Shown: one piece after another, positions 1 to 64,000 of the stretch
Layout: every line of letters starts with the position of its first letter
Numbering within the stretch: position 1 is the stretch's first letter
Assembly (NCBI GenBank): GCA_963555825.3
Contig: CAUVXB020000002.1
Location: 1,888,001 to 1,952,000 of the forward strand
DNA: 64,000 bases
Direction: 5' to 3'
Source: Alphaproteobacteria bacterium
GTDB lineage: Bacteria > Pseudomonadota > Alphaproteobacteria > JAAXGF01
The notes under the pieces: generated by a model
What the model was told of the DNA's origin: nothing
What the model saw: the letters and a program-made list of their open reading frames with translations, nothing else
Databases searched by the model: none
Position numbers and translations under genes: made by a program

Positions 1-365
1 GCAAGACCGATCGCCTGCGCCTCGATATCGACGTCCGGTCCGATGGCAACAATGGACTTTTGGTTTCGCTGCCCGGCGGCCATTTCGACGGCACCGCCAC
101 GGTCTGGCTGGCGCGCTTCGACGCCGAGCAGAAGACCAGCGTGACGCGCGGCGAGAACACCGGCCGCATGCTGCGCACGGTCAACGTGGTGCGCGACCTG
201 AGGCGCATCGGCAGCTGGACCGGCGCACCGGTCGACTTTCACCTGCCCGCGAGCCTGCTGACCGCCGGCGAGGGCGGCCGCGACGGCTGCGCGATAATCG
301 TCCAGATCGAAGGCCCGGGCGCCGTGCTCGGCGTCCACAAGATGGCGCTGACGGCGGGTTTCTGA
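1..365 (+). CDS. DUF1223-family thioredoxin-like protein, C-terminal part (5' end outside window)
   Basis: Motif V-x-RGEN-x-G-x-x-L-x-x-x-NVVR-x-L-x-x-IG-x-W-x-G typical of the DUF1223 C-terminus; stop at 363-365. Confidence 0.75.
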   Translation, partial: KTDRLRLDIDVRSDGNNGLLVSLPGGHFDGTATVWLARFDAEQKTSVTRGENTGRMLRTVNVVRDLRRIGSWTGAPVDFHLPASLLTAGEGGRDGCAIIVQIEGPGAVLGVHKMALTAGF

Positions 366-371
366 CTTATT

Positions 372-511
372 GTGCGGTCACCTAAAGCTGACCTGCGCTC
401 AATCGCCGCGCATGCCAATCTTATGGGAACAAGACCGGCCGAACGGTCGGCGGCCCGCGGTCGCGGGCTGTTGGAATGCTACCGAGCCTGATCGATCGGA
501 TTTTGCGCTAG
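372..511. repeat. Palindromic intergenic repeat family, copy A
   Basis: Shares GACCTGCGCTCAATCGCCGCGCATGCCAATCTT, GGCCGAACGGTCGG and ATCGATCGGATT...TAG blocks with copies at 9057, 11731, 24843, 26398. Confidence 0.8.
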
Positions 512-518
512 GGCAGCC

Positions 519-2411
519 TCAGGCGGCGCCCTTGGTCATGACGGCGGCCATGCGGCGTGCGAAGGCCTGGATGTCGGCCGGCGGTTCGCCCTCGAGAATG
601 CGCGCCTGATCGAGCAATAGATGCGCCGCGTCGGCCAGCTCGTCGGCCGCGCCCTCGGCGCCGACGCGCTTGGCCAGCGCGCGGATCATCGGGTGCTTGG
701 GGTTGATCTCGAGGATGCGCGCGGCCGATTGCCCGACCCGGTCGTGCTGCTTCAAGAGTCGCTCGATGTGCATGTCGAGGTCGCCCTCGCCGGCGACCAG
801 GCAGACCGCGCTGTCGGTCAGCCGCGCCGAGACGCGGACGTCCTTGACGGCGTCCTTCAGCGTCAGTTTGGCGAGCGCGATGAGGTTGTCGATGTCGGTG
901 TCGCCGACACCGTCTTCCGGCGCCGCCTCATCCTCGTCCTTCGCTTCGATTGCGATCGCGTCGAGGTCGAGGTCGCCCTGGGTGACCGATTTGAAAGGCT
1001 TTTCGGCGTGGGTTTGCATCGCCGGCATCCAGAACTCGTCGACCGGGTCGGAGAGCAGCAGCACCTCGACGCCGCGCGCCGCGAAGGCCTCGATCTGCGG
1101 GCTCTTGCGCAGCGCCTCGACGCTCTCGCCCGAGATGTAATAGATCGCCGTCTGGCCTTCCTTCATGCGCCCGACGTAGTCGTCGAGGCTCGTCAGGTCC
1201 TCGCTCGCGGTCGAGTGGAAGCGGGCGATCGCGATCAGGCGTTCGCGGTTCTCCGTGTCCTCGTAGATGCCCTCCTTGAGCACCGCGCCAAAATTGGCCC
1301 AGAAGGCGGCGTATGCCTCGGGCGCCTTCTCGGCCTTCTTCTTGAGCTCGCCGAGGACGCGCTTGATCAGGCCAGAGCGGATCTTGGCGACCACTGGGTT
1401 GTTCTGCAGCATCTCGCGGCTGACGTTGAGCGGGATGTCTTCAGAATTGACGATGCCGCGCAGGAAGCGCAGATAGCCGGGCACCAGGTCCTCGCAGTCG
1501 TCGGTGATGAAGACGCGCCTGACGTAGAGCTTGATGCGCGAGGCGCGGGTCGGGTCGAACAGGTCGATCGGCCGCGCGTCGGGCACGAACAGCAGGTTGG
1601 TGTAGTCGAGCTTGCCCTCGACCCGGTTGTGGATGGTCAGCCAGGGCTGACCGAACATGTGGCCGACGTGGTGGAAGAACTCGGCGTATTGTTCCTCCGA
1701 GATGTCCTTCTTGGGCCGCGTCCAGAGCGCCGAGGCCGAATTCACCGTCTCGGCCGCGGCGCCGTCGGCGGTCAGCTGGATGGGCAGCGCGATGTGGTCC
1801 GAATAGGTCTTGATGATGTGGTTCAGGCGCGTCGCGTCGAGGAACTCCTTGGCGTCCTTGCGCATATTCATGGTGACCGCCGTGCCGCGCGCGACCTCGC
1901 CCTCGGCGGGGCCGACGGTGAATTCGCCCTGGCCGTCGGAGCGCCATTGCCAGCCCTGGTCCTCGCCCGCCTTGCGGCTGGTGACGACGACCTCCTCGGC
2001 GACCATGAACGCCGAGTAGAAGCCGACGCCGAACTGGCCGATCAGCCCGACGTCCTTGGCCGCTTCGCCGCTCAGCTGCTCGACGAAGGCCGAGGTGCCC
2101 GAGCGCGCGATGGTGCCGAGCTCGGTAATCAGCTCGTCATGGCCCATGCCGATGCCGTTGTCGGCGACGGTGATCGTCTTGGCCTTGGCGTCGAGCGTGA
2201 CGGTGACCTTGAGCTCGGCGTCGCCGGCGGTCAGTTCGGGCGCGGTCAGCGCCGCGTAGCGCAGCCGGTCGCAGGCGTCCGAGGCGTTCGAGATGAGCTC
2301 GCGCAGGAAGATCTCGCGTTCGCTGTAGAGCGAATTTGCGACGATGTGCAGAAGTTTGCCGACCTCGGCTTCGAAGCTGCGCTGTTCGGGGGCTTGGACT
2401 TCGGCTGTCAT
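519..2411 (-). CDS. htpG: Molecular chaperone HtpG (Hsp90)
   Basis: FEAEV..LLH...SLYS.REIFLRELISNASDA, IGQFGVGFYSAF, KLYVRRVFI motifs; start taken at MTAEV. Confidence 0.97.
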   Translation of the reverse strand: MTAEVQAPEQRSFEAEVGKLLHIVANSLYSEREIFLRELISNASDACDRLRYAALTAPELTAGDAELKVTVTLDAKAKTITVADNGIGMGHDELITELGTIARSGTSAFVEQLSGEAAKDVGLIGQFGVGFYSAFMVAEEVVVTSRKAGEDQGWQWRSDGQGEFTVGPAEGEVARGTAVTMNMRKDAKEFLDATRLNHIIKTYSDHIALPIQLTADGAAAETVNSASALWTRPKKDISEEQYAEFFHHVGHMFGQPWLTIHNRVEGKLDYTNLLFVPDARPIDLFDPTRASRIKLYVRRVFITDDCEDLVPGYLRFLRGIVNSEDIPLNVSREMLQNNPVVAKIRSGLIKRVLGELKKKAEKAPEAYAAFWANFGAVLKEGIYEDTENRERLIAIARFHSTASEDLTSLDDYVGRMKEGQTAIYYISGESVEALRKSPQIEAFAARGVEVLLLSDPVDEFWMPAMQTHAEKPFKSVTQGDLDLDAIAIEAKDEDEAAPEDGVGDTDIDNLIALAKLTLKDAVKDVRVSARLTDSAVCLVAGEGDLDMHIERLLKQHDRVGQSAARILEINPKHPMIRALAKRVGAEGAADELADAAHLLLDQARILEGEPPADIQAFARRMAAVMTKGAA

Positions 2412-2462
2412 GGCTACTCTTTCGGTGTCTTCGACGATGTGGCGATCCGCAATTGCGCGCTG

Positions 2463-2493
2463 CATATGGCCCAATTTGGCCCAAGGTTCAAGC
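2463..2493 (-). promoter_or_regulatory. Putative RpoH (sigma-32) promoter of htpG
   Basis: Minus strand CTTGAA ... GCCATAT upstream of htpG resembles the alphaproteobacterial heat-shock promoter consensus. Confidence 0.6.
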
Positions 2494-2537
2494 GTTGAGC
2501 CTTGCAATCGCCCGACGAAGCTCCGATTCTCAGCGTT

Positions 2538-5048
2538 ATGACATCGTCAACCGACACCGCGCCGCGGCTCATCGCCGTGCTCGGCCCGACCAACACCGGC
2601 AAGACGCATCTCGCGGTCGAGCGCATGCTGGGCCACACCAGCGGCATCATCGGCCTGCCGCTGCGCCTGCTCGCGCGCGAGGTCTACGACCGCGTCGTCG
2701 AGCGCGCCGGCCGCGGCGCCGTGGCGCTGGTCACCGGCGAGGAAAAGCTGGTGCCGGCCAACCCGCGCTACTTCGTCTGCACGGTCGAGGCGATGCCGCT
2801 CGACCACCAGACCGCCTTCGTCGCGATCGACGAGATCCAGCTCTGCGCCGACGCCGAGCGCGGCCACGTCTTCACCCATCGCCTGCTGCACGCGCGCGGC
2901 CGCGAGGAGACCATGCTGCTCGGCGCCGAGACGATCCGCCCGCTGATCCGCCGGCTGGCGCCCGACGCGTCCTTCGTCACCCGGCCGCGACTTTCCAAGC
3001 TCAGCTATGCCGGGGCGGCCAAGCTGACGCGCCTGCCGCCACGCAGTGCGGTGGTCGCGTTCTCGGCCGCCGACGTCTACGCGATCGCCGAGTATCTCAG
3101 GCGCCAGCGCGGCGGCACGGCGGTCGTCTTGGGCGCGCTCAGCCCGCGCACGCGCAACGCCCAGGTCGCGCTCTATCAGGCCGGCGAGGTCGACTACATG
3201 GTGGCGACCGACGCCATCGGCATGGGTCTCAACCTCGACGTCGACCACATTGCCTTCGCCAGCCTGCGCAAGTTCGACGGCCGTGTCGAACGGGCGCTGA
3301 GCGCGGCGGAAGTCGCCCAGATCGCGGGTCGCGCCGGGCGCCACATGAACGACGGCAGCTTCGGCACGGCGAGCAATGTCGGCCCGCTCGACCCGGCCAT
3401 CGTCGAGGCGGTCGAGAACCACCGGTTCCCGAAGCTGCGCCACATCAACTGGCGCAACGGCCGGCTGCGCTTCGAATCGCTCAAGGCGCTGCTGCGCAGC
3501 CTCGACGAGGCGCCGCCGGCGCGCGAACTGTCGCGCGCGCCCGACGCCGACGACCATCTGTCGCTCGCCGCGCTGGCGCGCGACGATGCGGTCACGCGCG
3601 TCGCCACCAACCCCGACGCCGTGCGCCTGCTGTGGGACGTCTGCCAGACCCCCGACTACCGCAAGGTCATGGCCGACGCCCACGTCCGCATGCTCGGCCA
3701 GATCTACCACCATCTGATGCATGGCGACGAGCGCTTGCCGACCGATTGGATCGGCCGGCTGGTCGACCGTCTCGACCGCACCGACGGCGACATCGACACG
3801 CTGTCGGCGCGCATCGCCCATGTGCGCACCTGGACCTATGTGTCGAACCGGACCGGCTGGCTCGCCGACCCGGCGTATTGGCAGGGCCGCACGCGTGCCG
3901 TCGAGGACCGCCTGTCGGACGCCCTGCACGAGCGCCTGACCCAGCGCTTCATCGACCGCCGCACGGCGGCGCTGTCGCGGCGCATGAAGCACGACGGGCC
4001 GATCCACGCCGTGGTCGGTGACGATGGCGACGTCGCGGTCGAGAGCCATTTCATCGGCCGCCTCGTTGGCTTTCGCTTCGCCGCCGACGCGGCGAGCGCG
4101 CCCGAGGAGAGCAAGGCGCTGTGGCACGCGGCGAAGCGCGCGCTGCGCAGCGAGATCGCGCGCCGCGCGGTCGCCCTGGCGGGCGACCCGGACGACGCCT
4201 TCACGATCGACGACGCGATGCGGGTACTCTGGCGCGGTGCGCCGGTGGCGCGTCTGGTCGCGGCCAAGGACGTGCTGCGCCCGCGCGTCGAGCCGTTGAC
4301 CAGCGAGTTGCTCGAAGCGCCGGCACGCGACAAGATCCGCCAGCGTCTCGACGCCTGGCTGGTGGCGCGGCTGGCAGCCGACATCGGCCCGCTAACGGCG
4401 CTGCGCGAGGCCGCTCTCGAGGGCGCGGCACGCGGCGTCGCCTATCAGGTCTCCGAAGCCCTCGGCGCGCTGCCGCGGCGCGCCGTCGAACAGCAACTGC
4501 GCGCGCTCACGCCCGCCGACCGCAAGGCGCTCGGCCGGCTCGGCCTGCGCATCGGCAGCGAGGCCGTCTATCTCGCGCCGATGATCGAACCCCACGCGAT
4601 CGCCGCGCGCGCCCTGTTGTGGACGGTCAACGGCAAGCGCCCGGCGGTGCCCGCGGCGCCCGCGCGGAACGCGTTCTCGCTCGCCGTCGACACAAAGCTG
4701 CCGGTCGGCTTCTACGCCGCGCTCGGCTACCGCGTCGTCGGCGGCTGCGCGTTTCGCGTCGATGTCGTCGAGCGCATCGCCGCCAAGGCGCGCAAGCTCG
4801 CCAGGCTCGGACCGTTCACGCCGGGCGCCGACCTCGCATCGCTCGCGCGCTGCAATCCGGCCGACGTCGGTGCGCTGTTGGCCTCGATCGGCTACCGCGC
4901 CGAGCCGCCCGACGCCGGCGGCCTGGTCTGCTACGTCTGGCCCGACAAGCCACGAAGCAAGCGCGCCAGCGGCAAGCCGGCGCGCCGTCGCGGTGGCGAC
5001 GCCGCCTCGCCGTTCGCCAAACTCGCGGAGCTCGGCCTCGGCGAATGA
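2538..5048 (+). CDS. SUV3/MgpS-like ATP-dependent helicase
   Basis: GPTNTGKT Walker A, DEIQ, ATDAIGMGLN, QIAGRAGR helicase motifs. Confidence 0.92.
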   Translation: MTSSTDTAPRLIAVLGPTNTGKTHLAVERMLGHTSGIIGLPLRLLAREVYDRVVERAGRGAVALVTGEEKLVPANPRYFVCTVEAMPLDHQTAFVAIDEIQLCADAERGHVFTHRLLHARGREETMLLGAETIRPLIRRLAPDASFVTRPRLSKLSYAGAAKLTRLPPRSAVVAFSAADVYAIAEYLRRQRGGTAVVLGALSPRTRNAQVALYQAGEVDYMVATDAIGMGLNLDVDHIAFASLRKFDGRVERALSAAEVAQIAGRAGRHMNDGSFGTASNVGPLDPAIVEAVENHRFPKLRHINWRNGRLRFESLKALLRSLDEAPPARELSRAPDADDHLSLAALARDDAVTRVATNPDAVRLLWDVCQTPDYRKVMADAHVRMLGQIYHHLMHGDERLPTDWIGRLVDRLDRTDGDIDTLSARIAHVRTWTYVSNRTGWLADPAYWQGRTRAVEDRLSDALHERLTQRFIDRRTAALSRRMKHDGPIHAVVGDDGDVAVESHFIGRLVGFRFAADAASAPEESKALWHAAKRALRSEIARRAVALAGDPDDAFTIDDAMRVLWRGAPVARLVAAKDVLRPRVEPLTSELLEAPARDKIRQRLDAWLVARLAADIGPLTALREAALEGAARGVAYQVSEALGALPRRAVEQQLRALTPADRKALGRLGLRIGSEAVYLAPMIEPHAIAARALLWTVNGKRPAVPAAPARNAFSLAVDTKLPVGFYAALGYRVVGGCAFRVDVVERIAAKARKLARLGPFTPGADLASLARCNPADVGALLASIGYRAEPPDAGGLVCYVWPDKPRSKRASGKPARRRGGDAASPFAKLAELGLGE

Positions 5049-5446
5049 GCGAAGACCGCCAGCGCCTCGACAAGTGGCTCTGGTACGCGCGCTTCTTCAA
5101 GACGCGTTCGCTCGCCACCCGCGTCTGCGCCGCCAGCCGAGTACGGATCAACCGCGTGGTCGTCGCCAAGGCGAACGCGGCGGTCAAGATCGGCGACGTG
5201 CTGACCTTTCCGCAGGCGAGCCGCATCCGTGTCGTCGAGGTCGCCGCGCTCGGCGAACGACGCGGTCCGGCGGCCGAGGCGCGGGCGCTCTACACCGATC
5301 TCGTGCCCGATGAGCCGGTGGTCGGCAAGACGGCTGCCGGCGAGACGGCTGCGCCCGCGCCACGCGCACGCGGTGCTGGCCGGCCGACAAAGGCCGAGAG
5401 GCGCGCGACCGAGCGCCTCAAGCGCGGCGATGCGGACGCCGTTTGA
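5045..5446 (+). CDS. hslR: S4-domain RNA-binding protein (Hsp15/HslR-like)
   Basis: RLDKWLWYARFFKTRSLA and GRPTK.ERR motifs; ATGA overlap with the helicase. Confidence 0.9.
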   Translation: MSEDRQRLDKWLWYARFFKTRSLATRVCAASRVRINRVVVAKANAAVKIGDVLTFPQASRIRVVEVAALGERRGPAAEARALYTDLVPDEPVVGKTAAGETAAPAPRARGAGRPTKAERRATERLKRGDADAV

Positions 5447-5510
5447 GCGGGCCAAAGCCGCATAATTCCTATGGTTGTGCGAGTCGCCGCCGTTGTGATA
5501 GGCAGTGCGC

Positions 5511-5996
5511 ATGATCGCACGCATCAAGGCACTGTTCGCCACCTTCGGCGCCAGCGAACCGGTCGTGTCAGAGGCCGCCGGCGTTGACGAGCTGCACCTC
5601 GCGGCGGCGGCGCTGCTCGCCGAGGCGGCGCTCGGCGACGACCGGTTCGACGACGTCGAACGGGTTGCCATCGGCCGCCTGCTGCGCGAACGCTTCGGTC
5701 TCGACGAGGATGACGTCGGGCGCCTGGTCGAGGCCGCGACGCAGCGCGCCAGCGACTCGGTACACCTGTTGCGTTTTACCCGTCGAATCAAGGATAACTT
5801 CTCGCCCGCCGAACGGGTCGAGTTGATCGAGATGATCTGGGAGGTCGTCTACGCCGACGGCGAGCTGCACGATTACGAGGATTCGTTGTTGCGCCGCATC
5901 GCCGGATTGATCTACGTGTCGGACCGTGACCGTGGAGCGGCGCGCAAACGCGTGCTTGAACGCCTCGCCGCGGCCCAACAGGAAGCGCCGGCCTGA
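5511..5996 (+). CDS. TerB-family protein
   Basis: [30 protein letters not shown] typical of TerB-like proteins. Confidence 0.85.
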
Positions 5997-6037
5997 CCGG
6001 GGGCACCGGCCGCGCGAATTCTCGACTGGAGAGACGA

Positions 6038-6379
6038 ATGACGTACATCGTTAACGATTCCTGCATCAGATGCAAGCTCATGGACTGCGTCGAGGTATGC
6101 CCCGTCGACTGCTTCTACGAGGGCGAGAACATGCTTGTCATCCACCCCGACGAGTGCATCGATTGCGGCGTTTGCGAACCCGAATGCCCGGTCGAGGCGA
6201 TCCTGCCCGATACCGAGGGCGACGTCTCCAAATGGGTCGAGTTCAACCGCGACTATTCCGAGCAGTGGCCCAACATCACGCGCATGGGAACCCCGCCCGC
6301 GGATGCCGACGCGTGGCGGGACGTGCCCGACAAGATGAAGTACTTCAGCGCCAACCCGGGGTCGTCGGGGGAAGGTTGA
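6038..6379 (+). CDS. fdxA: Ferredoxin (FdxA type)
   Basis: [19 protein letters not shown]...[13 protein letters not shown] cysteine pattern. Confidence 0.95.
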
Positions 6380-6640
6380 CGGCAAAGTTCGACGCGGTTT
6401 GACGTTGGATCGCGTCTAACCCCTGTATTTTTCGCGTTTTTATGCTATATTAGGCACAGAAATCGGGATCACCGATGCGTTTGGCCATGAGTGCGGATGG
6501 TAGGCCGAACGGGGGTGCCGGAGCGCACCCGATCACCGAGTGTTGCTTGTGCTGTTGTCCTTCGCGGGGACGGAACTCGCCTCGCGTGCGCCGGAATTCG
6601 ACCGTCGCGCACCAGGCCTATGAAAGTGAGAGACGTGAGT

Positions 6641-7138
6641 ATGACCAAGAAAATGGCATTCAGTGAGGGCGATTTCGTCGTCTATCCGACCCACGGGGTT
6701 GGCCGGGTCACCGGCGTCGAGTTCCAAAACATAGGCGACCTCGAGATCGAGGTCGTCGTAATTTCCTTCGACAAGGAAAAGATGACGCTGCGCGTGCCGG
6801 TCGACAAGGTGACGGGCGCGGGCATGCGCCGGCTGTCGACGCGCGAGACGATGAAGTCCGCGCTGACGACGCTGCGGGGACGCGCCCGCGTCAAGCGCAC
6901 AATGTGGAGCCGCCGCGCCCAGGAGTACGAGGCCAAGATCAATTCGGGCGACCCGATCTCGATCGCCGAAGTGGTGCGCGATTTGCACCGCGATACCGAT
7001 CAGCCCGATCGCTCCTACAGCGAGCGCCAGCTCTACGAGGCGGCGCTAGAGCGTCTTGCCCGCGAGTTCGCCGCGGTCGAGCAGATCGAGCCCGACACCG
7101 CCGCCGAGCGTCTCGAGAACATGCTCGCCGCCGCCTGA
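6641..7138 (+). CDS. carD: CarD-family transcriptional regulator
   Basis: VVYPTHGVG, MWSRRAQEYEAKINSGD, YSERQLYE motifs; usual position after fdxA. Confidence 0.93.
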   Translation: MTKKMAFSEGDFVVYPTHGVGRVTGVEFQNIGDLEIEVVVISFDKEKMTLRVPVDKVTGAGMRRLSTRETMKSALTTLRGRARVKRTMWSRRAQEYEAKINSGDPISIAEVVRDLHRDTDQPDRSYSERQLYEAALERLAREFAAVEQIEPDTAAERLENMLAAA

Positions 7139-7194
7139 GGCGCGCGCCGAACCCCGTCCAACCCTGCCCCGCGCTGCTCGCCGAGGACCGTGAA

Positions 7195-8007
7195 GTGACG
7201 GCGTCCCGGCTCGACAGCGCGAAATTCGCGATCCTGCGCCGGCCGCGGCGGGTCTGGACGGTCGCCGCCATCCACGGCGAGGCCGACCGCTTGGCCGCAC
7301 TCCACGATGCGATCGATGCGCGCTTCGAGCCAGGCGATCGGCTCGCCTATCTGGGCAACTATCTGGGCCACGGCCCCGAAATTCCGGCGACGCTCGACGA
7401 ACTGCTGCGCTTCCGGCGTGCGACCTTGGCGCGGCCCGGCATGATGGCCTGTGACATCGTATTCCTGCGCGGCGCGCAGGAGGAGATGTGGGCCAAGCTG
7501 TTACAGATCCATCTCGCCTTCAGCCCGACCGAGGTGCTCGAGTGGATGTTCGAGCGCGGCGTCGCGGCGACGCTCGAGGCCTATGGCGGCGATCCGCGGA
7601 GCGCCATGGCGCGCGCCCGGTTGAGCGCCGTCGAGCTGGCCCGCTGGACCTCGGAATTGCGCGACGCGATGAACGCCTATCCCGGCCATTACGTGCTGAT
7701 GACCGTGCTCCGGCGCGCCGCGGTGACCGACGACGGCACGCTCCTGTTGGTCCATGCCGGCGTCGACCCGAGCCGGCCGCTGGCCGCCCAGTCCGACGCC
7801 TTCTGGTGGGGCTCAGGCGGCTTCGATGCGATGACCGAGCCCTACGGCGGGTTCACCCTCGTGGTGCGCGGTTACGACCGCGCCGGCCAGGGCTTCCGCG
7901 TCACGCCGCCGACCGCGACGATCGACGGCGGCTGCGGCTCGGGCGGCGCCCTCCACGCCGCCTGCTTCGCGGCGGACGGCGAATTGGTCGACCACATCGA
8001 GGTCTGA
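7195..8007 (+). CDS. Metallophosphoesterase-like protein (degenerate motifs)
   Basis: AIHGE, YLGNYLG, LRGAQE, VHAG, IDGGC resemble a calcineurin-like fold with altered catalytic residues. Confidence 0.7.
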   Translation: MTASRLDSAKFAILRRPRRVWTVAAIHGEADRLAALHDAIDARFEPGDRLAYLGNYLGHGPEIPATLDELLRFRRATLARPGMMACDIVFLRGAQEEMWAKLLQIHLAFSPTEVLEWMFERGVAATLEAYGGDPRSAMARARLSAVELARWTSELRDAMNAYPGHYVLMTVLRRAAVTDDGTLLLVHAGVDPSRPLAAQSDAFWWGSGGFDAMTEPYGGFTLVVRGYDRAGQGFRVTPPTATIDGGCGSGGALHAACFAADGELVDHIEV

Positions 8008-8156
8008 AACCGAAACCTCGCGACCACCTCGCTCCGATCTCACACGGACGTGACTCGGCTTGATTCGGCTTTCGCCGTCCGGTTCCCCACAATTGTCGAA
8101 ACGGTCGAGCGCCGAGGATAACGGCCCGACTGTGCCAATTGCGAGGAGCGGGACGC

Positions 8157-9047
8157 ATGTCGGCCGTCGCCGAGAGTTTCGAGGTCCAAAGGGCCAATCG
8201 CCGTTTCATCAAGCAGTCGTTCCGCGCGCCGATGCTCGAGCGCGACCACGAGATGGCGCTGGCGCGGCGTTGGCGCGACGACGACGACGTCGACGCCATG
8301 CACGAGCTGGTGATCGCCTATTCCCGGCTGGTGATCAGCGCGGCGGCGCGCTACCGGGGCTACGGCCTGGCAATGGGCGATCTGATGCAGGAGGGCCTGG
8401 TCGGCCTGATGATCGCCGCCGAACGCTTCGATCCCGACCGCGGCGTGCGCTTCTCGACCTATGCCGGCTGGTGGCTGCGATCGTCGATGCAGGATTTCAT
8501 CCTGCGCAATTGGTCGGTCGTGCGAACCGGCACGACGGCGGCGCAGAAGACGCTGTTCTTCAACCTGCGCCGCCTGCGCGCGCGCCTCGAGGACGACGTC
8601 GACGGGCGGTTGAGCGACGTGGCGCGCGCCGGCATCGCCAGCGAGCTGCGCGTCGGCGTCAGCGACGTCGAGCAAATGGAAATGCGGCTCGCCGCGAACG
8701 ACCATTCGCTCAACCTGCGCGTCGGCGCCGAGGGCGACGATGAATGGCAGGACTTGTTGGTCGACGACGCGCCGTCGCCCGAGGACAACGCCGTCGCGAG
8801 CCATGACGCGACGACGCACGGCCGCTGGCTCGCCGTCGCGCTGGCCGAACTCTCGGCGCGCGAGCGCAAGATCATCCGCGCGCGCCGCCTCAGCGACGAT
8901 GCCGAGACCCTGGTGACCATCGGCAGCCGCCTCCGCATCTCCAAGGAGCGCGTGCGCCAGATCGAACACCGCGCCTTGGCGAAGCTGAAGGCGTCGATCT
9001 TGCGCCAGTCCGGCGTCGCCCCCGACCAAGCGCCATTCTACGGTTGA
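8157..9047 (+). CDS. RNA polymerase sigma-32 factor (RpoH2-like paralogue)
   Basis: DLMQEG..GLM.AA.RFDPDRGVRFSTYA.WW and RpoH box QK.LFFNLRR. Confidence 0.9.
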   Translation: MSAVAESFEVQRANRRFIKQSFRAPMLERDHEMALARRWRDDDDVDAMHELVIAYSRLVISAAARYRGYGLAMGDLMQEGLVGLMIAAERFDPDRGVRFSTYAGWWLRSSMQDFILRNWSVVRTGTTAAQKTLFFNLRRLRARLEDDVDGRLSDVARAGIASELRVGVSDVEQMEMRLAANDHSLNLRVGAEGDDEWQDLLVDDAPSPEDNAVASHDATTHGRWLAVALAELSARERKIIRARRLSDDAETLVTIGSRLRISKERVRQIEHRALAKLKASILRQSGVAPDQAPFYG

Positions 9048-9056
9048 CCTTCTTTA

Positions 9057-9316
9057 TGCGGTCACCTTTACGCGTCGCGTAAAGACGACCTGCGCTCAAT
9101 CGCCGCGCATGCCAATCTTTATCCCACAAGGGCTGGCCGAACGGTCGGTGGCCCGCGGTCGCGGGCTGGTTTGGCCCGAAGCGCTGGAGCGCCGCGTTTA
9201 GGCATAACCCGATCGATTTGATCGATCGGATTATGCCAGCCCGCGACCGCGGGCCGCCGCTAATGCGGCGAGAGCATGCGCGGCGATTGAGCGCAGGTCA
9301 CCGCAGGTGACCGCAC
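9057..9316. repeat. Palindromic intergenic repeat family, copy B (inverted dimer)
   Basis: Forward unit TGCGGTCACC...GACCTGCGCTCAATCGCCGCGCATGC and inverted unit GCATGCGCGGCGATTGAGCGCAGGTC...GGTGACCGCA between convergent genes. Confidence 0.85.
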
Positions 9317-9335
9317 AAAAGAGTCACACAAGAAT

Positions 9336-10109
9336 CTATTCCTCGATGACCTCGATCTGCTCGGGGTGGGTGACCTCGATGAGCGGCCCGTTGAAGCGCT
9401 TGACCCAACCGCGCACGCGCACGAGGCGGTCCTTGAGTGCGGCGAGGTCCCAGCCCTCGCGCTCGAACAGGCGGCGGTGGCGCGTCTCGATCGAAACCGT
9501 GAAGTCGGTCTTCCAGTCGACGTCGAAGTTGAGGTAGGTACGCGCGCGCCGCTCGGCGACGTCGAGGACGCGGCCGACGACCAGCTCGAAACCGTCGTAG
9601 GGCACCGCGCCCGGCACTGCGCGCCGCACGGCATAGAACCGATGCGCCCAGATGCCGCGCCGGGCGCCGCGCGCCGCCGCCTCGATCGCCAGCATCTCGG
9701 GCACCAGCGCGCGATTGTCGCGGAAGCTGTAGACCCGCGCCAGGCCGAGGCGCAGCATCTCACCCTGCAGCCACAGCCCGTCGGCGCGGTGGAGGTGAGC
9801 GAGCAGGCGGCCGTGGCGGTCGATGCGCCGCCCGCCGAAGGAGAGCGTCACCATGCGATCGAGCGCGAGCGCCTCGAGCGCGCCCTTGGCCTCGCCGGCC
9901 AGCGGCCAGGTCGGGAAATCGGGCCTGCCGAGCGGCAGCTTAGGCGCCTGGATGCCGACCATGCGGACCTGTTCGCCGGTGTCGAGCACGACGGTGTCGC
10001 CGTCGACCACCTCGACGACGCGCGCCGCGCCGCCGGCGGCCAGCTCGGCCACGGCCACGGCCGGTGCGGCGAGCCAAACGACGAGCAAGGCGAGGACATG
10101 GCGGCGCAT
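9336..10109 (-). CDS. Thermonuclease (SNase-like) family secreted protein with C-terminal OB-like domain
   Basis: Signal peptide; VVDGDT, VRMVGIQAP, DRHGRLLA, ARRGIW motifs. Confidence 0.9.
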   Translation of the reverse strand: MRRHVLALLVVWLAAPAVAVAELAAGGAARVVEVVDGDTVVLDTGEQVRMVGIQAPKLPLGRPDFPTWPLAGEAKGALEALALDRMVTLSFGGRRIDRHGRLLAHLHRADGLWLQGEMLRLGLARVYSFRDNRALVPEMLAIEAAARGARRGIWAHRFYAVRRAVPGAVPYDGFELVVGRVLDVAERRARTYLNFDVDWKTDFTVSIETRHRRLFEREGWDLAALKDRLVRVRGWVKRFNGPLIEVTHPEQIEVIEE

Positions 10110-10205
10110 GACGACCACTCTATCACGCGTCCGCGCATGCGGGCCTTGCCCCTGGTCGCGGCTTCTCTATGATCGGTCGCTTGGCGCCGCGCACCGGGGG
10201 CAAGC

Positions 10206-11156
10206 ATGGGCCGCAGCGACCTCTATCCCGAGATCGAACCCTACCAGACCGGCCGGCTCGTGGTCGACGACCGCCATAGCCTCTATTGGGAGCAGTCGGG
10301 CAATCCCGACGGCGTGCCGGTGGTCTTTCTGCACGGCGGCCCGGGCGCTGGCGCGTCGGGCGCGCAGCGGCGCTTCTTCGACCCGGCGCATTACCGCATC
10401 GTCATCTTCGACCAGCGCGGCGCCGGACGCTCGACGCCGCTCGGCGAGCTGATCGACAACACCACGGGCCATCTCATCGCCGATATCGAACGGCTGCGCG
10501 AGACGCTCGGCATCGAGCGCTGGATCGTGTTCGGCGGTTCGTGGGGCTCGACGCTGGCGATCGCCTACGCCGAGCACCACGCCGAACGCTGCATGGCGCT
10601 GGCGCTGCGCGGCATCTTCCTGTGCCGGCGTTCCGAGATCGACTGGTTCCTCAACGGCATGAGAACCGTGTTCCCGGCCGAATGGGCTACGCTCGTCGGC
10701 TATCTGCCCGCGGCCGAACGGGGCGACATATTAGGCGGCTACCACCGTCGCCTGATCGACCCCGACCCGGCGGTGCACATGCCGGCGGCGCGTGTCTGGT
10801 CGGGCTACGAGGCGTCGTGTTCGACGCTGTTGCCCGACCCGGCGCTGGTCGCGTCGTTCCAGACCGACGTTATGGCGCTGGGCGTCGCCCGCCTCGAGGC
10901 GCATTACTTCATGAACGACATCTTCCTGCCGCCGGGTTCGCTGTTGGCCAACGCCGACAAGCTGCGCGGCATCCCCGGCTTCATGGTGCAGGGGCGCTAC
11001 GACATGGTGTGTCCGATCGTCACCGCAGAGGAACTCCACACCGTCTGGCCCGAGGCCGCGTACCGGATCATCGACGACGCCGGCCATTGGGCGTTCGAGC
11101 CCGGCATCCGAGCAGCGCTGGTCGAGGCGATGGAAGGCTTCAAAACGCTCGCGTGA
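10206..11156 (+). CDS. pip: Proline iminopeptidase
   Basis: LHGGPGAG, FDQRGAGRS, GGSWGSTL, QGRYDMVCP, AGH motifs. Confidence 0.95.
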   Translation: MGRSDLYPEIEPYQTGRLVVDDRHSLYWEQSGNPDGVPVVFLHGGPGAGASGAQRRFFDPAHYRIVIFDQRGAGRSTPLGELIDNTTGHLIADIERLRETLGIERWIVFGGSWGSTLAIAYAEHHAERCMALALRGIFLCRRSEIDWFLNGMRTVFPAEWATLVGYLPAAERGDILGGYHRRLIDPDPAVHMPAARVWSGYEASCSTLLPDPALVASFQTDVMALGVARLEAHYFMNDIFLPPGSLLANADKLRGIPGFMVQGRYDMVCPIVTAEELHTVWPEAAYRIIDDAGHWAFEPGIRAALVEAMEGFKTLA

Positions 11157-11229
11157 CCGGGGTCTGGGGCCTTGCGCCGATAAAGAATTGCCCTACACTC
11201 GGCGGCTCGTCAGCTACCGGGGATTGGAC

Positions 11230-11721
11230 GTGCGACAGATTGCCAGCCTGATAACGGCCGTGGCGCTCGCGTGGGGCGCCGGCGCCGAAACCACCCGCGC
11301 CGACGAACCCGCCTTCTTCGCGGCGAGCGCCGGCGGTTTCGACGTCAACGACGACGACACCTCGGCCGAATTCCGCCTCGAATACCGTTCGGACTACCGC
11401 CTGTGGCACGTCGGCCCGATGTTTGGGCTGATGGCCAACGCCGACGGCGGCGTCTACGGCTACGGCGGCGTCTTCCTCGACATCTTCTTCGGCAAGAACT
11501 GGGTGCTCATGCCGAACGCCGCGGTCGGCGCCTATCGCGAGGGCAGCTCGAAGGACCTCGGCAGTATCCTGGAGTTCCGCACCGGCGCCGAGTTCGCCTA
11601 TCGCTTCGCGGACAAGTCGCGTCTCGGCATCGCCTTCCAGCATATCTCGAATGCCGGTCTCGCCCACAAGAATCCGGGCACCGGATCGGTGGTCCTGACC
11701 TACGCCATCCCGTTCAACTAA
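11230..11721 (+). CDS. Acyloxyacyl hydrolase / PagL-like outer membrane beta-barrel
   Basis: Signal peptide, DLG..LEFR, HISNAG and NPG motifs. Confidence 0.8.
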   Translation: MRQIASLITAVALAWGAGAETTRADEPAFFAASAGGFDVNDDDTSAEFRLEYRSDYRLWHVGPMFGLMANADGGVYGYGGVFLDIFFGKNWVLMPNAAVGAYREGSSKDLGSILEFRTGAEFAYRFADKSRLGIAFQHISNAGLAHKNPGTGSVVLTYAIPFN

Positions 11722-11730
11722 GCCGCACGC

Positions 11731-11827
11731 GCCGGCCGAACGATCGGCGGATCCCCCTCTTGACGCGATAAGGTTGGCGCGCGCTGGGATAATTCGACGA
11801 ATTCCAATCGACAGGATTATGCTCTAG
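11731..11827. repeat. Palindromic intergenic repeat family, copy C (partial)
   Basis: GGCCGAACGATCGGCGG..CCCCTCTTG..TAAGGTTGGCGCG..CCAATCGA..GGATTATGCTCTAG matches copies D and E. Confidence 0.7.
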
Positions 11828-11838
11828 AAAGGCTGGAC

Positions 11839-11877
11839 GCGCCCGTAGCTCAGCAGGATAGAGGACTTGATTCCTAA
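11839..11877 (+). pseudogene. 5' half of a tRNA-Arg(CCT), truncated after the anticodon loop
   Basis: GCGCCCGTAGCTCAGCAGGATAGAG...TTCCTAA followed by AT-rich non-tRNA sequence. Confidence 0.7.
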
Positions 11878-11965
11878 TCTAACAGTCTATAGCATTTAAC
11901 ATGTTGTTTATAAAAGAAATATGTTTTCCAATTCGCGGTAAGAACCGTGTAGCAAACCGTATTGT

Positions 11966-12042
11966 GCGCCCGTAGCTCAGCCGGATAGAGCACCGGTTTC
12001 CTAAACCGGGGGTCGTGGGTTCGAGTCCCTCCGGGCGCGCCA
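11966..12042 (+). tRNA. tRNA-Arg(CCT)
   Basis: Cloverleaf with CCGGT-TTCCTAA-ACCGG anticodon arm, GGTTCGAGTCC T arm, encoded CCA. Confidence 0.95.
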
Positions 12043-12430
12043 TTAAAACAAGGGCTTAGCTGAAATTTGCCAGGCCCTTGTTCTTGTGAGTTTGCCAATT
12101 AGTGGCCTTGGAAAGGGGCTTTCATTCATCTTTTTCCGGATCGGATGATGCGCCGCGGTTGTTCTCCATACTCTGTGCAGTAGATTCGCTCCTTCCCTAC
12201 CATCGCATTTGTTGCAGTTATGGCTGTGCCGATCATCGCGTTCATCCCGATGGGCCCCAACTCACGTCAACTATACTGCTCCCGCCGCGACTCGGCGTCG
12301 CGCTTCTAGCGTCATTGGGGATGTCAAATTCTAAGCCAAAAGACCCGCAATCGACCGTTCAAGGCCGTATATGAAACAGGACATGGACCCTATGCAGGCA
12401 AGATATGTCCAAAGCAATTGCCATCGAGTA

Positions 12431-15085
12431 TATGCTGCGCCCCGTTTTTCGGACCACGGTTTAAGATAAGTCTGTCTCCTTCTTTCGGGGAAGGATTGAA
12501 GGATGACGAGGGTTCGCAAGACGCATGGCGAAGGTTTCAAATTCAAGGTGGCGCTGGCGGCGTTGAAGGGAGACCGGACGCTTGGGGAGCTGAGCCGGGA
12601 GTATGCGGTTTCGGTTGGCGCGATCCAGAAGTGGCGTGACCAGTTGGAATGTGGGGGCAAGTGAGGTGGTCCCACTTTGTTGGACAGTTTGGCAGCGCGG
12701 TTAAGGTGTATTCCGTTGTTTGATCATGCTGCCAAAATCCTTTTTATCACATCCTGTTGCTGTTGTTGAGCCTGTGGGGATGTGGGCAAGGCGCGAGCCT
12801 TGTCCATCATATCCACAGGTTGACCGGCCCCGTAGGCCTCGGCCGGCGTTTGACCGTCGAGGGACGAATGGGGCCGCTCGGTGTTGTAGAAGCCGATCCA
12901 CTCGCCGATGACCCGTTCGGCGTGGAAGCCGTCGGTGAGCTCGTGTAGGTAGACCGCCTCATACTTGAGAGACCGCCACAGGCGCTCGATGAAGATGTTG
13001 TCCATGCAGCGGCCCCGACCGTCCATGGAGATGCGGATGCTCGCGTTCTTGAGCACGCCGGTGAAGTCGAGGCTGGTGAACTGGCTGCCCTGATCCGTAT
13101 TGAATATCTCCGGCTGGCCGTAGCGGGCCAGCGCGTCGCCCAAGGCCTCGGCGCAGAATCCAGCGTCCATGGTGTTCGACAGCCGCCAGGATAAAACGTG
13201 GCGCGTCGCCCAGTCCATGATCGCTACCAGGTACAGAAAGCCACGCTGGACGGGGATATAGGTGATGTCGGCGCACCAGACCCGATTGGGCTGGTCGATA
13301 GCCATCCCTTTGAGAAGATAAGGATAAATCCGGTGCATGGGATGCGGCACGCTGGTTCTCGGCGCCTGATAGATCGCCTCCAGGCCTATCAATCGCATCA
13401 ACCTGCGAACCCGGTGACGGCCGACGCAAACGCCGTCCCGCCGCAACTGGCGGACCATCTGGCGGCTGCCGTAGAACGGGTACTTCATGAACAACTCGTC
13501 GATCCGACGCATCAGCGCCAGACTCGAAGGGCTCTCCCCCCTGGGCGCATAATAGAACGAGGACCGGCCGATCGAAAGCAGGCGGCATTGACGGCTCAAG
13601 CTCAGCTCGGGGGCGTCGCGTGTGATCATCGCCTTGCGCTCCCCCCGGCTCATCGCTTGAGCCCTCTGGCTAAAAAATCCCGTTCCACCGTCAGCTCGCC
13701 GATCTTGGCGTGAAGGTCGCGGACCTCGGATTCATGATCCCGGCAAGCGCGGTTGGCGCCGTTCGAAAACACTTCGCCCAGACCGTCCACCGCCTGGCGC
13801 TTCCAGGCGCTCACCTGGTTCGGATGCACCTTGTGCTTGGCCGCGATCTGCTGGATCGTCTTGTCGCCCCGCAGCGCTTCCAGCGCCACCCGGGCCTTGA
13901 ATTCCGCCGTAAACCGGCGTCGATTCGTCATCTCGTATTCCTCCGTTATCCGGTGGAATACACCTTAGCTCCCTGTCCGATTTTCTGGGACCACCTCAAA
14001 GAGCCTTTTCGCCGACAAGCGCCGCCGGTCGGGGACGGCGGATGAGCGGACCATCGCCAAGTTGCATGAGAAGATCGGCGAGTTGACGATGGAGCGCGAC
14101 TTCTTAAAAAAAGCATTGGAGAGCTGAGCCGTGACAAAAGAAAAGCACTTCTCCGGCGCGAAGGTGGCGACTTGAGCCTGCGCCGCCAATGCGCCCTTTT
14201 GGATATCAACCGCAGCACGGTGTACTACCGGCGGCGTTCCGGGACGGATGACGAGGTCGACATGATGAACCGCATCCGGGACATCTGGGAGGCCCGTCCG
14301 TTCTACGGCTACCGCAAGATCGCCGAGGTCTTGCGCCGCGCCGGCCATGTCGTCAACCACAAGCGGGTGCGCCGCCTGATGAAGGCGATGGGGATCGCGG
14401 CGTTGTACGCCACGCCCAAGACCAGCCGCCCGGGGCGGGACCACGTTGTCCATCCTTATCTTCTGCAGGATCTGGACATTGTCCGCCCCGGTCAGGTCTG
14501 GCAGGTGGACATCACTTACATCAAGTTGCCGGTGGGCTTCGCTTATTTGGTGGCGCTGATCGATGTTTACAGCCGCCGGATCATGGGCTGGCGCCTGTCC
14601 AACTCGATGAGCCGGACGTTCTGTCTCGAGGCGCTGGAGGATGCGCTTGCCCAAGGGGTTGCGGACATCGTCAACTCGGACCAGGGGGCGCAGTTCACGG
14701 CCAAGGACTGGGTATCGGCGCTGGAGGACTGCGGCATTCGGGTTTCCATGGACGGCAAAGGGCGTTGCCTGGACAACATCTTCATTGAGCGCTTCTGGCG
14801 CTCGATCAAATACGAGGAAGTCTATCTCCGGGTCTATGAGAGCCTGCCCGAGGCGCGGCGCTGCATCGGCGCCTACATCGACTTCTACAACAGCCAGAGA
14901 CCGCACCAGTCGCTGGATTACAATACGCCCGACGAGGTTTATTTCGAAGGCGGCCACCGGCCCGTGGATATGATGGATAAGCCTGACGGCTTACCCACAT
15001 CCCCACAGGCGCAACAACAGCAATCAGGAGACAAAAATTATCTTAAACAGGCCGCATAATGGTCTGGACAACGGGGCGCACTTTA
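12431..15085 (+). mobile_element. IS3-family element (outer), interrupted by a second IS3
   Basis: IRs TATGCTGCGCCCCGTTTTTCGGACCA / TGGTCTGGACAACGGGGCGCACTTTA; GTA duplication; orfA 12503-12661 + 14002-14127; A-run slippage site near 14106; orfB 14172-15059 with DDE. Confidence 0.92.
12662..13998 (-). mobile_element. IS3-family element (inner)
   Basis: TGAGGTGGTCCCA...TGGGACCACCTCA ends, AAG duplication, orfA 13650-13931, orfB 12724-13653 (WCADITYI, NTDQGSQF, IERLWRSLKYE). Confidence 0.95.
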
Positions 15086-15519
15086 GTAGGTGGATGCTTA
15101 TCCATAAATTCGATTTGGCCTCCATCTTCTTTCATCTTCTGAAATTGCGAACGTTTCCAGCGAAGGTACCAAACTCGAAATTCCGCCCAACCGAATCGAT
15201 AAACGGTATAAATGACCATAATGGTCAAACCGACGCTAAATGAAATCAGCGCGACGAACGGCTCGATCCCCTCCGTGGCGTCAACTTGGCGAGCACCGAT
15301 GTATGCCGCGACCGTGACAGCACCACCAGCATTCACCAAAGTTAGAGACCTCAATGCGTGAGCCACCCACTCCAAGCGATCAGCGTGCCGAGCGCTGAGA
15401 GCATCGTTTAAAGAGCTATTGTCAAAAGTTGTGTATGGGCTGATCATGCGGCGGCGCGATCCTGGCGTTCTCCATCTACGAATTTGACGCCGCGAATGAT
15501 CTCGGCGAGATGGTTCGAT

Positions 15520-16939
15520 TGAGTCGGACCCGATTTCCTTGGACACAGAATTGGCTTAATCGAAGTGTCCAAGGAGGACCGGAACATGACCGACAATTTT
15601 GAGAACAAAGTTGCTGTTGATGGGCCTGTGGTAAACGAGGGCGAGCTTGGCTCGTCCACGTTTTCCCCGGGCCAGGTTTCGCCGGCAGGCCCGCTGGGAC
15701 TTGGCCAGCGGTGGACGGTGACGCGCAAGCGTGAGGTTGCCCTGCGGCTTTTGCGTGGCGAGCCGGTGGAACTTTTGTCGCGGCAGTTGGGCGTGGAGAT
15801 TTTCCGGCTCGAGCAGTGGCGTGAGAAGGCGATCGCCGGGATCGATGCCTCGCTCAAGGAACGCAAGGGCGATCCGGTGAAGGCGGAACTGGACATCGCC
15901 ATGAAGCGGATCGGGGAGTTGATCATGCAGGTGGAACTGCTGGAGGCCAAGACGGAGACGTCCGGCCCTTTGGGGCGGCGGAGGTCGCGGCGATGAGTGC
16001 CGCCACCTCTCCCGGCACGGGTTTGGCCTACGGCCTCCAGCGGGTCTGTGCGGCCTGGGGTTTTGCCCGTTCCTCGTTCTACGCCATGAAATCCCGGCAG
16101 CAGGCCACCGCTGAGCGCCCACCAGCAAAGCGCCGGGGACCGAAGCCCTCGATCTCGGACGAGGCTCTGCTGGTGGCCATCGAGGCCGACCTGGAGGCAT
16201 CCCCCTGGGAGGGCGAGGGACACCGCAAGGTCTGGGCTCGGCTTCGGGTCTGTCGTGGCATCCGTGTTTCCCGCAAGCGGGTGCTCCGGGTGATGCGCGA
16301 GAACAACCTGCTCTCGCCCCATCGCTGCCGCCGCCGTGGCGGAAATCCCCATGTCGGTGAGATCATCACCCATGCCCCCAACCTCATGTGGGGCACGGAC
16401 GGCGTTCGGGTGTTCACGGTGGACGACGGCTGGGGCTGGATATTCACCGCCATCGAGCATTGGAACGCCGAGTGCGTCGGCTGGCATGTGTGCAAGCGAG
16501 GCGACCGCTTCGCCGCCCTTCAGCCGATCTCCATGGGGCTTGCGAGGCTGTATGCCTCGACCTCCGCCGGTGCGGCGCGGGGGCTGGCCTTGCGGATGGA
16601 TCACGGCTCCCAGTATCTGTCGGACCACTTCACCAACCAGATCAAGTTCTGGGGCATCCAGCCGTCCTACGCCTTCGTCGAACAGCCCCAGACCAACGGC
16701 GTCGCCGAGAGGTTCAATCGCACGCTCAAGGAACAGATCATCCATGGCCGCATCTACCGCAACATCGCGGAGCTGCGGAACGCCGTCCGCGGGTTCGTCG
16801 AACAGTACAATGCCCAGTGGATCGTGGAGAAGAACGGCTACCTGAGCCCCGCTCAAGCTCGTCAGGCGTGGCACACCGCGATGTCACTCAGGCCCGCCGC
16901 ATGAGACAAACTTGTGTCCAAGGAACCGGGTGCGATACA
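15520..16939 (+). mobile_element. IS3/IS481-superfamily element copy 1 (orfA 15565-15996, orfB 15993-16904)
   Basis: TG...CA ends with IR core TCCTTGGACACA; rve-type DDE (WGTDG, MDHGSQY, AERFNRTLKE); 15-bp flanking direct repeat with one mismatch. Confidence 0.9.
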
Positions 16940-18211
16940 GCGAGATGATTCGATCCATCGAGTTTTCTCCATTTTCTCTGAGCGCACTGGCATAGTTTGA
17001 AGACCATGGCCATCGCCGTCTTGCGCGACAGGCAGCCCTTGGTCCGGTAGGTGCGCAGACGAACCGTGGCGAACGTGCTCTCGATGGGGTTGGTCGTGCG
17101 TACATGCTTCCAGTGCTCGGCGGGGAAGTCGTAGAACGTCAGCAGGACGTCGCGGTCCTTGGCCAGGCAGGCCGCGGCCTTGTCGTACTTCGGCCCGTAG
17201 GCTTCCAGGAAGAAGTCGAAGGCGCTCTCGGCATCCTTCCTGGTTTCGGCCATCCAGATGTCTTGCAGGCGCCCCTTGGCTTTCTTTTGCAGACCCTTGG
17301 GCAGCTTGTTCAAGACGTTGCCCGTCTTGTGAACCCAGCAGCGTTGCTCGCGGGCGCCTGGGTAGACTTGGCGGAGCGCCTTCCAGAAGCCGAGCGCGCC
17401 GTCGCCGAGCGCCAGTTGCGGACCCATTTCAAGGCCGCGCCGCTTGAGATCGAGCAGAACTTCGAGCCAGGACTGCTCACTTTCGCGATAGCCGTCGGCG
17501 ATGGCGATCAGTTCCTTCTGTCCCTTGTCCGTGGCCCCGACGATCACCAGGATGCACTGCTTCTCTTCCTCCATGCGGGCGCTGAAATAGATGCCGTCCA
17601 CCCAGAAATAGACGTAGCGCTTGGCCGTGAGGTCGCGCCGTTGCCAGCGCTCCGCCTCAACCCCCCAGACCTCTTTCAGCCGGGTGATCGTGGAGGCCGA
17701 AAGCCCCGGCGCGGAGCTCCCCAGGAGCGCCGCCAAGGCTTCCCCGAAGTCGCCGGTGGAAATGCCCTTCAGATACAGCCATGGCAAAAGGTCTTCCAGG
17801 CTCTTGGCGCGGCGCAGATAGCGCGGCAGGATCGCCGACGTGAAGCGGATGGCGCCGTCCCCCCGGTCCCGCACACGGGGTTGGCGCACGCTCACCGGGC
17901 CGATCCCGGTCTGGATGAAGCGTTCCGGCAGATATCCATTGCGGACAACCCGGCGGCGGCCGGCGGCGTCAACAAGCGCCGCATGGCTACCCAAAAACAC
18001 GGAGACCTCGGCCTCAACGGCTTGGGCCAACAACTCGCGAGCTCCAGCTTGTAGGACTTCCGTCAACGGATCTTTCTGAAAATCAGATGGGTTTTGAAAA
18101 GCAACAACGGTATTCTCTTTCATGGCGTATCCTTCCTTGGCTTAGCTCAAGTGGTGACATCAACAATCACCAGGATACGCCGCCTTCATTTCAACGCCGT
18201 ACACAAGATTC

Positions 18212-20012
18212 GACGGGGCGGTAAAAAGTTGTTGGCCGATGGCGTGCTTGTACAGGTCTTTGCGGTTCGGTGAAGAATATTTGCCTGTCTCCGCGTTGCT
18301 GGTGGATAAAACCTGATATTACCTACCCTTGGCTTCTCCTTGGCTTCGTTTTTTATGGTGCGATTGCCGCGCAGCGTCGGATATTGAGGCCGAGGGCACG
18401 CAGATTGACCACGTAGCGCATGGCCGGCATGCCGCGAATGCGTAGGTGAGCCAGGTTCATCTGGTACTTTAATCGCGACATGGTCGCTTCTATGCCGGCC
18501 CGCCATCTGTAGACGTTGCGGAAGGCATCGCTTTGTTCATAAAGCCGGCGCTTTTGGTTGGCAGCCCTGGCCGGGGTATATTGAAAGCGGGAAAATTGGC
18601 CGTCACGCTTGGCCGCCTGCACGGGACATCGCAGTATATCGGGACATTTTTGGCAGATGGAGAGGTCGAAACGGGCCTGCAGCTTGGCTTTGGCGAGCGA
18701 GGCTGAAACCGGTTCGACGTTATTGGGACAGCGCAAGACCAAGCCTTCTTCGTTGAGAGTGAAATCCTCCAACGTCAACCGTCCCGAGACGGCGCCTTTC
18801 GGCGGTCGTGCGGGCGCCACGAGATTGATGTTCTGTTCGCGCGTCAGAGCCATGTTGTCACTGGAACCGTAATGTGAATCACCCAGCATCACCGCCGGCG
18901 TCAGCGCGCGCTCGCTCAGATCATCCAGCGCATCGGCTAAGCGATGGCCGTCATGCACCGTCATCTTGTGGACCTCCACGTGGGTGATGAGGTCCGGTGT
19001 CGCGGCAACCGCCTCGTTACTGACATCTTCACAATAGGTTTCGACGATCTGCGCCATGTATCCTTGACCCTTGTGCGCGTTGTAGCTCGCGTCCGGGTCG
19101 GCCGGATTGCCGACGGTATCGCACGGCACATCCTTTGGATCTCGAATCGCGGCGCGCGTTGCGTCACGATCGCCATACTCATCATCAACGATCTCGAACT
19201 GATCGCGCAGAACCCTCTCCAGGATCGCAAAACTGAAAAGCTTTGCCGCCGCCGTGTCACGGAATTGCAGCACCAGGGCTAGGAGATACTGACCCGCTTC
19301 GCCGAGGCGCCGTTTTGAAACACTCGGCGCCGTATTCGCGAACGCGCCATTACCCTCGCGATCGACATAGCGGCGGATCACCTCCTTGCTGATCTGCTCG
19401 TGCAGACCGGGATGATATCGCTCAAGCTCACGGGCAAACTTCGAGATGCTCTCAACAACGATACCAAGTCGTGTCAGCGCCCGCATTGCCGAACGAAGGG
19501 CCGTCGAATCCATGCGTTGGTGGCTGGTATCGACAGAGAACCCCTGCACCAGCCGATCCGTCAAACACCGGAACAGCAATTCATCGAGACCTTGTTCGAT
19601 AAACAGACGGCGATAGTTGCGCAGGGTTTTCTCACAGAAATAGCTGTCCGCTTCGCTGCGCACGTCCAAGGCATAGTGCCACGCCATATTGAAGGCCAGG
19701 GCCTCGACGGTCTCTGCATCGCTCAGATCGTGCAGCTGCTGCAAAAGCAAGACCCCGATGACAACGTGTAGATCCTTCGATGGTCGGCCCATGCGTTCAT
19801 CAAGGTGACGGCAAAGATCGTCAACCGGAAGTTCGACAAGCAGATGGTTCCGAAAAACCCCGGCCCAGGATTGCTCCATCAGGCGCCGACGTTTGTCCCC
19901 GAAATCGGACCAGCGATCAAACAATTCCCCAGTCCGTCGGTCGCGTAAAGTAAACATGCACAATTATAATCCAGCCGACTCTCATGAGGAATCGACTTTT
20001 TACCGCCCCGTC
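18212..20012 (-). mobile_element. IS1182-like element copy 1 (536-aa transposase 18353-19963), inserted in IS256 IRL
   Basis: IR GACGGGGCGGTAAAAAGT; 7-bp TSD AAGATTC; GRPS...LLQQLHDLSD (DUF772-like) and Y.WRAGIEATMSRLK motifs. Confidence 0.9.
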
Positions 20013-20120
20013 AAGATTCGGTTATAGCTCTCGTTTAAATAGCCTCGAGCGTTGATTATGTCTCTGTCATCATGAGTACGGTCGAATTTCGCCTTGAGGA
20101 AGCTTCCCTCGTTCAAATTG

Positions 20121-20180
20121 TGGCGCGGCGGAAGGACTCGAATCCCCGACTACTCCCTCTACCAACTGGACTACGGAGGC
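20121..20180 (-). pseudogene. Degenerate tRNA-like remnant lacking an anticodon arm
   Basis: Minus strand GCCTCCGTAGTCCAGTTGGTAGAG...GTCGGGGATTCGAGTCCTTCCGCCGCGCCA has D-arm-like, T-arm-like and CCA elements. Confidence 0.4.
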
Positions 20181-20227
20181 TCGCACCCCGTGCGCCACGA
20201 GTCGAGCGCTCCGACCTTCAGGCAGCA

Positions 20228-20518
20228 CTACGACGTCGACGGAAAGAACCAGGCTAGCGCCCACCCGAGGAGCGCGCCAAGAATTACAAGGACAGCGTCT
20301 TTCCCGATCTCTCGCGCCCACGACCACTTGCGCGCGGCTAATCGCTTGTCGTGGAGAGACTCAGTTACCATGATTCGCGCCCGTCGCGTCCACGCTTGAA
20401 TCTCGTGGAGTCGCCTTTCGTCGTCGACCCAGTGGGGCGTCTCGTCGAGCTGGAACTCAAGCATTTGAACGAACCACTCCAGGTCGTCGAGAGAAGCCCG
20501 CTCGATTACCGCACCCAT
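20228..20518 (-). CDS. Hypothetical protein with C-terminal transmembrane helix
   Basis: AAGGAG before ATG; hydrophobic tail AVLVILGALLGWALAWFF. Confidence 0.5.
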   Translation of the reverse strand: MGAVIERASLDDLEWFVQMLEFQLDETPHWVDDERRLHEIQAWTRRARIMVTESLHDKRLAARKWSWAREIGKDAVLVILGALLGWALAWFFPSTS

Positions 20519-20680
20519 CTCCTTGTTGCCTTGAAGCCGGGCCGCTTGCAGCAGCGCTGTCCGTCCCGGTGGTCGACCGGTCATCTATCGTTCCTCAAAT
20601 GCGAACCTGCGCGTTCATGATATCATTGCCGACGTAATGAACAGTCTGTTTGATAATGCGGTGCAGTCTATACAGCTGGG

Positions 20681-22100
20681 TGTATCGCACCCGGTTCCTT
20701 GGACACAAGTTTGTCTCATGCGGCGGGCCTGAGTGACATCGCGGTGTGCCACGCCTGACGAGCTTGAGCGGGGCTCAGGTAGCCGTTCTTCTCCACGATC
20801 CACTGGGCATTGTACTGTTCGACGAACCCGCGGACGGCGTTCCGCAGCTCCGCGATGTTGCGGTAGATGCGGCCATGGATGATCTGTTCCTTGAGCGTGC
20901 GATTGAACCTCTCGGCGACGCCGTTGGTCTGGGGCTGTTCGACGAAGGCGTAGGACGGCTGGATGCCCCAGAACTTGATCTGGTTGGTGAAGTGGTCCGA
21001 CAGATACTGGGAGCCGTGATCCATCCGCAAGGCCAGCCCCCGCGCCGCACCGGCGGAGGTCGAGGCATACAGCCTCGCAAGCCCCATGGAGATCGGCTGA
21101 AGGGCGGCGAAGCGGTCGCCTCGCTTGCACACATGCCAGCCGACGCACTCGGCGTTCCAATGCTCGATGGCGGTGAATATCCAGCCCCAGCCGTCGTCCA
21201 CCGTGAACACCCGAACGCCGTCCGTGCCCCACATGAGGTTGGGGGCATGGGTGATGATCTCACCGACATGGGGATTTCCGCCACGGCGGCGGCAGCGATG
21301 GGGCGAGAGCAGGTTGTTCTCGCGCATCACCCGGAGCCCCCGCTTGCGGGAAACACGGATGCCACGACAGACCCGAAGCCGAGCCCAGACCTTGCGGTGT
21401 CCCTCGCCCTCCCAGGGGGATGCCTCCAGGTCGGCCTCGATGGCCACCAGCAGAGCCTCGTCCGAGATCGAGGGCTTCGGTCCCCGGCGCTTTGCTGGTG
21501 GGCGCTCAGCGGTGGCCTGCTGCCGGGATTTCATGGCGTAGAACGAGGAACGGGCAAAACCCCAGGCCGCACAGACCCGCTGGAGGCCGTAGGCCAAACC
21601 CGTGCCGGGAGAGGTGGCGGCACTCATCGCCGCGACCTCCGCCGCCCCAAAGGGCCGGACGTCTCCGTCTTGGCCTCCAGCAGTTCCACCTGCATGATCA
21701 ACTCCCCGATCCGCTTCATGGCGATGTCCAGTTCCGCCTTCACCGGATCGCCCTTGCGTTCCTTGAGCGAGGCATCGATCCCGGCGATCGCCTTCTCACG
21801 CCACTGCTCGAGCCGGAAAATCTCCACGCCCAACTGCCGCGACAAAAGTTCCACCGGCTCGCCACGCAAAAGCCGCAGGGCAACCTCACGCTTGCGCGTC
21901 ACCGTCCACCGCTGGCCAAGTCCCAGCGGGCCTGCCGGCGAAACCTGGCCCGGGGAAAACGTGGACGAGCCAAGCTCGCCCTCGTTTACCACAGGCCCAT
22001 CAACAGCAACTTTGTTCTCAAAATTGTCGGTCATGTTCCGGTCCTCCTTGGACACTTCGATTAAGCCAATTCTGTGTCCAAGGAAATCGGGTCCGACTCA
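20681..22100 (-). mobile_element. IS3/IS481-superfamily element copy 2 (orfA 21624-22055, orfB 20716-21627)
   Basis: 1420 bp, near-identical inverted copy of 15520-16939 (V to G change in orfB); no flanking duplication seen. Confidence 0.9.
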
Positions 22101-22422
22101 CAGTCGGTTGTGCATGGTGTAATTTCGTATTGGAAGAATGTGCGCGGTGTATGACCGGCCTCACTCCCGAGAACGTCTCCGCTGATAACACGAACCTGTG
22201 CGCCTATTGTGATCACATTATGTCTAAAGATGATTAGAGTCGGCTTGGTCTGCCATGCAGTGTCTGCCGGTTGATTTAAAGGCAGGGTTGGCACCAAGGA
22301 ACTCATCATTGCCCGGATGGAAAGGCCCCGGTCTTCAAAGCACGGTCTCGAAGCCTTCGAACAACACCCGCGCGTTAACCGCCGGTCTGGCGGCACACGG
22401 CCCAATTGGCTAATGTGCTGCC

Positions 22423-22620
22423 ATGTCTTTCCTCCTTCGCCAAATCGCCCGCTACGCGACACAAAAACTAGCCTCCGATCCCCGGGCGAGGGAAAAGGCG
22501 GCCAAGGCCGCGCGCGTCGTCGTCGACGAGGCCAGGCAGATCGCCCGCGGGGAAGACAGAGCCCGCGCCGCCGGGCGGGCCCTCCGTCGCGTCATGAATA
22601 AGATGCAGGGCGATCGATAG
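22423..22620 (+). CDS. Small hypothetical protein
   Basis: 65-aa ORF with ATG start and plausible helical composition. Confidence 0.45.
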   Translation: MSFLLRQIARYATQKLASDPRAREKAAKAARVVVDEARQIARGEDRARAAGRALRRVMNKMQGDR

Positions 22621-22887
22621 AATTCCAAATCAGTGAATCAGTGTTGCCAAGCGCGCGGGGGCCATCTCGACCGAGACAGCCGTGCGAAAGCCCGCAGCCT
22701 CGAGCCCAATGTCCAGGCCCCCGGCTCCGGTGGAGACCAGCCCCTGTATGACGCTTCCACCAAATGAAGGGTTTTCAGCCCGGAAAGGTCAAACCCCGTC
22801 TGACGCTGACGACTACAAGGGCGCTCCGGGTAAATTCGAGAAATACTTCAGCCTGGAAGCAGGGAGCACGGGCTAAGGGGATGACGC

Positions 22888-23130
22888 CTACCGATAGCGC
22901 AAATTCTCTCGGCTGAGGTCCGACACTTTCGTCACTCCCATCAGCTTCATGTCGCGCTCGATCTCCGTCCGCATATTGCCCAGCGCCATCTCGACCCCCG
23001 ACAGCAGCGAGCGCGTAGAGATACATGCGACCGCCGGAGCAGGCCTTGGCGCCCGCCGCGAGCGCCTTCAGCACATGGGTGCCGCGCCGGATTCCGCCGT
23101 CACAGATCACGTCCAGCTTGTCGTCGCCGG
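22888..23130 (-). pseudogene. C-terminal remnant of FMN-dependent alpha-hydroxy acid dehydrogenase (LldD-like)
   Basis: ICDGGIRRGTHVLKALA.GA motif, then a frameshift into EIERDMKLMG; no N-terminus. Confidence 0.8.
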
Positions 23131-23572
23131 CGCGCCGCGGGTCGCGGGGTCACTTCCGATATTTCTTTCCGGTGTCGGTCAAGCCGCGATCGGCCTCCAA
23201 GGCGGCTTCGATATGGACGCAGGAAGCCTCCGCGTCGCGGAACGCCATGAGTTTTTCGATCGGAAACTCAACCGCGCCAATATTCGTCCGGTCCTTCAGG
23301 CGGTCTTTCTTGTAGTTGTGCTTCTTGCTTGTCATCGCACCCTCCAATCCGATGCCCCTCCAATCCGATACAATGAGTATACCCACATGGCCTTCCCGAC
23401 GATAGGACGGCAAGGCATTCACAGACCTCAAGCGGAAATTGCCTAATCTCTGCAATTGGTTATCAGTGGCCATAAAGCCATTCGGGCGCCGGCGTCGGCA
23501 CCGGCGTCGAGGTATTGGTCTCGTGGCTCATCATGGCAACATGCCCCAGGTCCGCTTTGGTCAACGGCCCGC

Positions 23573-24814
23573 CTACCGCGTCATGGCGACGATCTCGATT
23601 TCGGTCATCAGGCCTTCGAGCGCGAGATAGGGCAGCGGCACGCCGGTCGCGGCGCCCGCCGGCTCGGTGTAGTAGGACGAGCGCTGCACCTGGACGGGCA
23701 CGATGACCTCGCGCCCCGCCGCGCCGGCGTAGAAACCGTTCTGCTTGACCATGTCGTCGAAGCCGAGGCCGAATTCGGCGAGCACGCCCTGGATGTACTC
23801 CATGGTGCGCTTGGTCTGGGCGACCAGATCACCCGGCAACAGCACCGCGCCGTGCTGATCGAGCGCCACCTGGCCGCCGACGACGACGATGTCGCGGCAT
23901 TTGACGCCCATCTTGTAGGGCATCGGCACCGGCCAGTCCCAGGTGCCCTCGGGCCAGGCATGCTGGCGCGGAATATAGGCGCCGTCGGCGCCGCGCATTG
24001 CCCAGAGTTCCATGCGAGTCATCTCGCCGGCCGGCAGGTTGGGCGTCGGCAACGCGGTCGCGCCGGGGCCGGGCTCGGTGAAATAGCTGGCGCGCAGCAC
24101 CGCCGCGTCCTGCCAGGTCTCGCGCGTGCCGTCGCCGTTGAACCAGATGTTGAACTTGATGGCGTCGTCGAAGTCAGCGCCGAATTCGTCGAGCACGCTC
24201 GCGATGCCCGCCATCGCCATCCTGGTCTGCGGCAGGATGGCGCCGGCGTCCGTGATGGCGCCGTCAGGTGTCCGCGCCGATTGGCCGGCGACCCAGATAT
24301 GCTCGCCGCAGCGCAGGCCCTGGCTGAACGGCGCGGGCAGCGGCGCCAGGATCGACGGGTTGGCCGCGCTGCGCTCGAGATGCGCGCCGTCGACGCCGAG
24401 CATGGCGATGGCCTCGATCTCGACCAGCATCTCGGGATAGGCGAGCCACGGCAGCGGCACCGCGGTGATCGCCGGCCCGACGCCGCCGGGCGCGCCGCCC
24501 AGCGCGATGACGTGGCGGCCGACGTCGGCCAGGAAGGCGCGCTCGTCGACGCTGCCGTCGTTGGCGTAGAAGGCAACCAGCTTGGTGACATCGCCGAGAC
24601 CGGCGCCGAAACCCTCGAGCACGGTGTCGATGTGGCCGACGACGGTCGCGGTCTGCGCCGCCAAATCGTAAGGGTTGAGCCGCTCTCCCGCCGCGTCCTT
24701 GTCGACCTGGCCGCCGACGAAGATCATCTCGCCGGCGCGCACGCCGTGCTTGTAGGCCAGGTGCTCGGGCCAGTCCCAGTGGCCATCGGGCCAGACGAAG
24801 CTGCGGTCCGCCAT
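23573..24814 (-). CDS. RidA/YjgF-family protein with three tandem domains
   Basis: Three repeats of G.R.G..I.V.GQ...QT.....I..VL..FG, each ending in an E-I-E-like strand. Confidence 0.85.
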   Translation of the reverse strand: MADRSFVWPDGHWDWPEHLAYKHGVRAGEMIFVGGQVDKDAAGERLNPYDLAAQTATVVGHIDTVLEGFGAGLGDVTKLVAFYANDGSVDERAFLADVGRHVIALGGAPGGVGPAITAVPLPWLAYPEMLVEIEAIAMLGVDGAHLERSAANPSILAPLPAPFSQGLRCGEHIWVAGQSARTPDGAITDAGAILPQTRMAMAGIASVLDEFGADFDDAIKFNIWFNGDGTRETWQDAAVLRASYFTEPGPGATALPTPNLPAGEMTRMELWAMRGADGAYIPRQHAWPEGTWDWPVPMPYKMGVKCRDIVVVGGQVALDQHGAVLLPGDLVAQTKRTMEYIQGVLAEFGLGFDDMVKQNGFYAGAAGREVIVPVQVQRSSYYTEPAGAATGVPLPYLALEGLMTEIEIVAMTR

Positions 24815-24842
24815 GACGCTCTCCCTTGTTCGCTAGACCATT

Positions 24843-25009
24843 GTCCGGTCATCTTTACGCGGTAAAGATGACCTGCGCTCACTCGCCGCGCATGCCACTC
24901 TTATGGGATCGAGGGTGGCCGAACGGTCGGCGGCCCCCCTCTTGTCCCAGTAAGGTTGGCGCGGGCTGGCAGGTTTCGACCGATGCCAATCGATCGGATT
25001 CTGCATTAG
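24843..25009. repeat. Palindromic intergenic repeat family, copy D
   Basis: GGTCATCTTTACGCGGTAAAGATGACC hairpin then TGCGCTCACTCGCCGCGCATGCC...ATCGATCGGATTCTGCATTAG. Confidence 0.85.
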
Positions 25010-25251
25010 TCACAGCTATACACCCGGGCGCCGCGCCGGGCCATGGCGCCGCACCGTCGGACGGGCGCGGTTTCTCGTTTTGATGCGCTAAACAGACCCC
25101 CGGGACAACCCACCGACGCTTTTCCGAGAGCCCTGGGACATTTTTCCTGGGAATAGACAACTCATTGAAATGGAGTGATTAATTGCCTTCAGGAACGACC
25201 ATCGGCGGCGCCAAGAGCGCGCCGTCGTCGAATCGCCGAAGTAATGGATGC

Positions 25252-25400
25252 TTGACAGCCCGGGGCCGCATCACCAGACTCCCGCGGCTGTCCAGAGACA
25301 AAGGGGCCAACACGGGTTATGCGGACCCATGTTGGCCCAGTCAGGGAGGACACGCCAAAATGATCCGGGGGGTCGATGCGGATGGTCGTTGACCCCCCTA
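25252..25400 (+). ncRNA. Candidate small RNA with sigma-70 promoter
   Basis: TTGACA-N17-CAGACT at 25252-25280, then two strong hairpins (25304-25338, 25367-25398) in a gene-free interval. Confidence 0.4.
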
Positions 25401-25850
25401 ATCATTACAGTGACTTAACACGACGTTCTTTACAAATTAAGTAAAGAATCGCCCGCATCTTCACTATTTTGCGTCGTCCAAAGCCGGTCGATTTCGCGCA
25501 TCGGCGGGCGGTCGCGCGGTGATCTCGCGCGCGCCGGAACGGGCTTGACGCCGACCCGCCCGGATCGATTGTTTCCTTCTATGTCAGTTACTTAGTCGAG
25601 GCTCGACGCATCGGCTTCGGTGCCGGCCGACGGATCCATCGAGGTCCACTGCCCGCCGCCTCAGCCGTGGCGAGACCGTCCCGGACGCCCCGGCGGCGAA
25701 TAAAAATTATCGGGCCGCACCGAGCGCCGCCCACCGGATCGTCTGGCCGGCATCGCAGGCGCCGGGGACGCCGGCCGCCGGATGGCGGAAAAACTGGCCA
25801 ATTCTGGAAATTTTTCATGAATTATCAACGACTTACCGGGACGGTAAGAC

Positions 25851-25925
25851 TGGTTGGGGCGGCAGGGATCGAACCTGCGAATGCCGGTACCAAAAACCGG
25901 TGCCTTACCACTTGGCTACGCCCCA
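25851..25925 (-). tRNA. tRNA-Gln(TTG)
   Basis: TGGGGCGTAGCCAAGTGGTAAGGC...CCGGT-TTTTGGT-ACCGG...GGTTCGATCC...CCA. Confidence 0.95.
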
Positions 25926-26061
25926 TCCATGGCGCCCTCGCCGGCGCCGCGATCATGCCCGCAAACCGCCGCCATTCGCAAGCCTTCACTCGATCGGTCC
26001 GCGGCCCCGCCACCGCCATGCCGCGGGACAGCGTGAACGATGCTGCTCTAGCGAGATATTG

Positions 26062-26158
26062 TGCGATGCACTCTGTTTTCATTGCACCGCATCATTATTC
26101 TACTATTTAGTTCTTGAACTCGCTGATAAAATTGATAAAACAATTGTATTGCACCGCA
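26062..26158. promoter_or_regulatory. Three TGC-N3-GCA boxes (PhaR/AniA-like) in an AT-rich promoter region
   Basis: TGCGATGCA 26062-26070, TGCACCGCA 26083-26091 and 26150-26158. Confidence 0.5.
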
Positions 26159-26228
26159 ATAGTAAATGAGCGGGGATGGCGCTGCCGCGCCCGATGCTGG
26201 ACTACCGATTGACCTGGAGAGCAGAGAG

Positions 26229-26315
26229 ATGAACGTCATTAAGCAGCACAAAGCCGCTGTCGTCCTCGTTAGCGCCTTCGCCATCATGATCGTCATCAGG
26301 GTGCTCACCTCCTGA
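26229..26315 (+). CDS. 28-aa single-pass membrane peptide
   Basis: MNVIKQHKAAVVLVSAFAIMIVIRVLTS with purine-rich GGAGAG upstream; below ORF-track cutoff. Confidence 0.55.
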   Translation: MNVIKQHKAAVVLVSAFAIMIVIRVLTS

Positions 26316-26397
26316 GCCCCAACGCACCCCTTCGACCGACGCCCGGCCGCGCCTCGCTGCCGGGCATCGTCGTTTTGGGCGCGGCGTTGGCACGCCG

Positions 26398-26528
26398 CTA
26401 GAGCATAATCCGACCGATTCGAATCGGCCGGATTATGCCAGCCCGCGACTGCGGGCCGCCGACCGTTCGGCGAGAGCCTGCGCGGCGAATGAGCGCCGGT
26501 CATCTTTACTGCGTAAAGATGACCGGAC
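26398..26528. repeat. Palindromic intergenic repeat family, copy E (reverse orientation)
   Basis: CTAGAGCATAATCCG...CCAGCCCGCGAC..CGACCGTTCGGC...GGTCATCTTTACTGCGTAAAGATGACC. Confidence 0.85.
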
Positions 26529-26534
26529 GATACC

Positions 26535-27962
26535 CTATTCCACCCGGCCGTAGGCGTCGTCGAAGCGTGTGATGTCGTCCTCGCCGAGATAACCACCGCA
26601 CTGGACCTCGACGATCTTTAGCGGCACCTTGCCCGGGTTCTCCAGGCGGTGGCGCGCGCCGATCGGTATATACGTCGATTCGTTCTCGCTCAACAGCCGC
26701 TCATCGTCGTCGCAGGTGATGCGCGCGGTGCCCTCGATGACGACCCAGTGCTCGCTGCGGTGATGGTGCATCTGTAGCGACAGTCGGGCGCCCGGATTGA
26801 CCGTAAGTTCCTTGATCTTGAAGCGCGGCCCGGCGAGCAGCACGGCAAACGCGCCCCACGGCCGGCGCTCGGTGAGATGGGCGGTGGCCTCGTTGCGCCC
26901 GGCCGCCTTGAGCCGCTCGACGATCGCCTTGATCCCGTCGGTGTCGTTACGATCGGCGACCAACACCGCGTCGGCGGTCTCGATGACCACCAAGTCCTCG
27001 ACGCCGGCGCAGGCGACCAGCCGGCCGTCGGCGCGCACCACCGAGCCGCGCGCGTTCTCGAGCAACACGTCGCCGCGCACGGCGTTGCCGTCAGCGTCCT
27101 TATCGCTGATCTCCCATAGGCGGTGCCATGAGCCGACGTCGGACCAGCCGATGTCAACGGGGATGACCGCGAGCGCGTCCGAGCGCTCCATCACGGCCGT
27201 GTCGATCGGCACGGAAGGCACCTTGCGATAGGTCTCGGCCGGCACGCGGTAGGGCGCCGCCGCGATGTCGGCGCCGGCCATCGCGGCGCGCACCGCGTCG
27301 AGCACCTCGGGCGCGGCGCGGGCCAATTCGTCGAGGATGGCCGACGCCTTGAACACGAACATGCCCGAGTTCCAATAGCAGTCGCCGGCGTCGATCAGAC
27401 GCGCGGCCTCGGCCGCGGGCGGCTTCTCGATGAAGCTCGCGACGTGGTAGGCGCCGTCGACGCCGTCGAGCGCCTCGCCGGCCCTGACGTAGCCCAAGCC
27501 GCTGTCGGGTCCGGTCGGCTCGATGCCGAAGGTGGCCAGCATGTCCCGCTCGGCCGCAATGCGCGCCGTCGCCACCGCTTCCGATAGTCGCTCGGGATGA
27601 CGGATCGCGTGGTCGGCCGGCGCGACCCAGAGCACCGGGTCGTCGAAACGCGCTTGCGTATAGAGTGCGGCGAGCGCGACCGCAGCCGCGGTGTTGCGCC
27701 CGCCCGGCTCGGCGATGACGTGGTTCGCGAGACCCGCGTCGATGTCGCCGAGCTGGTCGAGCACCGGGAAATACTGGGCCTCGGTGGTCACGGTCACGAC
27801 CTGGCCGGCCGGCGCGACGGCGAGCGCGCGGTGCGCGGCGAGCTCGAGCAGCGAGCCCTCGCCGGTCAGGTCCAGGAGTTGCTTGGGATAGATTTCGCGA
27901 CTCGTCGGCCACAGGCGTGAGCCGACGCCGCCCGCCAGAAGCACCGGTACCAGTGTCGTCAT
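26535..27962 (-). CDS. manC: Mannose-1-phosphate guanylyltransferase / mannose-6-phosphate isomerase
   Basis: LAGG.GSRLWP.SR..PKQ, WNSGMF, GWSDVGSW, RPWG, LSLQMHHHRSEHW. Confidence 0.95.
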   Translation of the reverse strand: MTTLVPVLLAGGVGSRLWPTSREIYPKQLLDLTGEGSLLELAAHRALAVAPAGQVVTVTTEAQYFPVLDQLGDIDAGLANHVIAEPGGRNTAAAVALAALYTQARFDDPVLWVAPADHAIRHPERLSEAVATARIAAERDMLATFGIEPTGPDSGLGYVRAGEALDGVDGAYHVASFIEKPPAAEAARLIDAGDCYWNSGMFVFKASAILDELARAAPEVLDAVRAAMAGADIAAAPYRVPAETYRKVPSVPIDTAVMERSDALAVIPVDIGWSDVGSWHRLWEISDKDADGNAVRGDVLLENARGSVVRADGRLVACAGVEDLVVIETADAVLVADRNDTDGIKAIVERLKAAGRNEATAHLTERRPWGAFAVLLAGPRFKIKELTVNPGARLSLQMHHHRSEHWVVIEGTARITCDDDERLLSENESTYIPIGARHRLENPGKVPLKIVEVQCGGYLGEDDITRFDDAYGRVE

Positions 27963-28173
27963 GCGCGCCCTTTCCGCCGCCCGGCGGCGCGGCCGGGAAT
28001 CGGCCGCACGCCGGGGCGCCCCGGCCTTATCGCAAGCCACTCCCCGAGGGTCAAGGGCCAAGCCGGCGGTGGCGCCGCTGTTCATGCTGCGCTGCAAAAG
28101 GGCGTTGCCAGATTCGCGCGCAGGGTTCAAAGTGGCGTCGCAGCCAAATCCCGAACACAAGCGACCGTGCATC

Positions 28174-29115
28174 ATGGCCTCGACCAAGGTACCTGTTTCC
28201 GTCCGCGATCACGGGCTCGCCGCGTATCTCGACGAGGTCCGCAAATACCCGATCCTCGAGCCGGACGAGGAATACATGCTGGCCAAGCGCTGGCAGGAGC
28301 ACGGCGACTCCGAGGCGGCGCGCCAGCTGATCACCAGTCATCTGCGCCTGGTCGCCAAGATCGCGCTCGGCTACCGCGGCTACGGATTGCCGCTCGACGA
28401 CGTCATATCGGAGGGCAACGTCGGCCTGATGAAGGCGGTCAAACGCTTCGACGCGGAGCGCGGCTTCCGGCTCTCGACCTACGCCATGTGGTGGATCCGC
28501 GCATCGATCCAGGAATACGTCTTGCGCTCGTGGTCGTTGGTCAAGACCGGCACCACGGCGGCGCAGAAGAAGCTGTTCTTCAACCTGCGCAAGATCAAGG
28601 GCCATATCCAGGCGATCGACGACGGCACCCTGCCGCACGACGCGGTCAAGCAAATCGCCGAGCGGCTCGACGTGCCCGAACAAGACGTCATCGAGATGAA
28701 CCAGCGGCTCAGCGTCGCCGACCAGTCGCTCAACGCGCCGCTCAAGGAAGAAGGCGACGCCGAGTGGCAGGACCGGCTGGTCGAGCCGTCGAGCGACCAG
28801 GAAACGGTGTTCGCCGAGGCCGAGGAGCTCGGCATGCGGCGCGAGCTGTTGAACGACGCGATCGAGGTGCTCGACGCGCGCGAGCGCCGTATCTTCGTCG
28901 AGCGCTGCCTGACCGAGGACCCGATGACCCTCGAAGAACTCAGCCAGGAGTACGGCGTCAGCCGCGAACGCGTGCGCCAGATCGAGGTGCGCGCCTTCGA
29001 GAAGGTCCAGGCGCATATGCTCAACGCGGCGATCACCGCAGGCATCGCCGACCGCGAACGGCTGATCGAATGGCGCAGCAAGGGCCGACATGGCGGCGCC
29101 GCAGGGGCGCCGTAA
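28174..29115 (+). CDS. rpoH: RNA polymerase sigma-32 factor RpoH
   Basis: SHLRLVAKIA.GYRGYGLP, EGNVGLMKAVKRF, QKKLFFNLRK. Confidence 0.93.
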   Translation: MASTKVPVSVRDHGLAAYLDEVRKYPILEPDEEYMLAKRWQEHGDSEAARQLITSHLRLVAKIALGYRGYGLPLDDVISEGNVGLMKAVKRFDAERGFRLSTYAMWWIRASIQEYVLRSWSLVKTGTTAAQKKLFFNLRKIKGHIQAIDDGTLPHDAVKQIAERLDVPEQDVIEMNQRLSVADQSLNAPLKEEGDAEWQDRLVEPSSDQETVFAEAEELGMRRELLNDAIEVLDARERRIFVERCLTEDPMTLEELSQEYGVSRERVRQIEVRAFEKVQAHMLNAAITAGIADRERLIEWRSKGRHGGAAGAP

Positions 29116-30046
29116 GGCGCCGGCCGGCGCCGCGCCCGATTGGCTCGCCGGCCTGTTCGCCGGCGACCGCGCGGCGCTGTCGCGCGCCATCACCGCGGTC
29201 GAGAACGGCACCGGCGAGGCGGCCGGCGTGGTCGCCGCAATCCACCCACACCTGGGCCACGCCAAGGTCGTCGGCATCACCGGCGCGCCCGGCGTCGGCA
29301 AATCGACGCTGACCGGCGCCTATGTCGCCGAGCTCCGGCGCCGGGAACTGCGCGTCGGCGTCGTCGCGGTCGACCCGTCGAGCCCGTTGACCGGCGGCGC
29401 AATGCTGGGCGACCGCATTCGCATGACCGTGCATGGTTCCGACCCCGGGGTCTTCGTCCGCAGCGTCGCGGCGCGCGGCCATCTGGGTGGCCTGTCGCGC
29501 ACGACGGCGCGCGTCATCGACGTGATGGATGCCGCCGGCAAGGACGTCGTCATCGTCGAGACCGTCGGCGCCGGCCAGTCCGAGGTCGAGATCGCCGGCC
29601 TGGCCGACGTCAACCTGGTGGTCTCGGCTCCCGGGCTGGGCGACGACGTCCAGGCAATCAAGGCGGGCATCCTCGAAATCGCCGACATCTTGGTCGTCAA
29701 CAAGGCCGACCAGCCGCTCGCCGAGCGTACCGCGCGCCAGCTCGAACGGCTCGCCGGTCAGGCCACCGTGCTGCGCACCGTGGCGACCAGCGGCGCCGGC
29801 ATCGCCGAACTCGCCGATGCGATCACCGCGCGTTGGGTCGACGGCGCTGGCGGTCGCCGTGCGAGCCCCCGGCGACGCGCCCGGCGGCTTATCGTCGCGG
29901 CGGCGGCCGACCGCGTGCGGACCGCGCTCGAGGCGCTCGACGACAAGGCGATCGAAGCGCTATGCGACGCCGTGCTCGATGGCTCGCTCGACATCGACGA
30001 GGCGGCCCAGCGTGGCCTCGAGCTGATCGCCAAGAACGGCCGATGA
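29090..30046 (+). CDS. meaB: MeaB/ArgK-family GTPase
   Basis: GITGAPGVGKST, AVDPSSP.TGGA.LGDRIRM, ETVGAGQSE, NKAD. Confidence 0.92.
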   Translation: MAAPQGRRKAPAGAAPDWLAGLFAGDRAALSRAITAVENGTGEAAGVVAAIHPHLGHAKVVGITGAPGVGKSTLTGAYVAELRRRELRVGVVAVDPSSPLTGGAMLGDRIRMTVHGSDPGVFVRSVAARGHLGGLSRTTARVIDVMDAAGKDVVIVETVGAGQSEVEIAGLADVNLVVSAPGLGDDVQAIKAGILEIADILVVNKADQPLAERTARQLERLAGQATVLRTVATSGAGIAELADAITARWVDGAGGRRASPRRRARRLIVAAAADRVRTALEALDDKAIEALCDAVLDGSLDIDEAAQRGLELIAKNGR

Positions 30047-30657
30047 TCCTGGTCGGCCAGAACGATTCGCCCTTCGTGCGCCGCGTCGCGGTAACCATGC
30101 GGCACTATGGCATGGCGTATGAGCGCAAGCCGTTATCTGTCTTCGCCGATTATGACGCGGTGCGCGCGCTCCACCCTATGGGACGCGTGCCGATTCTGGT
30201 GCTCGACGACGGTGAGACGTTGGCCGACAGCGCGGCGATCCTCGATTACCTCGACGAGACCGTCGGGCCGGAACGCGCGCTGACGCCGGCGAGCGGCCCC
30301 GGGCGCCGCCGCGTGCTCGGCCTCGCGACCCTGGCGGCGGCGGGTTGCGAGAAGAGCGCCGCGCTGGTCTACGAGCGCGAGAAGCGGCCGGCCGACAAGG
30401 TGTGGGACGACTGGGCCGCCCGGCTCGAGGGCCAGATCGCCGCCGTGCTAACGCATCTCGACGGGCTCGATCCCGCGCCCTGGCTCGCCGGACCGGCGAT
30501 GACCCAGGCCGACGTCGGCGCGGCGGTGCTGCACCGCTTCCTCGGCTACTACCACCCGCATCTCGCACCGGCCGGGCGTTATCCGACGCTCGACGCCCTC
30601 GCCGCCCGCTGCGAGGCGCTGCCGGCGTTTCAGGCCGTGCCTTTCGTCGAAGGCTGA
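30043..30657 (+). CDS. Glutathione S-transferase family protein
   Basis: SPFVRRV, PMGRVPIL, DSAAILDYLDE. Confidence 0.9.
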   Translation: MILVGQNDSPFVRRVAVTMRHYGMAYERKPLSVFADYDAVRALHPMGRVPILVLDDGETLADSAAILDYLDETVGPERALTPASGPGRRRVLGLATLAAAGCEKSAALVYEREKRPADKVWDDWAARLEGQIAAVLTHLDGLDPAPWLAGPAMTQADVGAAVLHRFLGYYHPHLAPAGRYPTLDALAARCEALPAFQAVPFVEG

Positions 30658-30664
30658 CAACGCC

Positions 30665-31264
30665 GTGGCCCGGAAACCCACCGACCCGCTCGCCGCGCTC
30701 ATTGCAGAGGTGCGCGCCTGCCGGGTCTGCGAAGCACATCTGCCGCTCGGGCCACGCCCAATACTGAGTGCTGAGGCGGGTGCGCGCCTGATGATCATCG
30801 GCCAGGCGCCGGGCACGCGGGTGCATGAATCGGGCGTGCCGTGGGACGACGCCTCGGGCGACCGGCTGCGCGACTGGCTGGCGATCGAGCGCGACGTCTT
30901 CTATGACGCCGGCCGCGTCGCCATCGTGCCGATGGGTTTTTGCTATCCGGGGCGCGACAAGAACGGCGGCGATGCGCCGCCCAGGCCGGAATGCGCACCG
31001 CTGTGGCATGCGCGGTTGCGCGCCGAGCTGCCCAACATCGCGCTGACTCTGCTCGTCGGGCGCTACGCCCAAGTGCAATATTTGGGCCGCGCCGCGGGCA
31101 AGAGCGTAGTCGAGACGGTGCGCGCCTGGCGCGATCACATGCCCGCCTATCTGCCGCTGCCGCACCCGTCGTGGCGGACCCGGTCGTGGGCCAAGAAGAA
31201 CCCGTGGTTCGAGACCGAGGTCATCCCCGCGCTGCGCGCCGAGCTGCGCCGGCTGCTCGGCTGA
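30665..31264 (+). CDS. Uracil-DNA glycosylase family protein
   Basis: IGQAPG..VH.SG.PW.DASG.RLR.W, PMGFCYPG, LPHPSWR. Confidence 0.9.
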   Translation: MARKPTDPLAALIAEVRACRVCEAHLPLGPRPILSAEAGARLMIIGQAPGTRVHESGVPWDDASGDRLRDWLAIERDVFYDAGRVAIVPMGFCYPGRDKNGGDAPPRPECAPLWHARLRAELPNIALTLLVGRYAQVQYLGRAAGKSVVETVRAWRDHMPAYLPLPHPSWRTRSWAKKNPWFETEVIPALRAELRRLLG

Positions 31265-31268
31265 CACC

Positions 31269-31775
31269 ATGCCGGTGCTCGACGATGTCCTGGCGCCGGG
31301 CTTGCGCGCCGTCATCTGCGGCTCGGCGGCGAGCGCCGCCTCGGCGCGCGCCGGCGCCTATTACGCCAACCCACAGAACCGTTTCTGGCGCACGCTCCGC
31401 GAGGTCGGGCTGACGCCGCGCGAGCTGGCGCCGACCGAGTTCCGACATCTGATCGACCACGGCGTCGGCCTGACCGATCTCGCCAAGGAGGAGTCGGGCG
31501 CCGACCGGACGCTTTCGCGATCAGCCTACGATGTCGATGGCTTGGCCGCGCGGATGGCGCCGCTGACGCCTGGCGCGCTGGCCTTCAACGGCAAGACACC
31601 GGCCAAGGCCTTCTTCGGCGAGGCTGGCTTGACGTATGGCCGGCAGGCGCATGGGCTCGGCGCGATCCCGGTCTTCGTGCTACCGTCGACCTCGCCCGCG
31701 GCGCGGCGTTATTGGGACATCGCGCCGTGGCACGAATTTGCGGATTTTGTCAAAGGAATCAAAGCCGAGCGATGA
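31269..31775 (+). CDS. Mismatch-specific uracil/thymine DNA glycosylase (Mug-like)
   Basis: L.DVLAPGL....G, YANPQNRFW, VLPSTS. Confidence 0.85.
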   Translation: MPVLDDVLAPGLRAVICGSAASAASARAGAYYANPQNRFWRTLREVGLTPRELAPTEFRHLIDHGVGLTDLAKEESGADRTLSRSAYDVDGLAARMAPLTPGALAFNGKTPAKAFFGEAGLTYGRQAHGLGAIPVFVLPSTSPAARRYWDIAPWHEFADFVKGIKAER

Positions 31776-32560
31776 ACGACGACGCGATCTTCACGCCCGG
31801 GCTGCTCGACGGCCGATGTGCCCTGATCACCGGTGGCGGCAGCGGCATCGGCCTGGCGGTCGCCCGCGAGCTGGGCGGCCTGGGCGCCCGCGTGGTGATC
31901 GCCGCGCGCGGCGCCGAACGGCTTGTCGCCGCAACGGAAAGCCTGCGCGCTGCCGGCATCGACGCCACGGCGCATGCCGTCAACATCCGCGACGAGTCGC
32001 AGGTCGCGGCGCTGTTCGACGCCATCGCCGACAGCCACGGCCTGCCCGATCTCCTGGTCAACAACGCCGGCGGCCAGTTCGCCGCCGACGCGCTCGACAT
32101 CTCGGCCAACGGCTTCCGCGCCGTCGTCGACCTCAACCTCAACGGCACCTGGCATATGAGCTCGGCCTTCGCGCGGCGCGCCGTCGAGGCCGGCCGGGCC
32201 GGGCGCATCGTCAATATCGTGCTGGTCACCGCCGGTCCCAAGCCGGGCAACGCGCATGGCGCCGCGGCACGCGCCGGCATCATCCACCTGACCAAGACGC
32301 TGGCCTTCGAATGGGCGCGCCACGGCATTCTGGTCAACGCCATCGCACCGGGTACGATCGAGACCGAGGGGCTCGACCAGTACAACCCGGCAGACATCGA
32401 CGCCGCGATCCGGCGCCTGCCGATCAAGCGTTTCGGCCGGCCGCGCGAGGTCGCGCTGATGGTCGCGTACCTGGCCTCGCCGGCCGGTGATTTCATCACC
32501 GGCGCAATGTTCGACGTCGACGGCGGCGCACACCTTGTCGGTCCGGCGCGCGAGGCATGA
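31772..32560 (+). CDS. SDR-family oxidoreductase
   Basis: TGGGSGIG, NNAGGQF, NAIAPG. Confidence 0.9.
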   Translation: MNDDAIFTPGLLDGRCALITGGGSGIGLAVARELGGLGARVVIAARGAERLVAATESLRAAGIDATAHAVNIRDESQVAALFDAIADSHGLPDLLVNNAGGQFAADALDISANGFRAVVDLNLNGTWHMSSAFARRAVEAGRAGRIVNIVLVTAGPKPGNAHGAAARAGIIHLTKTLAFEWARHGILVNAIAPGTIETEGLDQYNPADIDAAIRRLPIKRFGRPREVALMVAYLASPAGDFITGAMFDVDGGAHLVGPAREA

Positions 32561-33261
32561 GCGTAGCGATCGAGGCCGTGCTGTTCGACAAGGACGGCAC
32601 GCTGGTCGATTTCGAGAAGACCTGGACGCCGGCCTATCGGGCGGCCGCCGAGGAACTGGCGAGCGCGGCCGGCGCGCCCGGCCTCGGCGATCGCCTGCTG
32701 GCGCGCGCCGGTTACGACGGCGACACGCTCGATCCCGATTCGCTGCTCGTCTCGGGCACCAACGCGGAAATCGCGGCGCTGTGGTCGACCGAGCCCGAGC
32801 TCGCCGGCGTGGCCGGCGTCGCGGCACGCATCGACCGCGTCTTCAACGAACACGCGGCGCGCGCGCCGGCGGCGATCGACGACTTGGGCGGATTGCTGGC
32901 GCGCTTGCGCGGCCGCGGCCTCAAGCTCGGCATCGCGACCAACGATTCGACCGCCGCGGTGAGCGCATGGGTCGCAGCAGCTGGTTTCGGGTCAACGTTC
33001 GATTTCGTCACCGGCGCCGACGCCGGCTACGGCGGCAAGCCCGAACCGGGCATGGTGCACGCGTTCTGCTACGCGGTCGGCGTCGCGCCGGGCGCGGTGG
33101 CGCTGGTCGGCGATTCGGTGCACGACATGCGGACCGCGCGCGCCGCCGGCTGCGGCCTCGCAGTCGCCGTGCTGACCGGCGTCGCGGGGCACGATTGGCT
33201 GGCGCCCCACGCCGACGTCGTCATCGCCTCGATCGCCGAGCTCGAGGAGGTACTCGGCTGA
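32557..33261 (+). CDS. HAD-family hydrolase
   Basis: FDKDGTL, ATND, KPEPG, VGDSVHD. Confidence 0.9.
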   Translation: MSVAIEAVLFDKDGTLVDFEKTWTPAYRAAAEELASAAGAPGLGDRLLARAGYDGDTLDPDSLLVSGTNAEIAALWSTEPELAGVAGVAARIDRVFNEHAARAPAAIDDLGGLLARLRGRGLKLGIATNDSTAAVSAWVAAAGFGSTFDFVTGADAGYGGKPEPGMVHAFCYAVGVAPGAVALVGDSVHDMRTARAAGCGLAVAVLTGVAGHDWLAPHADVVIASIAELEEVLG

Positions 33262-33494
33262 TCCATGGTATGACGCCCCACGCGACCTCCATGTCCAGCC
33301 CGCGATCGACATCCATGTCCAGCCCGCGACGATGACACCGGCGTCGATGCGGTATAAATTTAGTAAATTTTTACTAAAAATATTGAAAAATGAGAATCAA
33401 ACGACTCCGGGGATCAGACGTCTCCGTCGAAGGGTCCGTGGTTGTTTTGCTGGCGGCCTGGAATGGGCGCCGGGATCGGGCGCGAGCGCGTGGC

Positions 33495-33920
33495 CTAGAA
33501 GACGCCGAGGCTCCAGGCGGCAGCCTCGAGGCCGCCGGCGAACAGCGCGGTGGCGCCGACCGCGGCGAGGCCGTATTGGCACCAGATGTCGAGGTCGTCC
33601 CACAGCCGCATCGGGCCATAGCCCTTGACCAGCGGCCGTCTCGGCGCCGGCGGCGCGCCGTAGCGCGTCGTCGTGACGGCGATGCCGCGGGCGTGCGCGC
33701 GGCGCCAGGCGGCGTTCATCAGCGCCGGCTGGTCGTCCCTGAACTTACGCTGCAGGCGGCGGACGACGCTGGGGTCGGGGCCCGCGACGCGCCGGATCGC
33801 GGCGGTCTTGCTCGATTTCTCGCCCGAGACGAGCAGATCGGCGATGCGCGCGAGCGTCGCCGCATCGTCGAGGCAACTGCCCACGGGCCGGCCGCGCGGT
33901 CGTTTGTCTTGCTCTACCAT
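33495..33920 (-). CDS. Hypothetical protein (AT-hook-like RPRGRP start, C-terminal hydrophobic segment)
   Basis: AAGGGGAG RBS upstream; 141-aa ORF. Confidence 0.5.
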   Translation of the reverse strand: MVEQDKRPRGRPVGSCLDDAATLARIADLLVSGEKSSKTAAIRRVAGPDPSVVRRLQRKFRDDQPALMNAAWRRAHARGIAVTTTRYGAPPAPRRPLVKGYGPMRLWDDLDIWCQYGLAAVGATALFAGGLEAAAWSLGVF

Positions 33921-34066
33921 GTACCGTACTCCCCTTGATGAGCGCGAGGTTACGTTACGGATGGCATGAAGATACGCCGCCGCAAGCGGAAGTGAAGCGA
34001 TTTAAAATCGCCGCCGGTTTCGCTCCGGCGACAATAATCCGCGGGCGGCCGCCTCGCCGCTACCGG

Positions 34067-34321
34067 TCACTGGATGCCGAGCATCTCCTTGGCCTTGGCC
34101 AGCGTCTTGACCGATTTGCTGTGCTTGCCCGATTTGTGCTGCTTCTCACCCTTTTCGCGCAGCGCCGCGACCTCGTCCTTCTTGTCCTGGCTGAGCGTCA
34201 TGTCGGCGCCGCTGGCGAGCGCGACGTCGATACTCTTCATGTCGACCGGGCACTGCCCGGCGAGTGCCGGCGCGGCGAACAGCATCAGCGCGGCGGCGGC
34301 GGTCAGCGTCGTGAGTCTCAT
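34067..34321 (-). CDS. Small secreted protein
   Basis: GGGAGG RBS, signal peptide, CP.DM..ID motif. Confidence 0.75.
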   Translation of the reverse strand: MRLTTLTAAAALMLFAAPALAGQCPVDMKSIDVALASGADMTLSQDKKDEVAALREKGEKQHKSGKHSKSVKTLAKAKEMLGIQ

Positions 34322-34372
34322 AGTCTTTTCCTCCCGAAGATTGTCAGCGATACAGCATAGGCCGCCGCGACC

Positions 34373-35008
34373 TCAAAGCAAATAGCGGCGGATCGTTGCC
34401 GCCATGGTCGCGGCGTCCAGGATCGGCGGCAGCAGCGTCAGGAACGCGCCGCCGGGGCCCATCAGGTAGACGTAAGTGCCGTGGCTCATGATGATGCGGC
34501 CGTCGGCGGCGCGCGCGATCGGCTGCGCCCGGACGCGGTAGGCCTTGGCCACGCGGTCGAGCTGATCGATGCTGCCGGTCAGCCCGATCAGCCGCGGATG
34601 GACCGCCGCGACGTAGGTCGCAATCGCCGCCGGCGTATCGTTCTCGGGATCGACGGTGATGAACAGCGGCTGTACCCGCGCGCCCGCCGCGCCGAGCCGG
34701 TCGAGCGCCTCGGCCATGCGCTGGAGCCCGACCGGACAAATGCCGTCGCACGACGTATAGCCGAAGAAGACCAGCATATAGCCGTCGCCGAAGTCGGCGT
34801 CTGTGCGCGGCGTTCCGGTGTGATCGACGAGCGCGAACGGGCCGCCGATCTCGAAGGGAAACGGCGTGTCGTCCTCGGTCGTCGTCGGCGCCACGGTCGC
34901 GCCTTGGCGTTCGGCGCCATGCGCCCAGACGCCGCCGGCGAACCCGAGAGCGAGCGCGGTCGTCAGCGCGGCGCGCGCGGTCAGTCGAAGGCGGCGCAAC
35001 GCGCGCAT
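34373..35008 (-). CDS. SCO-family copper chaperone
   Basis: GGPFALVDH.G, FFGYTSCDGICP, ITVDPEND, conserved His. Confidence 0.9.
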   Translation of the reverse strand: MRALRRLRLTARAALTTALALGFAGGVWAHGAERQGATVAPTTTEDDTPFPFEIGGPFALVDHTGTPRTDADFGDGYMLVFFGYTSCDGICPVGLQRMAEALDRLGAAGARVQPLFITVDPENDTPAAIATYVAAVHPRLIGLTGSIDQLDRVAKAYRVRAQPIARAADGRIIMSHGTYVYLMGPGGAFLTLLPPILDAATMAATIRRYLL

Positions 35009-35550
35009 CACTCCGCGAGGAACTTCTTGTCGGCCTCGAGGCCGAGGCCCAGGATGCCGTCGCGCGCGAGCCGCGCCTTGACCTCGGGGTCGTTGCGGAA
35101 CCACTGCTTGGCCTGTTTGCTGTCCGCCGCGACGCCGTTGGCCTCGGCCCATTTGGGCGTGAAGCGGTTGGCGCGGCGCCACTTGCCGTCGGGCGCCTCG
35201 CGGACGAACTGCAGCGCGAAGATGGTCAGCCCGCGGTTGGTCGTGAGCAGCCCGTCGGCGGTAACGCGCTTGCCGCAGAAATCGGCCAGCTCGGCGGTCG
35301 CGCCGGCGAAGGCGACGAAGTTCTTGAAGACGGGCAAGAGCTTGCCGTCGTCGGTCACCAGGCCAAGCTGGCGCGCACCGCCGCCGCAGTCGGCCGGGCA
35401 ATCGCCGGTCAGTTCGCACAACAGGTCGACGACCGTGGCGTCGAAGCGCGTCGTCTGCTCTTCGATCAGGCCCCATGACTCGGCCGCCAGCGCCAGGGCC
35501 GGCGCCAGCAGCAACGATGCCGCGAGGGCGGCGCGGACGATGCGTTTCAT
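35008..35550 (-). CDS. Conserved periplasmic protein with Cys cluster
   Basis: Signal peptide; VD.LCELTGDCPADCG.G motif. Confidence 0.75.
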   Translation of the reverse strand: MKRIVRAALAASLLLAPALALAAESWGLIEEQTTRFDATVVDLLCELTGDCPADCGGGARQLGLVTDDGKLLPVFKNFVAFAGATAELADFCGKRVTADGLLTTNRGLTIFALQFVREAPDGKWRRANRFTPKWAEANGVAADSKQAKQWFRNDPEVKARLARDGILGLGLEADKKFLAE

Positions 35551-35554
35551 GGCG

Positions 35555-35992
35555 CTACTTCCCGAACGGCTGGATGCCGTAGTCTTCATGGGTCTGGTTG
35601 ACGATGCCCTCGTCGGTGATGACGCGGTCGACGAGCAGGTATCTCATGCCGTCGCGCAGATAGAGATCGCCGTCGACGCGGACCCTATGCGACTGGATAT
35701 CGAGCACCTTCGGATTGGCCACGCTGGTCGTGTCGTCGCCCAACTTGAGCACCAGGTAGACCTCGCCGTCGTCGCCCAGGATGCCGACCGGGATGCCGCC
35801 GGCCGCGCACCACAGCGCGCATTGGTGATGCGCCGTCCCCTCGGGGTACATGATCTCGGAGATGTAGCACCAGGAATCGATGACCTCGCCGGTCACCTCG
35901 ACGCGTTGCGGCGCCGCAGCCTGGGCCACCGTCGTCCACAGGGCCGCGGCCGCCGCGACCATCGTGGCCGTCGCCCACGCGTGTCTCTTCAT
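35555..35992 (-). CDS. Conserved periplasmic protein (DSWCY...HHQCALWCAAGGIP)
   Basis: Signal peptide, His/Cys cluster, operonic with SCO gene. Confidence 0.75.
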   Translation of the reverse strand: MKRHAWATATMVAAAAALWTTVAQAAAPQRVEVTGEVIDSWCYISEIMYPEGTAHHQCALWCAAGGIPVGILGDDGEVYLVLKLGDDTTSVANPKVLDIQSHRVRVDGDLYLRDGMRYLLVDRVITDEGIVNQTHEDYGIQPFGK

Positions 35993-36195
35993 GAACCGTC
36001 CTCCCACAGATGCACCCCGATTCGGATGCGAACGCTTCTCGATGGGCCCGAGTCATACCACCATTCGCGGCGGCTCTTGAAGTGGCTCGCGCAAACGTGA
36101 CATCGCGGCGCCAAATGTGAAATCGCGGTTGCAATCGTCGGAGCCGCTTGGGAACATGCCCGCCTTATCGCGCCGTCAGTCAGGGAGGGACTACC

Positions 36196-37308
36196 ATGGA
36201 CGTTCGCGCCGCCGTCGCGCACAAGGCCGGAGAGCCGCTCAGCATCGAAACCGTCCAGCTCGACGGGCCGAAGGCCGGCGAGGTGCTGGTCGAGGTCAAG
36301 GCCACCGGCATCTGCCACACCGACGCGTTCACACTGTCGGGCGGCGACCCGGAAGGCCTGTTCCCTTCGATCCTGGGCCACGAGGGCGCCGGCGTCGTCG
36401 TCGAAATCGGGCCCGAGGTGTCGAGCGTCAAGCCGGGCGATCACGTCATTCCGCTCTATACGCCCGAGTGCCGGCAGTGCGAATACTGCGTGTCGGGCCG
36501 GACCAACCTGTGCCAGGCGATCCGCGTCACGCAGGGCCAGGGCGTCATGCCCGACGGCACCAGCCGCTTCTCGCTCGGCGGCGAAAAGCTATACCACTAC
36601 ATGGGCACCTCGACTTTCGCCAACTACACGGTGCTGCCCGAGATCGCGCTCGCCAAGATCCGCGAGGACGCGCCGTTCGACAAGGTCTGCTACATCGGCT
36701 GTGGCGTGACCACCGGCCTCGGCGCGGTGATCAACACGGCCAAGGTCGCGCCTGGCGACAATGTCGTGATCTTCGGCCTCGGCGGTATCGGCCTGAACGT
36801 CGTCCAGGGCGCGCGGCTGGTTGGCGCCGACATGATCGTCGGCGTCGATCTCAATCCCAAGCGCCAGGCGTTGGCCGAGACGTTCGGCATGACCCACTTC
36901 GTCAACCCGACCGAGGTCGAGGACGATCTGGTGGCTCATCTGGTCGAGCTGACGGGCGGCGGCGCCGACCATTCCTTCGAGTGCATCGGCAACGTCGACG
37001 TCATGCGTCAGGCGCTCGAATGTTGCCACAAGGGCTGGGGCGAGAGCACCATCATCGGCGTCGCCGGCGCCGGCCAGGAGATCGCGACCAGGCCCTTCCA
37101 GCTGGTCACCGGCCGGGTCTGGCGCGGCACCGCGTTCGGCGGCGCCAAGGGACGCACCGACGTGCCGCGCATCGTCGATTGGTACATGGACGGCAAGATC
37201 AACATCGACGACCTGATCACCCACACCATGCCCTTGGACGACATAAACGACGCCTTCGACCTGATGCACGCCGGCGAATCGATCAGGAGCGTGGTATTGT
37301 ACGACTGA
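36196..37308 (+). CDS. frmA: S-(hydroxymethyl)glutathione dehydrogenase / class III ADH
   Basis: [39 protein letters not shown]. Confidence 0.97.
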
Positions 37309-37353
37309 ACCTTGACGGTTAATTTGATCCAATGAACTAGCGAGGAGGAGGGG

Positions 37354-37791
37354 ATGGCTCATAAGTACGCTGGAGGATGCGACCACATACACACCCACTC
37401 GGACAACGATCCGATCGACAATCACACCTGCCACTGCTCTGTCTGTAAGCGTGTCACCGGTCAGGATACGACCCACGTCGTATTCTTCAATCACGGCGAT
37501 TTGGTGGTCGATAACGCTGACAGCTTGAACCGCCAACCCTTCAACGATCAAAACCCGAATGGGCCATTGGAGCTGTGCACTTGTGCAAGCTGCGGCACGC
37601 CAATCATGCTCGATGACAAAGAGGGGCGAATTCGGGCGATCGTGCCAAACCTTATGGGTTACGACCCAAACAGCCTGCCGGCGACCTATCATGCCTTTTA
37701 TGATCCGGCCAGTGGTGCCCCGGCGCCGAATGACGGCCGTCCTGTCCATGAAGGGTTGCGACCTGAATTTGTCTGGCCAGAGTCAGCATAA
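37354..37791 (+). CDS. GFA-family (glutathione-dependent formaldehyde-activating-like) protein
   Basis: Y.GGC, CHCSVCKR, C..CGTP zinc motifs; GAGGAGG RBS; lower GC than neighbours. Confidence 0.8.
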   Translation: MAHKYAGGCDHIHTHSDNDPIDNHTCHCSVCKRVTGQDTTHVVFFNHGDLVVDNADSLNRQPFNDQNPNGPLELCTCASCGTPIMLDDKEGRIRAIVPNLMGYDPNSLPATYHAFYDPASGAPAPNDGRPVHEGLRPEFVWPESA

Positions 37792-37921
37792 AGAGCGCTT
37801 CTCTGATGGAAACACTCCAACCGCCCCGCACCGGCATACTGGTGTGGGACGGTTTCTTCGCCTGGACCTATCACGCTGGCGAATCGATCAGGAGCGTGGT
37901 GATCTACTAACCCAGGGCGCC

Positions 37922-38620
37922 GTGGACCTCGAACTCGTCAGCTTCAAGCTCTGCCCGTTCGTCCAGCGCTCGGTCATCACGCTGAAGCGCAAGGCCGCGC
38001 CGTATTCGATCCGCTACGTCGACCTGGCCGACCCGCCCGACTGGTTCCTCGCCCTGTCGCCGGCCAGGAAGGTGCCGCTGCTCGTCGTCGACGGCACGGA
38101 CGTGGTGTTCGAGTCCGCCGTCATCAACGAGTTCGTCGACGAGGTGACGCCGGGTTGACTGCATCCCGAGGACCCGCTCGCCCGCGCGCTGAACCGAAGC
38201 TGGATCGAGTTCGGCGCGGGCGCGCTCACCGAGACGCTCCACATGACCACGGCCGAGGACGCCAACGGCTTCGCCGCGGTGGTTGCGCGCTTTAACGCCA
38301 CGCTGGCCGCGGTCGAGACGGCGTTCGGCGACGGCCCGTTCTTCAACGGCGCGGATTTCTCGCTGGTCGACGCGGCCTATGCGCCGATCTTCATGCGCGC
38401 GCACTACATCGGCCGCCACGCGTCCGTGCTCGACGCCGCCGCGCTGCCCAAGCTCGCCGCCTGGGGCGCGCGTCTGCTCGCGCTCGACGCGGTGGCGCGA
38501 TCGGTGGTGCCCGACTTCGCCGTGCTCTACGACGACCTCATCCGCCGCCGCCATGGCTACCTGGCGACACTACTGCCCGGCCGCGACGCGCTCGATCCCG
38601 CCGGGATGAGCCGCTATTGA
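37922..38620 (+). pseudogene. Glutathione S-transferase with in-frame TGA at 38156-38158
   Basis: LCPFVQRS, KVPLL, FESAVINEF.DEVTPG*LHP.DPL.RA continue in one frame across the stop. Confidence 0.85.
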
Positions 38621-39106
38621 CCCTTTTGCGCGGCCAGCCGGTCGGCGATCAGCGAGAGCTGTTCGTGCATGATCACCATGCCGTTGAGCGAGGTGATGTT
38701 GTTCGGGTTGTCCTTGGTCGGCACGATGCACACGACGTCGCCGCCGATCACCTCGAGGCCGCGCAGCCCGTCGAGGATGGCGAGCACTTCTTCCATGATG
38801 AAGCCGGTGCCGTCGGGCTGGATGTTGGCCGCCGCCGGCGCCACGGTCGGGTCGAGGGCGTCCATGTCGAAGGTGATGTAGACCGGCGCGTCGCCGACCT
38901 GCTCGCGGATTATCTCGATCGTCCGCTCGACGCCGAGGGTCCGGTATTCCTGCATCTCGATGACGCGGTAGCCGATGTCATAGCTGGCGTCGCGGTAATC
39001 GAGCGAGGCGGTATTGCCGCGGATGCCGATCTGCACGCTGCGCGTCGGTAAGCGTTCGTTCAGGCCGTGGAATCAGCGCGGGCGTTTCCATTCGCCCCGG
39101 CCGATT

Positions 39107-39988
39107 TTAGCGATTGAGGGTGCGTTTCCAATCCCGTCGCAGGGGCCGGAGCCAGACATCCTTTTTAGGCTTGTCGGACTGCCTGTCCCGGTCGTAGCGC
39201 CCGCGCCCCTGGGTGGTCCCGACGCGGGTCCAGCCGGAGGCCCTGTAAACGGCGCCGGTGTAGCGCGGGGTCTCGACGAAGGTCTCGATGAGCACGGGCG
39301 TGGTGTTGTAGCGCTCGGTCCAGTCATCGGGCAGGCGCCGGCGGATGATGGCCAGGATGTGCGAACCCAGGTTGGGGATATTGATCCAGGGCAGGATCAG
39401 GAATCTCGGGTTGTCGACCACGAAGGGAAGGTTCTTCTCGCGCAGTTGCCGTGTCCATCCGATGAAGTTGTCGCGCGGGGCGAGCTTCCACGCGGCGGTG
39501 GAGAAGCCGAGCATGGCGAGCGGCCAGCCGTCGCGGTCGTGGACGGCGTAGCGCATCTGGGCGCCGACCAGGGTCTTGTATCCGAGATAGTGGTAGCGGG
39601 CGACGAACTCGTTCCAGAGCTTGCTCTCCCGGGTGCCGCGCACGACGGGGCGCAGGTCGAGCGGACGGACCTCGTCGAGGGTCGTCGGGGCCGGGAACAG
39701 CGGCGCTTCGGTGTCCGGCCCGAAGACGATCGGCCCGGGCCGGTTCTGCCGTCCCTGCGGCGCCGGCAGGGCGATCAGGCCGTCCCTGTGCATGGCCAGC
39801 ATGGCGACCCTGGCCATCATGTCCTTGAGGCCGCCGTCGGGCTTGAACCAGCCGATGCGCCGGCAGAACTCCTTCGACAGCATATGGCGGTTCAACGGCG
39901 GCGGCCCGGCGATCAGCGCGCGCAGCAGCGCCATTTCCCCGGCGGTGAAGTCGCGGCCGTAATAACGGCACTCGATCGCGCCGGTCAC
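39107..39988 (-). CDS. DUF4338 / Druantia DruA-like protein
   Basis: WNE...YHYLG, GF..AAW.L..RD.FIGW, N.RFLILPW, PVL.ETFV, G..YRA..W...G.T.GRG motifs; GTGA overlap with transposase stop. Confidence 0.8.
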   Translation of the reverse strand: MTGAIECRYYGRDFTAGEMALLRALIAGPPPLNRHMLSKEFCRRIGWFKPDGGLKDMMARVAMLAMHRDGLIALPAPQGRQNRPGPIVFGPDTEAPLFPAPTTLDEVRPLDLRPVVRGTRESKLWNEFVARYHYLGYKTLVGAQMRYAVHDRDGWPLAMLGFSTAAWKLAPRDNFIGWTRQLREKNLPFVVDNPRFLILPWINIPNLGSHILAIIRRRLPDDWTERYNTTPVLIETFVETPRYTGAVYRASGWTRVGTTQGRGRYDRDRQSDKPKKDVWLRPLRRDWKRTLNR

Positions 39989-42648
39989 GCCGGCGCCATG
40001 AGTTCGCGCCTGCGCTCCTCGCTCATCGACCATGGCAGCCACGGCGACAGGTCGTCCGGCGGTTTGCGATCGTTCTCCGCGCACGCTGCGAGCCACGTGT
40101 CCAGCCAGCTCAGGATGTCGATGCCATTCATCGAGAGCGTGCCCACCACCGAGTACATGATCGCCGTGAACCTGGCGCCGTCCTCGCTGTCGGAACCGAA
40201 CGACAGCCGTCGCCCTATGGCCGGACCTCGTAACAATCTTTCGGCGCGATTGTTATCCAGAGGCACCTGCGGGCGGTCGACGAACACGCTCAGCCCTTCG
40301 CGATGGTTCAGCAGCGAGCGCAGCGCCCTGCCCTGGCGCGCCTGGTCCGGCAGGCCGGCCAACTCCCGGGCGGCCTCCGCGAACAGGCCGTCGAGCGCCG
40401 CCTTCAACGCGCCCTGCGCCGCGTCGAACGCCGGCGTCTGGCGCTTGATCACGGGGTCGTAATGAGCCAACCTCGCCTCGTTCAGGCGGTAGACCGACGC
40501 GATCCGCTCGATCCATCCCTGGCACCAGTCCGTCAGTCTCACCTGGCCGGCCGCGCACTCGACAAAATCGCGGCGCATATGGGACCAACAGAATGCAAGG
40601 GTCACTTTGCCCTCGCGAAGGCGAGCGAGTCGCTTGTAGGCGCTATAGCGATCGCAGACGATGACCGTGTCGAGGAGAGCGTCGCCGAACAGCTTCTGCG
40701 CCGCCTCGGCGCTGCGCGAGGGGTCGATATGGAAAGAGACCGCGTCATTGCTGACCGAGACCCACAGCCAGGCGCGGCTCGAGCGGTCTTCCCCGCGAAG
40801 TTCCTGGACGCGCCAGCTGGTCTCGTCGGCATGGCGCAGCGCCGCCTTGTTCTGGTGCGCAAGGATCGCCTCGGCCAGCGGCTCGAGCAGCGGCACGAAC
40901 CGCTTCAGGCTGTCGGCCAGCGTCCCCGGCGAGACCGTCAGCCCTTGGGCGGACATCCACGCGGCAACGCGGTGCACGGGGCGGAAGCAGGCACAGTGCT
41001 CGAACAGGAAGCGTGCCCAGAAGCTGGTCCCGTAGAGCGTCCTGGGGAACAGCCGCGGCACCGGGGGCGCCGACACTTCCATGGGCGACGACGCGCACTC
41101 GCAGGTCCGGCGCCAGCGCGGACGGCGGATCACGCGCTTGTAGGCCTTGACCTCGATCTCGACGAGGGTGGATTCCTCGGCGCCGTTCGGCGCATAGGGC
41201 TGCCCGCACCGGCCGCAGACGCACGCATCCGGCGGCGGGTTGTGCTCTTCGGTGCGCTCATCGAGCCCGGGCCGCTGGGTGCGGCCGTGGCCGGGCGCGC
41301 CGCGCTGCTGGCCGCGCTTGTGTTCCGAGCCCGGCTTGTCCTGCTGCTCGCTCTTGCGGCCGTAGAGCGCCCTCGACAGCACCGCCCCGGTCGCACGAAG
41401 CCTCTCAAGCTGGACTTCCAGCGTCTCGATCCGGTTCCGCGACGTCTTCGCGCCCTTGCGCAGGCGGGCGTTCTCCCGGGACAGCGACTTGATCGTAGCC
41501 TTCTGGCGCCGCGACCTTCGCAGAGCCCTGCGGAGATCGGCGTCTGCAACGGACAGCGACTTCGACAACGTCTTCCTGACCGCTCGAAGCCCGGCAAGCT
41601 CGGCCTCGAGTGCCTTCCTGATCGCGCGAAGCTTGGCAGGCTGAACCTCCAGCGCCGCTTTCCGGGTCTCCAACTTCCGCATGGTCCTGCGCAGACGGCC
41701 GTTGTCCTTGCGCAGCGCCTCGATCGTCGTCTTCTGGCGCCGCGATCGCCTCAACGCCGCGCGCAGTTGAGCAGCCTCGTCGGACGGCAGCTTCGACAGC
41801 GTCGCCCCGGCCGCCCGAAGCTTGGCGAGCCGGGCCTTCAACTTCTCCTTACCGGCTTTGGACACCTCCAGGGCATGGCGCAGCCAGAAAACCTCGTCGG
41901 ACAGCGACCGGGCGCGGGCCTCGGCGTCGCCCAGTATCCTCACCTCCCGGTGGAGCCGAAGGGACTCGCTGGACAGCTTCTTCGCGGTCTCCCTGATGCG
42001 CTCCGTCCTCTCCTTCTCCTGGTCGAGGCGCGTGTTCAGCCGGGCGTTCTCCTTGTCCCGCCGGACCACCTCCTTGTCGAGCCGGCGGAGTTCCGTGCGA
42101 AGCGACCTGACGGTCTCCTTCTGGTCCGGGGAAGGCTCCAGGACGGTGCGCCGCCGGGGCGGAGCGGGCCACGGCCCGGTCGCGCCCTCACGGGCCTTCG
42201 ATGCCGCCAGGGCCTTGCGCAGCCGGGCGTTCTCCTTGCGCAGCGCCCCGGCCGTATCGAAGGCCGACGCGATGCCGGCTTCAGAAAGGAGCGTCTCCAG
42301 GCGCGCCACTTCCGCCTGCAAGGACGGCACGTCCCTTGCCGTGCGGCGGGCTTCCTTCGTCTCTTCGACGGCCTCACTCAGCCTGCGCCGGCAGGCCTTG
42401 AACCGAGACTTCCACGAACCGCCATCGCTGCGGGCGGCCACTTCCGCCCAGCGCAGCTCTTCCGCCCGCGCTTCGGCCGCGTCCGCCCGCGCCCGTTCCC
42501 GCTCACACTGTGACCGCCAGTCGCGCGGCGCGTGCTCCGGCACCGACACGGGGGACAACCGGACCCCGCCATTACCCTCGACCAGCGTCAGGTTGGTGCC
42601 AAAATCCTCGTCCAGAACCACCATGCGCACGACGATAGCGCATGGCAA
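39985..42648 (-). CDS. IS66 transposase (TnpC) with long N-terminal coiled-coil extension
   Basis: YGRKSE, CxxCG zinc finger, HADET, CDRY.AY, CWSH.RR.F, DNN.AER.LR. Confidence 0.9.
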   Translation of the reverse strand: MPCAIVVRMVVLDEDFGTNLTLVEGNGGVRLSPVSVPEHAPRDWRSQCERERARADAAEARAEELRWAEVAARSDGGSWKSRFKACRRRLSEAVEETKEARRTARDVPSLQAEVARLETLLSEAGIASAFDTAGALRKENARLRKALAASKAREGATGPWPAPPRRRTVLEPSPDQKETVRSLRTELRRLDKEVVRRDKENARLNTRLDQEKERTERIRETAKKLSSESLRLHREVRILGDAEARARSLSDEVFWLRHALEVSKAGKEKLKARLAKLRAAGATLSKLPSDEAAQLRAALRRSRRQKTTIEALRKDNGRLRRTMRKLETRKAALEVQPAKLRAIRKALEAELAGLRAVRKTLSKSLSVADADLRRALRRSRRQKATIKSLSRENARLRKGAKTSRNRIETLEVQLERLRATGAVLSRALYGRKSEQQDKPGSEHKRGQQRGAPGHGRTQRPGLDERTEEHNPPPDACVCGRCGQPYAPNGAEESTLVEIEVKAYKRVIRRPRWRRTCECASSPMEVSAPPVPRLFPRTLYGTSFWARFLFEHCACFRPVHRVAAWMSAQGLTVSPGTLADSLKRFVPLLEPLAEAILAHQNKAALRHADETSWRVQELRGEDRSSRAWLWVSVSNDAVSFHIDPSRSAEAAQKLFGDALLDTVIVCDRYSAYKRLARLREGKVTLAFCWSHMRRDFVECAAGQVRLTDWCQGWIERIASVYRLNEARLAHYDPVIKRQTPAFDAAQGALKAALDGLFAEAARELAGLPDQARQGRALRSLLNHREGLSVFVDRPQVPLDNNRAERLLRGPAIGRRLSFGSDSEDGARFTAIMYSVVGTLSMNGIDILSWLDTWLAACAENDRKPPDDLSPWLPWSMSEERRRELMAPA

Positions 42649-43427
42649 ATCGCGTTACCAGCAGAAAGACAGCACCTTGTGGGGCCTCGCCTCAACGTGG
42701 GAGATGCGCTTGACGGGACCCATTCCACGGCCTGAACGAACGCTTACGCGCGTCGCGTCGACGTTGCCCTCGCGCGCCAGATAGGCGGCCCAGTGCGCCG
42801 CCGAGCGGACCGAGCCGAGCCAATGCGGCATCTGCTCGTAAGCATCGGTATGGGCGTCGAAATGGACCAGCGCGGCGGGCCGGCCGCCGGTGATGTTGGC
42901 GTTCGGGCCGGCGATCGCCTTGAGGATCGGGCCGGTGATCGAATGGTCGCCGCCGATCGAGACGGGTAGCGTGCCGGCGGTGTCGAGCCGTTTGTAGAAC
43001 GCCTCGATATGCTCGACCGAGATGTCGTTGACCATCGCCTCGGGCAGCGGCACGTCGCCCATGTCGTTGATCCGGCAAACGTCCCAGGGCACGACCCGGA
43101 AGTTGTTGTGGGCGCGCCGGTAGAAACCCGAGACGTGGCGCATGGCGCGCGGCGCCAGGTGCTGGTCGCGCTCGGTCGAGCCGTTGCCGGAGCTGTGCGG
43201 CACGCCGACCAGCGCGATGTCGCAGTTGGCCGGGTCCTCGTCATGCGGGCAGCGGAACAGGGTCGGCACGCCCCACCAATACCAACTGCCGACCGATTTC
43301 CGCGCCTTCGCGAACCATTCGTCGTCGTAACGGTCTTCTGTCAACATCTTCGCCTCCCTGGGTTTGGGCATTGCATCGAAGCCTAGAGCGGGCGGCGCGC
43401 CGAGTCATCGGCGTTTGTGCTGCGGCG

Positions 43428-44954
43428 TCAGTGACCGCCCGATCCGGGTCTTGTCGGTCGGAAGAAGAACACCGTCGGTATCAGCGCCGCAGTGGCGATG
43501 GCGAGCAGCACGAACGAGTTGTTGTAGGCGATCATCGCCGCCTGGCGGGTGACCTCGTGATCGAGCGCGGCCAGCGCGCCGGCCTCGGCGAGGTCCCAGA
43601 TTTCGGCAACCGATGGGTATTGGAACAGCTCGTTGAACGGATTGACGTGCTCGACGAGCATCTCATGGGTTGCCTGGGTCTGGCGCGTGTGGATCGCGAT
43701 GACGCCGGCGACGCCGACCGCGCTGCCGATGTCGAATTGCAGATAGAAGATCGCGTAGCCCTCGGCCTGGAGGCGTTTGTCGAGCGTACCGAGCGCCAGC
43801 GCGCTGACCGGCACCCACATCATGCCCGACGCGATGCCCTGGATGAGGTTGGGCCAAATGACTTCCCACGGGCGCACATCGACGTTCCAGTGCGCCATCT
43901 CCCAGCCGGTAAAGACGGTCGCCACGAGCGTCCAAAAGATCACCGTGCGCGGGTCGACCCGATGCTCGATCTGGCCGATAAGCAGCAGCCCGACGATGAC
44001 GCCGATGCCGCGCGGGATCAGCATGAAGCCAGCCTGGGTCGCCGGATAGCCGGCGAGCTGCTCGAGCAACAGCGGCAACAGGATGTTGGGCAGGATGATG
44101 ATCGCGCCGAATATCAGCAGGAAGAACAGGCTGAGCACGTAGTTGAAGTTGCGAAACAGCGCGCGGTCGATGAACGGCCGCTCGGCGGTTATCGTGTTGA
44201 CGGCAAACAGGTAGAAGGCGATGCCGGCGATCAGGGCCTCGGCGATCACCTCGGGCGATTCGAACCAGTCGAGCCGCTGGCCGCGGCCGAGCGCAAGCTG
44301 GGCCGCGGCGATGCCGATCATCAGCGTCGCGAAACCGAACCAGTCGAGCCGGCGCTTCGGGTCGTTGGGAATCTCGGGGATGAAGATCCAGGCGGCGATG
44401 AACGAGACGATGCCGACCGGGATGGTGATATAGAACATCCACGGCCAGCCGTATTGCTCGATCAGCCAGCCGCCGGCGACCGGGCCGAACGCGCCGCCGG
44501 CGACGATCGCGATCGCCCAGATCGAGGTCGCCTTGCCGTGCCGTTCGGGCGGGAAGGCGTCGACCGTGATCGCCTGGCCGAGCGGGATCAGCGGCGCGCC
44601 GAGGACGCCCTGGATGAAACGCCAGAAGACCATCTCTTCGAGCGAGGTCGCCATGCCGCAACCCAGCAGCGTCAGGGTGTAGCCGGCCAGGGAGAGCATG
44701 AACACCCGCTTGCGGCCGAGGCGCGCGGTGACCCAGCCGACGCTGCCCATCATCATCGCCGAGCCGATCATGAAGGCGGTCATCACCCAGGCGATCTGGT
44801 CGGGCGTCGCCGAGAAGGTGCCCTGCATGTGCGGCAGGCCGACGCCGACGACGGTCCAGGTGAAGTCGTAGGCCGCGGTGCCGATGGTCGCCGCGACGAC
44901 CAGCACCGCCCGGTTGAGACCGGTCGGCAACGCTTGCGCAGTCGCGTCGGTCAT
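43428..44954 (-). CDS. DHA2-family MFS efflux permease (EmrB-like)
   Basis: 14-TM pattern, RLGRKR, R.IQG..G, WPWMFYI.IPVG. Confidence 0.92.
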   Translation of the reverse strand: MTDATAQALPTGLNRAVLVVAATIGTAAYDFTWTVVGVGLPHMQGTFSATPDQIAWVMTAFMIGSAMMMGSVGWVTARLGRKRVFMLSLAGYTLTLLGCGMATSLEEMVFWRFIQGVLGAPLIPLGQAITVDAFPPERHGKATSIWAIAIVAGGAFGPVAGGWLIEQYGWPWMFYITIPVGIVSFIAAWIFIPEIPNDPKRRLDWFGFATLMIGIAAAQLALGRGQRLDWFESPEVIAEALIAGIAFYLFAVNTITAERPFIDRALFRNFNYVLSLFFLLIFGAIIILPNILLPLLLEQLAGYPATQAGFMLIPRGIGVIVGLLLIGQIEHRVDPRTVIFWTLVATVFTGWEMAHWNVDVRPWEVIWPNLIQGIASGMMWVPVSALALGTLDKRLQAEGYAIFYLQFDIGSAVGVAGVIAIHTRQTQATHEMLVEHVNPFNELFQYPSVAEIWDLAEAGALAALDHEVTRQAAMIAYNNSFVLLAIATAALIPTVFFFRPTRPGSGGH

Positions 44955-46102
44955 AGCGCGTCGAGGGCGTCCGCCAGCGCGTTCTTGATCATCGCCTTGA
45001 TGTCGCGCTCACGCTCGGTGTCGATCGAGACGGTCACGGTCATGCCGGCCCTGAGCCGCGCGGTATCGTGGCGCGCGTCGAGCTTGAGGCGCACCGGCAC
45101 GCGCTGCACCACCTTGACCCAGTTGCCGGTCGCATTCTGCGGCGGCAACAGCGAGAACACGGCGCCGGTCGCCGGGCTGATGCTGTCGACCGTCGCGTCG
45201 AACACCTCGTCCGGGTAGGCGTCGACCACAGCGGTCGCCTTTTGGCCGACCTCGATGTGGGTGAGGTGGACCTCCTTGAGGTTGACCTCGATCCACGGGT
45301 CGCCGGTCGCGATCAGCGCGAACACCAGGTCGCCGGCCTCGACGTATTCGCCGGTCTCGAGCCCGACCGCGCTCAACACGCCGGCGACCGGCGCATAGGC
45401 CGCGGTGTGCGCCAGATCGAGCGCCGCGCGGTCGCGCCGCGCCTTGGCCTGCAAATACAGCGGGTGGCGCTCGATCGGCGCGTCGAGTTTGCCGCCCAGC
45501 TCGGCGAGCACCATGCGGTTCTGCTCGCGCAGCACCTCGATCTGTTGGCGCGACATTTCGAGATCGTGCAGCGCCGCGTCGAACTTGGCGCGCGAGCCGG
45601 TTCCCTTGGACTGGAGTTGCTCCTGGCGTTCGTACTCGACGACGAGGTAGCGCGTGCGCTCGCCGGCGGCGGCGATCTCGCGTTGGCCTTGGCGGTATTG
45701 CGCGCGCATCGACGTGATGCGCTGGCGCACGATGGTCAGCTCGGCGTCGGCCGCGGCGAGCGAAATCTCGTAGGGCTCGGTGTCGAGCTGAAACAAGAGC
45801 TGGCCTTCCTCGACCTGCTGGTTGTCGGCGACCAGCACCCGGACGACGCGGCCGTCGATGTCGGGGCTGATGTTGACGATGCCGGCCTTCACATAGGCGT
45901 TCTCGGCAGTCACGTAACGCCCGCCGGTGGCGTAGAAATAACCGGCCGCCGCGATCGTCGCGACCGGCACGGCGAGCAGGAAGAAGCCGCGGAGGACGAA
46001 TCGCCCGAAGCCGCCCCGCTTGCGCGTCGGCTCGCTCGGCGCCGGCTCGGGCGTCTCCGGCGCCTCGACCGGCGAGGCCCCCGGAAGGTCAACGATGGTC
46101 AC
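44951..46102 (-). CDS. HlyD/EmrA-family membrane fusion protein
   Basis: T.NAYV, ISPATG..FSLLPPQNATGNWVKVVQRVPV. Confidence 0.93.
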   Translation of the reverse strand: MTIVDLPGASPVEAPETPEPAPSEPTRKRGGFGRFVLRGFFLLAVPVATIAAAGYFYATGGRYVTAENAYVKAGIVNISPDIDGRVVRVLVADNQQVEEGQLLFQLDTEPYEISLAAADAELTIVRQRITSMRAQYRQGQREIAAAGERTRYLVVEYERQEQLQSKGTGSRAKFDAALHDLEMSRQQIEVLREQNRMVLAELGGKLDAPIERHPLYLQAKARRDRAALDLAHTAAYAPVAGVLSAVGLETGEYVEAGDLVFALIATGDPWIEVNLKEVHLTHIEVGQKATAVVDAYPDEVFDATVDSISPATGAVFSLLPPQNATGNWVKVVQRVPVRLKLDARHDTARLRAGMTVTVSIDTERERDIKAMIKNALADALDAL

Positions 46103-46214
46103 GGGGAACCATCAAACGAAATTCATCCATCCTCGACCAATAAGACCATTTCCGGCGTTTGACAAACGATCAAGATTCATGGGATAGATTAGTTGAATTC
46201 ATGCATAGGCGGTC

Positions 46215-47135
46215 ATGACCGGAACCCTGCCTTCGCCCATCGCGCTGCGCGCCTTCGAGGCCGCCGCCAGGCATCTGAGCTTCACCCGCGCGGCCGCCGA
46301 GCTCAACGTCACCCAGGCGGCGATCAGCCACCAGATCAAGGCGCTCGAAACCGAGCTTGGCGTCCGCCTGTTCCTGCGCCTGACGCGTCGGCTCGCGCTG
46401 ACCGAGGACGGCACGGCGCTGGCCGCCGCGGTCGGCGACGCCTTCGAGCGCATCACGGCGGCCGCCGGGCGGCTGCGCGCCGAGGGCGGAACGGGCCGGC
46501 TGACGGTCAGCGTCGGCCCCTATTTCTCGGCCGCCTGGCTGTCGCTCCGTATCGGCCGCTTCTGGCGGCGCTATCCCAACATCCAGCTTCACCTGCACCA
46601 CACCATGGAGTCGGCCGATTTTCGCAAGTCCGAGATCGATCTGGCGGTCGATTGGGGCTGGGGCGCGGTCGATTGGCCCGGGCTCGATGCCGAGCTGTTC
46701 ATGCGCCTGCACGTGACACCGGTGTGCAGCCTGGCGCTGCTCGACGGCCCCCATCCCCTGCGCGAACCGCGCGACCTCGGCCGTCACACGCTGTTGCACG
46801 AGGCCGATCATCAGGGCTGGGCGCTGTGGCTCGCGGCGGCCGGCGCGACCGGCGTCGACGCCGAGGCCGGCCCGGTAATCGACGACCACAACGTCTTGGT
46901 GCATGCCGCCATGGAGGGCCAGGGCGTCGCGCTCGCCGAGGCGAGCTTCATCGGCGACGACGTCGCCGCCGGCCGCCTGGCGCGGCCCTTCGGCCTCGCC
47001 GTCGATATCGACGCCGCCTACTACATCGTCTGCCCGCCGGGCGCCCTCGAGCGTCCCAAGGTGCGCGCCTTCCGGGACTGGCTGTTCGAGGAAGCCGCCG
47101 TCCACCGCGCCGCCGCCGCCGCCGACGCGGCGTGA
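46215..47135 (+). CDS. LysR-family regulator (GcvA-like)
   Basis: ALRAFEAAARHLSFTRAA.EL.VTQ.AISHQIK.LE. Confidence 0.92.
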   Translation: MTGTLPSPIALRAFEAAARHLSFTRAAAELNVTQAAISHQIKALETELGVRLFLRLTRRLALTEDGTALAAAVGDAFERITAAAGRLRAEGGTGRLTVSVGPYFSAAWLSLRIGRFWRRYPNIQLHLHHTMESADFRKSEIDLAVDWGWGAVDWPGLDAELFMRLHVTPVCSLALLDGPHPLREPRDLGRHTLLHEADHQGWALWLAAAGATGVDAEAGPVIDDHNVLVHAAMEGQGVALAEASFIGDDVAAGRLARPFGLAVDIDAAYYIVCPPGALERPKVRAFRDWLFEEAAVHRAAAAADAA

Positions 47136-47136
47136 C

Positions 47137-47167
47137 CTTGACGCGAGGCCGTGTTTTTCCCATATAT
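47137..47167 (+). promoter_or_regulatory. Putative RpoH promoter of hsp20
   Basis: CTTGA...CCCATATAT upstream of the small heat-shock gene. Confidence 0.65.
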
Positions 47168-47169
47168 GG

Positions 47170-47261
47170 CGGGCCGGCGCCCTGAACGGGCCGGCGCAGA
47201 TTGGGGCGCCCCTCGGGGGCCCGCATCGTCGCTCGCTCAGCCATGAGGAGGATACGACGTG
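47170..47261 (+). promoter_or_regulatory. ROSE-like RNA thermometer
   Basis: GC-rich 5' hairpins, then CTCGCTCA-GCCA-TGAGGAG stem pairing the SD with a bulged G, directly before the hsp20 start. Confidence 0.6.
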
Positions 47262-47723
47262 ACGCGACTCTCGCTCTTCGACTCGCCACTTCTGCTCGGC
47301 TTCGAGCGCTTCGAGCGCATTATCGACCTCGCCTCGAAGGCGTCGGCCGAGGGCTACCCGCCCTACAACATCGAGCAGATCGGCGACGACCGTCTGCGCA
47401 TTACCGTCGCGCTCGCCGGCTTCACCGCCGACGATCTCGCCATCACGGTCGAGGACAACCAGCTGGTGATCCGCGGCAAGCAGACCGACGACGCCGAGCG
47501 CAGCTACCTGCACCGCGGCATCGCGGCGCGCCAGTTCCAGCGCAGCTTCGTGCTCGCCGAGGGCATCGAGGTGGCCGGCGCCGCGCTCGACAACGGCCTG
47601 CTGCACATCGACCTGGCGCGCCCCGAGCCCGAGACCAGGGTGCGCCGGATCGAGATCGAGACGATGGGCGCCGGCAGCCGCGCGCTGCCGACCGGCGGCG
47701 GCAAGGCCGCCGCGGGCGAATAG
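47259..47723 (+). CDS. Hsp20-family small heat-shock protein
   Basis: YPPYNIE, YLHRGIAAR.F.R.F.LA, L.NGLL.I.L. Confidence 0.93.
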   Translation: MTRLSLFDSPLLLGFERFERIIDLASKASAEGYPPYNIEQIGDDRLRITVALAGFTADDLAITVEDNQLVIRGKQTDDAERSYLHRGIAARQFQRSFVLAEGIEVAGAALDNGLLHIDLARPEPETRVRRIEIETMGAGSRALPTGGGKAAAGE

Positions 47724-47763
47724 CCGGAACCAGCCAGAAACGAGAACCAGGAGGACCATAACC

Positions 47764-47985
47764 ATGGACGACCACACGCCCATCGCCGACGGTGCATCCG
47801 CGATCGACTCATGGTTCGACTTCGATCTGCCGAACCGCGCCTATATCGGCCGCGTCGAGATCGACGGCGAGGCCGGCTACGCGATCCGCGACGCCGAGGG
47901 CACCGTGCTCGCGGTGCTCGCCGAACGCGACATCGCCTTCGCCGTGGCGCGCCAGCACGACCTCGACCCGGTCAGCATGCACTGA
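47764..47985 (+). CDS. DUF1150-family protein
   Basis: AY...YAI..A.G..LA....RD.AFA.ARQHDL.PVS.H; usual partner of hsp20. Confidence 0.8.
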   Translation: MDDHTPIADGASAIDSWFDFDLPNRAYIGRVEIDGEAGYAIRDAEGTVLAVLAERDIAFAVARQHDLDPVSMH

Positions 47986-48104
47986 CGTTCATCGGCGGCC
48001 CGGTCGCGCCGCCACGTTCAACGCCCTAGCCCGGAATTCTGACCATGGACGGTCGCGGCACGGCGGATATCGGATGACGGGCTAGGAAAGCTGCGCGGAT
48101 AATC

Positions 48105-48198
48105 AAGGGGACGTGATACTTAATTCAAACCGATTAAGTATACTGTCACCATATAATTAGGTATCACGTCCCCTTAATTTCTTAATTGCTTAATTGGA
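48105..48198. repeat. AT-rich REP/MITE-like element with 21-bp inverted repeat
   Basis: AAGGGGACGTGATACTTAATT / AATTAGGTATCACGTCCCCTT (1 mismatch), internal related unit ATTAAGTATACTGTCACC, trailing CTTAATT triplet. Confidence 0.7.
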
Positions 48199-48240
48199 TC
48201 CGTCGCTCTTTGCGCGGCTGATCATGGTGAGAAGTTCGGG

Positions 48241-49914
48241 CTAGACCGGCAGCCGAACGACGAATCGAGCGCCTGCGGTCTGTCCGCCGTCATCGCCGCG
48301 GTTCTCGGCGAAGATCACGCCGTCATGCGCTTCGACGATCCGCTTCGAGATGCTCAGGCCCAGGCCCGAATGGATGCCGAAGGTCTCGCCCGGCGGCCGT
48401 TCGGTATAGAAGCGCTCGAAGATCGCCTCGAGCTGGCCTTCGGGGAGGCCGGGGCCGTCGTCCTCGACGGTGACCTCGACGACGGCGGTTCCGCCGACCT
48501 CGTGACGCCGCGCGGCGAGGCGAATGACGCCGCCCGGCGGGCTGAACGAGCGTGCGTTGCTGATCAGGTTCTCGAACAGTTGCGCGATGCGCCGCTCGTC
48601 GCCCTCGACGATCAGCGCGCCGTCGTCGCCTGGTGCGAGTTCGACGGCCGGATCGCCCGGCTTGGCGGTTTCGCGATGGACCTCGACCAGGGCGGCCATC
48701 ATGTGGCCGATGTCGACCGGCGCGATCTCGGCACGCGCCAGCTCGGCATCGAGGCGCGAGGCGTCCGAGATGTCGCTGATCAGCCGGTCGAGCCGGCGGA
48801 CGTCATCGCGCATGATCGCCAGCAGCTTCTGCCGTCGCTCGGGGTCCTCGAGGCGCGCCAGCGATTCGAGCGCGCTGGTCATCGAGGTCAGCGGGTTCTT
48901 GATCTCATGGGCGACGTCGGCGGCGAAGCGCTCGATCTCGACGAGGCGGTCGGACAGCTCGCGCGTCATGTCGGCCAGCGAGCGCGACAGATCGCCGATC
49001 TCGTCGCCGCGCGCCGAGAAGTCGGGGATTCTGTCGGCGCCGCCGTGGCCGTGGCGCACCGCCTCGGCGGCCTCGGCCAGGCGGTGAATCGGGCGCGCGA
49101 TGGTGCCGGCGAGATAAAGCGACAGGAGAACGGTGATGCCCAGGCCGACCGCGAACAGCTCGAGGATCGCGATGCGCACCTCGCGCAGGCTTTCCTCGAC
49201 GTCGGCGATCGCCGTCGACAGCAACAGCGCGCCCTGGACCAGCTTGAAGCGCTGCACCGGCACGGCGACGATGAGCTGCACGCCGAGCTCGCCGCCGTCG
49301 CGCAGTGACCAGGCGCCGTCGCCGGCCAGCGCCTGGCGGACCTCGCGATAGTCGTCGGCGCTCTGGTTCTCGGCCTCGACATAGCGCTCGAGCGCCTCGC
49401 GCGGCGGCAACCGCTCGAAGATCCATTCGTAGACCGCCTCGATGCGGCGCAGCGTCGGGCCGTCGTCGGGCGGCGGCAGCGCTTCGGCCTGCACCTCGCC
49501 GCCGGTGACCGTCAACTGCCGGCTATCGGCGACCAAGCGGCCGTTGGCCGCGAACAGCCGGGCGCGCCGGCCGGTCGGCAGGACGAGGCGGATGAGCAAC
49601 TGGCGCGCCGCGTCGACGTCGATGACGTAGACACCCTCGGCGTCGCCGACGACGACGGTCTCGCCGAGCGCCGCGGCGATGATCTTGCCCTGGGTGGCGA
49701 GCGCGGCGGCCTTGGCGTCGATCAGACCCTGGCGGTAGTCGTCGAGATAAAGCAAGCCGACGACGACGATGCCGAGCGCCGCCACGTTGATCGCGAGGAT
49801 GCGCCGGGTCAGCGACGAGAATGGCCCGCGGCGCACCCGCCGCGGCGGCCGATGGGCGTCACGCCGGGCGCCGTCCCGGCCCGTCTGTGCGCCACGCGCC
49901 GGCGACCTGTTCAT
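48241..49914 (-). CDS. chvG: Sensor histidine kinase ChvG/ExoS
   Basis: [45 protein letters not shown]. Confidence 0.93.
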
Positions 49915-50609
49915 GTGTCCTTGTAGCGGTACCCGACCCCGTACAGCGTCTCGATCTGGGCGAAATTCTCGTCGATGGCCCTGAACTTCTTGCGTAGGCG
50001 CTTGATGTGGCTGTCGATCGTGCGGTCGTCGACATAGACGTTGTCGTCGTAGGTCGCGTCCATCAGCTGATCGCGGCTGCGCACGTGGCCGGGCCGCGAG
50101 GCCAGCGACTTTAGGATCAGGAACTCGGTCACGGTCAGCGTGACCGGTTGGTCGCACCAGGTACACAGGTGGCGCGATGGTTCGAGCACCAGGTCGCCGC
50201 GCACCATGGTTGCCTCGCGGTCGCGGTCGTCGTCGGCTCGGCTCGTGTCGGCGCGACGAAGCACGGCGCGGATGCGCTCGACCAGGAGGCGCTGGGAGAA
50301 CGGTTTGCGGATGTAGTCGTCGGCGCCCATCTTGAAGCCGACCACCTCGTCGATGTCCTCGTCCTTCGAGGTCAGGAAGATGACCGGCACGTCGGATTGC
50401 CGGCGCAGGCGGCCCAACAGCTCGATGCCGTCCATGCGCGGCATCTTGATATCGAGCACGACGAGGTCGACCGGGCGCTGCGCGAGGCCGCGCAGCGCGC
50501 CTTCGCTGTCGGCATAGGTCTTGACGCGGAAGCCTTCGGCCTCGAGCGCCATGGCGACCGTGGTGAGGATGTTCTGGTCGTCGTCGACCAAGGCGATGGT
50601 ATAGCTCAC
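49911..50609 (-). CDS. chvI: Response regulator ChvI
   Basis: [45 protein letters not shown]. Confidence 0.95.
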
Positions 50610-50722
50610 GGCGCCAATACTACCTGTGCGGCGGGCGATTTTCCATCGCGCCGCGCAATGTTGACGCCCGCCACGACGCGCTCGTAGAGTGGCCCGTTCC
50701 GAACCGCCGAGAGCCCCGCGCC

Positions 50723-51460
50723 GTGACCCGCGATTTCACCGCCGCCGACGCCCGCGCGCTGATGCGCGTTGCCGACACAGCGACACTCGCGACCGCCGGG
50801 CGCGACCCGGCCGGCTGGCCCTATGCGTCGCTGGTGTTGGTCGCGCTCGACCACGATGCGTCACCGATCCTGCTGCTCTCCGACCTCGCCGAGCACAGCA
50901 AGAACGCGGCCGGCGACGATCGCGTCTCGCTGTTGTTCGATGGCACCGCCGGCCTCGCCGAGCGGCTGACCGGACCGCGCCTCAGTGTCCAGGGGCGCCT
51001 CGCGAAGACCGCCGAGCCGCGCCACCGCGCGCGCTTCCTGGCGCGTCACGCGTCGGCCGCGCAATACGCCGATTTCGCTGATTTCCACGTCTACCGCGTC
51101 GCGCTCGAGGGCGCGCATGTGGTCGCCGGCTTCGGGCGCATCCACGCGATCGCCGCCGACGATCTGCGCTATGACGCGCCCGCCGCGCTCGCCGCGGCCG
51201 AGGCCGACATCGTCGCGCATATGAACGGCGACCACGCCGACGCGGTGGCGCTCTATGCGCGCGAGCTCTGCGGCCTCGCGGGCGACGGCGCGGCGCTCGT
51301 CGGCGTCGACCCCGAGGGCTGCGACCTGCGCGTCGGCGCGCGTCTCGCGCGCCTCGCCTTCGAGGCGCCTGTCGCCGACGCTCAAGACGCGCGTCAGGCG
51401 CTGATCGCGCTCGTCCAACGCGCGCGGCAGCGGGCCGCCGCGCAGTCCGCCCGACAGTGA
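50723..51460 (+). CDS. HugZ/pyridoxamine 5'-phosphate oxidase-like protein (with DUF2470)
   Basis: [33 protein letters not shown]. Confidence 0.85.
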
Positions 51461-51596
51461 CGGCGAAAATCTGCGCGTCCGGGCGCGATCAGGCCAGACC
51501 ATCCTTGCGTCACCTTTTGAAATTTGGTGAACTGGCGAGCAATCGCGCGGGCGCCGGGGGCGGTCGGACTTGGGCGTCGAAGAGAACGGAATTTCA

Positions 51597-51617
51597 GGGG
51601 GGGGGGGGGGGGGGGGG
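51597..51617. repeat. Poly-G tract (21 nt) at the pckA ribosome-binding site
   Basis: Direct observation; ends 3 nt before ATG 51621. Confidence 0.85.
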
Positions 51618-51620
51618 CCG

Positions 51621-53225
51621 ATGCGAACGCCCGGACCGATTATCGGTAGTTACGGATTAGAGAACCACGGCCTGCGCAACCTGGCGGCGGCGCATTGGAA
51701 CTACACCACCGCGGGCCTCTACGAGGAAGCGATCCGGCGCAACGAGGGGCAGATGGCCCACGGCGGCGCGCTGGTCGTACTGACCGGCAAACACACCGGC
51801 CGCTCGGCCAACGACAAATTCATCGTCGAGGAGCCATCGAGCGCCGACAATATCTGGTGGGGCGCGGTCAACAAGCCGCTCTCGATGGAGCGCTACGCCG
51901 CGCTCAAGCAGCGCATGGTGGCCTATCTGCAGGGTCGCGAGGTGTTCGTCCAGGACTGCTTCGCCGGCGCCGATACGCGCCATCGCCTGGCTGTGCGCGT
52001 GGTTACCGAGCACGCCTGGCACAACCTGTTCGCGCGCAACATGTTCATCATCCCCGAGCGCGCCGACTTGCTCGAGTTCGAGCCCGGCCTGACGGTAATC
52101 CAGGCGCCCGACTTCCTGGCCGACCCGGGGCGCGACGGCACCAACAGCCCGGTCTTCGTCATCGTCAACTTCGCCGAGCGCGAGGTGCTGATCGGCGGCA
52201 CGTCGTATGCCGGCGAGATCAAGAAGTCGGTCTTCTCGGTACTCAACTACCTGTTGCCCGCCGCCTCGGTGCTGCCGACGCACTCGTCGGTCAACGTCGG
52301 TCCAGAGGGCGACTCGGCAATCTTCTTCGGCCTCTCGGGTACCGGCAAGACGACGCTGTCGGCCGACCCGAAACGCACGCTAGTCGGCGACGACGAGCAC
52401 GGCTGGGGCGACGACGGCGTGTTCAACTTCGAAGGCGGCTGCTACGCAAAGGTGATCCGGCTGAGCGCCGAAGACGAGCCCGAAATCTACGCCACCACCC
52501 AGCGCTTCGGCACGATCCTCGAGAACGTCGTCATCGACGACAACCGCCAGCTCGACCTCGACGACGCGAGCTACACCGAGAACACCCGGGCGTCGTATCC
52601 GCTCGACTACATTCCCAACGCGTCCGCGACCGGCTGCGCGGGCCAGCCGAAGAACGTCGTCATGCTGACCGCCGACGCGTTCGGCGTGCTGCCGCCGATC
52701 GCCAAGCTCAGCCCCGAGCAGGCGATGTACCACTTCCTGTCGGGCTACACCGCCAAGGTGGCGGGCACCGAGAAGGGCCTCGGCAACGAGCCGCAGGCGA
52801 CATTTTCGACCTGCTTCGGCGCGCCCTTCATGCCGCGCCATCCGTCGGTCTACGCCGAGATGCTCGGCAAACGGATCGAGAGCCACGAGACCAATTGCTG
52901 GCTGGTCAACACCGGTTGGAGCGGCGGCGCCTACGGCGTCGGCAGCCGGATGAAGATCCAATACACCCGCGCGCTGTTGCATGCCGCGCTCGACGGCAGG
53001 CTGGCGACGGCGCCGATGAGCGTCGACCCGAGCTTCGGCCTGACCGTGCCCGACGCCTGCCCCGACGTGCCGAGCGAGGTGCTGCGGCCACGCGACACCT
53101 GGGCCGACAAGCAGGCCTACGACGACACGGCGCGCGACCTGGTCGGCCGTTTCCACGCCAACTTCGACGATTTTGCGCCCTATGTCGACGACGAGGTGAA
53201 GGCCGCGGCGCCGCGCGCGGCTTAG
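51621..53225 (+). CDS. pckA: Phosphoenolpyruvate carboxykinase (ATP)
   Basis: [44 protein letters not shown]. Confidence 0.97.
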
Positions 53226-53255
53226 CCAATCCATGGTGAGAAATCCGGGCTAGCC

Positions 53256-53885
53256 ATGAGCGAGACGATCATCGCCACGTTCGTCACCTTCGTCGTCGTC
53301 GTCGACCCGATCAGCACTACGCCGCTCTTTGCCGCCCTGACCGCCGAGGCCTCGGCGTCCGAGCGGCGCCGCATCGCGCTGCGCGGCGTGGCCATCGCGA
53401 CCGGCGTATTGATCGCCTTCGCGTTGGGCGGCGAATGGTTGCTGACTGCACTGGGCATCGGCCTGCCCGCCTTCCGCATCGCTGGCGGCATCCTGCTGCT
53501 GCTGCTCGCCATCGACATGGTGATGGCGCGGCAATCGGGCTTGCGCGCGATGACACCCGGCGAGGAGGCGGAAAGCAACCAACGCGCCGACGTCTCGGTA
53601 TTCCCGCTGGCGATCCCGCTGATCGCCGGGCCCGGCGCGCTGACCATGGTGGTGCTGCTGATGGGCGCGGCGGCGGGCGACCTCAGGACTCAGGCGGTGA
53701 TCATCGCCGTGCTCGTCGCCGTGCTGGTCGTCACGCTCGCCTGTCTGCTGCTGGTGAACGGGATCATGCGGCTCTTGGGCGTCACCGGCATCAACGTGGT
53801 GACGCGTGTCTTCGGCATCATCACCGCCGCGCTGGCCGTGTAGTTCATCGTCGACGGCCTGCTCGCGGTGTGGCCGGCGGCCTAG
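53256..53885 (+). pseudogene. MarC-family membrane protein with premature TAG at 53841-53843
   Basis: AFRIAGGILL, FPLAIPLIAGPG; ALAV*FIVDGL where the family has ALAVQF..DG. Confidence 0.8.
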
Positions 53886-54418
53886 CCGACGGATGGCGAA
53901 TCCGGCAAAAAACGCGACGACCAGTTGGCTGGTCCCCGCGCTGTATCGATAGCAGGCGTAGTCGTAACCTGGGCCTATCACAGCACGGAACATCGGGCTC
54001 GGCCTATCCAGATCGCACGCACGATGCTATGCTATGCGTCAATTCAGGTCTATCTGGGTTGTGTCGAGTAAATAGTCGGAACCCTTTCCCGGACGATCGT
54101 GTGAATGAGCCTGTGAACCAACAGATATCGATACCGCTCGAGGAAAGCTCGAGTGGGGATACCGAACGCGGTGGAAACAATGACGCCGCCGCGGTGAGCG
54201 AGGGCGGGAGCACCAAAGCTGAACGCCAGGAGTTCTTTTTGCCGGTCTCGAACTTTGTTTGGTTCTATCCGGAGGAAGTGAAAATAATCAACCATCCGGC
54301 CTTTCAAAGGCTTGGACGCATTAATCAGCTCGGCCAATCGTATTTGGTCTTCAGAGGAGCAACTCACAAGAGAATTGAACACTCTATGGGCACAGTCGAC
54401 ATATTGCAACGTATGATC

Positions 54419-55523
54419 CTTGCCTATCCGGTTAACGCCCATGACCGCTACATGTAGGGTGCCGCCACTCTCCCGAGTAAAGCTCGGCATAGGTTGGAGC
54501 AGAGGTGTCGCCCGCGATGCCGAGCAATGAGCGGAAGGCGTTGAACGGGTAGAACCGCCTGTTGAAGCGGAAGGTGAACTCGTTGAGGTAGGCTTGTAGG
54601 TGCTGGTGGCTAACGCCGTGGTGGATACCGATCAGCCACGTCTTCAGGTTGGCGAAAACCAGATGGATGATCGGCAGGTATTGCTCGGCAACCTCTGGAT
54701 CACCACACTCGGCAACAGCGAAGTGCTCATAGCCGCGCTTACCGAGGCCAGCATAGCCGCTCCAATCGTCAGTAACGATCAGCGATCCCGGCGCGACGGT
54801 GCTCTCGACGAACCCACAGAGCGACTCGGCGCTACGGTCGAGCACGACGGCGAGCCGAACGCGTCCGGCATAGCGTCCGTCTTTCCGGTTGTCGAGCTTG
54901 GTGCCCGGCTTTCGATGACGCACCTCGATGGCACAGGAGACGAGAACCTTGTGGTGAACACCACGGCCTTCCCCACGCGTTCGCCCGCCAACCCAGGTTT
55001 CGTCCACCTCAACATGGTTCTTGGGCTGTCCACCGATCCTGTCTTGGTTGGGCCGCACCATGCCCGAGCGGAGCTTGTGGAGAATTTGAAAGGCCGTCTC
55101 GTAGCGCGAAAGACCAAGTTGCCGCTGAAACTGCACGGCGGACATGCCGGGCGTCTGACTGGCGACCAGATAAGCGGCCCAGAACCAGACGTTCAGCGGA
55201 GTGTGGCTACGCTCCATCACTGTTCCCACCGTCAGCCCGGTGTTCTGGCGGCACTTGCGGCAGCGCAGGACGCCAGGGCGGTTTTCAAAGTGGAACGGCT
55301 CTCCCGCCGTGCCGCAGTGCGGGCAGGCAAAGCCGTCTCCCCAGCGGGCTTTCTCCAGGTAGGCGGCGCAGGCCGCATCATCGGGGAAAAGTCGCTGGAA
55401 CTCGGGTAGCGAATGCGGGAATGGGAGATCGGCGCGGTCGAGAACATCCATGGCGCGCTCCCCTATATCCGGTTTGCGCCCATTCTAGCCCTAGTGGGTG
55501 TGGGTGTAAACCGGATAGGCAAG
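54419..55523 (-). mobile_element. IS1595-family element (transposase 54432-55451)
   Basis: IR CTTGCCTATCCGGTT; 8-bp TSD GTATGATC; CPHCG zinc ribbon, VEVDET, TD.W.GY, YLNEF.FRFNRR. Confidence 0.95.
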
Positions 55524-56633
55524 GTATGATCGACGCTATACAGCACAACAGCAAGAAGAAGCGGCACCCGAAATGCGCAAAACCGCTTAGCAGGGCCGAA
55601 GAGCGCTTCACACGACTAGGTGCCCTGCTCCACGACATCGGTCACTTGGCCGCAGGCCACACCCTGGAAGACGAGCTCGGCCTGGTCGGCCATCATGACG
55701 CCGACGGACGGCTCGATCACATGTTCGAGTCCGACGATTTCAAGAACGTTGAGGACAATACGCTTGCCGAGCTGATCGACAAGGACTACGAGACATACGT
55801 TCCGAATGACCTCAAGAAACAAGGGATTGCCCCCTCTATCCTGGTGCGATTGCTGATTCGCAAGCCGCCGAAAAACCCGGACGAGGATAAACTGAAAGAA
55901 CAACAGGAGGTTCTGGACAAATCCAGGGATCCGCGACTCAACGTCTGCTCCAAAATGATCGCCGACACAGTCTGCGCCGATCTGCTCGATTATCTCCATA
56001 GGGACTGGTTTCATATTGGAAAACCGAGACCTTTCGACGAGCGAATTTTGCAGTACATGGAGATCCGCAATGTCGAAGAGTCTGCGACCGGCAACGAGAT
56101 GTTGCCGAGTGACGAGTTTGTTATCTCCTTGGGCCAGAGCCCGAAAATCAGGACCGACGGCGTTTCGGCCATTCTTGAGCTTCTCGAGTGGCGCTACCAG
56201 CTTGCCGAGACAGTGTTGTTTCACCGCACGAAACTTTCAGCCGCGGCAATGCTCGACCGTGCTTTGTACGAACTTTGGGGCGGCGATAAGGAGGTGAACA
56301 TCGAGAAGATCGTCCTTCCGCTCAGCGATGAGCAGTTAATCGACGTCTGTGCCGATATCGCGAAGTTCAAATTAAAGAACATAAGAAAGCCTGAATCAGC
56401 AAATTCAAAAGAAAGGATTTCCCAGCTGGAAGCTGCCCACAAACTCCTAACGGCCATTAAGCGAAGAGAATTATTTGCGGACTTGAGGACCTATTCCTAC
56501 GGCCAACTAAATTTGGAGGTCCGTAAGGAAGTGAAGAGACTTTATGGCATTGATGGTGATAAAGAGCCCGACAAAGAGAGCCCAAAGAGCCGCACAAGGG
56601 CTCTGCGCCTTATGGAGGATGATTTCGGGCTTC

Positions 56634-59600
56634 GAGCTATAACCGAATCTTGTGTACGGCGTTGAAATGAAGGCGGCGTATCCTGGTGATTGTTGATGTC
56701 ACCACTTGAGCTAAGCCAAGGAAGGATACGCCATGAAAGAGAATACCGTTGTTGCTTTTCAAAACCCATCTGATTTTCAGAAAGATCCGTTGACGGAAGT
56801 CCTACAAGCTGGAGCTCGCGAGTTGTTGGCCCAAGCCGTTGAGGCCGAGGTCTCCGTGTTTTTGGGTAGCCATGCGGCGCTTGTTGACGCCGCCGGCCGC
56901 CGCCGGGTTGTCCGCAATGGATATCTGCCGGAACGCTTCATCCAGACCGGGATCGGCCCGGTGAGCGTGCGCCAACCCCGTGTGCGGGACCGGGGGGACG
57001 GCGCCATCCGCTTCACGTCGGCGATCCTGCCGCGCTATCTGCGCCGCGCCAAGAGCCTGGAAGACCTTTTGCCATGGCTGTATCTGAAGGGCATTTCCAC
57101 CGGCGACTTCGGGGAAGCCTTGGCGGCGCTCCTGGGGAGCTCCGCGCCGGGGCTTTCGGCCTCCACGATCACCCGGCTGAAAGAGGTCTGGGGGGTTGAG
57201 GCGGAGCGCTGGCAACGGCGCGACCTCACGGCCAAGCGCTACGTCTATTTCTGGGTGGACGGCATCTATTTCAGCGCCCGCATGGAGGAAGAGAAGCAGT
57301 GCATCCTGGTGATCGTCGGGGCCACGGACAAGGGACAGAAGGAACTGATCGCCATCGCCGACGGCTATCGCGAAAGTGAGCAGTCCTGGCTCGAAGTTCT
57401 GCTCGATCTCAAGCGGCGCGGCCTTGAAATGGGTCCGCAACTGGCGCTCGGCGACGGCGCGCTCGGCTTCTGGAAGGCGCTCCGCCAAGTCTACCCAGGC
57501 GCCCGCGAGCAACGCTGCTGGGTTCACAAGACGGGCAACGTCTTGAACAAGCTGCCCAAGGGTCTGCAAAAGAAAGCCAAGGGGCGCCTGCAAGACATCT
57601 GGATGGCCGAAACCAGGAAGGATGCCGAGAGCGCCTTCGACTTCTTCCTGGAAGCCTACGGGCCGAAGTACGACAAGGCCGCGGCCTGCCTGGCCAAGGA
57701 CCGCGACGTCCTGCTGACGTTCTACGACTTCCCCGCCGAGCACTGGAAGCATGTACGCACGACCAACCCCATCGAGAGCACGTTCGCCACGGTTCGTCTG
57801 CGCACCTACCGGACCAAGGGCTGCCTGTCGCGCAAGACGGCGATGGCCATGGTCTTCAAACTATGCCAGTGCGCTCAGAGAAAATGGAGAAAACTCGATG
57901 GATCGAACCATCTCGCCGAGATCATTCGCGGCGTCAAATTCGTAGATGGAGAACGCCAGGATCGCGCCGCCGCATGATCAGCCCATACACAACTTTTGAC
58001 GGGGCGGTAAAAAGTTGTTGGCCGATGGCGTGCTTGTACAGGTCTTTGCGGTTCGGTGAAGAATATTTGCCTGTCTCCGCGTTGCTGGTGGATAAAACCT
58101 GATATTACCTACCCTTGGCTTCTCCTTGGCTTCGTTTTTTATGGTGCGATTGCCGCGCAGCGTCGGATATTGAGGCCGAGGGCACGCAGATTGACCACGT
58201 AGCGCATGGCCGGCATGCCGCGAATGCGTAGGTGAGCCAGGTTCATCTGGTACTTTAATCGCGACATGGTCGCTTCTATGCCGGCCCGCCATCTGTAGAC
58301 GTTGCGGAAGGCATCGCTTTGTTCATAAAGCCGGCGCTTTTGGTTGGCAGCCCTGGCCGGGGTATATTGAAAGCGGGAAAATTGGCCGTCACGCTTGGCC
58401 GCCTGCACGGGACATCGCAGTATATCGGGACATTTTTGGCAGATGGAGAGGTCGAAACGGGCCTGCAGCTTGGCTTTGGCGAGCGAGGCTGAAACCGGTT
58501 CGACGTTATTGGGACAGCGCAAGACCAAGCCTTCTTCGTTGAGAGTGAAATCCTCCAACGTCAACCGTCCCGAGACGGCGCCTTTCGGCGGTCGTGCGGG
58601 CGCCACGAGATTGATGTTCTGTTCGCGCGTCAGAGCCATGTTGTCACTGGAACCGTAATGTGAATCACCCAGCATCACCGCCGGCGTCAGCGCGCGCTCG
58701 CTCAGATCATCCAGCGCATCGGCTAAGCGATGGCCGTCATGCACCGTCATCTTGTGGACCTCCACGTGGGTGATGAGGTCCGGTGTCGCGGCAACCGCCT
58801 CGTTACTGACATCTTCACAATAGGTTTCGACGATCTGCGCCATGTATCCTTGACCCTTGTGCGCGTTGTAGCTCGCGTCCGGGTCGGCCGGATTGCCGAC
58901 GGTATCGCACGGCACATCCTTTGGATCTCGAATCGCGGCGCGCGTTGCGTCACGATCGCCATACTCATCATCAACGATCTCGAACTGATCGCGCAGAACC
59001 CTCTCCAGGATCGCAAAACTGGAAAGCTTTGCCGCCGCCGTGTCACGGAATTGCAGCACCAGGGCTAGGAGATACTGACCCGCTTCGCCGAGGCGCCGTT
59101 TTGAAACACTCGGCGCCGTATTCGCGAACGCGCCATTACCCTCGCGATCGACATAGCGGCGGATCACCTCCTTGCTGATCTGCTCGTGCAGACCGGGATG
59201 ATATCGCTCAAGCTCACGGGCAAACTTCGAGATGCTCTCAACAACGATACCAAGTCGTGTCAGCGCCCGCATTGCCGAACGAAGGGCCGTCGAATCCATG
59301 CGTTGGTGGCTGGTATCGACAGAGAACCCCTGCACCAGCCGATCCGTCAAACACCGGAACAGCAATTCATCGAGACCTTGTTCGATAAACAGACGGCGAT
59401 AGTTGCGCAGGGTTTTCTCACAGAAATAGCTGTCCGCTTCGCTGCGCACGTCCAAGGCATAGTGCCACGCCATATTGAAGGCCAGGGCCTCGACGGTCTC
59501 TGCATCGCTCAGATCGTGCAGCTGCTGCAAAAGCAAGACCCCGATGACAACGTGTAGATCCTTCGATGGTCGGCCCATGCGTTCATCAAGGTGACGGCAA

Positions 59601-59816
59601 AGATCGTCAACCGGAAGTTCGACAAGCAGATGGTTCCGAAAAACCCCGGCCCAGGATTGCTCCATCAGGCGCCGACGTTTGTCCCCGAAATCGGACCAGC
59701 GATCAAACAATTCCCCAGTCCGTCGGTCGCGTAAAGTAAACATGCACAATTATAATCCAGCCGACTCTCATGAGGAATCGACTTTTTACCGCCCCGTCAA
59801 CTTTTGACAATAGCTC
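56634..59816 (+). mobile_element. IS256-family element copy 2 (intact transposase 56733-57977; IRR interrupted)
   Basis: Ends GAGCTATAACC / GACAATAGCTC; 9-bp TSD TCGGGCTTC (56625-56633, 59817-59825). Confidence 0.95.
57998..59798 (-). mobile_element. IS1182-like element copy 2 (transposase 58139-59749), inserted in IS256 IRR
   Basis: Same 1801-bp element as 18212-20012 (one F/S difference in the protein); 7-bp TSD AACTTTT. Confidence 0.92.
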
Positions 59817-60795
59817 TCGGGCTTCCGCGCGGAAGCATTGCCATGTATTGCGCCGAGATGAATCCGAAACTTGCCGAGGTCTCCATTGCAGTAGGCGACG
59901 AAGTTGCGCACTTCCACCAATATGAACTGAACAACAACAATGTGCTTTCAGGAGGTCACCTGGGGGCCCAGATTCGCCGGTTCGAGTATCTTTGGCGCGT
60001 CCACTTCTTCGTCGACCGAAAGACAAAGCTCTTCCTGGACGAGAACAATCTGTCGATCACCTTGAACCGCGCGATACGATCGCACGTCTTGGGCGATCTC
60101 CGTGACGAAGACCGCGAGCAGGTCGTCTGGGAACTCGCCAAAACGCTGGCGAACCACAAGACTTCCAAATGGCATGGGAGAGCAGTGAGGGGCCCTTCGT
60201 TGGAAACGGCGGCCAAAGCCGACAAGAGTGTCGCGGAAATTTATCCGACTGGATTGCCGCGCATTCAGTCCTACTTCGAAGACTCCGATCGGAGCAAATG
60301 AAGAGCGAGACCATACAGCGCTACCGCTGTGCCCTTGCGGCCAATGCATCCAGCCTATTCGATCACTCCCCGAATTTGCCGGTGTGTTTTGAGCGAATTT
60401 GTGCCTTTCTGAAGGCCGAGGTCGTTTACAGTGACAAAGTGGCCAGAAACCAGGCGTATCTGCGCAAAGAAATTAAGCGAGGCGAGTTCGTGAAAATTCT
60501 GTTGTCGCCAAGTGGACTCGGATCGCCGTATGAGCGATTTTACATTGCTCACGAACTCGCGCACCTCTTGCTGTGGCGAATTTACAAGGCAGTCCCACAC
60601 GGATCGAGCGAATACTGGCAATTCGAAGACATCTGCGACGAGTTCGCCAGGACCTTGTTGATGCCGGAGGTTGAGGTGCGGCACCGGCTTGCGGCGGAAC
60701 CACGCCACGCTACGACTATGCTAAAGGCGAGTTATCGGCTCGCAAACCTTGCCAAGGCACCTTGGGCGCAGTCAGCCTACCGCATATCGGAATTA

Positions 60796-61970
60796 TACCA
60801 GTGAGCGCCTGAATTGACTCTCGGGATATTCATTGATGGCGGATGATGGCGGATTGTGATTCTATGGTCTCCCACCAGATGTGGGGGATGTCATGGGATC
60901 AGCACTCAAGATACGGGATGATTTGACGCCTTTGGAGCTTCGGCGCTGGGCTCGCGTGGAATCGTACGGTCGAGCGGCGGCGCGGGCCTATGGGATCGCG
61001 AATGCTTTGGAGGAGATGCCCCGGGCTGATGCCGCGCGGCTTGCGGGGATGGATCGCCAAACGCTTCGCGACGCGGTTGTTCGTTACAATGCAAAGGGAT
61101 TGGAGGGGCTTCACGACCGTCCAAAGGGCTACTCGCCGCGGCGGCTGACGGCAGACGAGGAAGCGGCGCTGGCGGCGGTCATCATCGCCGGGCCGGAGCC
61201 TGAGCGCGACGGGGTTTGCGCCTGGACCCGGGCCGATCTGTGCCGCTGGCTGGAGGAGCGCTTCGCCAAGACCTACCACCCCTCGAGCATGACCCGGGTT
61301 CTACGGCGGATGGGATTTTCCCGCCAGAAGGCGCGCCCGAGCCACCCGCGAAGGGACGCCGAAGCGCAGGAGCGCTTCAAAAAAGGGGGCTTCGCGACAT
61401 CCTGAAGGCGACCGCCGCGGCGCATCCCGACAAGCGCCTACAGCTGTGGTTTCAGGATGAAGCGCGCGTCGGCAACAAGGGCCGGGTGTGTCACCGGTGG
61501 TGGCGCAGGGGCGAGCGTGCCCCCGGGACGCGTCAAATCGGCTACCAGTGGGCCTACATCTTCTCCGCCGTGCGCCCGGACACCGGCGACGACGTCACCC
61601 TGGTGATGCCGAGCGTCAACGCCAAGGTCATGGACCTGTTTCTCGCACACTTCGCCGATACCCTGGACCAGGATGCGCACGCCGTCATGATGTGCGACGG
61701 CGCCGGTTGGCACGACGAGCGCGCCCTCACCGTCCCCGACAACGTCACCTTGGCGCTGTTGCCGCCTTACAGTCCCGAACTCAACCCCGTCGAGCGGGTT
61801 TGGCTCTACCTACGCGAACGCTTCCTATCGCTCCGCGTCCTCGACGACACCGAGGCCATCATCGACGCCTGTTGCCAAGCATGGATCGACCTCATCGCAG
61901 AACCGGATCGTATGCGAACCCTCTGCGCCTATCCATGGATCATGAAGGTGATTTCATAGGCTCACTGGTA
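60796..61970 (+). mobile_element. IS630-family element A (two ORFs, frameshift at AAAAAAGGGGG)
   Basis: TACCAGTGAGC / GCTCACTGGTA ends, TTA flanks; FQDEAR, DGAGWH, LPPYSPELNPVE.VW. Confidence 0.93.
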
Positions 61971-62090
61971 TTAGAGCACCGAGCGAGCTTTTTTCGCATA
62001 AAGCCGCAGGGCGATGGCCGATTGAAGATTCTGGTTTCCACGTTACCGAGACACAAGGAATCAGGCCGCTTCATCTCTCTCGGCACCTCA

Positions 62091-63264
62091 TACCGACTCC
62101 GCCTGAATGATTCGGTTGCGACGGATTCCCGTTGGAATCGGAAAGGGTTAGGATCCGTAGTCATGATTCGCGGAGGGGCGGGACATGGCGCATGTCGAGG
62201 AACATTTGCAGCTTTCTGAGTTGGAGGGACGGTATCGCTCGGCGTCGGAGGCGACGGAGGCGCGGCACTTCCAGGTGATCTGGCTTTTGGCCAAAGGCCA
62301 TACGGTTCGCGAAGTGTCGGAGATGACGAGTTTCGGCCAACGCTGGCTCGAACAATTGCTTTCTCGCTACAACAAGCTCGGCCCGTCGTCGCTGGGCGAT
62401 CGTCGACGCTCGAACGGCTCCGAGGCGACGATCCTGAAGCCGGAAGTCCTGGCGGTGTTGAAAGAGCGCCTGAAAAAGCCGCCGGCGGACGGCGGCTTGT
62501 GGTCTGGGCCGAAGGTGGCGGCTTGGATGGCGGGCGAACTGGGCTTGGAGACGGTGGCGCCGCAACGGGGCTGGGAGGCGCTGAAGGCAGTCGAGTGGAG
62601 TTTGCAGGTGCCCAGGCCGAACAACCCCGGGGCGGCGAGCGAGGAAGAACGCCAGGCGTTTAAAAAAAACTTCACCGCCTGGTCGCGGAAGAAGCCGAGC
62701 GCCACCCCGGCACGCCGATCGAAGTCTTCGCCAGCGACGAACACCGGCTCGGTCTGAAGCCATTGGCCCGGCGCTGCTGGGCGCCGCGCGGGATGCGCCC
62801 GGTGGCGCTCGGCCACCACCGCTTCAAATGGCTCTACGTCACCGCCCTCGTCTCGCCGACCAGCGGAGAGACCTTTTGGTACATCTCCAATTGTGTCTCC
62901 AAGCCATTCTTCGAGAAGCTGCTCGCCCTCTTCGCCCGCGAGGCCGGCGCTGGGCAGAGCCGCATCATCATCCTGGTGATCGACGGCGCCGGGTGGCACA
63001 CGGCGCCGAACCTCACGGTGCCGGAAGGCCTCCACCTCGTCTACTTGCCGCCCTATACGCCCCAGCTGCAACCGGCCGAATGTCTCTGGCCCGTACTCGA
63101 CGAGCCGGTCGCAAACAGACACTTCGAGACCATCGAGGAACTCGACGCCGTCGTCGCCCGGCGCTGCCTCACTCTCGATGCCAATCCCGAACTCTTCAAG
63201 GGGCGTATCGACTTCCACTGGTGGCCCAAAACCATCTATCCGAACTGATCAGCCGGATGCAGTA
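62091..63264 (+). mobile_element. IS630-family element B (two ORFs, frameshift at A-run near 62662)
   Basis: TAC...GTA imperfect IRs, TCA flanks; DEHRLG, DGAGWH, LPPYTPQLQPAE.LW. Confidence 0.9.

Positions 63265-64000: not shown

What the first reader, a model, noticed from the sequence alone, without database searches (positions are those of the whole stretch)
18205..20030. IS1182-like element that targets the terminal inverted repeats of IS256 (site 1, IRL)
Seen: the 1801-bp element sits at TACAC-AAGATTC-[IS]-AAGATTC-GGTTATAGCTC, so the 7-bp duplication ends 11 bp from the IS256 terminus. The second copy (57998-59798) sits at TACAC-AACTTTT-[IS]-AACTTTT-GACAATAGCTC. That is the same offset and the same orientation (transposase pointing into IS256), but in the opposite end (IRR) and with a different TSD, so these are two independent events. 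Established: IR targeting is known for IS4321/IS5075 (Tn21-family IRs) and IS231A (Tn4430 IR). Inference: this element recognises TACACAA-N5-G-N3-ATAGCTC, or the IS256 transposase bound there. That would give it safe landing sites and probably immobilise its host IS. I know no such report for an IS1182/IS256 pair.
Basis: partly seen in the sequence, partly recalled or inferred. Interest (0 to 1): 0.85.

Follow-up and report, generated by a model that had tools for sequence, protein, structure and literature searches.

The report
Insertion sequence that targets IS256 ends
A 1.8-kb jumping gene in this genome lands almost only at one fixed spot inside the end sequences of another family of jumping genes (IS256), apparently because its own transposase reads that DNA sequence, and its relatives in several bacterial phyla show the same insertion pattern.

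Summary
The element is 1801 bp (window 18212-20012, second copy 57998-59798). It has perfect 18-bp inverted repeats, one 534-aa DDE transposase and a 7-bp target duplication that ends 11 bp from an IS256-family tip.

In the whole 6.04-Mb genome, 71 of 74 readable flanks lie in IS256-a or IS256-b termini in exactly this register. Two of the other three are indel variants of the same tip.

A nearly identical element (99%) has 31 full-length copies in a genome where the search found no IS256 transposase. Its insertion sites there give a degenerate motif, RANNNTY + G-N3-ATAGCTC. A weight matrix built only from those sites ranks the 54 intact IS256-a tips as sites 1-54 of 6.04 million positions here. 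This argues for direct DNA readout rather than recognition of bound IS256 transposase.

Relatives at 50-88% aa identity keep the repeats and the register in MAGs labelled Planctomycetota, Latescibacterota and several alphaproteobacterial groups, and next to an IS256 transposase in a Thermoanaerobaculia MAG.

Six literature searches found no report. I rate it a new variant of a known kind (TIR-targeting ISs). Inactivation of IS256 is inferred, not shown.

The parts
18212..20012 (-). IS1182-like element ('isA'), copy 1, 1801 bp. Strand is that of the transposase.
   Evidence: It is 100% identical to the blastn query and is bounded by perfect 18-bp inverted repeats.
18353..19957 (-). Transposase ORF, 534 aa from the ATG (536 aa from an upstream TTG at 19963).
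   Evidence: Pfam DUF772, DDE_Tnp_1_6 and DDE_Tnp_1. Best NCBIfam hit is IS1182 at 172.6 bits, below the cut-off of 270.
18212..18229 (+). Terminal inverted repeat GACGGGGCGGTAAAAAGT at the end distal to the transposase start.
19995..20012 (-). Terminal inverted repeat, a perfect reverse complement of 18212-18229.
18205..18211 (.). 7-bp target-site duplication AAGATTC, inner copy. It corresponds to positions 12-18 of the IS256-a IRL.
20013..20019 (.). 7-bp target-site duplication AAGATTC, tip-side copy.
20020..20030 (-). Outermost 11 bp of the IS256-a IRL (GGTTATAGCTC, the reverse complement of GAGCTATAACC), cut off from the rest of IS256-a by the insertion.
   Evidence: Compare the intact IRL at 56634-56651.
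16944..18211 (-). Body of host IS256-a copy 1 (IS256-family transposase). An IS3-family element separates it from its other end.
   Evidence: Transposase_mut, 1.3e-58; NF033543, 320 bits vs cut-off 150.
15413..15520 (+). IS256-a IRR end fragment with an intact, unoccupied target site (GAGCTATTGTC AAAAGTT GTGTATGG).
   Evidence: It is listed among the top-ranked sites (C2 1903424).
57998..59798 (-). isA copy 2, 1801 bp, 1 mismatch to copy 1, with an intact 534-aa ORF.
57991..57997 (.). 7-bp duplication AACTTTT, inner copy (IS256-a IRR).
59799..59805 (.). 7-bp duplication AACTTTT, tip-side copy.
59806..59816 (+). Outermost 11 bp of the IS256-a IRR (GACAATAGCTC).
56634..57997 (+). Host IS256-a copy 2 with an intact IRL. 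The element would be 1375 bp without the insertion. It is flanked by its own 9-bp duplication TCGGGCTTC at 56625-56633 and 59817-59825.

Best explanation
What it is. The element is an autonomous insertion sequence from a distinct clade distantly related to IS1182. It carries one DDE transposase and conserved 18-bp ends, GACGGGGCGGYAAAAAGT.

How it chooses its site. I infer that its transposase selects targets by reading DNA sequence directly. The target has a 7-bp core, RANNNTY, which is cut with a 7-bp stagger and so becomes the duplication. Next to the core, on at least one side, lies G-N3-ATAGCTC. The pooled site counts from G001 show the same consensus on both sides of the element, so the preferred site may be a loose palindrome.

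Why IS256 ends are hit. The best natural match to this preference is the outermost 18 bp of a widespread subgroup of IS256-family elements, whose tips read GAGCTAT-N4-RANNNTY. Where such IS256 elements exist, nearly every insertion falls 11 bp inside an IS256 tip, in either orientation. Where they are absent, the element uses degenerate look-alike sites.

Shown: the site, the register, the two orientations, independence from the IS256 transposase gene, and conservation of the pattern in distant relatives.

Inferred: that the transposase itself, with no host or accessory factor, makes the base contacts; that splitting the IS256 repeat at position 18 disables that end; and that the habit serves as a safe, multicopy, horizontally travelling landing site.
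For: 1. Own genome.
- 71 of 74 readable flanks lie in IS256-a/b termini in one register, and 2 more are indel variants of the tip.
- 37 of 112 GAGCTAT-type tips are occupied: 13/38, 14/43, 10/15 and 0/16.

2. Sequence, not 'IS256-ness'.
- Three other IS256-family elements here were not among the isA flanks. They have 22, 4 and 4 copies, are 20-30% aa identical to IS256-a, and have tips GGAGATGTCCC.., CGGGGATGTCCC.. and GGTCGTGTCCC...

3. The IS256 transposase is not needed.
- Genome G001 has 34 matches to the element, 31 of them full length at 98-99% identity. It gave 0 matches to the IS256 model NF033543.
- Its 61 distinct half-sites show A at position 2 in 58/61, T at position 6 in 55/61, G at position 8 in 41/61 and C at position 18 in 37/61. 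The consensus at positions 8-18 is G-R-T-T-A-T-R-R-C-Y-C (binomial p from 1e-32 to 3e-4).

4. Prediction test.
- A matrix built only from G001 sites ranks all 54 intact IS256-a tips as ranks 1-54 of 6,042,393 positions here. IS256-b ends fall at ranks 60-75 and 84-88.
- Using flank positions 8-18 alone, IS256-a IRL tips rank 1-38 and IRR tips 42-84 among 59,166 RANNNTY cores.

5. The element itself moves.
- Identical haplotypes occur in different end types and orientations (24 copies, 18 informative sites).

6. The pattern recurs across the clade.
- Outside this genome and G001, 34 of 63 copies have ATAGCTC (at most 1 mismatch) at outward positions 12-18. About 0.17 would be expected by chance.
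- By aa identity to the window transposase the counts are 10/18 at 95-100%, 12/18 at 65-95% and 12/27 at 45-65%. An IS256 transposase is adjacent in 15 of the 63.
- In the 45-65% bin the tip-positive copies come from MAGs labelled Planctomycetota (several orders, including Pirellulales and Phycisphaeraceae) and Latescibacterota (titles). A Thermoanaerobaculia copy (L051) sits next to an IS256 transposase with only its inner flank readable.

7. Re-use of a kept half-site.
- Tandem copies separated by the 7 bp occur in L004, L037 and L050. L058 and L072 show a copy abutting another end of its own kind.
Against: - One IS256-b end (GAGCTATGTCC GAAAGTT GGTGACGG) is never occupied (0/16), while the other end of the same element is occupied in 10/15 (Fisher p=7e-5). 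The matrix scores the unhit end slightly higher (20.4 vs 18.9). Something beyond the modelled sequence preference must therefore matter.
- G001 is a metagenome-assembled genome. The search tool itself warns that no match in an incomplete genome does not prove absence.
- 29 of 63 relatives show no tip within 1 mismatch, including all 4 Singulisphaera acidiphila copies and the single Rhodothermales copy. Only 24 of 49 with both flanks readable, and 13 of 31 in G001, keep a perfect 7-bp duplication. Many sites have therefore been rearranged since insertion.
- No biochemical evidence exists that the transposase contacts these bases. The AlphaFold model was too poor to use (pLDDT 55.4).
- The number of truly independent insertions here is lower than the copy count if gene conversion or segmental duplication copied occupied IS256 elements.
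Confidence: 0.85

Rival explanations
1. Protein-guided targeting. The element recognises IS256 transposase, or a transposase-DNA complex, sitting on the IS256 repeat rather than the DNA sequence.
For: - Occupancy of IS256 ends here is very high.
- The two ends of IS256-b differ sharply (10/15 vs 0/16), and the sequence matrix does not explain this. Such a difference could reflect different protein occupancy.
Against: - G001 has 31 full-length copies but gave 0 matches to the IS256 transposase model, and it shows the same target motif.
- The motif learned there predicts the IS256 tips here.
- Other IS256-family elements with different tips are not among the isA flanks.
- Tip-element-tip structures with no IS256 body, and look-alike sites such as site c at C1 863-866k with no IS256 gene within 2.5 kb, are also used.
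Confidence: 0.05
2. Few real insertions, many copies. One or a few chance insertions into IS256 were multiplied passively. The routes would be gene conversion between IS256 copies, segmental duplication, or transposition of the IS256::element composite by IS256 transposase.
For: - All copies within one class share the same duplication and position, as they would after copying.
- IS-rich genomes recombine. Mismatched flanks are frequent, for example 18 of 31 in G001 and the hybrid flanks at C1 1654569.
Against: - Both orientations occur in each of three end types, and there are three further variant sites, giving at least 9 independent classes.
- The same element haplotype sits in different classes.
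- The register recurs with different duplications in other genomes and phyla, and at non-IS256 look-alike sites.
- This process may inflate the copy number, but it cannot create the pattern.
Confidence: 0.05
3. Random insertion followed by selection. The element inserts anywhere, and only insertions in harmless DNA such as other ISs survive.
For: Insertions into ISs are expected to be near neutral. The genome is IS-rich.
Against: - Selection cannot fix the insertion to one 7-bp register out of about 1375 bp of IS256.
- It also cannot spare about 30 other IS256-family copies.
- The G001 sites carry the motif outside any IS.
Confidence: 0.02

Closest known systems
[quoted passage not shown]
   Same: - An IS uses a fixed position in another transposon's terminal repeat as its landing site.
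- It also lands in chromosomal look-alikes of that repeat. IS5075 enters ureC because the gene's 3' end resembles the Tn21 TIR (passages of PMC8269217). This parallels the look-alike sites in G001.
   Different: - The transposase here is a DDE enzyme with DUF772 and DDE_Tnp_1 domains, not an IS110-family enzyme.
- The element has terminal, not subterminal, repeats.
- It makes a 7-bp duplication and inserts in both orientations.
- That the IS1111 group inserts in one orientation is recalled. I saw only the title of Partridge and Hall 2003 in a reference list.
IS231A (IS4 family) with its preference for the ends of Tn4430
   Same: - A DDE insertion sequence that makes a target duplication.
- It has a sequence-defined preference that coincides with another transposon's ends.
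   Different: - The family, the target and the duplication length all differ.
[quoted passage not shown] The Tn4430 link and the consensus-plus-bending model are recalled, because searches did not find the papers.
IS1182 family (IS1182, IS1272, ISPse1, ISPye18, ISMno10)
   Same: - Single-ORF DDE transposase with DUF772 and DDE_Tnp_1_6 domains, and terminal repeats of about 16-18 bp.
- IS1182 is the best-scoring NCBIfam model over nearly the full length.
- Some members are target-selective. IS1272 is reported to target inverted-repeat structures (abstract of PMC5678879).
   Different: - The score is below the NCBIfam cut-off (172.6 vs 270).
- Identity to annotated IS1182 transposases on plasmids is about 27%.
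- The duplication is 7 bp, against 4 bp for ISPse1 (table passage of PMC3281130) and none for IS1272.
- No IS256-end targeting is described in the papers I saw.

Membership tests
IS1182 family (for the inserted element) | DDE transposase with an N-terminal DUF772 domain and a C-terminal DDE_Tnp_1 / DDE_Tnp_1_6 domain | tested here: met
   PF05598 (1.9e-12), PF13751 (2.9e-13) and PF01609 (1.6e-08), all above their gathering scores.
IS1182 family (for the inserted element) | Score above the curated cut-off of NCBIfam NF033551 (transpos_IS1182) | tested here: not met
   172.6 bits against a cut-off of 270. It is still the best IS model and covers residues 42-533 of the protein and 31-487 of 488 model positions. 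Annotated IS1182 transposases on plasmids are about 27% identical.
IS1182 family (for the inserted element) | One ORF, short terminal inverted repeats and a length of roughly 1.3-2 kb (family description recalled from ISfinder, not from a call) | tested here: met
   1801 bp, perfect 18-bp repeats and a single 534-aa ORF.
IS1182 family (for the inserted element) | Characteristic target duplication | tested here: inconclusive
   The duplication here is 7 bp. Reported members differ from one another: 4 bp for ISPse1 (PMC3281130) and none for IS1272 (PMC5678879). The feature therefore does not define the family.
IS256 family (for the host element) | Mutator-type transposase scoring above the NF033543 cut-off | tested here: met
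   320 bits against a cut-off of 150. PF00872, 1.3e-58.
IS256 family (for the host element) | Element of about 1.3-1.5 kb with imperfect terminal repeats and an 8-9-bp duplication (family description recalled) | tested here: met
   1375 bp without the insertion. The ends are GAGCTATAACCGAATCTTGTGTA and GAGCTATTGTCAAAAGTTGTGTA. The 9-bp duplication is TCGGGCTTC.
TIR-targeting insertion sequences of the IS4321/IS5075 type | Insertion at a fixed position inside another transposon's terminal inverted repeat | tested here: met
   the duplication always occupies positions 12-18 of the IS256 tip.
TIR-targeting insertion sequences of the IS4321/IS5075 type | IS110/IS1111-type transposase and a single orientation relative to the target (recalled) | tested here: not met
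   One search shows DDE domains. One search shows orientations of 20 vs 19. The element works like this group but is not a member.

The most novel reading that the evidence does not exclude
This is a whole clade of IS1182-like elements spread across several bacterial phyla, and it acts as a specialised parasite of GAGCTAT-tipped IS256 elements.

- Its single-protein DDE transposase reads about 18 bp of target DNA with near site-specific accuracy.
- Each insertion cuts the IS256 cleavage tip off from the rest of the repeat and so disables that end.
- Recombination between copies then deletes the IS256 body, leaving tip-element-tip chimeras.
- IS256 transposase may in turn mobilise those chimeras.

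The clade would then act as a natural brake on IS256 expansions, and it would offer a simple sequence-directed DDE integration system.
Probability: 0.25. Interest if true: 0.8.

Novelty: new variant of a known kind. Interest (0 to 1): 0.65.

Why it matters
- **An uncommon kind of specificity.** Target-specific DDE transposases that need no accessory protein are, to my knowledge, uncommon. Here the natural insertion sites define an 18-bp preference that picks 54 sites out of 6 million, and it can be tested directly with cloned targets.
- **IS-on-IS parasitism.** The case is a clear, quantitative example. One third of the GAGCTAT-type IS256 ends in this genome are occupied (37 of 112).
- **Breadth.** The habit is kept in relatives down to about 50% aa identity from several phyla. 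It therefore looks like a stable lifestyle rather than an accident of one genome.
- **Consequences for genomes.** If the insertion disables IS256, the element shapes IS256 dynamics in IS-rich genomes. It also explains nested and tip-element-tip structures that confuse IS annotation.
- **Horizontal spread.** Near-identical copies occur in MAGs labelled as different families and orders, which points to recent horizontal transfer of the element.

Tried and rejected
- **Structure.** The AlphaFold2 model built on alignment A1 was poor (mean pLDDT 55.4, pTM 0.33). I ran no fold search and make no structural claim.
- **Adjacency as a test.** Presence of an IS256 transposase gene next to relatives is too insensitive. 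Only 15 of 63 copies have one within about 600 bp, because many contigs are short or the IS256 body is gone. The tip motif in register is the better test.
- **Resemblance between the element's own end and the target.** I compared GACGGGGCGGTAAAAAGT with GAGCTATTGTCAAAAGTT by eye and found 8 of 18 matches. I dropped this as an explanation because the middle of the duplication is not conserved in G001.
- **Explaining the unhit IS256-b end.** Neither the weight matrix nor position 10 of the flank accounts for it. It stays unexplained.
- **Direct repeats outside tip-element-tip structures.** Only 2 of 10 have them (L110 with 9 bp, L037 with 8 bp). This does not decide between deletion of the IS256 body and mobilisation by IS256 transposase.
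- **Second family member in this genome.** tblastn found only fragments below 95% identity.
- **Literature.** Searches found no report of an IS1182-like element in IS256 ends. One search was useless because its phrases matched ordinary English. ISfinder and TnPedia are not in the library, and supplements were closed, so a database note on such targeting could exist.
- **Read-level checks.** I did not run the look-up of sequencing runs or read laying. The junction recurs 39 times here and in other assemblies, and short reads cannot bridge the nested repeats.
Full report
**1. What is at the coordinates**

The stretch 18205-20030 holds an 1801-bp element at 18212-20012. It has perfect 18-bp terminal inverted repeats (GACGGGGCGGTAAAAAGT) and one long ORF on the minus strand. 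That ORF runs 18353-19957 and is 534 aa from the ATG. The element is flanked by a 7-bp direct repeat, AAGATTC, and on the right by GGTTATAGCTC.

A second copy at 57998-59798 differs at 1 of 1801 bases. It is flanked by AACTTTT and then GACAATAGCTC.

The interrupted sequence is the end of an IS256-family element:
- The same window carries an uninterrupted left end, GAGCTATAACCGAATCTTGTGTACGG, at 56634.
- The host ORF scores 320 bits on the IS256 model, against a cut-off of 150.
- Host copy 2 is bounded by its own 9-bp duplication, TCGGGCTTC.

The duplication occupies positions 12-18 of the IS256 end and leaves 11 bp of tip.

**2.

The window lies in a 6.04-Mb assembly of two contigs. blastn of the element gave 52 HSPs, 25 of them covering the full length. 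I tabulated every flank and classified them.

| Flank class | Count (of 74 readable flanks) |
|---|---|
| Tip side (ATAGCTC within 1 mismatch at outward positions 12-18) | 39 |
| Inner side of IS256-a or IS256-b | 32 |
| Other | 3 |

Two of the three others are tip variants with a 1-nt indel. The third is the partner flank of one site (C1, about 863-866 kb) that has no IS256 gene within 2.5 kb and is a look-alike.

A census of tips gave the following.

| End type | Occupied | Total |
|---|---|---|
| IS256-a left ends | 13 | 38 |
| IS256-a right ends | 14 | 43 |
| IS256-b end GAGCTATAGCT GAATCTT | 10 | 15 |
| IS256-b other end | 0 | 16 |

Orientation is 20 against 19. The shared orientation of the two window copies is therefore a coincidence, not a rule.

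**3. Independence of the insertions**

Three end types are each hit in both orientations, and there are three variant sites. That makes at least nine classes that copying cannot interconvert. Among 24 copies of exactly 1801 bp there are 18 informative sites. The same haplotype occurs in different end types and orientations. The element itself has therefore moved between targets. Gene conversion or duplication may still inflate the counts.

**4. DNA sequence or IS256 protein?**

Three results bear on this.

*Other IS256-family elements are not hit.* The genome also holds three other IS256-family elements with 22, 4 and 4 copies. They are 20-30% aa identical to IS256-a and have quite different tips. 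None appears among the isA flanks.

*A genome where no IS256 was found shows the same motif.*
- A long-read MAG labelled Amylibacter sp. (handle G001) holds 34 matches to the element, 31 of them full length at 98-99% identity.
- It gave 0 matches to the IS256 transposase model. It is a MAG, so absence is not proven.
- None of its loci has an IS256 hit within 2.5 kb.
- I read 61 distinct flanks outward from the element ends. Position 1 is R in 56/61, position 2 is A in 58/61, position 6 is T in 55/61, position 7 is Y in 52/61 and position 8 is G in 41/61.
- Positions 9-18 have the weak consensus R-T-T-A-T-R-R-C-Y-C. Together with the G at position 8 this reads GGTTATAGCTC, the reverse complement of the IS256-a left tip.

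*The motif predicts the IS256 tips here.*
- I built a weight matrix from these G001 half-sites only (6.7 bits per half). I then scored all 6,042,393 positions of the window's genome as the sum of both halves.
- Ranks 1-54 are exactly the 54 intact IS256-a tips, in the correct register.
- Ranks 60-75 are the 16 unhit IS256-b ends. Ranks 84-88 are the 5 intact IS256-b hit ends.
- I also used only flank positions 8-18 over the 59,166 RANNNTY cores. IS256-a left tips then rank 1-38 and right tips 42-84.

A preference learned where no IS256 was found therefore predicts the IS256 tips. This favours direct sequence readout and argues against a need for IS256 transposase.

**5. Relatives**

The transposase has 809 homologues at E of 0.001 or better among the candidates scored. 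A scan of one genome per species returned 79 loci.

Near-identical copies (97-99% aa) occur in MAGs labelled Rhodospirillales, Paracoccaceae, Amylibacter and Alphaproteobacteria. More distant members come from several other groups:
- Rhizobiaceae, Cypionkella and Hyphomicrobium
- Planctomycetota, including Pirellulales, Phycisphaeraceae and the cultured Singulisphaera acidiphila DSM 18658
- Latescibacterota, Thermoanaerobaculia, Spirochaetaceae and Rhodothermales

The ends stay recognisable as GACGGGGCGGYAAAAAGT.

Outside the window's genome and G001, 63 copies have at least one readable flank. Of these, 34 carry ATAGCTC within 1 mismatch at outward positions 12-18, and 39 within 2 mismatches. 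The chance expectation is 22/16384 per flank, or about 0.17 copies.

| aa identity to the window transposase | Copies with tip motif | Copies |
|---|---|---|
| 95-100% | 10 | 18 |
| 65-95% | 12 | 18 |
| 45-65% | 12 | 27 |

- In the 45-65% bin, the 12 positives come from Planctomycetota MAGs and a Latescibacterota MAG.
- The four S. acidiphila copies and the Rhodothermales copy do not reach the 1-mismatch threshold.
- The Spirochaetaceae and Thermoanaerobaculia copies each had only an inner-side flank scored.
- Fifteen of the 63 have an IS256 transposase gene adjacent. These include Thermoanaerobaculia L051, Planctomycetota L055 and L075, and Latescibacterota L073.
- Against the reading, 29 of 63 show no tip within 1 mismatch. 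Only 24 of 49 copies with both flanks readable keep a perfect duplication.

**6. Derived structures**

- Tandem copies separated by just the 7 bp occur in L004, L037 and L050. L058 and L072 show a copy abutting another end of its own kind. This is what re-use of the retained tip half-site would give.
- Ten loci show tip-element-tip with no IS256 body: L032, L035, L038, L044, L054, L065, L068, L071, L037, and L110 on plasmid pMVF16-1 of the cultured Microvirga sp. VF16.
- Two of the ten keep an 8-9-bp direct repeat outside the tips.
- Deletion of the IS256 body by recombination between two copies is the simplest reading. Mobilisation of such chimeras by IS256 transposase is not excluded.

**7. 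Classification**

Pfam finds DUF772, DDE_Tnp_1_6 and DDE_Tnp_1. The best NCBIfam model is IS1182 over nearly its full length, but at 172.6 bits against a cut-off of 270. Annotated IS1182 transposases on plasmids are about 27% identical. I therefore call the element IS1182-like: a distant, distinct clade rather than a demonstrated member.

**8. Mechanism, with shown and inferred steps**

Shown:
- a 7-bp staggered target, visible as the duplication
- the RANNNTY core
- an extended flank preference equal to the IS256 tip
- both orientations
- no IS256 transposase gene found in a genome where the element has multiplied

Inferred:
- The transposase-end complex makes the base contacts.
- Splitting the IS256 repeat after position 18 separates the cleaved tip from the inner part and disables that end.
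- The habit gives a safe, multicopy landing site that travels with IS256.

**9. What is known**

- Passages of PMC8269217 confirm that IS5075 and IS4321 insert into Tn21-family terminal repeats and into a chromosomal look-alike in ureC. This is the closest functional parallel. Those elements belong to the IS1111 family according to the title of the cited Partridge and Hall paper.
- Within IS1182, IS1272 is reported to target inverted-repeat structures without a duplication (abstract of PMC5678879). ISPse1 makes 4 bp (table passage of PMC3281130). PMC11578231 (passages) describes IS1182-related MITEs with 4-bp repeats.
- Five informative searches found no report of an IS1182-like element targeting IS256 ends. 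The sixth matched only ordinary English.
- ISfinder could not be consulted and supplements were closed.

**10. Verdict**

The targeting interpretation is supported, the orientation claim is not, and DNA readout is favoured over the protein-guided alternative.

It is a new variant of a known kind: an IS that targets the terminal repeat of another transposable element. It stands out for its precision, for the natural control provided by a genome where no IS256 was found, and for its conservation in relatives from several phyla.

The unhit IS256-b end (0/16 against 10/15, p=7e-5) remains unexplained.

Noticed in passing
window 15520-16943 (+) and about 20677-22099 (-): Two inverted copies of an IS3-family element bracket the IS256-a::isA structure and about 650 bp of other DNA. 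The ORF at 15993-16904 hits rve and HTH_21 domains and scores 156 bits on the IS3 model against a cut-off of 160. The IS256-a host copy is split by one of these copies, and a 15-bp near-repeat (GCGAGATGGTTCGAT / GCGAGATGATTCGAT) sits at the two junctions. That is too long for a simple IS3 duplication.
   Followed up: partly
G000:C2:2831924-2835108: Reciprocal nesting. An isA copy is itself interrupted by a 1375-bp insert, the length of IS256-a, with a 9-bp overlap of the query (q1-248 and q240-1801). This fits an IS256-a insertion into isA. Other isA copies are split by inserts of about 1156 and 1416 bp.
   Followed up: no
L001-L031, L033, L036, L037, L047: Copies with 97-99% aa identity to the window's transposase (97.5-99.2% nt) occur in long-read MAGs labelled Rhodospirillales, Paracoccaceae, Amylibacter sp. 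and Alphaproteobacteria. This points to recent horizontal spread of the element between distantly related alphaproteobacteria.
   Followed up: partly
G001 loci L080-L109 and L012: In the genome where no IS256 was found, 18 of 31 copies have non-matching flanks. Some flanks pair up across copies: the left flank of L098 and the right flank of L097 share AATTCTC. This indicates inversions or deletions by recombination between copies.
   Followed up: partly
G000, IS256-b ends (for example C2:3268665 and C2:3270014): One end of IS256-b is occupied in 10 of 15 copies and the other in 0 of 16. The sequence model scores the unhit end slightly higher.
   Followed up: partly
L110 (Microvirga sp. VF16 plasmid pMVF16-1) 2434-4253; L037 1146-4788: The element, or a tandem pair of it, is flanked by inverted 18-bp IS256 tips. 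Outside the tips lies an 8-9-bp direct repeat (ATGGAGTGG; ACGGGCGG). The structure looks like an IS256 whose whole interior has been replaced.
   Followed up: partly
transposase residues about 390-480 (window 18524-18793, minus strand): This is one of the few confidently modelled parts of the transposase (pLDDT 85-93). It contains four Cys residues that are invariant in alignment A1 (C412, C437, C440, C446). It may be a small metal-binding domain inside the catalytic region.
   Followed up: no
L111 (Bradyrhizobium sp. 186 plasmid p186_1), around position 1720: An annotated IS256-family element in a cultured Bradyrhizobium is 65% aa identical to IS256-a. It has the tip GAGCTATCGCC AAATTTT GGTGACGG, which would be a candidate target in a culturable strain.
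   Followed up: no
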